Assembly (NCBI GenBank): GCA_964014485.1
Contig: CAXHAT010000174.1
Location: 1-16,564, forward strand
Direction of reading: 5' to 3'
Length of the DNA: 16,564 bases
Source: an uncultured Deferribacteres bacterium
Lineage (GTDB): Bacteria > Zhuqueibacterota > Zhuqueibacteria > Zhuqueibacterales > Geothermadaptataceae
The notes under the pieces were generated by a model. It saw only the letters and a list, made by a program, of their open reading frames with translations, did no database searches and was not told the origin of the DNA. The position numbers were made by a program, and so were the translations under genes. Shown piece after piece: positions 1-16,564 of this stretch (positions are counted from its first letter, which is position 1; each line of letters starts with the position of its first letter).

Positions 1-262
1 GGCCTTAAAAAACAATAACTTCAAACGGCTTTGCAATTAGGTTGACGTGAATGCGAATCGTCGGGACAAAGCTCGGACGAGACGGCTGCTTCTCGTTCAG
101 AAAACTGGCCGCGAATGGAATTTGAGAATTTTGATCCCTGATCATGTCAGGGACAAGCTTATTTGGAAATTGGGATTTGATATTTCTGGCTTGTCCATGC
201 TGGAAAAGCACGACAACAAATCCCGTTAATCACGTCGATCCAGTCAAAAAAAATACAAAATC

Positions 263-922
263 ATGTGCAGACTTCTCTGCGTTCGCTCGAAAGAACCGTT
301 CTCCATTGAATCACATTTGCAAAAATTTGCGGAAATCGCGAAAAACAGCAAGGAATTTCAAGGGCACGGCTGGGGCTGCGCCTGGCTTCAGAAGGGCGTG
401 TGGACGCATTATAAAAACATCAAGCCAATCTGGGAAGACGATCTCACACAATTCGGCGAGACGATGTTATTGCTCGCGCATGCCCGCAGCGCTTTTCGCG
501 ACGAGGGAATCGTGATCGAAAACAACATGCCGTTTTATGACGAAGATTACGTCTTCATTTTCAACGGCGAACTGCGCGGCGTTCGGCTGAATGTCGAGGG
601 TCGAATCGGCGCGGAAAAAATCTTCAACCTCATTCGGCGGATGAACAAGGGCGACATGCTGACTGCGCTGCAGCGGACGATGGACGTGCTCAACAAACGC
701 ACAAAATACATTCGCGCCGCGAACATCATTCTCGCAAACACGGATCGCGTGTTCGCCGCCTCACAATTCAATGAAGACCCGGCATATTTTACCATGCGTT
801 ATAAAAGGGAAGATGCTCCGGGAGTAACGCCCGACGGTCTCACGATCATTTGTTCGGAACCCTATCCTGGCGAGCAAAATTGGATGTCAATCGCAAACAA
901 ATCTGTCTTGGAGTTTCAATGA
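263..922 (+). CDS. Class II glutamine amidotransferase-like Ntn hydrolase (EgtC/YafJ/GATase_4-like)
   Basis: Starts MCRLL (Cys2 becomes the N-terminal nucleophile). Has GHGWG, LAHARSA, NNMPF and FNGEL motifs and C-terminal IICSEP, as in this family. Stop overlaps the next start (ATGA, 919-922). Confidence 0.85.
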   Translation: MCRLLCVRSKEPFSIESHLQKFAEIAKNSKEFQGHGWGCAWLQKGVWTHYKNIKPIWEDDLTQFGETMLLLAHARSAFRDEGIVIENNMPFYDEDYVFIFNGELRGVRLNVEGRIGAEKIFNLIRRMNKGDMLTALQRTMDVLNKRTKYIRAANIILANTDRVFAASQFNEDPAYFTMRYKREDAPGVTPDGLTIICSEPYPGEQNWMSIANKSVLEFQ

Positions 923-1710
923 TTATCGTCAAAATCGGCGGCGGCGCTTCGATTAACCTCGAGGGCGTGATCGCTGATCTCGCAGAAATCGAAACGCCCT
1001 TTCTCATCGTTCACGGCGCCAACGCCTTGCGCGACCACATCGCGGAAAGACTCGGATCGCCGAAAAAAGTGATTACCTCCGCTTCCGGCTACAGCAGCGT
1101 GCTCTCCGACGAAACGGCGCTGGATAACATAATGATGGCTTACTCCGGCTTGCGCAACAAGCGCATCGTCGAACTGTGTCACCGGCACGGCGTCAACGCC
1201 GTCGGGCTTTCGGGGCTCGACGGGAAGTTGGTGCGGGGCGAGCGCAACAAAGGCATTCGCGTGAAAGAAGGCGGCAAAATGCGCATCGTGCGGGATTTTT
1301 CCGGCAAGCCTAAAACGATCAACGTCCATTTGCTAAATCTCTTGCTCGACAACGGCTACGTCCCTGTGATCACCGTGCCCATCATCGACGAAAACAATTT
1401 CGCCATCAACACGGAAAATGACGATGTCATCAACGTTATTCAGCAGGAAATGCAGGCGGATATGATTCTGCAGCTCATCGAAGCGCCGGGCTTTCTCGAT
1501 GATCCCCAAAACCCGAATTCGTTGGTTGAAAAAATGACCAAACTCGATCTCGCCGCCCGCGAAGAGCAAGTTGAAGGCCGCATGAAGCGCAAAATGCTGG
1601 CGCTGCGAAAGTTGTTCGAATCCGGCGCGCAAACCGTCGTCATCAGCGACGGGCGCACGGAACATCCGGTCAAAGACGCTTTGAGCGGCAAAGGAACGCG
1701 CATCTCATGA
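919..1710 (+). CDS. lysZ: [LysW]-aminoadipate/[LysW]-glutamate kinase (LysZ, ArgB-like amino acid kinase family)
   Basis: True start is probably ATG 919 (MIIVKIGGG), not 850. Motifs LIVHG, NKRIVEL, NAVGLSGLDG, the basic insert RNKGIRVKEGGKMRIVRD-SG and GRMKRK resemble Thermus-type LysZ more than classical ArgB. ATGA overlap with the next gene. Confidence 0.85.
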   Translation: MIIVKIGGGASINLEGVIADLAEIETPFLIVHGANALRDHIAERLGSPKKVITSASGYSSVLSDETALDNIMMAYSGLRNKRIVELCHRHGVNAVGLSGLDGKLVRGERNKGIRVKEGGKMRIVRDFSGKPKTINVHLLNLLLDNGYVPVITVPIIDENNFAINTENDDVINVIQQEMQADMILQLIEAPGFLDDPQNPNSLVEKMTKLDLAAREEQVEGRMKRKMLALRKLFESGAQTVVISDGRTEHPVKDALSGKGTRIS

Positions 1711-2861
1711 ACGAAACGATTCAGCTTGAAAACGCCTTTGGCTTGAACGTCTACCCGAAACGCGATCTTGTTTTAGTGAAAGGCGAGAACGCAAAAGTCT
1801 GGGACGACGAGGGCCGCGAATATGTCGATTGCATCGCCGGGCACGGCGTGGCGAATATCGGCCATTGCCATCCGAAAGCGATCGAAGCGATTTCCGAACA
1901 AGCCCGCAAACTCATCACCTGTCCCGGAACATTTTACAACGATACCCGCGCCCGTTTGCTGGAAAAATTCGTCAGCGTAGCGCCGCAAAATTTAACGCGC
2001 GCTTTCCTGTGCAACTCAGGCGCGGAGAGCATCGAAGCGGCCATCAAATTCGCGCGCTTCGTGACCGGCAAAACGGAGATTGTTTGCGCGATGCGCGGTT
2101 TTCATGGCCGAACGATGGGGGCGTTGAGCGCCACGTTCAATCCGAAATACCGCCAAAAATTCAATCCGCTCGTCCCCGGATTTCATTTCGCACCGTTCAA
2201 CAAGTTTGACAAATGGGCTGACAAAATCACCGACAAGACCGCGGCGGTTATGGTGGAAATCGTGCAAGGCGAGGGCGGCGTACATGTCGGCTCGGCTGAT
2301 TTTTTTCATGATTTGCAAGCGCTTTGCCGCGAGAAGGGCATTTTGCTCATCGTCGATGAAATCCAAACCGGCTTTTGCCGAACGGGCAAGTTTTTCGCCT
2401 GCGAACATTTTGATGTGCAGCCGGACATGATGTGCGTCGCAAAAGGCGTCGCCGGGGGGCTGCCGATGGGCGCCGTGCTCTGCGCTGAAAATATTGATAT
2501 CGCCAAAGGCCAACACGGCAGCACTTTTGGCGGCAATCCGCTCGTCTGCGCCGCCGCGCTTGCTGCAATGGAAGTTATGCTTTCAGAAAATCTCGCTGAA
2601 CGGGCTTCTGAAAAAGGCAGGCGCATTCGACAAAGACTTTCAGCCGAAAACTTGCCCAAAATCCGCGAAATCCGGCAGATCGGCCTGATGATTGGCATTG
2701 AGTTGAAAGAAAAAGTCCAGCCGCACCTTCAGCGCCTGATGGATGACGGCGTTCTTGCTCTGCCGGCGGGGCAAACGGTCTTGCGCTTGCTGCCGCCATT
2801 GACGATTTCGAATGAGGAGGCGAATATCGTAGCCGAAAAAATCTTAACCATTCTTCGGTAA
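1707..2861 (+). CDS. lysJ: [LysW]-aminoadipate semialdehyde / acetylornithine transaminase (class III PLP aminotransferase)
   Basis: FLCNSGAES, GFHGRTMGALS, EIVQGEGG, DEIQTGF-RTG, AKGVAGG (PLP lysine), HGSTFGGNPL and LRLLPPL motifs; coupled to lysZ. Confidence 0.85.
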   Translation: MNETIQLENAFGLNVYPKRDLVLVKGENAKVWDDEGREYVDCIAGHGVANIGHCHPKAIEAISEQARKLITCPGTFYNDTRARLLEKFVSVAPQNLTRAFLCNSGAESIEAAIKFARFVTGKTEIVCAMRGFHGRTMGALSATFNPKYRQKFNPLVPGFHFAPFNKFDKWADKITDKTAAVMVEIVQGEGGVHVGSADFFHDLQALCREKGILLIVDEIQTGFCRTGKFFACEHFDVQPDMMCVAKGVAGGLPMGAVLCAENIDIAKGQHGSTFGGNPLVCAAALAAMEVMLSENLAERASEKGRRIRQRLSAENLPKIREIRQIGLMIGIELKEKVQPHLQRLMDDGVLALPAGQTVLRLLPPLTISNEEANIVAEKILTILR

Positions 2862-2930
2862 GCACTAAAATTCATTGAAAAAAAATCGCAGATACTCCGC
2901 TCACCCACCCACAAGAATCAATAGAGCTTA

Positions 2931-3071
2931 GAGCGTATTTGGAAAGTCCAAAATTGTCATGCTGTAAGCATCTTTTTTAGACTTTTCCGCAACAACTGTC
3001 GGAACGTTCATGCCTGGCGACCCAAAAAGATTCCTACGGAATGACAAGACAAGGACTTTCCAAATATGCTC
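2931..3071. mobile_element. 141-bp MITE-like element with 19-bp TIRs and TTA target duplication
   Basis: GAGCGTATTTGGAAAGTCC (2931-2949) vs GGACTTTCCAAATATGCTC (3053-3071), 18/19 inverted match. TTA at 2928-2930 and 3072-3074. Inner inverted pair 2954-2977 / 3024-3047 (20/24). Confidence 0.8.
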
Positions 3072-3116
3072 TTACAGAAAATTATCGCCAGTTTACTAGC
3101 CATAATTTTGAGGTCA

Positions 3117-3173
3117 TGGAATCCTGGATTACTGGAAACCCAATGATCAACGCTCCAGCAATCCATCACTCCA
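3117..3173. repeat. Short inverted arrays of ~8-nt periodic repeats (TGGA-N4 then N4-TCCA)
   Basis: TGGA at 3117, 3125, 3133; TCCA at 3154, 3162, 3170. Confidence 0.5.
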
Positions 3174-3231
3174 TACAAGACAAGCGAAGTCTCGTTTTGT
3201 GCGTAGACACTTGGGAACAATGTTTTTCTAA

Positions 3232-3513
3232 CGATGTTACGCGCCAGTTCTATAATACAGCAACCAGTTGTAAACGTCATTCCTAAGGAGACGCATCACC
3301 GTCAACTTAATTTCGAGACGCCCGGAATTCTTGTTCCCAATCTCTGGATTGGGAGCGCAGTTGCATTCGAAACTCCATTTTCGAGTGAATTCCTTGGCTC
3401 GAAACTGGAGTTTCTCGCCCATTTCATCCCCAAACCAGAGATTGGGAATGAGCTGTAGTGAGATGCTGTTTGCGCCTTAGCTTCAGGAAATGTGTTGTTG
3501 TGCGGAACATCAG
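3232..3513. mobile_element. MITE copy A (TIR consensus CTGATGTTACGCA), 7-bp TSD TTTCTAA
   Basis: Left end CGATGTTACGCG, right end TGCGGAACATCAG (3501-3513). TTTCTAA at 3225-3231 and 3514-3520. Confidence 0.75.
3330..3452. repeat. REP/REPIN-like composite palindrome inside MITE A
   Basis: CTTGTTCCCAATCTCTGGATTGGGA ... CCCAAACCAGAGATTGGGAATGAG form an inverted pair, each half itself a hairpin. Inner pair TCGAAACTCCATTTTCGAG / CTCGAAACTGGAGTTTC. Confidence 0.75.
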
Positions 3514-3620
3514 TTTCTAATGCTTCTTGAACGATTCGTTTGTCTTGCCATTCACCGCCGTCTCAAATATATTGGCTCACGTTTTTAAATGTCTTGCGAA
3601 CATTTGGCTCACTCATTTTA

Positions 3621-4619
3621 ATGAATACCGTTGTCAAACTTTTGCTTGGGGGAGCCGCTCTATTTTTTGTTTTAGGTGGACCCGGCGTGATCAAGAAGAA
3701 AGGCCGCGGGCGAACGACCGCGCCGGACTCAACCATTGTTGCTCCAACGCCCGCACCCACCCCTCCCGCGAATACAGGCGGAGACGCCCCTCAACCAGTT
3801 TTTCGGTCCGGCCCCTTCAACCAGATCAAATCTCAGGACTGGCTGCAAAAAAACGGCACGTTCATGCGTGAAGTTCAGGCGGCGCGCTTGACTTATTATC
3901 TCATTGCCAAGAGCGACCGGACGCACCTCGACTCAGTCAGCGCCTGCTTAAAACAAGCCGTTCTCGGCAACAACATCGACGCGCAGGATTTTCAGTACAC
4001 CTATTTTCTCGACCGCGTGCTGCTCAACGGCGGCGGCGTGATGAACTGGCAAGGGAAAAGGTATCGCGTTACTTACGACAAATTGCGTGCGGCGGGCTGG
4101 GCCTCCGGCGCGCGGGACATTCGCAATAATTACACGTGCAGCGGATTCAACTACCGCAGCAAAAACGCGGTCGCCTTTATCCGGCAAAACCTTTCGAATG
4201 AGAATCTATTTATTCCTCTGGAAAAAGCGCGTTTTCCAAACGGCGCGGCCGTTTCCGGTCAACCGATTGTCGATTGGCAAACCATTTCCGTGAATCCCAG
4301 AACTTTCCCGCTTTCCGTACCGGAGCCGCGACGCAGACAGGTGTTGACGGATCGTTACTCGGACAATGCGCTGGCTCCGGCGCCGCGCTCATTCGTCGTC
4401 ATTCAAACCCAAGACGGAAAAATGTTCCTGACTGAAGCAGCAGACACGGGCGGCGGCGTGAAAGACGGCTGGATCGATTGGCGCATAGGGAACACCAGCG
4501 GCGAACTAAAATATTTCTTCTCACTGGGCAACACAGTGAAAGCATGGTGCTACACTTTCGATGATCCAGGCGTCACCTTCGATCATGTTTTCCAACGCAG
4601 CCAGCCGGTTCAAAAATAA
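3621..4619 (+). CDS. Membrane-anchored or exported protein with C-terminal 3D (MltA-like) domain
   Basis: Likely start ATG 3621. Hydrophobic N-terminus VKLLLGGAALFFVLGG, Pro/Thr linker PTPAPTPP, and C-terminal TISVNP...FP...AADTGGGVKDGWIDW matching the 3D signature (AVDP...DTGGAIKG..ID). Confidence 0.65.
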   Translation: MNTVVKLLLGGAALFFVLGGPGVIKKKGRGRTTAPDSTIVAPTPAPTPPANTGGDAPQPVFRSGPFNQIKSQDWLQKNGTFMREVQAARLTYYLIAKSDRTHLDSVSACLKQAVLGNNIDAQDFQYTYFLDRVLLNGGGVMNWQGKRYRVTYDKLRAAGWASGARDIRNNYTCSGFNYRSKNAVAFIRQNLSNENLFIPLEKARFPNGAAVSGQPIVDWQTISVNPRTFPLSVPEPRRRQVLTDRYSDNALAPAPRSFVVIQTQDGKMFLTEAADTGGGVKDGWIDWRIGNTSGELKYFFSLGNTVKAWCYTFDDPGVTFDHVFQRSQPVQK

Positions 4620-4641
4620 AGGTCACTCACAAGGAAAAATC

Positions 4642-6036
4642 ATGTTTGACGCAAAAATCTACCAACGCCGGCGAGACAGACTGGTCGAAAAAATGAGCGG
4701 GGGCGTCGTTCTGCTGATGGGCAACAACGAAAGCCCGATGAACTACGCGGACAATTGTTATCCATTCCGACAGGACAGTTCTTTTCTTTATTTTATCGGC
4801 ATTGACAAGCCGGGGCTCGCCGCAATTATCGACTTGGACGAAAACAAGACGATTGTCTTCGGCGACGACTTCACGGTCGCGCAAATCGTTTGGATGGGGC
4901 CGCAGCCAACCATCGCGGAGATGGCCGCTGCATCGGGCGTGAGTAAAACGCAAAAGCGTGCGGCTTTGAACGATTATCTACAAAGCGCGGCGAAGCAAAA
5001 TCGTGAGGTTCATTTCCTGCCGCCGTACCGCGCCGACAATCTTATCGAAATCGCCGACGCGTTAAATCAAAAACCCAACGAAGTCAAGAACTCCGTTTCT
5101 AAAGAATTGATTCGCGCCGTCATCGATCTACGATTGATCAAGGGCGCAGAAGAGATCAAAGAAATCGAAAAAGCGCTCGCCGTTTCCAAAGAAATGCACG
5201 TCGAAGCGATGAAAATGACGCGTCCCGGCATTTACGAGCGCGACGTGGTTGCAAAAATGGAGGCCGTCGCTTACTCGCACAGATGCCGTCCGGGCTACCC
5301 GCCGATTTTTTCAATCAACGGCCAGACGCTGCACAATCACGATCATGACAATCTCATGAAAGACGGCGATATGGTCGTGAACGACACCGGCGCGGACTCG
5401 CCGATGCACTACGCCAGTGACATTACGCGCACGATTCCGGTGGGCGGCAAATTTGACGAACGCCAACGCACGTTGTACGAGCTAATCTTGGAGATCGAGA
5501 AAACGTCGATTCGCACCTCAAAGCCGGGCGTAAAATTCCGCGACGTTCACATCGCTGCAGGGCGGATGCTCCTGGAAGGCCTGAAAGACTTTGATCTCGT
5601 GCGCGGCGATATGGCCGAAGCGGCGGAAATCGGCGTACAAGGCTTGTTTTTTCAGTGCGGCCTCGGGCACATGATGGGGTTGGATACGCACGACATGGAA
5701 GATTTGGGCGAAGAACTCGTCGGCTATGATTCCGAGACCACACGCAGCGAGCAATTCGGGTTGTGCTATCTTCGTCTGGCGCGCGCGTTGGAGCCTGGAT
5801 TTTTGATCACAGTCGAGCCTGGCGTATACTTCATCCCGGAATTGATCGATCAGTGGCGGGCGGAAAATAAATTCGCTGATTTTGTGAACTACGACAAAGT
5901 CGAAGGGTTTCGCGGCTTCGGAGGCATTCGCATTGAGGACAATGTTTTGATCACCAAAACCGGTCAGCAAATTCTCGGCGAGCCGATTCCCAAGAGTGTT
6001 TCGGAAGTCGAAGCGTTGACAGGATCCGGCGCTTGA
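4642..6036 (+). CDS. pepP: Xaa-Pro aminopeptidase (aminopeptidase P, M24B)
   Basis: AAGGA before ATG 4642. N-domain FRQDSSFLY; catalytic-domain motifs TLHNH, DTGA...YASDITRT, GLGHMMGLDTHD, TVEPGVYF, GGIRIEDNVLIT. Confidence 0.9.
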   Translation: MFDAKIYQRRRDRLVEKMSGGVVLLMGNNESPMNYADNCYPFRQDSSFLYFIGIDKPGLAAIIDLDENKTIVFGDDFTVAQIVWMGPQPTIAEMAAASGVSKTQKRAALNDYLQSAAKQNREVHFLPPYRADNLIEIADALNQKPNEVKNSVSKELIRAVIDLRLIKGAEEIKEIEKALAVSKEMHVEAMKMTRPGIYERDVVAKMEAVAYSHRCRPGYPPIFSINGQTLHNHDHDNLMKDGDMVVNDTGADSPMHYASDITRTIPVGGKFDERQRTLYELILEIEKTSIRTSKPGVKFRDVHIAAGRMLLEGLKDFDLVRGDMAEAAEIGVQGLFFQCGLGHMMGLDTHDMEDLGEELVGYDSETTRSEQFGLCYLRLARALEPGFLITVEPGVYFIPELIDQWRAENKFADFVNYDKVEGFRGFGGIRIEDNVLITKTGQQILGEPIPKSVSEVEALTGSGA

Positions 6037-6627
6037 TTACGGCGAGTAGGAGAAAATCAGCCCCAAGGCATTTTGAGCTCTGTAATATCCTGATTTCCAC
6101 AACAAAGGCCGGTATTGTTGAAAGCCGAAGCCTGCGCCATGTTTATTCGTGATTTGAAATTGCACGGATACGCCCCAATCCAGGCTTAGAATCTCGTCGT
6201 GAAAATCAGTTTCCGGCGGTCCCCAACCACTTATCGTTAGAACGTCGGCGTTAATAAAACGCATCGACAGACCACCGAAAAAATTGAGCGGGATTGGCAG
6301 ATCGTGTGGGGATGCGGTCAGCCGTAAACCTGTCAGAACACTGCGATAAGAATATATTGCGCAGTCAATGCAAGCGGCTCGCTTATTTCCGTTTTCCGCT
6401 AAATAAGCTGAATAAACGCCTGCTTTGAGTGCCGGTTTTCCATCCGGCGAATTGAGAACGTTTTTCGAAATATGGATTTCGGGATAGAATTCGAACTTAG
6501 GTTCTCTGTAAATGCTCTGGAGACTATTGGCGATTCCGGTCGTCATCGAAATTTGCGTCTGAGCCAAAGCGCACTCTGATAACACAAAAAAAGTAGCCGA
6601 TACACCCATCATAAAAGCTCTCTTCAT
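6037..6627 (-). CDS. Exported hypothetical protein, possible small outer-membrane beta-barrel
   Basis: Signal peptide-like MKRAFMMGVSATFFVLSECALA-Q (start 6627 or 6636). Alternating hydrophobic strands (LSLDWGVSVQFQI, AGFGFQQY, ALGLIFSY at the C-terminus). CIDC motif. Confidence 0.5.
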   Translation of the reverse strand: MKRAFMMGVSATFFVLSECALAQTQISMTTGIANSLQSIYREPKFEFYPEIHISKNVLNSPDGKPALKAGVYSAYLAENGNKRAACIDCAIYSYRSVLTGLRLTASPHDLPIPLNFFGGLSMRFINADVLTISGWGPPETDFHDEILSLDWGVSVQFQITNKHGAGFGFQQYRPLLWKSGYYRAQNALGLIFSYSP

Positions 6628-6640
6628 CGCGCCCATCCCC

Positions 6641-7063
6641 TCATCTCAAAATTAATTCTGAACTGTCCGGCAGGACGAGATTTAAACCGTTAAAATCATC
6701 CCGCACCAATAAATCGCTCAAATCTGATTTTAGATTGTGCGTTAAATACGCTTCGCAAGCGTCTCCGTTCGCGTCGTGATTCACAAAAATGTACGCGGTA
6801 AAATTTTCGACGCGGTTGAGCCGCACTTCATACTCATGCTCCTTGCAACCGCCGCTGTTTGAAATCTCGAAAAGCAGCGTGTCTGCGCTCAAAGATGCTT
6901 CGCTCTCATTGATGACATAATCGTCGCCGAAATCAATTTCATGCTCAACGCCTTTGAAAGGGACGAACATATTTGGCTCGGTCTCCACTGTGCTTTTGCA
7001 ATTGTTCAACACTGTCAAACCGACAAAAATCAATAAATACGCCCCAAGACGATTCAGCTTCAT
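6641..7063 (-). CDS. Putative lipoprotein (NigD C-terminal-like domain)
   Basis: SD AGGAG upstream; signal peptide ending VLNNC; motifs SGGCKEHEY and HDANGDACEA...DLSDL as in NigD-like lipoproteins. Confidence 0.6.
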   Translation of the reverse strand: MKLNRLGAYLLIFVGLTVLNNCKSTVETEPNMFVPFKGVEHEIDFGDDYVINESEASLSADTLLFEISNSGGCKEHEYEVRLNRVENFTAYIFVNHDANGDACEAYLTHNLKSDLSDLLVRDDFNGLNLVLPDSSELILR

Positions 7064-7123
7064 TTTTGATTCTCCTGCATGACCAATAAATTTTTGCTTT
7101 TTGCGCGCCCCGCGTATTCTTAA

Positions 7124-7362
7124 CTGATCTTACGCGCGGTAACGCATCTGCTGAGTCTTAGAGCAGATTTCGTCTCATTAGCGCCGGGCTTCAGCCCGGT
7201 GATGCACAAAACGCCCATTTTTTCTCTTCCGCCGCGCCGACGCGGCGGAAGAGATGGGATGGCCGTCTTCAAAAATCTCCGCTCTGAAGAGCGGAGCTAA
7301 TGAGAATCAAAAGTTGCCCGCAGACATTGATCGCGCGCCAAACAACGCATACGTAACATCAA
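7124..7362. mobile_element. MITE copy B, 7-bp TSD TTCTTAA, with REPIN-like interior
   Basis: Left CTGATCTTACGCG, right TACGTAACATCAA (7350-7362). TTCTTAA at 7117-7123 and 7363-7369. Inverted hairpin units 7173-7199 and 7277-7305; central 14-bp stem 7223-7254. Confidence 0.85.
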
Positions 7363-7489
7363 TTCTTAAGCAAAAATTTTGCCCGATTTTTTATGCGGCA
7401 AGATATCAGGAAAAGTCTTGAATTGTTGGAATGTCCCAATGAATCTTCAGATTTTTGAATGCGGACGCTTGTCGGAGAATGAAATGCGG

Positions 7490-8614
7490 CTAAATCTCTT
7501 TAATCGAGCAGAAGCGTATCAGGAAGCCATCGATTTTTTGTGTGAAAGGCGTTTTTAGAAAAGGAACGATGACGTAGTTTTTCCCGTCAGGGTAGAGCGC
7601 ACGAAACGCTTTCAATGACTTTGTTTCAAACCGCTCCGGATTGATCTTGCACTCGACGGTGTGAATTTCACGGCCCTGTTTAATAACAAAATCTATTTCT
7701 CTTCTGGATTTATCACGCCAGAAAAAAAGGTTTATTGAGCTATATTTCGTACGCAAACTATCGAGCACAAGATGTTCCCAAAGCAAACCGCGATCCGTTT
7801 CTCTGATACTATCCCACCCCTTGAGAAAGGTTATCAAACCGGTGTCAAATCCATAACATTTATTTCGACGCGTCATTTCGCGCCGTCCGCCGCCATGAAA
7901 CGGCGGCAGCAAAAACAGCGCATGAGCAACGCACATTGCTTCAATGTGAGCTTTGACTGTTGGACGACTGAGATCACTCAATTTGGCAAGATTTGAATAG
8001 TCGATCAATCCGCCGCTTTGCCTGAGCAAGAGATGTAATAATTTGATAAAACCGGTACGATTGCGAATGCTGAACAACTCCTGGACGTCTCTCGCATAAA
8101 AGCTGTCGATCCATTCCGCAAAAAACGCATCGTCTTTTTCCGTGGTAAGCAGCGGCTCGGGCAGTCCCCCGTGTAACAAGCGATGATCAAAATCAAGAAT
8201 ATCAAATACTTCCGCACACTCGTTCCACAAGATCGGCGGCAAATAAATTGTATGTTTTCGCCCTGTCAAGCTGTCGCGAAACTTGTGGGTGGCTGCAAGC
8301 GTGGACGGTCCCGTCGCTAAAATCTTCAGATGCGGGTAAACGTCGGCGGCAATTTTTAGAACAATGCTCGGGTCATCCAGGCGATGAACCTCGTCAAAAA
8401 TAACAATTGCGTCCTCACTTAGACTATCGAAACATGACTCCGGGTCGACCATCATTCGTGTGACGGACGGCAGGTCGCAATTCAAATAGACCGTATCCGT
8501 AAACATTTTCGCCAGAGTGGTCTTACCGACGCGACGAACGCCTGAAAGCCAGACGACCGAACGCTTTTCCCAAGCTTTATTGATTTGTTCGATCCAGAAT
8601 GGACGAATGACCAT
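7490..8614 (-). CDS. AAA_14 family ATPase with DUF4143 (HTH-like plus PD-(D/E)XK-like) C-terminus
   Basis: Walker A GVRRVGKTT, Walker B VIFDEVH, SLTGR, GGLP, YARDV, HTH-like YSNLAKLSDLSRPTVKAH, KCYGFDTG, GLLWE, and EIDFV...VECK. Confidence 0.9.
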   Translation of the reverse strand: MVIRPFWIEQINKAWEKRSVVWLSGVRRVGKTTLAKMFTDTVYLNCDLPSVTRMMVDPESCFDSLSEDAIVIFDEVHRLDDPSIVLKIAADVYPHLKILATGPSTLAATHKFRDSLTGRKHTIYLPPILWNECAEVFDILDFDHRLLHGGLPEPLLTTEKDDAFFAEWIDSFYARDVQELFSIRNRTGFIKLLHLLLRQSGGLIDYSNLAKLSDLSRPTVKAHIEAMCVAHALFLLPPFHGGGRREMTRRNKCYGFDTGLITFLKGWDSIRETDRGLLWEHLVLDSLRTKYSSINLFFWRDKSRREIDFVIKQGREIHTVECKINPERFETKSLKAFRALYPDGKNYVIVPFLKTPFTQKIDGFLIRFCSIKEI

Positions 8615-8624
8615 AACGCAACCT

Positions 8625-8675
8625 TACTTTACATTTGGACGGCTAAATGTAAAGTACGATTTCGTTTTTTTACAA
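8625..8675 (-). promoter_or_regulatory. Predicted sigma70 promoter of the AAA_14 gene overlapped by a 12-bp inverted repeat (candidate operator)
   Basis: TACTTTACATTT (8625-8636) N8 AAATGTAAAGTA (8645-8656). On the minus strand, TTGTAA (8675-8670), 18 nt, TACATT (8651-8646). Confidence 0.6.
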
Positions 8676-8747
8676 GGTTTTTGGTTGAGGAGTTTTGAAT
8701 AGGATTGAAATAAATTATGCAATCTTTGAGGCGGGCGGCGAGTATCT

Positions 8748-8884
8748 CTGGTTACCAGTTTTATTGCTGGCAACCAAATTCCAATTTGAGAATCCTATTG
8801 TTCGAAAAACTTTTCCCGTGTTTTTCAATTCGAAACTGGGGTTTCAAAAACAAACTTGCTACCAAGCCGCAGCCTGGTAACAAG
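8748..8884. repeat. Degenerate REP/REPIN-like element related to 3330-3452
   Basis: CTGGTTACCAG...CTGGCAACC and GCTACCAAGCCGCAGCCTGGTAACAAG are inverted hairpin ends. TCGAAACTGGGGTTTC (8830-8845) matches 3399-3414 at 15/16. Confidence 0.6.
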
Positions 8885-8916
8885 TTCAGCTCATATCGCG
8901 CTTATTTTTTGCAATG

Positions 8917-11631
8917 TCAACTTTTCAACATATCACGCAAAACGGTTTGCAAAATACCGCCGTTGCGGAAATAGCTGACTTCCACCGGCGTATCGATGCG
9001 AACCGTCGTCGAGAACGTCGTTTTTGCGCCGTCGTCAGTTTCGGCGGCGACTTCAACATCCTGCAACGGTTCTATCGACTCGTCCAGTTTGATCGAGAAT
9101 TTTTCGTGGCCGGTCAAGCCCAGCGACTTGGCGGATTCGCCGTCCTTAAATTGCAGCGGCAACACGCCCATGCCGACAAGATTGCTGCGGTGAATCCGCT
9201 CAAAACTTTCGGCAATGACAGCCTTCACCCCGAGCAGGTTCGTTCCTTTCGCCGCCCAATCGCGCGAACTGCCCGTGCCGTATTCCGTACCCGCCAGTAT
9301 CACCAGCGGCACGCCCTCTTCCTGATAGCGATTCGACGCATCAAAAATCCACATCTCGTCGCCGCTTGGGATGTGTCGTGTCACGCCGCCTTCCACGCCC
9401 GGAACCAACAGGTTTTTCAGGCGAATATTCCCGAAAGTGCCGCGAACCATCACGCGGTCGTTGCCGCGACGCGAACCAAACGAATTGAAGTCTCTTCGCT
9501 CGACGCCGTTCTCGCGCAGATAGTCCGCCGCCGGACTGTTTTTCGGTATCGCGCCGGCTGGAGAAATATGGTCGGTCGTTACGCTGTCGCCCAAAAGCGC
9601 CAGGACGCGCGCGTTTTCAATCGATTGAATCGATCCAGGCTCAGGAGACAGGCCAACGAAAAAGGGCGGCTCCTGAATGTAGGTCGAATCGTCGCGCCAG
9701 GCATAACTCTCGCCGCCAGCAACAGGCACGGCGTTCCACTCAGGATTGAATGAATTGACGTCCGCGTACATGCGCTTGAAATTATCGGGATTGCCGGCGT
9801 TCGCCATGTGCTCGGCGATTTCTTCCGGCGTGGGCCAAACGTCTTCGAGATAAACCGGCGCGCCTTTTTCATCATAACCCAACGGCTCGTCTTCCAAATC
9901 GATGTCGACCGTTCCGGCGAGCGCGTAGGCGATAACCAGCGGCGGCGAAGCGAGATAGTTGGCTTTGGTGTGCGGGTTCACGCGGCCTTCAAAATTCCGG
10001 TTGCCGCTAAGAACCGAAGCCGCAACCAAGTCGTGCTCTGAAATAGCCTCGGAAATGGCTTCGGGCAGCGGGCCGCTGTTGCCGATGCAGGTTGTGCAGC
10101 CGTAGGCGATGATGTGAAAACCGAGTTGTTCAAGGTAAGGCGTAAGTCCGGATTGTTCGAGGTATTCGGTCACCACGCGAGAGCCGGGCGCAAAGCTCGT
10201 TTTTACGTAGCTCGGCATTGAAAGGCCTTTTTCAATCGCTTTCTGCGCCAGCAGACCGGCGCCAATAAGCACCGACGGGTTGCTCGTGTTGGTGCAACTC
10301 GTGATCGCCGCAATAACGACCGAACCGTGCTTCAGCGTATCTTCGCCGTGACCGTTCATCGAAACTTGCGCAGAATTATCCAGTTCGTCATCCTTGAGCG
10401 CGAAGCCGCGATCTTCAAAAGGTGCGACGAGTATTTTCTGGAAAGCGTCTTTCATGTCCGAAACACGCAGACGATCCTGCGGGCGTTTGGGGCCTGCCAA
10501 GCTTGGCTCAACCGTGCTCAAATCTAGCTCAAGCGTATCGGTGAATTCGGGATCAGGCGTTTCATCAGTGCGGAAAAGCCCTTGCTCTTTGGTGTAGCGT
10601 TCCACAAGCTGGATAAGATCGTCCGGGCGACCGGTGCGGCGGAGATAATTCAGGCTTTCCTCATCCATTGGGAAAAAGCCCATGGTTGCGCCGTACTCGG
10701 GTGACATGTTGGAGATCGTGGCGCGATCCGGCAGAGACATTTCGCTGATTCCAGGCCCGTAAAATTCAACAAATTTCCCAACAACGCCTTTTTCGCGCAG
10801 CATTTCCGTCACGCGCAGCGCCAAGTCCGTTGCGGTTGCGCCGGAAGAAAGTTTGCCCGTGAGTTTGAAACCGACAACTTGCGGCGCCAGCATGTAAATC
10901 GGCTGGCCGAGCATCACAGCCTCGGCTTCAATGCCGCCGACGCCCCAGCCAACAACGCCAAGGCCGTTGATCATCGTTGTGTGCGAGTCGGTACCGACGA
11001 GACTGTCCGGATAAACGACGTTCAGGCCATTTTCTAATGCGGTGAAAACGCCCTTGGCCAGGTATTCCAAGTTCACTTGATGCACGATCCCAACGCCCGG
11101 CGGCACGACCGAAAATTTTTCAAAAGCTTGCTGGCCCCATTTCAAAAATTCGTAGCGTTCGCGGTTGCGTTGGAATTCAATTTTCATATTCTCAGCCAAA
11201 GCGTCACGCGAAGCATAACGATCAACTTGCACGGAATGATCGACGACAAGATCGACGGGAATGAGCGGCTCAATTTTTTGCGGATCGCCGCCCAGGCGTT
11301 GCATGGCGGAACGCATCGCGGCCAAATCGACCAATGCCGGAACGCCGGTGAAATCCTGCAGAACAACGCGCGCCGGTTTAAAGGGAATTTCCACCTGTTT
11401 CTTGGCTTTTGCTTCCCAATTCGCAAGGTTGACGACATCTTTTTTCGCCACGACGTATTCGTCGCAATTGCGCAAAAGCGACTCCAGCAAAACCTTGATT
11501 GAAAACGGCAGTTTCGAAATATTTCCAACGCCGTCTTTTTCCAAAGTTGCAAGTTTGTACATGTATGCGGCGCCGTCCGGCGTTTCAAACTTCGTACGCG
11601 CGCCAAAAGCGTTTTTGGTAACTTGGCTCAT
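8917..11631 (-). CDS. acnA: Aconitate hydratase A
   Basis: 904 aa; [43 protein letters not shown] and [11 protein letters not shown] (Fe-S Cys), [20 protein letters not shown]. Confidence 0.97.
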
Positions 11632-11639
11632 GTAAGTGA

Positions 11640-11684
11640 CTCCTTCCTTTCAAAATTTCTTGACGATGAATAGCCAATATTATA
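11640..11684 (-). promoter_or_regulatory. acnA ribosome-binding site and candidate -10 box
   Basis: Minus strand TATAAT at 11684-11679 and GGAAGGAG at 11647-11640; no convincing -35. Confidence 0.4.
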
Positions 11685-11726
11685 GCGAAAAATTGCCTCG
11701 AAAAGAACAAAATTCTCTGTTACAAA

Positions 11727-12020
11727 TTGACGTTACGCACGGCAACGCACATCTTGAGTCCTGGGGCAAACTTCGTTTCATTAGCGCCGAGCTTCAGCTC
11801 AGTGATGCGCAAAACGCCCATTTTCAAAAATCGGGGCTGTCTAAAAACATGGTCTCTGAATGAATGGCATACCAAATGTAGGGGTTCAAAATTTTGAACC
11901 CCTACGACATGTTGTGTCACACTCTAAAAATATTCTGTTTTGAGAGTGCCCCTTAATGAGAATCAAAAGTTGCCCGTGGACTTTGATCGCCTGTGCCAAA
12001 CGGTGCATGCGTAAAACCAG
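11727..12020. mobile_element. MITE copy C, 7-bp TSD TTACAAA, homologous to copy B with a nested insertion
   Basis: Left TTGACGTTACGCA, right TGCGTAAAACCAG (12008-12020). TTACAAA at 11720-11726 and 12021-12027. Shares long segments with B (TCATTAGCGCCG.GCTTCAGC...TGATGC.CAAAACGCCCATTTT; TAATGAGAATCAAAAGTTGCCCG). Confidence 0.85.
11833..11952. mobile_element. Nested ~120-bp element with imperfect TIRs and a central GTAG-type REP palindrome
   Basis: GGGGCTGTCTAAAAAC vs GTTTTGAGAGTGCCCC (13/16 inverted). Perfect 28-bp palindrome GTAGGGGTTCAAAATTTTGAACCCCTAC at 11878-11905. The segment is absent from copy B. Confidence 0.65.
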
Positions 12021-12043
12021 TTACAAATTACAGAAAACGTCGA

Positions 12044-13063
12044 TCAAGCCGCGGACAAAACATCTTCCGTTTCGGCTGCGCCGACGTTTGGCATGTTCGC
12101 AATTGTTTCCGCATATTCCGCTGCAAATTTTTCCATGATTCCTTCAATCGAATCCACTTCGTCGATCAACCCGACGCCCTGCCCGGCGCCCCACAATTCT
12201 TTCCAGGTCGGTTTTTTCGCGGCTTCCGTGAGCGGCTTAATGCTGCGCATCGTGCGATAGGCCATCATCATTGGGCGCAGCTTGCGGCTTTTGAACAGCA
12301 GTTTTTCAAACACGTTCAATTGCGTGCCTTTTTTCTGCACATACTTGGTGTTGATCACGTTCGCCGGTACGCCGTCGAGCTTGTAGGTCGTGACAATGTC
12401 GTGCGGCTCGGATTCGACAATCGCGTCCTTGTAGTTTTGCACCACCGGACATTCCTTGCTGGCGATAAAACGCGTACCAATGGAAGCGCCGTCCGCGCCA
12501 AGAGCAAGCATAGCCGCCAAGCCGCGACCGTCAGTGATGTTGCCCGCGGCCAAAATTGGCACGTCAAAATGTTTTTTGAGAAACGGAACCCAAACCATCG
12601 ACGAAATGGCGCCGCCGTGTCCGCCCGCCCCGCCGCAAACGGCGATCAGCCCGTGCGCCCCAGCATTCACCGCTTTTTGCGCGTGTTCTTTGCGGATCAC
12701 GTCGCAAAAAACTTTTGTCCCAACTTCGTCAGCCTTTTTAATAAGCTCAGACGGATCGCCGAGAGATGCGATGATCATCGGGACTTTTTCTTCCAGGCAA
12801 ATTTCCATCTGCTTGGGAAAATAAATATTCGTCCGGTTGACGATTAAATTTACGGCGTAAGGCTTATCGGTTTGCTTTTTGACCGCCTGCAGCCATTCAC
12901 GCAATTTTTCCACCGGTCGTGCGTTCAAAGCGGGAAAAGCGCCGACGCCGCCCGCTTCGCTCCCCGCTACGGTCATCCCCACGTCGCTGACCAAAAACAT
13001 CGGCGCCACAATAATCGGCATGTCGCATCCCATCATCTCGGTAAATCGTGTTTGAATCTTCAT
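12044..13063 (-). CDS. Nitronate monooxygenase / 2-nitropropane dioxygenase (FabK-like) flavoprotein
   Basis: Likely start MKIQTRF at 13063; PIIVAPMF, GAGGHGG, PILAAGNITDG, LGADGASIGTRFIA, WGAGQGVGLI. Confidence 0.88.
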   Translation of the reverse strand: MKIQTRFTEMMGCDMPIIVAPMFLVSDVGMTVAGSEAGGVGAFPALNARPVEKLREWLQAVKKQTDKPYAVNLIVNRTNIYFPKQMEICLEEKVPMIIASLGDPSELIKKADEVGTKVFCDVIRKEHAQKAVNAGAHGLIAVCGGAGGHGGAISSMVWVPFLKKHFDVPILAAGNITDGRGLAAMLALGADGASIGTRFIASKECPVVQNYKDAIVESEPHDIVTTYKLDGVPANVINTKYVQKKGTQLNVFEKLLFKSRKLRPMMMAYRTMRSIKPLTEAAKKPTWKELWGAGQGVGLIDEVDSIEGIMEKFAAEYAETIANMPNVGAAETEDVLSAA

Positions 13064-13184
13064 TTTAACGCCTTTGGAAATGGAATTTCTTAAAAAATTC
13101 ACCAAGAATACGTATCTTCAACGCAATGTGAATGGAAATTTTGACCAGCCAATTGATTCATTTGATCATCTACAATTTTCGACT

Positions 13185-13460
13185 ATGAAAAAGCCAAAAC
13201 AAATGATCAGGCTCATCCTGGGCGGCGTTTTTCTCATCTTGGGGATTCTGGGGTTGTTCTTGCCCTTTTTGCAAGGGTTGCTGTTCCTTTTTATCGGCAT
13301 CTCCCTGCTCGCCCGAGACATTCCGTTTTTTAACCGAATCTTACAAACGCTCAAAAAACGCTATCCAAAAGTTGAATCGGCAATAAACAAATTTAAAGAA
13401 AAATTTGGCGCGCTGCGCTCAAAAAACGATAATTTTTGGCAAGGAAAGAAAAATGCTTAA
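13185..13460 (+). CDS. Small membrane protein, PGPGW/DUF454-like
   Basis: Hydrophobic hairpin LILGGVFLILGILGLFLPFLQGLLFLFIGISLLA followed by a basic amphipathic tail. Start ATG 13185 or 13203; overlaps the next start by 8 nt. Confidence 0.65.
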   Translation: MKKPKQMIRLILGGVFLILGILGLFLPFLQGLLFLFIGISLLARDIPFFNRILQTLKKRYPKVESAINKFKEKFGALRSKNDNFWQGKKNA

Positions 13461-14817
13461 ATCCATCAGCCCGGTCACCGGTGCTTTGATTCAATCTTAT
13501 TCGGAAATGTCGCGGGAACAAATCCAAACGGTCATTCAAAAGACGCACCGGGCGCATTTAATTTGGCGTCATACAACGTTTTCTGAGCGCATCAAACGCT
13601 TGAAAAAGCTAAGCGATTTGTTGCGGCAGGAAATAGAAACGCATGCACGGCTGGTGACGCTGGAAATGGGCAAGCCAATCAAAGAAGCGCGCGCGGAGAT
13701 CGAGAAATGCGCCTGGGTTTGCGATTATTACGCGGAAAATGCTGAACGCTTTTTAGCCGATTTGCCGATCAAGACGGACGCGGGGAAGAGCTTCGTTTCG
13801 TATCAGCCCCTCGGCGTGGTTTTGGCGATCATGCCGTGGAATTTCCCTTACTGGCAAGTGTTGCGCTTTGCCGCCCCCACCCTGACGGCGGGCAACGGCG
13901 TTTTGTTGAAACACGCCCCAAACGTGACGGGCTGCGCTTTGGCCATTGAAACCCTCTTCCTCCAGGCCGGTTTTCCGGAAAATGTGTTTACGACGCTGCG
14001 CGCGGACGTCGATCACGTCTCGGGGATGATCGAAAATCCGCTCGTGCGCGCCGTTACGCTCACAGGCAGCACGCGGGCGGGAAGTGCGGTGGCGCAAAAA
14101 GCGGGCGAAATGTTGAAAAAAACGGTTTTGGAATTAGGCGGCAGCGATCCTTACATCATTCTGGAAGATGCGGACTTGGAAGCCGCCGCAACGGCTTGCG
14201 TCACCAGCCGCCTAATCAATTCCGGGCAAAGTTGCGTCGCCGCCAAGCGCTTTATTGTACCGGAATCTATCGCCGAACGTTTTGAAGGCCTGATGGTGGA
14301 AAAAATGCGCGCAATGCAAACGGGCGATCCGATGTTGGAAGAAACACAAATCGGCCCACTGGCGCGGACTGATTTGCGCGACAATTTGCATCGTCAGGTG
14401 ACGAAAAGTATTTCCGCCGGAGCGACTTGTCTGCTCGGCGGAAAAATCCCGCCCGGAGACGGTGCATTCTACCCGCCGACCGTTTTGGGCAACGTACAAC
14501 AAGGAATGCCGGCCTATCACGAAGAACTTTTTGGGCCGGTGGCAAGCATCATCACGGTTAAAGACGAAAGCGAAGCCATTCTCGTCGCAAACAGTTCCGC
14601 TTACGGCCTTGGGGCAGCAATTTTCACGGGTGACGCAGCAAAGGGCGAACGCATTGCGAAATATGAACTGGAAGCGGGCAACTGTTTTGTCAATGATTTC
14701 GTTAAATCCGATCCGCGCCTGCCGTTTGGCGGCGTGAAGCAAAGCGGAATTGGTCGCGAATTGTCGCACTTCGGAATCCATGAGTTTGTGAATATAAAAA
14801 CGGTTTACCGCAAGTAG
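13453..14817 (+). CDS. NAD(P)-dependent succinate-semialdehyde dehydrogenase (Sad/GabD1-like aldehyde dehydrogenase)
   Basis: AAGGA before ATG 13453; IMPWNFPYWQ, LKHAPN, TLTGSTRAG, LELGGSDP, NSGQSCVA (catalytic Cys), EELFGPV, PFGGVKQSGIGRE. Confidence 0.9.
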   Translation: MLKSISPVTGALIQSYSEMSREQIQTVIQKTHRAHLIWRHTTFSERIKRLKKLSDLLRQEIETHARLVTLEMGKPIKEARAEIEKCAWVCDYYAENAERFLADLPIKTDAGKSFVSYQPLGVVLAIMPWNFPYWQVLRFAAPTLTAGNGVLLKHAPNVTGCALAIETLFLQAGFPENVFTTLRADVDHVSGMIENPLVRAVTLTGSTRAGSAVAQKAGEMLKKTVLELGGSDPYIILEDADLEAAATACVTSRLINSGQSCVAAKRFIVPESIAERFEGLMVEKMRAMQTGDPMLEETQIGPLARTDLRDNLHRQVTKSISAGATCLLGGKIPPGDGAFYPPTVLGNVQQGMPAYHEELFGPVASIITVKDESEAILVANSSAYGLGAAIFTGDAAKGERIAKYELEAGNCFVNDFVKSDPRLPFGGVKQSGIGRELSHFGIHEFVNIKTVYRK

Positions 14818-14821
14818 TTTT

Positions 14822-16261
14822 ATGATTGTTTTTTGGACCCTCTACCTCGCCTCCCTCGCGCTCTTGCCCGTAGCAATTACAAAGAAAAAAAAGCCCGCCG
14901 CGTCTGTAGCCTGGCTGCTCGCGATTGCATTCATTCCGATTCTCGGCGGCCTGCTGTTCCTAACTTTCGGGACGGATCGCATCGTCAACAAAGGCCGGAA
15001 AAAGCTCTTTTCAAACGAGGAATTGGAGAAACAACTGCGCCGCATCGAGAGTGAATGGGCTCCGGTTGTTGAAGATTCCGCTTCAGCGGAGAAACTGCCG
15101 GACGCGTTGGACAACATTCGCGTCGTCGCTCGAAAATTCGGCCTGTTCGACACGCTGGGGCGCAACAAAGTCACCTTGCTCATCGACGCCGAGGAAATTT
15201 ACAACAAAATGGAGCAAGCCATTCTTCAGGCGAAGGATCACATCAATTTGGAGTACTACATTTTTGAACCGGACGCGGTCGGCCTTAGATTTCGCGACCT
15301 GCTGATCAAAAAAGCGCGGGAAGGCGTGCGCATCAATTTCCTTTATGACGCCGTCGGCTCGATCCACTTGGGCTGGAGCAGGAAATTTTTGGCGCCGCTT
15401 CGGGAAGCAGGGGTCGAGCCGATTGATTTCATGCCGTTGCGCACGTTCTTTCAGCCCTGGAACATGAATCTGCGCAATCATAGAAAAATTATGGTGATCG
15501 ACGACGAAATCGCCTTCACCGGCAGCTTGAACATCGGCGAAGATTTCATATGTGAAAATGACAAAGGCGGCAAACGTTGGCGCGAAACGCACGTGATGAT
15601 CGAAGGCCCCGCCGTGGCGCAATTGCAGTGGGTGTTTTGTGAAGACTGGTATTTTGCGACCGGCGAAGAACTGCTGAACGATCATTATTTTCACAAAGTC
15701 AAGGCGGCGGGTGATCACATTCTGCAAGTCGTCCCCGGCGGGCCGGACGTACGCGAGGCGGCGATTTCCAAAGCGATTGTGACCGCCGTTTCCCAAGCAC
15801 AAGCCAAAATCTATTTGACGACGCCCTATTTTATTCCCGATGCGCCGCTGGACATGGCGCTGCAACTGGCGGCGCTGCACGGGGCGGATGTTCGCATTAT
15901 CGTGCCGAAAAAATCCGATCATCCGTACGTGGCGCTCGCCGGGCGTTCATACTACGAAGATTTACTCCACGCAGGCGTTCGCATTTTTGAATATGACGCC
16001 GGCTTTATTCACGCCAAAATGCTGGTTATCGACGAGCAATTTACGGTGATCGGCTCTGCAAATACCGACTTGCGCAGCTTCGGCTACAACTTCGAAGCGA
16101 ATGTGCACATGTATGATCGTTCGCTTGCGCTGCAAGCGGAAGAAATTTTTCTCAACGATTTGAGCAATTGCAAAGAAATCGAAGAGACGCATTTTCTAAA
16201 GCGCCCGGCAAGAGCGCGATTCGCTGAAAATTTTTGCCGTTTGTTCAGTGCGTTGATGTAG
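14822..16261 (+). CDS. cls: Cardiolipin synthase
   Basis: Two N-terminal TM helices (AWLLAIAFIPILG), two HKD motifs (NHRKIMVID, IHAKMLVID), TPYFIP and GSANTDLRSF.NFE. Confidence 0.92.
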   Translation: MIVFWTLYLASLALLPVAITKKKKPAASVAWLLAIAFIPILGGLLFLTFGTDRIVNKGRKKLFSNEELEKQLRRIESEWAPVVEDSASAEKLPDALDNIRVVARKFGLFDTLGRNKVTLLIDAEEIYNKMEQAILQAKDHINLEYYIFEPDAVGLRFRDLLIKKAREGVRINFLYDAVGSIHLGWSRKFLAPLREAGVEPIDFMPLRTFFQPWNMNLRNHRKIMVIDDEIAFTGSLNIGEDFICENDKGGKRWRETHVMIEGPAVAQLQWVFCEDWYFATGEELLNDHYFHKVKAAGDHILQVVPGGPDVREAAISKAIVTAVSQAQAKIYLTTPYFIPDAPLDMALQLAALHGADVRIIVPKKSDHPYVALAGRSYYEDLLHAGVRIFEYDAGFIHAKMLVIDEQFTVIGSANTDLRSFGYNFEANVHMYDRSLALQAEEIFLNDLSNCKEIEETHFLKRPARARFAENFCRLFSALM

Positions 16262-16469
16262 GAATTCATCAGCATCTCGCCCATCGTTGCCCCTCAACCG
16301 ACAAAGCTCCCGCCGTGTAAATTTTTCATACAGTTTTTAAAATTACATATTCGAACGAGCCCGGCAGGATTTGAAATTCATTACGCTCCCAGGTCGCCAT
16401 GTTATCACTCGTTTATCCTTCCCAGGCAACTTCGCCATCAAATATTGCCTGCAGATCATTTGTTATTAA

Positions 16470-16564
16470 CTGATGTTACGCACTCTTGGAAATTTCTCAA
16501 GCAGCACCAGAGAAACGTCGCTTTTACGTCATTCCCGCGCAGGCGGGAATCCAGGGGCTGTGCG
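16470..16564. mobile_element. MITE copy D (left end; truncated by window edge) carrying a GTCATTCCC-type REP
   Basis: TTATTAA (16463-16469) followed by consensus CTGATGTTACGCA; CGTCATTCCCGCGCAGGCGGGAATCCA at 16527-16553. Confidence 0.7.

Follow-up and report, generated by a model that had tools for sequence, protein, structure and literature searches.

A stand-alone Ntn hydrolase encoded upstream of lysZ and lysJ in an uncultured Deferribacteres bacterium is probably a cysteine N-terminal-nucleophile amidohydrolase that acts on the carrier protein LysW, carrying out the release reaction of LysK by glutaminase/EgtC chemistry. The preliminary description of the locus had proposed that the protein releases lysine or ornithine from LysW, and this reading is now strongly supported by comparison, with synteny, mutual exclusion with LysK and a predicted complex all in its favour. 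We infer the substrate and the reaction from the fold and residues of the protein, its operon, the exclusion, the glutamine ends of some carriers and the model complex.

The LysW pathway is a textbook example of amino-acid synthesis on a carrier protein, and equally of the common ancestry of lysine and arginine biosynthesis. To our knowledge, the metal enzyme LysK is the only one established for the last step of the pathway. A widespread operon type lacks LysK, and where it occurs automated reconstructions score lysine or arginine synthesis as incomplete, a gap that an Ntn hydrolase acting as release enzyme would close. If the proposal is true, a protein-linked gamma-glutamyl amide would also join the substrates of class-II amidotransferase-type hydrolases, and an explanation would be at hand for carriers that are encoded with a terminal Gln, a form that LysX cannot use. 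The Caldithrix abyssi genome paper mentions that non-orthologous displacement may be involved in lysine synthesis. Full-text literature searches returned no paper that ties LysW to an Ntn or amidotransferase-type hydrolase, and the matches for LysW plus Ntn or glutaminase were of unrelated content in the excerpts retrieved.

An Ntn hydrolase gene in lysW operons

The window, that is the whole stretch of DNA analysed, spans 16,564 nucleotides. The Ntn hydrolase gene (263..922, forward strand) encodes a 219-aa protein of the stand-alone class-II amidotransferase type that begins MCRLL, with Cys2 as the nucleophile, and is the proposed LysW gamma-amide hydrolase. It is followed on the same strand by lysZ (919..1710, 263 aa), encoding a [LysW]-aminoadipate/glutamate kinase, and by lysJ (1707..2861, 384 aa), encoding a class-III aminotransferase of the ArgD/LysJ family. 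The LysZ product scores above the threshold of NF010659, the [LysW]-aminoadipate kinase model (250.8 bits, cut-off 223), and its gene is the only one of the ArgB/LysZ type found in the genome (tblastn, E<=0.01). The LysJ product passes the argD/LysJ family model TIGR00707 (438.2 bits, cut-off 410.05), and scores 425.2 against the LysJ_Th_th model, below the cut-off of 700. The coupling of the three genes by two ATGA overlaps, as originally claimed, can be read directly at both forward-strand junctions, where the Ntn stop overlaps the lysZ start (919..922, caATGAtt) and the lysZ stop overlaps the lysJ start (1707..1710, tcATGAac). Equally, the claim that no M20 peptidase follows lysJ is borne out by family searches of the ORFs, which found no M20-like gene in the window 3' of lysJ; the ORFs that come next encode a 359-aa protein without a family and then an M24 Xaa-Pro aminopeptidase (4561-6036). 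A promoter and terminator scan of positions 1-3600 revealed nothing that marks the ends of an operon.

A search of the genome for lysW, lysX and lysY located all three as a lysW-lysX-lysY group on contig C209, and this group very probably lies directly upstream of the Ntn gene, with a small repeat element, at which the assembly broke, in between. The window begins at the contig start with the end of a small, MITE-like element with inverted ends (1..55), which probably forms the link to the end of C209 that carries lysY. These 55 bases have 100% identical copies in contigs C328, C290, C82 and C351, and the terminal 55 bases of C209 beyond lysY have copies in C141, C328 and C455; C328 carries both repeat pieces, 73 bases apart.

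Linkage of homologues to LysW genes had been predicted, and at 79 of the 80 related loci the Ntn gene directly neighbours at least one lys gene. An exception is locus L084, where the neighbours downstream of the Ntn gene are unrelated. The full set of lysW, X, Y, Z and J is present in 54 of the 55 loci with sufficient flank, and the order lysW-lysX-lysY-Ntn-lysZ-lysJ, with an optional homocitrate-synthase-like gene (HCS) between lysW and lysX, is found in 56/80. This HCS gene occurs at that position in 58/80 loci, which points to the aminoadipate route. None of the 80 loci contains a LysK-like match of at least 80 bits. The LysK-less Ntn operon type was seen in Ignavibacteria, Calditrichia, Acidobacteriota, Binatia and small-genome archaea, among others. 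Its cultured carriers include Melioribacter, Rosettibacter and Caldithrix, and the first two of these have no lysA. Fusions of LysY with Ntn or of Ntn with LysZ, suggested by long open frames (503-562 aa) at some Ntn genes, were rejected, since at the junctions lysY ends in a stop codon and the frame changes.

Family, residues and predicted carrier complex

Sequence models place the Ntn protein only broadly. It passes the Pfam family GATase_4 (PF13230; 26.1 bits over residues 1-168, gathering cut-off 23), and a six-frame genome search scored it lower for this family and left it unlisted. Its match to the EgtC equivalog model TIGR03442 is weak and under threshold (59.6 bits, cut-off 218.65), and its best sequence match in the PDB is EgtC (E 0.0034). 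The window holds no egtB/egtD context, and the neighbours of the homologues are the lys genes described above. The AlphaFold model (pLDDT 91.3, pTM 0.90) gave EgtC (4zfl/4zfj) as the best PDB fold matches, with E about 6e-13, TM 0.75-0.79 and 21-22% identity in Foldseek. Further matches were to 3mdn, 1te5 and the glutaminase domains of GlmS (1xff, 1jxa) and PurF (1ao0); for EgtC, 3mdn, 1te5, GlmS and PurF alike the Foldseek probability is 1.00, and the four-layer Ntn fold is common to all. No M20 family match was found for the protein and its fold is Ntn; it may do the job of LysK, yet it falls outside the LysK family.

The catalytic motifs claimed at the outset were upheld across 48 aligned homologues, in which H73-A74-R75-S76-A77, M89-P90-F91, N101, G116 and E118 are invariant, and M1, C2 and G102 are kept in at least 90%. 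In sequence alignments, R75 and the N101-G102 pair correspond to the Arg and Asn-Gly of EgtC and of PDB 3mdn, and also to those of the genome's own PurF; we take the Arg to bind the substrate alpha-carboxylate and the Asn-Gly to form the oxyanion hole, in EgtC as well. The remaining part of the motif claim, a putative replacement of the Asp that contacts a free alpha-amine, is consistent with the alignments. The GlmS and PurF proteins of the genome carry TDTE and SDSE at the S/T-D-S/T-E motif to which this Asp belongs, and an hhalign alignment of very low probability (0.09%) with the PurF places E118 on the Glu of the motif, and therefore G116 at the position of the Asp. A corresponding hhalign comparison of the Ntn family with the GlmS domain of the genome gave a meaningless 25-column match and was discarded.

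Modelling of the complex with LysW, as had been recommended, returned an ipSAE of 0.67 (runs 0.68, 0.67 and 0.67), against 0.00 for the best of three controls; of solved complexes, 116 of 157 attain the mark used, as do 2 of 215 mismatched pairs. Contact agreement among the runs was 100%, and partner pLDDT was at least 84. The modelled interface joins Ntn residues 2, 75-78, 89, 100-110 and 115-117 to LysW residues 49-56, so that the C-terminal tail of the carrier lies on Cys2, R75-F78, F100-N110 and I115-A117, with residues 115-117 contacting W54 and G55 of LysW. The pair list gives no partner for the terminal Glu of LysW, and its probable seat at Cys2 is judged from the interface lists.

The fold and residues of a class-II glutaminase would also be expected of an enzyme that hydrolyses free glutamine, or of a general gamma-glutamyl amidase, and that feeds glutamate to LysJ or LysX rather than acting on LysW. 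Glutamate is indeed the amino donor of LysJ. This explanation is nevertheless very unlikely, as the LysW tail occupies the catalytic groove of the model complex, the Asp that would hold a free alpha-amino group in PurF and GlmS appears, in a weak alignment, to be Gly116, and neither the exclusion of LysK nor the Gln-ended carriers would be accounted for.

Exclusion of LysK and the carrier terminus

A search for LysK in the genome, as the preliminary description had advised, yielded a best TIGR01902 score of 70.9, against a cut-off of 163.1. The predicted exclusion was likewise found on a wider scale, with LysK above cut-off in none of 50 genomes that carry the Ntn gene. In the phylum of the present genome, LysK was found in 0 of 167 genomes and the Ntn gene in 23 of the 26 LysW genomes, as well as in 2 of the 141 genomes without LysW, both of which are 70-78% complete. 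In a second phylum (201 genomes), the Ntn gene lies near lysW in 7/7 LysW genomes and LysK is found in 0/7, a sample that adds little on LysK-type systems because only seven LysW genomes were found there. The sample of 251 Acidobacteriota contains 15 genomes with the Ntn gene and 15 with LysK, with no overlap between the two sets, each gene lying within a few kb of lysW. The Acidobacteriota operons read lysW-X-Y-Z-J-K in the LysK type versus lysW-HCS-X-Y-Ntn-Z-J in the Ntn type, and in two genomes a divergent Ntn copy follows lysJ, in the slot of LysK. LysZ proteins of the two operon types within this phylum share only 36-38% identity. On the LysZ tree the Ntn/LysK label switches only once, with the LysK-type rows forming one branch (SH-aLRT 99); the exclusion therefore counts as about one event, and is one ancient split of operon lineages rather than many independent swaps. 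The models TIGR03442 and PF13230 were rejected as a test for absence of the Ntn family in LysK organisms, being unspecific and matching GlmS, PurF and others in many genomes; of these results, just the absence of a TIGR03442 match in Thermus and Haloferax has some value as a control.

There are also exceptions to the association of the Ntn gene with LysW. Genome G114, which is 99% complete, has a Gln-ended LysW in a lysW-X-Y-X-Z cluster running off its contig, and gave no Ntn match at E<=1e-10, and G459 and G520 have the Ntn gene with no LysW match at E<=1e-6.

The carrier terminus was an unforeseen source of support for the release of product from LysW by the Ntn protein, since Gln-ended LysW is frequent here only in Ntn-type operons. 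Of 60 readable carriers from Ntn loci, 14 end in Gln and 46 in Glu, and in Acidobacteriota the terminal residue is Gln instead of Glu in 8/10 Ntn-type operons versus 0/15 of the LysK type. The LysZ tree carries at least 15 Glu/Gln changes at the LysW end, all among Ntn-type rows.

The same carriers could suggest that the Ntn enzyme only matures LysW, by deamidating its Gln-ended form, while another unrecognised or promiscuous hydrolase releases the product. The present genome has three M20 deacylases of the ArgE/DapE family above the TIGR01910 cut-off (223.9, 235.5 and 301.5 bits), and these generic enzymes could in principle release product. We consider such a division of labour quite unlikely, however, as the 46 Glu-ended carriers, and the Glu-ended LysW of this genome, are found with the Ntn gene retained. 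Moreover, several of the 50 Ntn genomes are without any ArgE/DapE-type match, and in several, including two isolates and complete chromosomes, such M20 proteins appear only as matches of E about 1e-5 to 60 residues of ~490-aa proteins; for G309 and G409, no M20 candidate whatsoever was found. Deamidation and release are, in addition, one reaction that differs only in what leaves.

It is highly improbable that the Ntn enzyme instead proofreads the carrier, removing stalled or incorrect adducts, such as LysW-gamma-Glu where only lysine is made, with no part in product release. The same chemistry would serve and operon membership would fit, but the release step would then stand unfilled in genomes without an ArgE/DapE-type enzyme, and the slot-for-slot replacement of LysK in the gene order points to the Ntn protein as taking the release step.

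Proposed reaction and known systems

In the release reaction that we favour, removal of Met1 would expose Cys2, which would attack LysW at the gamma-carbonyl of its C-terminal residue. The amine, lysine or ornithine assembled on the carrier, would depart, leaving a LysW gamma-thioester that water would resolve to LysW with a free C-terminal Glu, ready for the next round. On Gln-ended LysW, the same reaction with ammonia as the leaving group would generate the Glu form needed by LysX. The chances are about even that the module here makes ornithine for arginine rather than, or besides, lysine; the two closest homocitrate-synthase-like genes of this genome score best as isopropylmalate synthases. 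It is unlikely, though conceivable, that the enzyme is also a transamidase, its thioester being taken by the alpha-amino group of a new aminoadipate or glutamate in an ATP-free swap of product for substrate that resembles gamma-glutamyl transfer, with Gln-ended LysW as a pre-activated carrier whose first loading would dispense with LysX. That the operons keep lysX favours simple hydrolysis as the principal route.

The closest known relative in form is EgtC, the gamma-glutamyl-hercynylcysteine sulfoxide hydrolase of ergothioneine synthesis (PDB 4ZFJ/4ZFK/4ZFL), which like the Ntn protein is a stand-alone class-II Ntn hydrolase that has an N-terminal Cys and a length of about 220-235 aa. EgtC hydrolyses a gamma-glutamyl amide with release of the amine, and the same chemistry is proposed for the Ntn protein. 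In contrast to EgtC, the Ntn protein is encoded without egtB/egtD in the window or operon, the gamma-glutamyl donor proposed for it is a residue at the C-terminus of a protein rather than a free gamma-glutamyl compound, and the Asp position for a free alpha-amino group appears, in a weak alignment, to be Gly.

With LysK, the M20 [LysW]-lysine/ornithine hydrolase (TIGR01902, NF003367), a metallopeptidase related to ArgE and DapE, the Ntn protein shares the proposed reaction and the operon context, as well as the slot after lysJ in two genomes, and the two genes are strictly complementary in occurrence in the genomes sampled. Fold and mechanism are unrelated, LysK having a two-metal site whereas the Ntn protein has a cysteine nucleophile, and Gln-ended carriers were seen in this sample only with Ntn-type operons. 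Relative to the LysW pathway of Thermus thermophilus and Sulfolobus (LysW, X, Z, Y, J, K), orthologues of LysW, LysX, LysY, LysZ and LysJ are all present here, but LysK is missing, the Ntn gene stands between lysY and lysZ, and the carrier may end in Gln.

The Ntn gene and its operon

The Ntn hydrolase gene (window 263-922, + strand) encodes a 219-amino acid protein beginning MCRLL, which matches the Pfam GATase_4 model at 26.1 bits (cut-off 23) and scores 59.6 with the EgtC model TIGR03442, far under the cut-off of 218.65. It is followed on the same strand by lysZ (919-1710; 250.8 versus a cut-off of 223 for the [LysW]-aminoadipate kinase model NF010659) and lysJ (1707-2861; 438.2 versus 410.05 for the ArgD/LysJ family model TIGR00707). 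The preliminary description had the three genes joined by two ATGA stop/start overlaps and no M20 peptidase after lysJ. Both points were confirmed: the overlaps lie at 919-922 and 1707-1710, and family-model searches of the window ORFs found no M20 peptidase downstream of lysJ, the next ORFs encoding a 359-amino acid protein without a family match and an M24 Xaa-Pro aminopeptidase. A 680-base gap 3' of lysJ (2862-3540) has short ORFs only, and the minus strand carries two ORFs of no family (6037-6636 and 6641-7063) and an AAA_14/DUF4143 ATPase (7490-8614).

Contig C209 of the same genome (8.4 Mb, 465 contigs, 97% complete) carries lysW (64.3, cut-off 53.2), lysX (351.4, cut-off 275.6) and lysY (390.2, cut-off 233.6), each above its curated cut-off. 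A stretch of 131 bases separates lysY from the C209 end, and 262 bases precede the Ntn gene on the window contig; halves of a short inverted-end repeat lie at both contig ends (1-55 in each). The repeat is intact on contig C328 (61-243), with inverted ends GCGTCAACCTAATT ... AATTAGGTTGACG, and copies or halves are present on at least C328, C290, C82, C351, C141 and C455. With both contig ends being halves of a repeat that is intact elsewhere, the genes very probably constitute one operon, lysW-lysX-lysY-repeat-Ntn-lysZ-lysJ, split only by assembly. In the case of LysK, the model TIGR01902 gave seven weak matches in this genome (top 70.9 bits, cut-off 163.1), three of which are generic ArgE/DapE-family deacylases above the TIGR01910 cut-off; these three are far from the LysK models (at most 83.6 for TIGR01902, and at most 84 versus 363 for NF003367). 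The proposal that the Ntn protein replaces LysK is supported by this genome, in which lysW, lysX and lysY are found and LysK over cut-off is absent; the three generic deacylases could in principle release the product.

A search with the Ntn protein returned 3127 proteins at E<=0.001 out of 3172 candidates, and the best 120 relatives (207-230 amino acids, 57-100% identity) carry no annotation more specific than 'class II glutamine amidotransferase'. A scan of species genomes yielded 106 stretches encoding an Ntn relative, the best 80 of which were retained as loci. Lys genes were located by tblastn with the Lys proteins of the window's own genome: in 79 of the 80 loci the Ntn gene immediately adjoins one, and in the sole exception (L084) it lies 458 bases from a contig end and is followed by unrelated genes. 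The set lysW, X, Y, Z and J is complete in 54 of the 55 loci whose flanks extend for 4 kb or more upstream and 2.2 kb or more downstream, and the order lysW-lysX-lysY-Ntn-lysZ-lysJ is seen in 56/80. No match of 80 bits or more to LysK was found in the 80 loci, using as query a true acidobacterial LysK (331.8 bits). Record titles of the loci include Ignavibacteria/Melioribacter, Calditrichia, Binatia, 'Deltaproteobacteria', Thermodesulfobacteriota, Solibacteraceae, Rhodothermaceae, KSB1, Entotheonella and two 'Methanosarcinales' bins. In one Thermodesulfobacteriota genome, the selenoneine genes senB and senA (EgtB-like) lie right after lysJ on the opposite strand (L043, 12615-14922, minus); as it is present in one locus only, this neighbourhood is probably coincidental, despite the resemblance of the Ntn protein to EgtC.

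The product of the pathway may differ between genomes. A homocitrate-synthase-like gene sits between lysW and lysX in 58/80 loci, suggesting lysine synthesis by the aminoadipate route, and in Rosettibacter and Melioribacter, with two ArgC-type genes and no LysA, the LysW module must make lysine. The window's own genome has ornithine carbamoyltransferase (398.5 bits, cut-off 280.85), LysA (460.9 bits, cut-off 297.9) and three DapA-like genes slightly under cut-off; its homocitrate-synthase-like genes, on contigs C386 and C16, score highest as isopropylmalate synthases. ArgJ was not found in this genome, and tblastn, at a threshold as loose as E<=0.01, detected a single ArgB/LysZ-type and a single ArgC/LysY-type gene, lying in window 919-2861 and C209 132-2423. 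Given this gene content in the 465 contigs, the module may feed arginine synthesis there, with lysine made via diaminopimelate. Some operons (L042, L066 and L138) have two lysX paralogues. LysX and ArgX are a paralogue pair in Sulfolobus, and the two-lysX arrangement suggests carriers that may serve both lysine and arginine synthesis.

Distribution of Ntn and LysK genes

LysK above cut-off was found in none of the 50 Ntn genomes searched, out of 80 (top score 106.5). Several, two isolates and complete chromosomes included, gave only matches of E ~1e-5 to the first 60 residues of ~490-amino acid proteins, and one genome gave no match. Among 167 genomes of the window's own phylum, LysW was found in 26, Ntn orthologues in 25 (24 complete ones at E<=1e-74 and one truncated at a contig end), both together in 23, and LysK over cut-off in none. 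Two genomes have Ntn without LysW (G103 and G082, 70% and 78% complete) and three have LysW without Ntn. In two of these three, G194 and G114, lysW or its cluster is at a contig end; G114, being 99% complete, stays an exception to the pairing. The third, G188, has a LysW-like orphan (L139 7998-8162, contig C78) whose product ends EDWDDI and whose flanks, over 8 kb on each side, lack lys genes. In another phylum, that of genome G039 (201 genomes, 0.7-1.9 Mb), LysW is present in seven genomes, with an Ntn gene within a few kb in 7/7 and LysK in 0/7.

The Acidobacteriota contain both types and provide the most stringent comparison. In a sample of 251 genomes, 15 have the Ntn gene (E<=1e-15; 14/250 without the unpublished G568), 15 have LysK over cut-off and none has both, and one further genome (G584) has a 143-bit LysK fragment adjoining lysW. 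LysW (E<=1e-6) is found in 13/15 Ntn and 14/15 LysK genomes, and the fetched clusters are ordered lysW-X-Y-Z-J-K with LysK and lysW-HCS-X-Y-Ntn-Z-J with Ntn, HCS being the homocitrate-synthase-like gene. In G560 and G479, a divergent Ntn copy (L132 4129-4881, minus; L142 4001-4663, plus) follows lysJ, the exact slot of LysK; this subfamily is 32-33% identical and keeps MC (MCRFL...), HARSA, FNG and IG.QK (IGSQK). G479 also encodes, on contig C56 (L133 2-247), an 82-amino acid LysW-like zinc-ribbon protein with a long acidic extension ending DEEDEY rather than EDWGE/Q. The mutual exclusion predicted for Ntn and LysK holds in the genomes searched. In a 98-row LysZ tree, the LysK-type rows fall in a single branch (SH-aLRT 99), with one switch between the Ntn and LysK labels, so that the exclusion compares two old operon lineages and amounts to approximately one evolutionary event.

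Active site, carrier tail and predicted complex

The AlphaFold model of the Ntn protein (48 sequences; pLDDT 91.3, pTM 0.90) is closest by Foldseek to EgtC (4zfl, 4zfj; E ~6e-13, TM 0.75-0.79, 21-22% identity), with 3mdn, 1te5 and the GlmS and PurF glutaminase domains next. Sequence comparison with the PDB places EgtC closest (E 0.0034), and a search with the family profile places 3mdn closest (E 3.7e-4). The retention of the Arg of HARSA and the Asn-Gly of FNGEL, noted beforehand by eye, is supported by their alignment with the Arg and HNG of EgtC and 3mdn, as is the presence of MPF for HPF, which pairs with APF and HPF of these proteins. Residues H73-A77, M89-F91, N101, G113, G116, E118 and K119 are invariant in 48 homologues. 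The GlmS and PurF of the same genome carry TDTE and SDSE, and hhalign to PurF sets E118 on the motif Glu, leaving G116 at the Asp; because the hhalign probability is 0.09%, an Asp-to-Gly replacement at G116 is consistent with the alignment but unproven. A role as a glutaminase for free Gln, with which this fold would be compatible, is very improbable.

Of 61 LysW carriers taken from Ntn loci, one was masked, and 14 of the remaining 60 end ...EEDWGQ instead of ...EEDWGE. Gln-ended LysW occurs in 8/10 Ntn-type Acidobacteriota versus 0/15 with LysK (14 over cut-off and the G584 fragment), and the LysZ tree shows 15 or more switches between Glu and Gln, all within Ntn-type rows. LysX, an ATP-grasp ligase, acts by activating a carboxylate, and a terminal Gln would therefore be useless until deamidated; such deamidation is the reaction expected of a class-II glutaminase-type enzyme positioned at the tail of LysW. 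Carrier maturation as the only role of the Ntn enzyme is very unlikely, and the LysW of the window's own genome ends in Glu.

The modelling of the complex with LysW, suggested at the outset, gave a score of 0.67 (runs 0.68, 0.67 and 0.67) versus 0.00 for the best of three controls, a mark reached by 116/157 solved complexes and 2/215 mismatched pairs and a rough guide here, own alignments having been used. The runs share 100% of contacts, with partner pLDDT of at least 84. The predicted interface comprises Ntn residues 2, 75-78, 89, 100-110, 115-117, 119-120, 126, 142 and 145-148, and LysW residues 8, 26, 31-33 and 49-56; LysW was modelled without Met1, and 49-56 is therefore the tail QTEEDWGE, with 56 the terminal Glu. 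The surest pairs join LysW W54 and G55 to Ntn 102-107 and 115-120, and the interface lists, in which no such pair is named, would place the terminal Glu on Cys2 and Arg75. The predicted complex supports binding of LysW by the Ntn protein, through the LysW tail. To our knowledge, no structure of LysW bound to an Ntn hydrolase has been solved; complexes are available for LysW and other Lys enzymes.

Proposed reaction and known LysW systems

It is likely that Cys2 cleaves at the terminal residue of LysW. Cys2 would attack the gamma-carbonyl of this residue with lysine, ornithine or ammonia as the leaving group, and the thioester would then be hydrolysed, regenerating LysW-Glu. The proposal draws on the Ntn fold with Cys2, Arg75 and Asn101-Gly102, a constant place in LysW operons, an occurrence complementary to that of LysK, Gln-ended carriers among the Ntn-type operons read (0/15 LysK-type) and the predicted contact through the LysW tail. 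A proofreading role is very improbable.

In the full-text literature, with subscription journals mostly outside it, no paper connecting LysW with an Ntn or amidotransferase-type hydrolase was found. A 2025 paper in FEBS J on the LysW enzymes of Thermus takes LysK as the hydrolase. The Caldithrix abyssi genome paper describes a LysWXZYJ-Hcs locus of eight genes and states that the lysine pathway may involve non-orthologous displacement.
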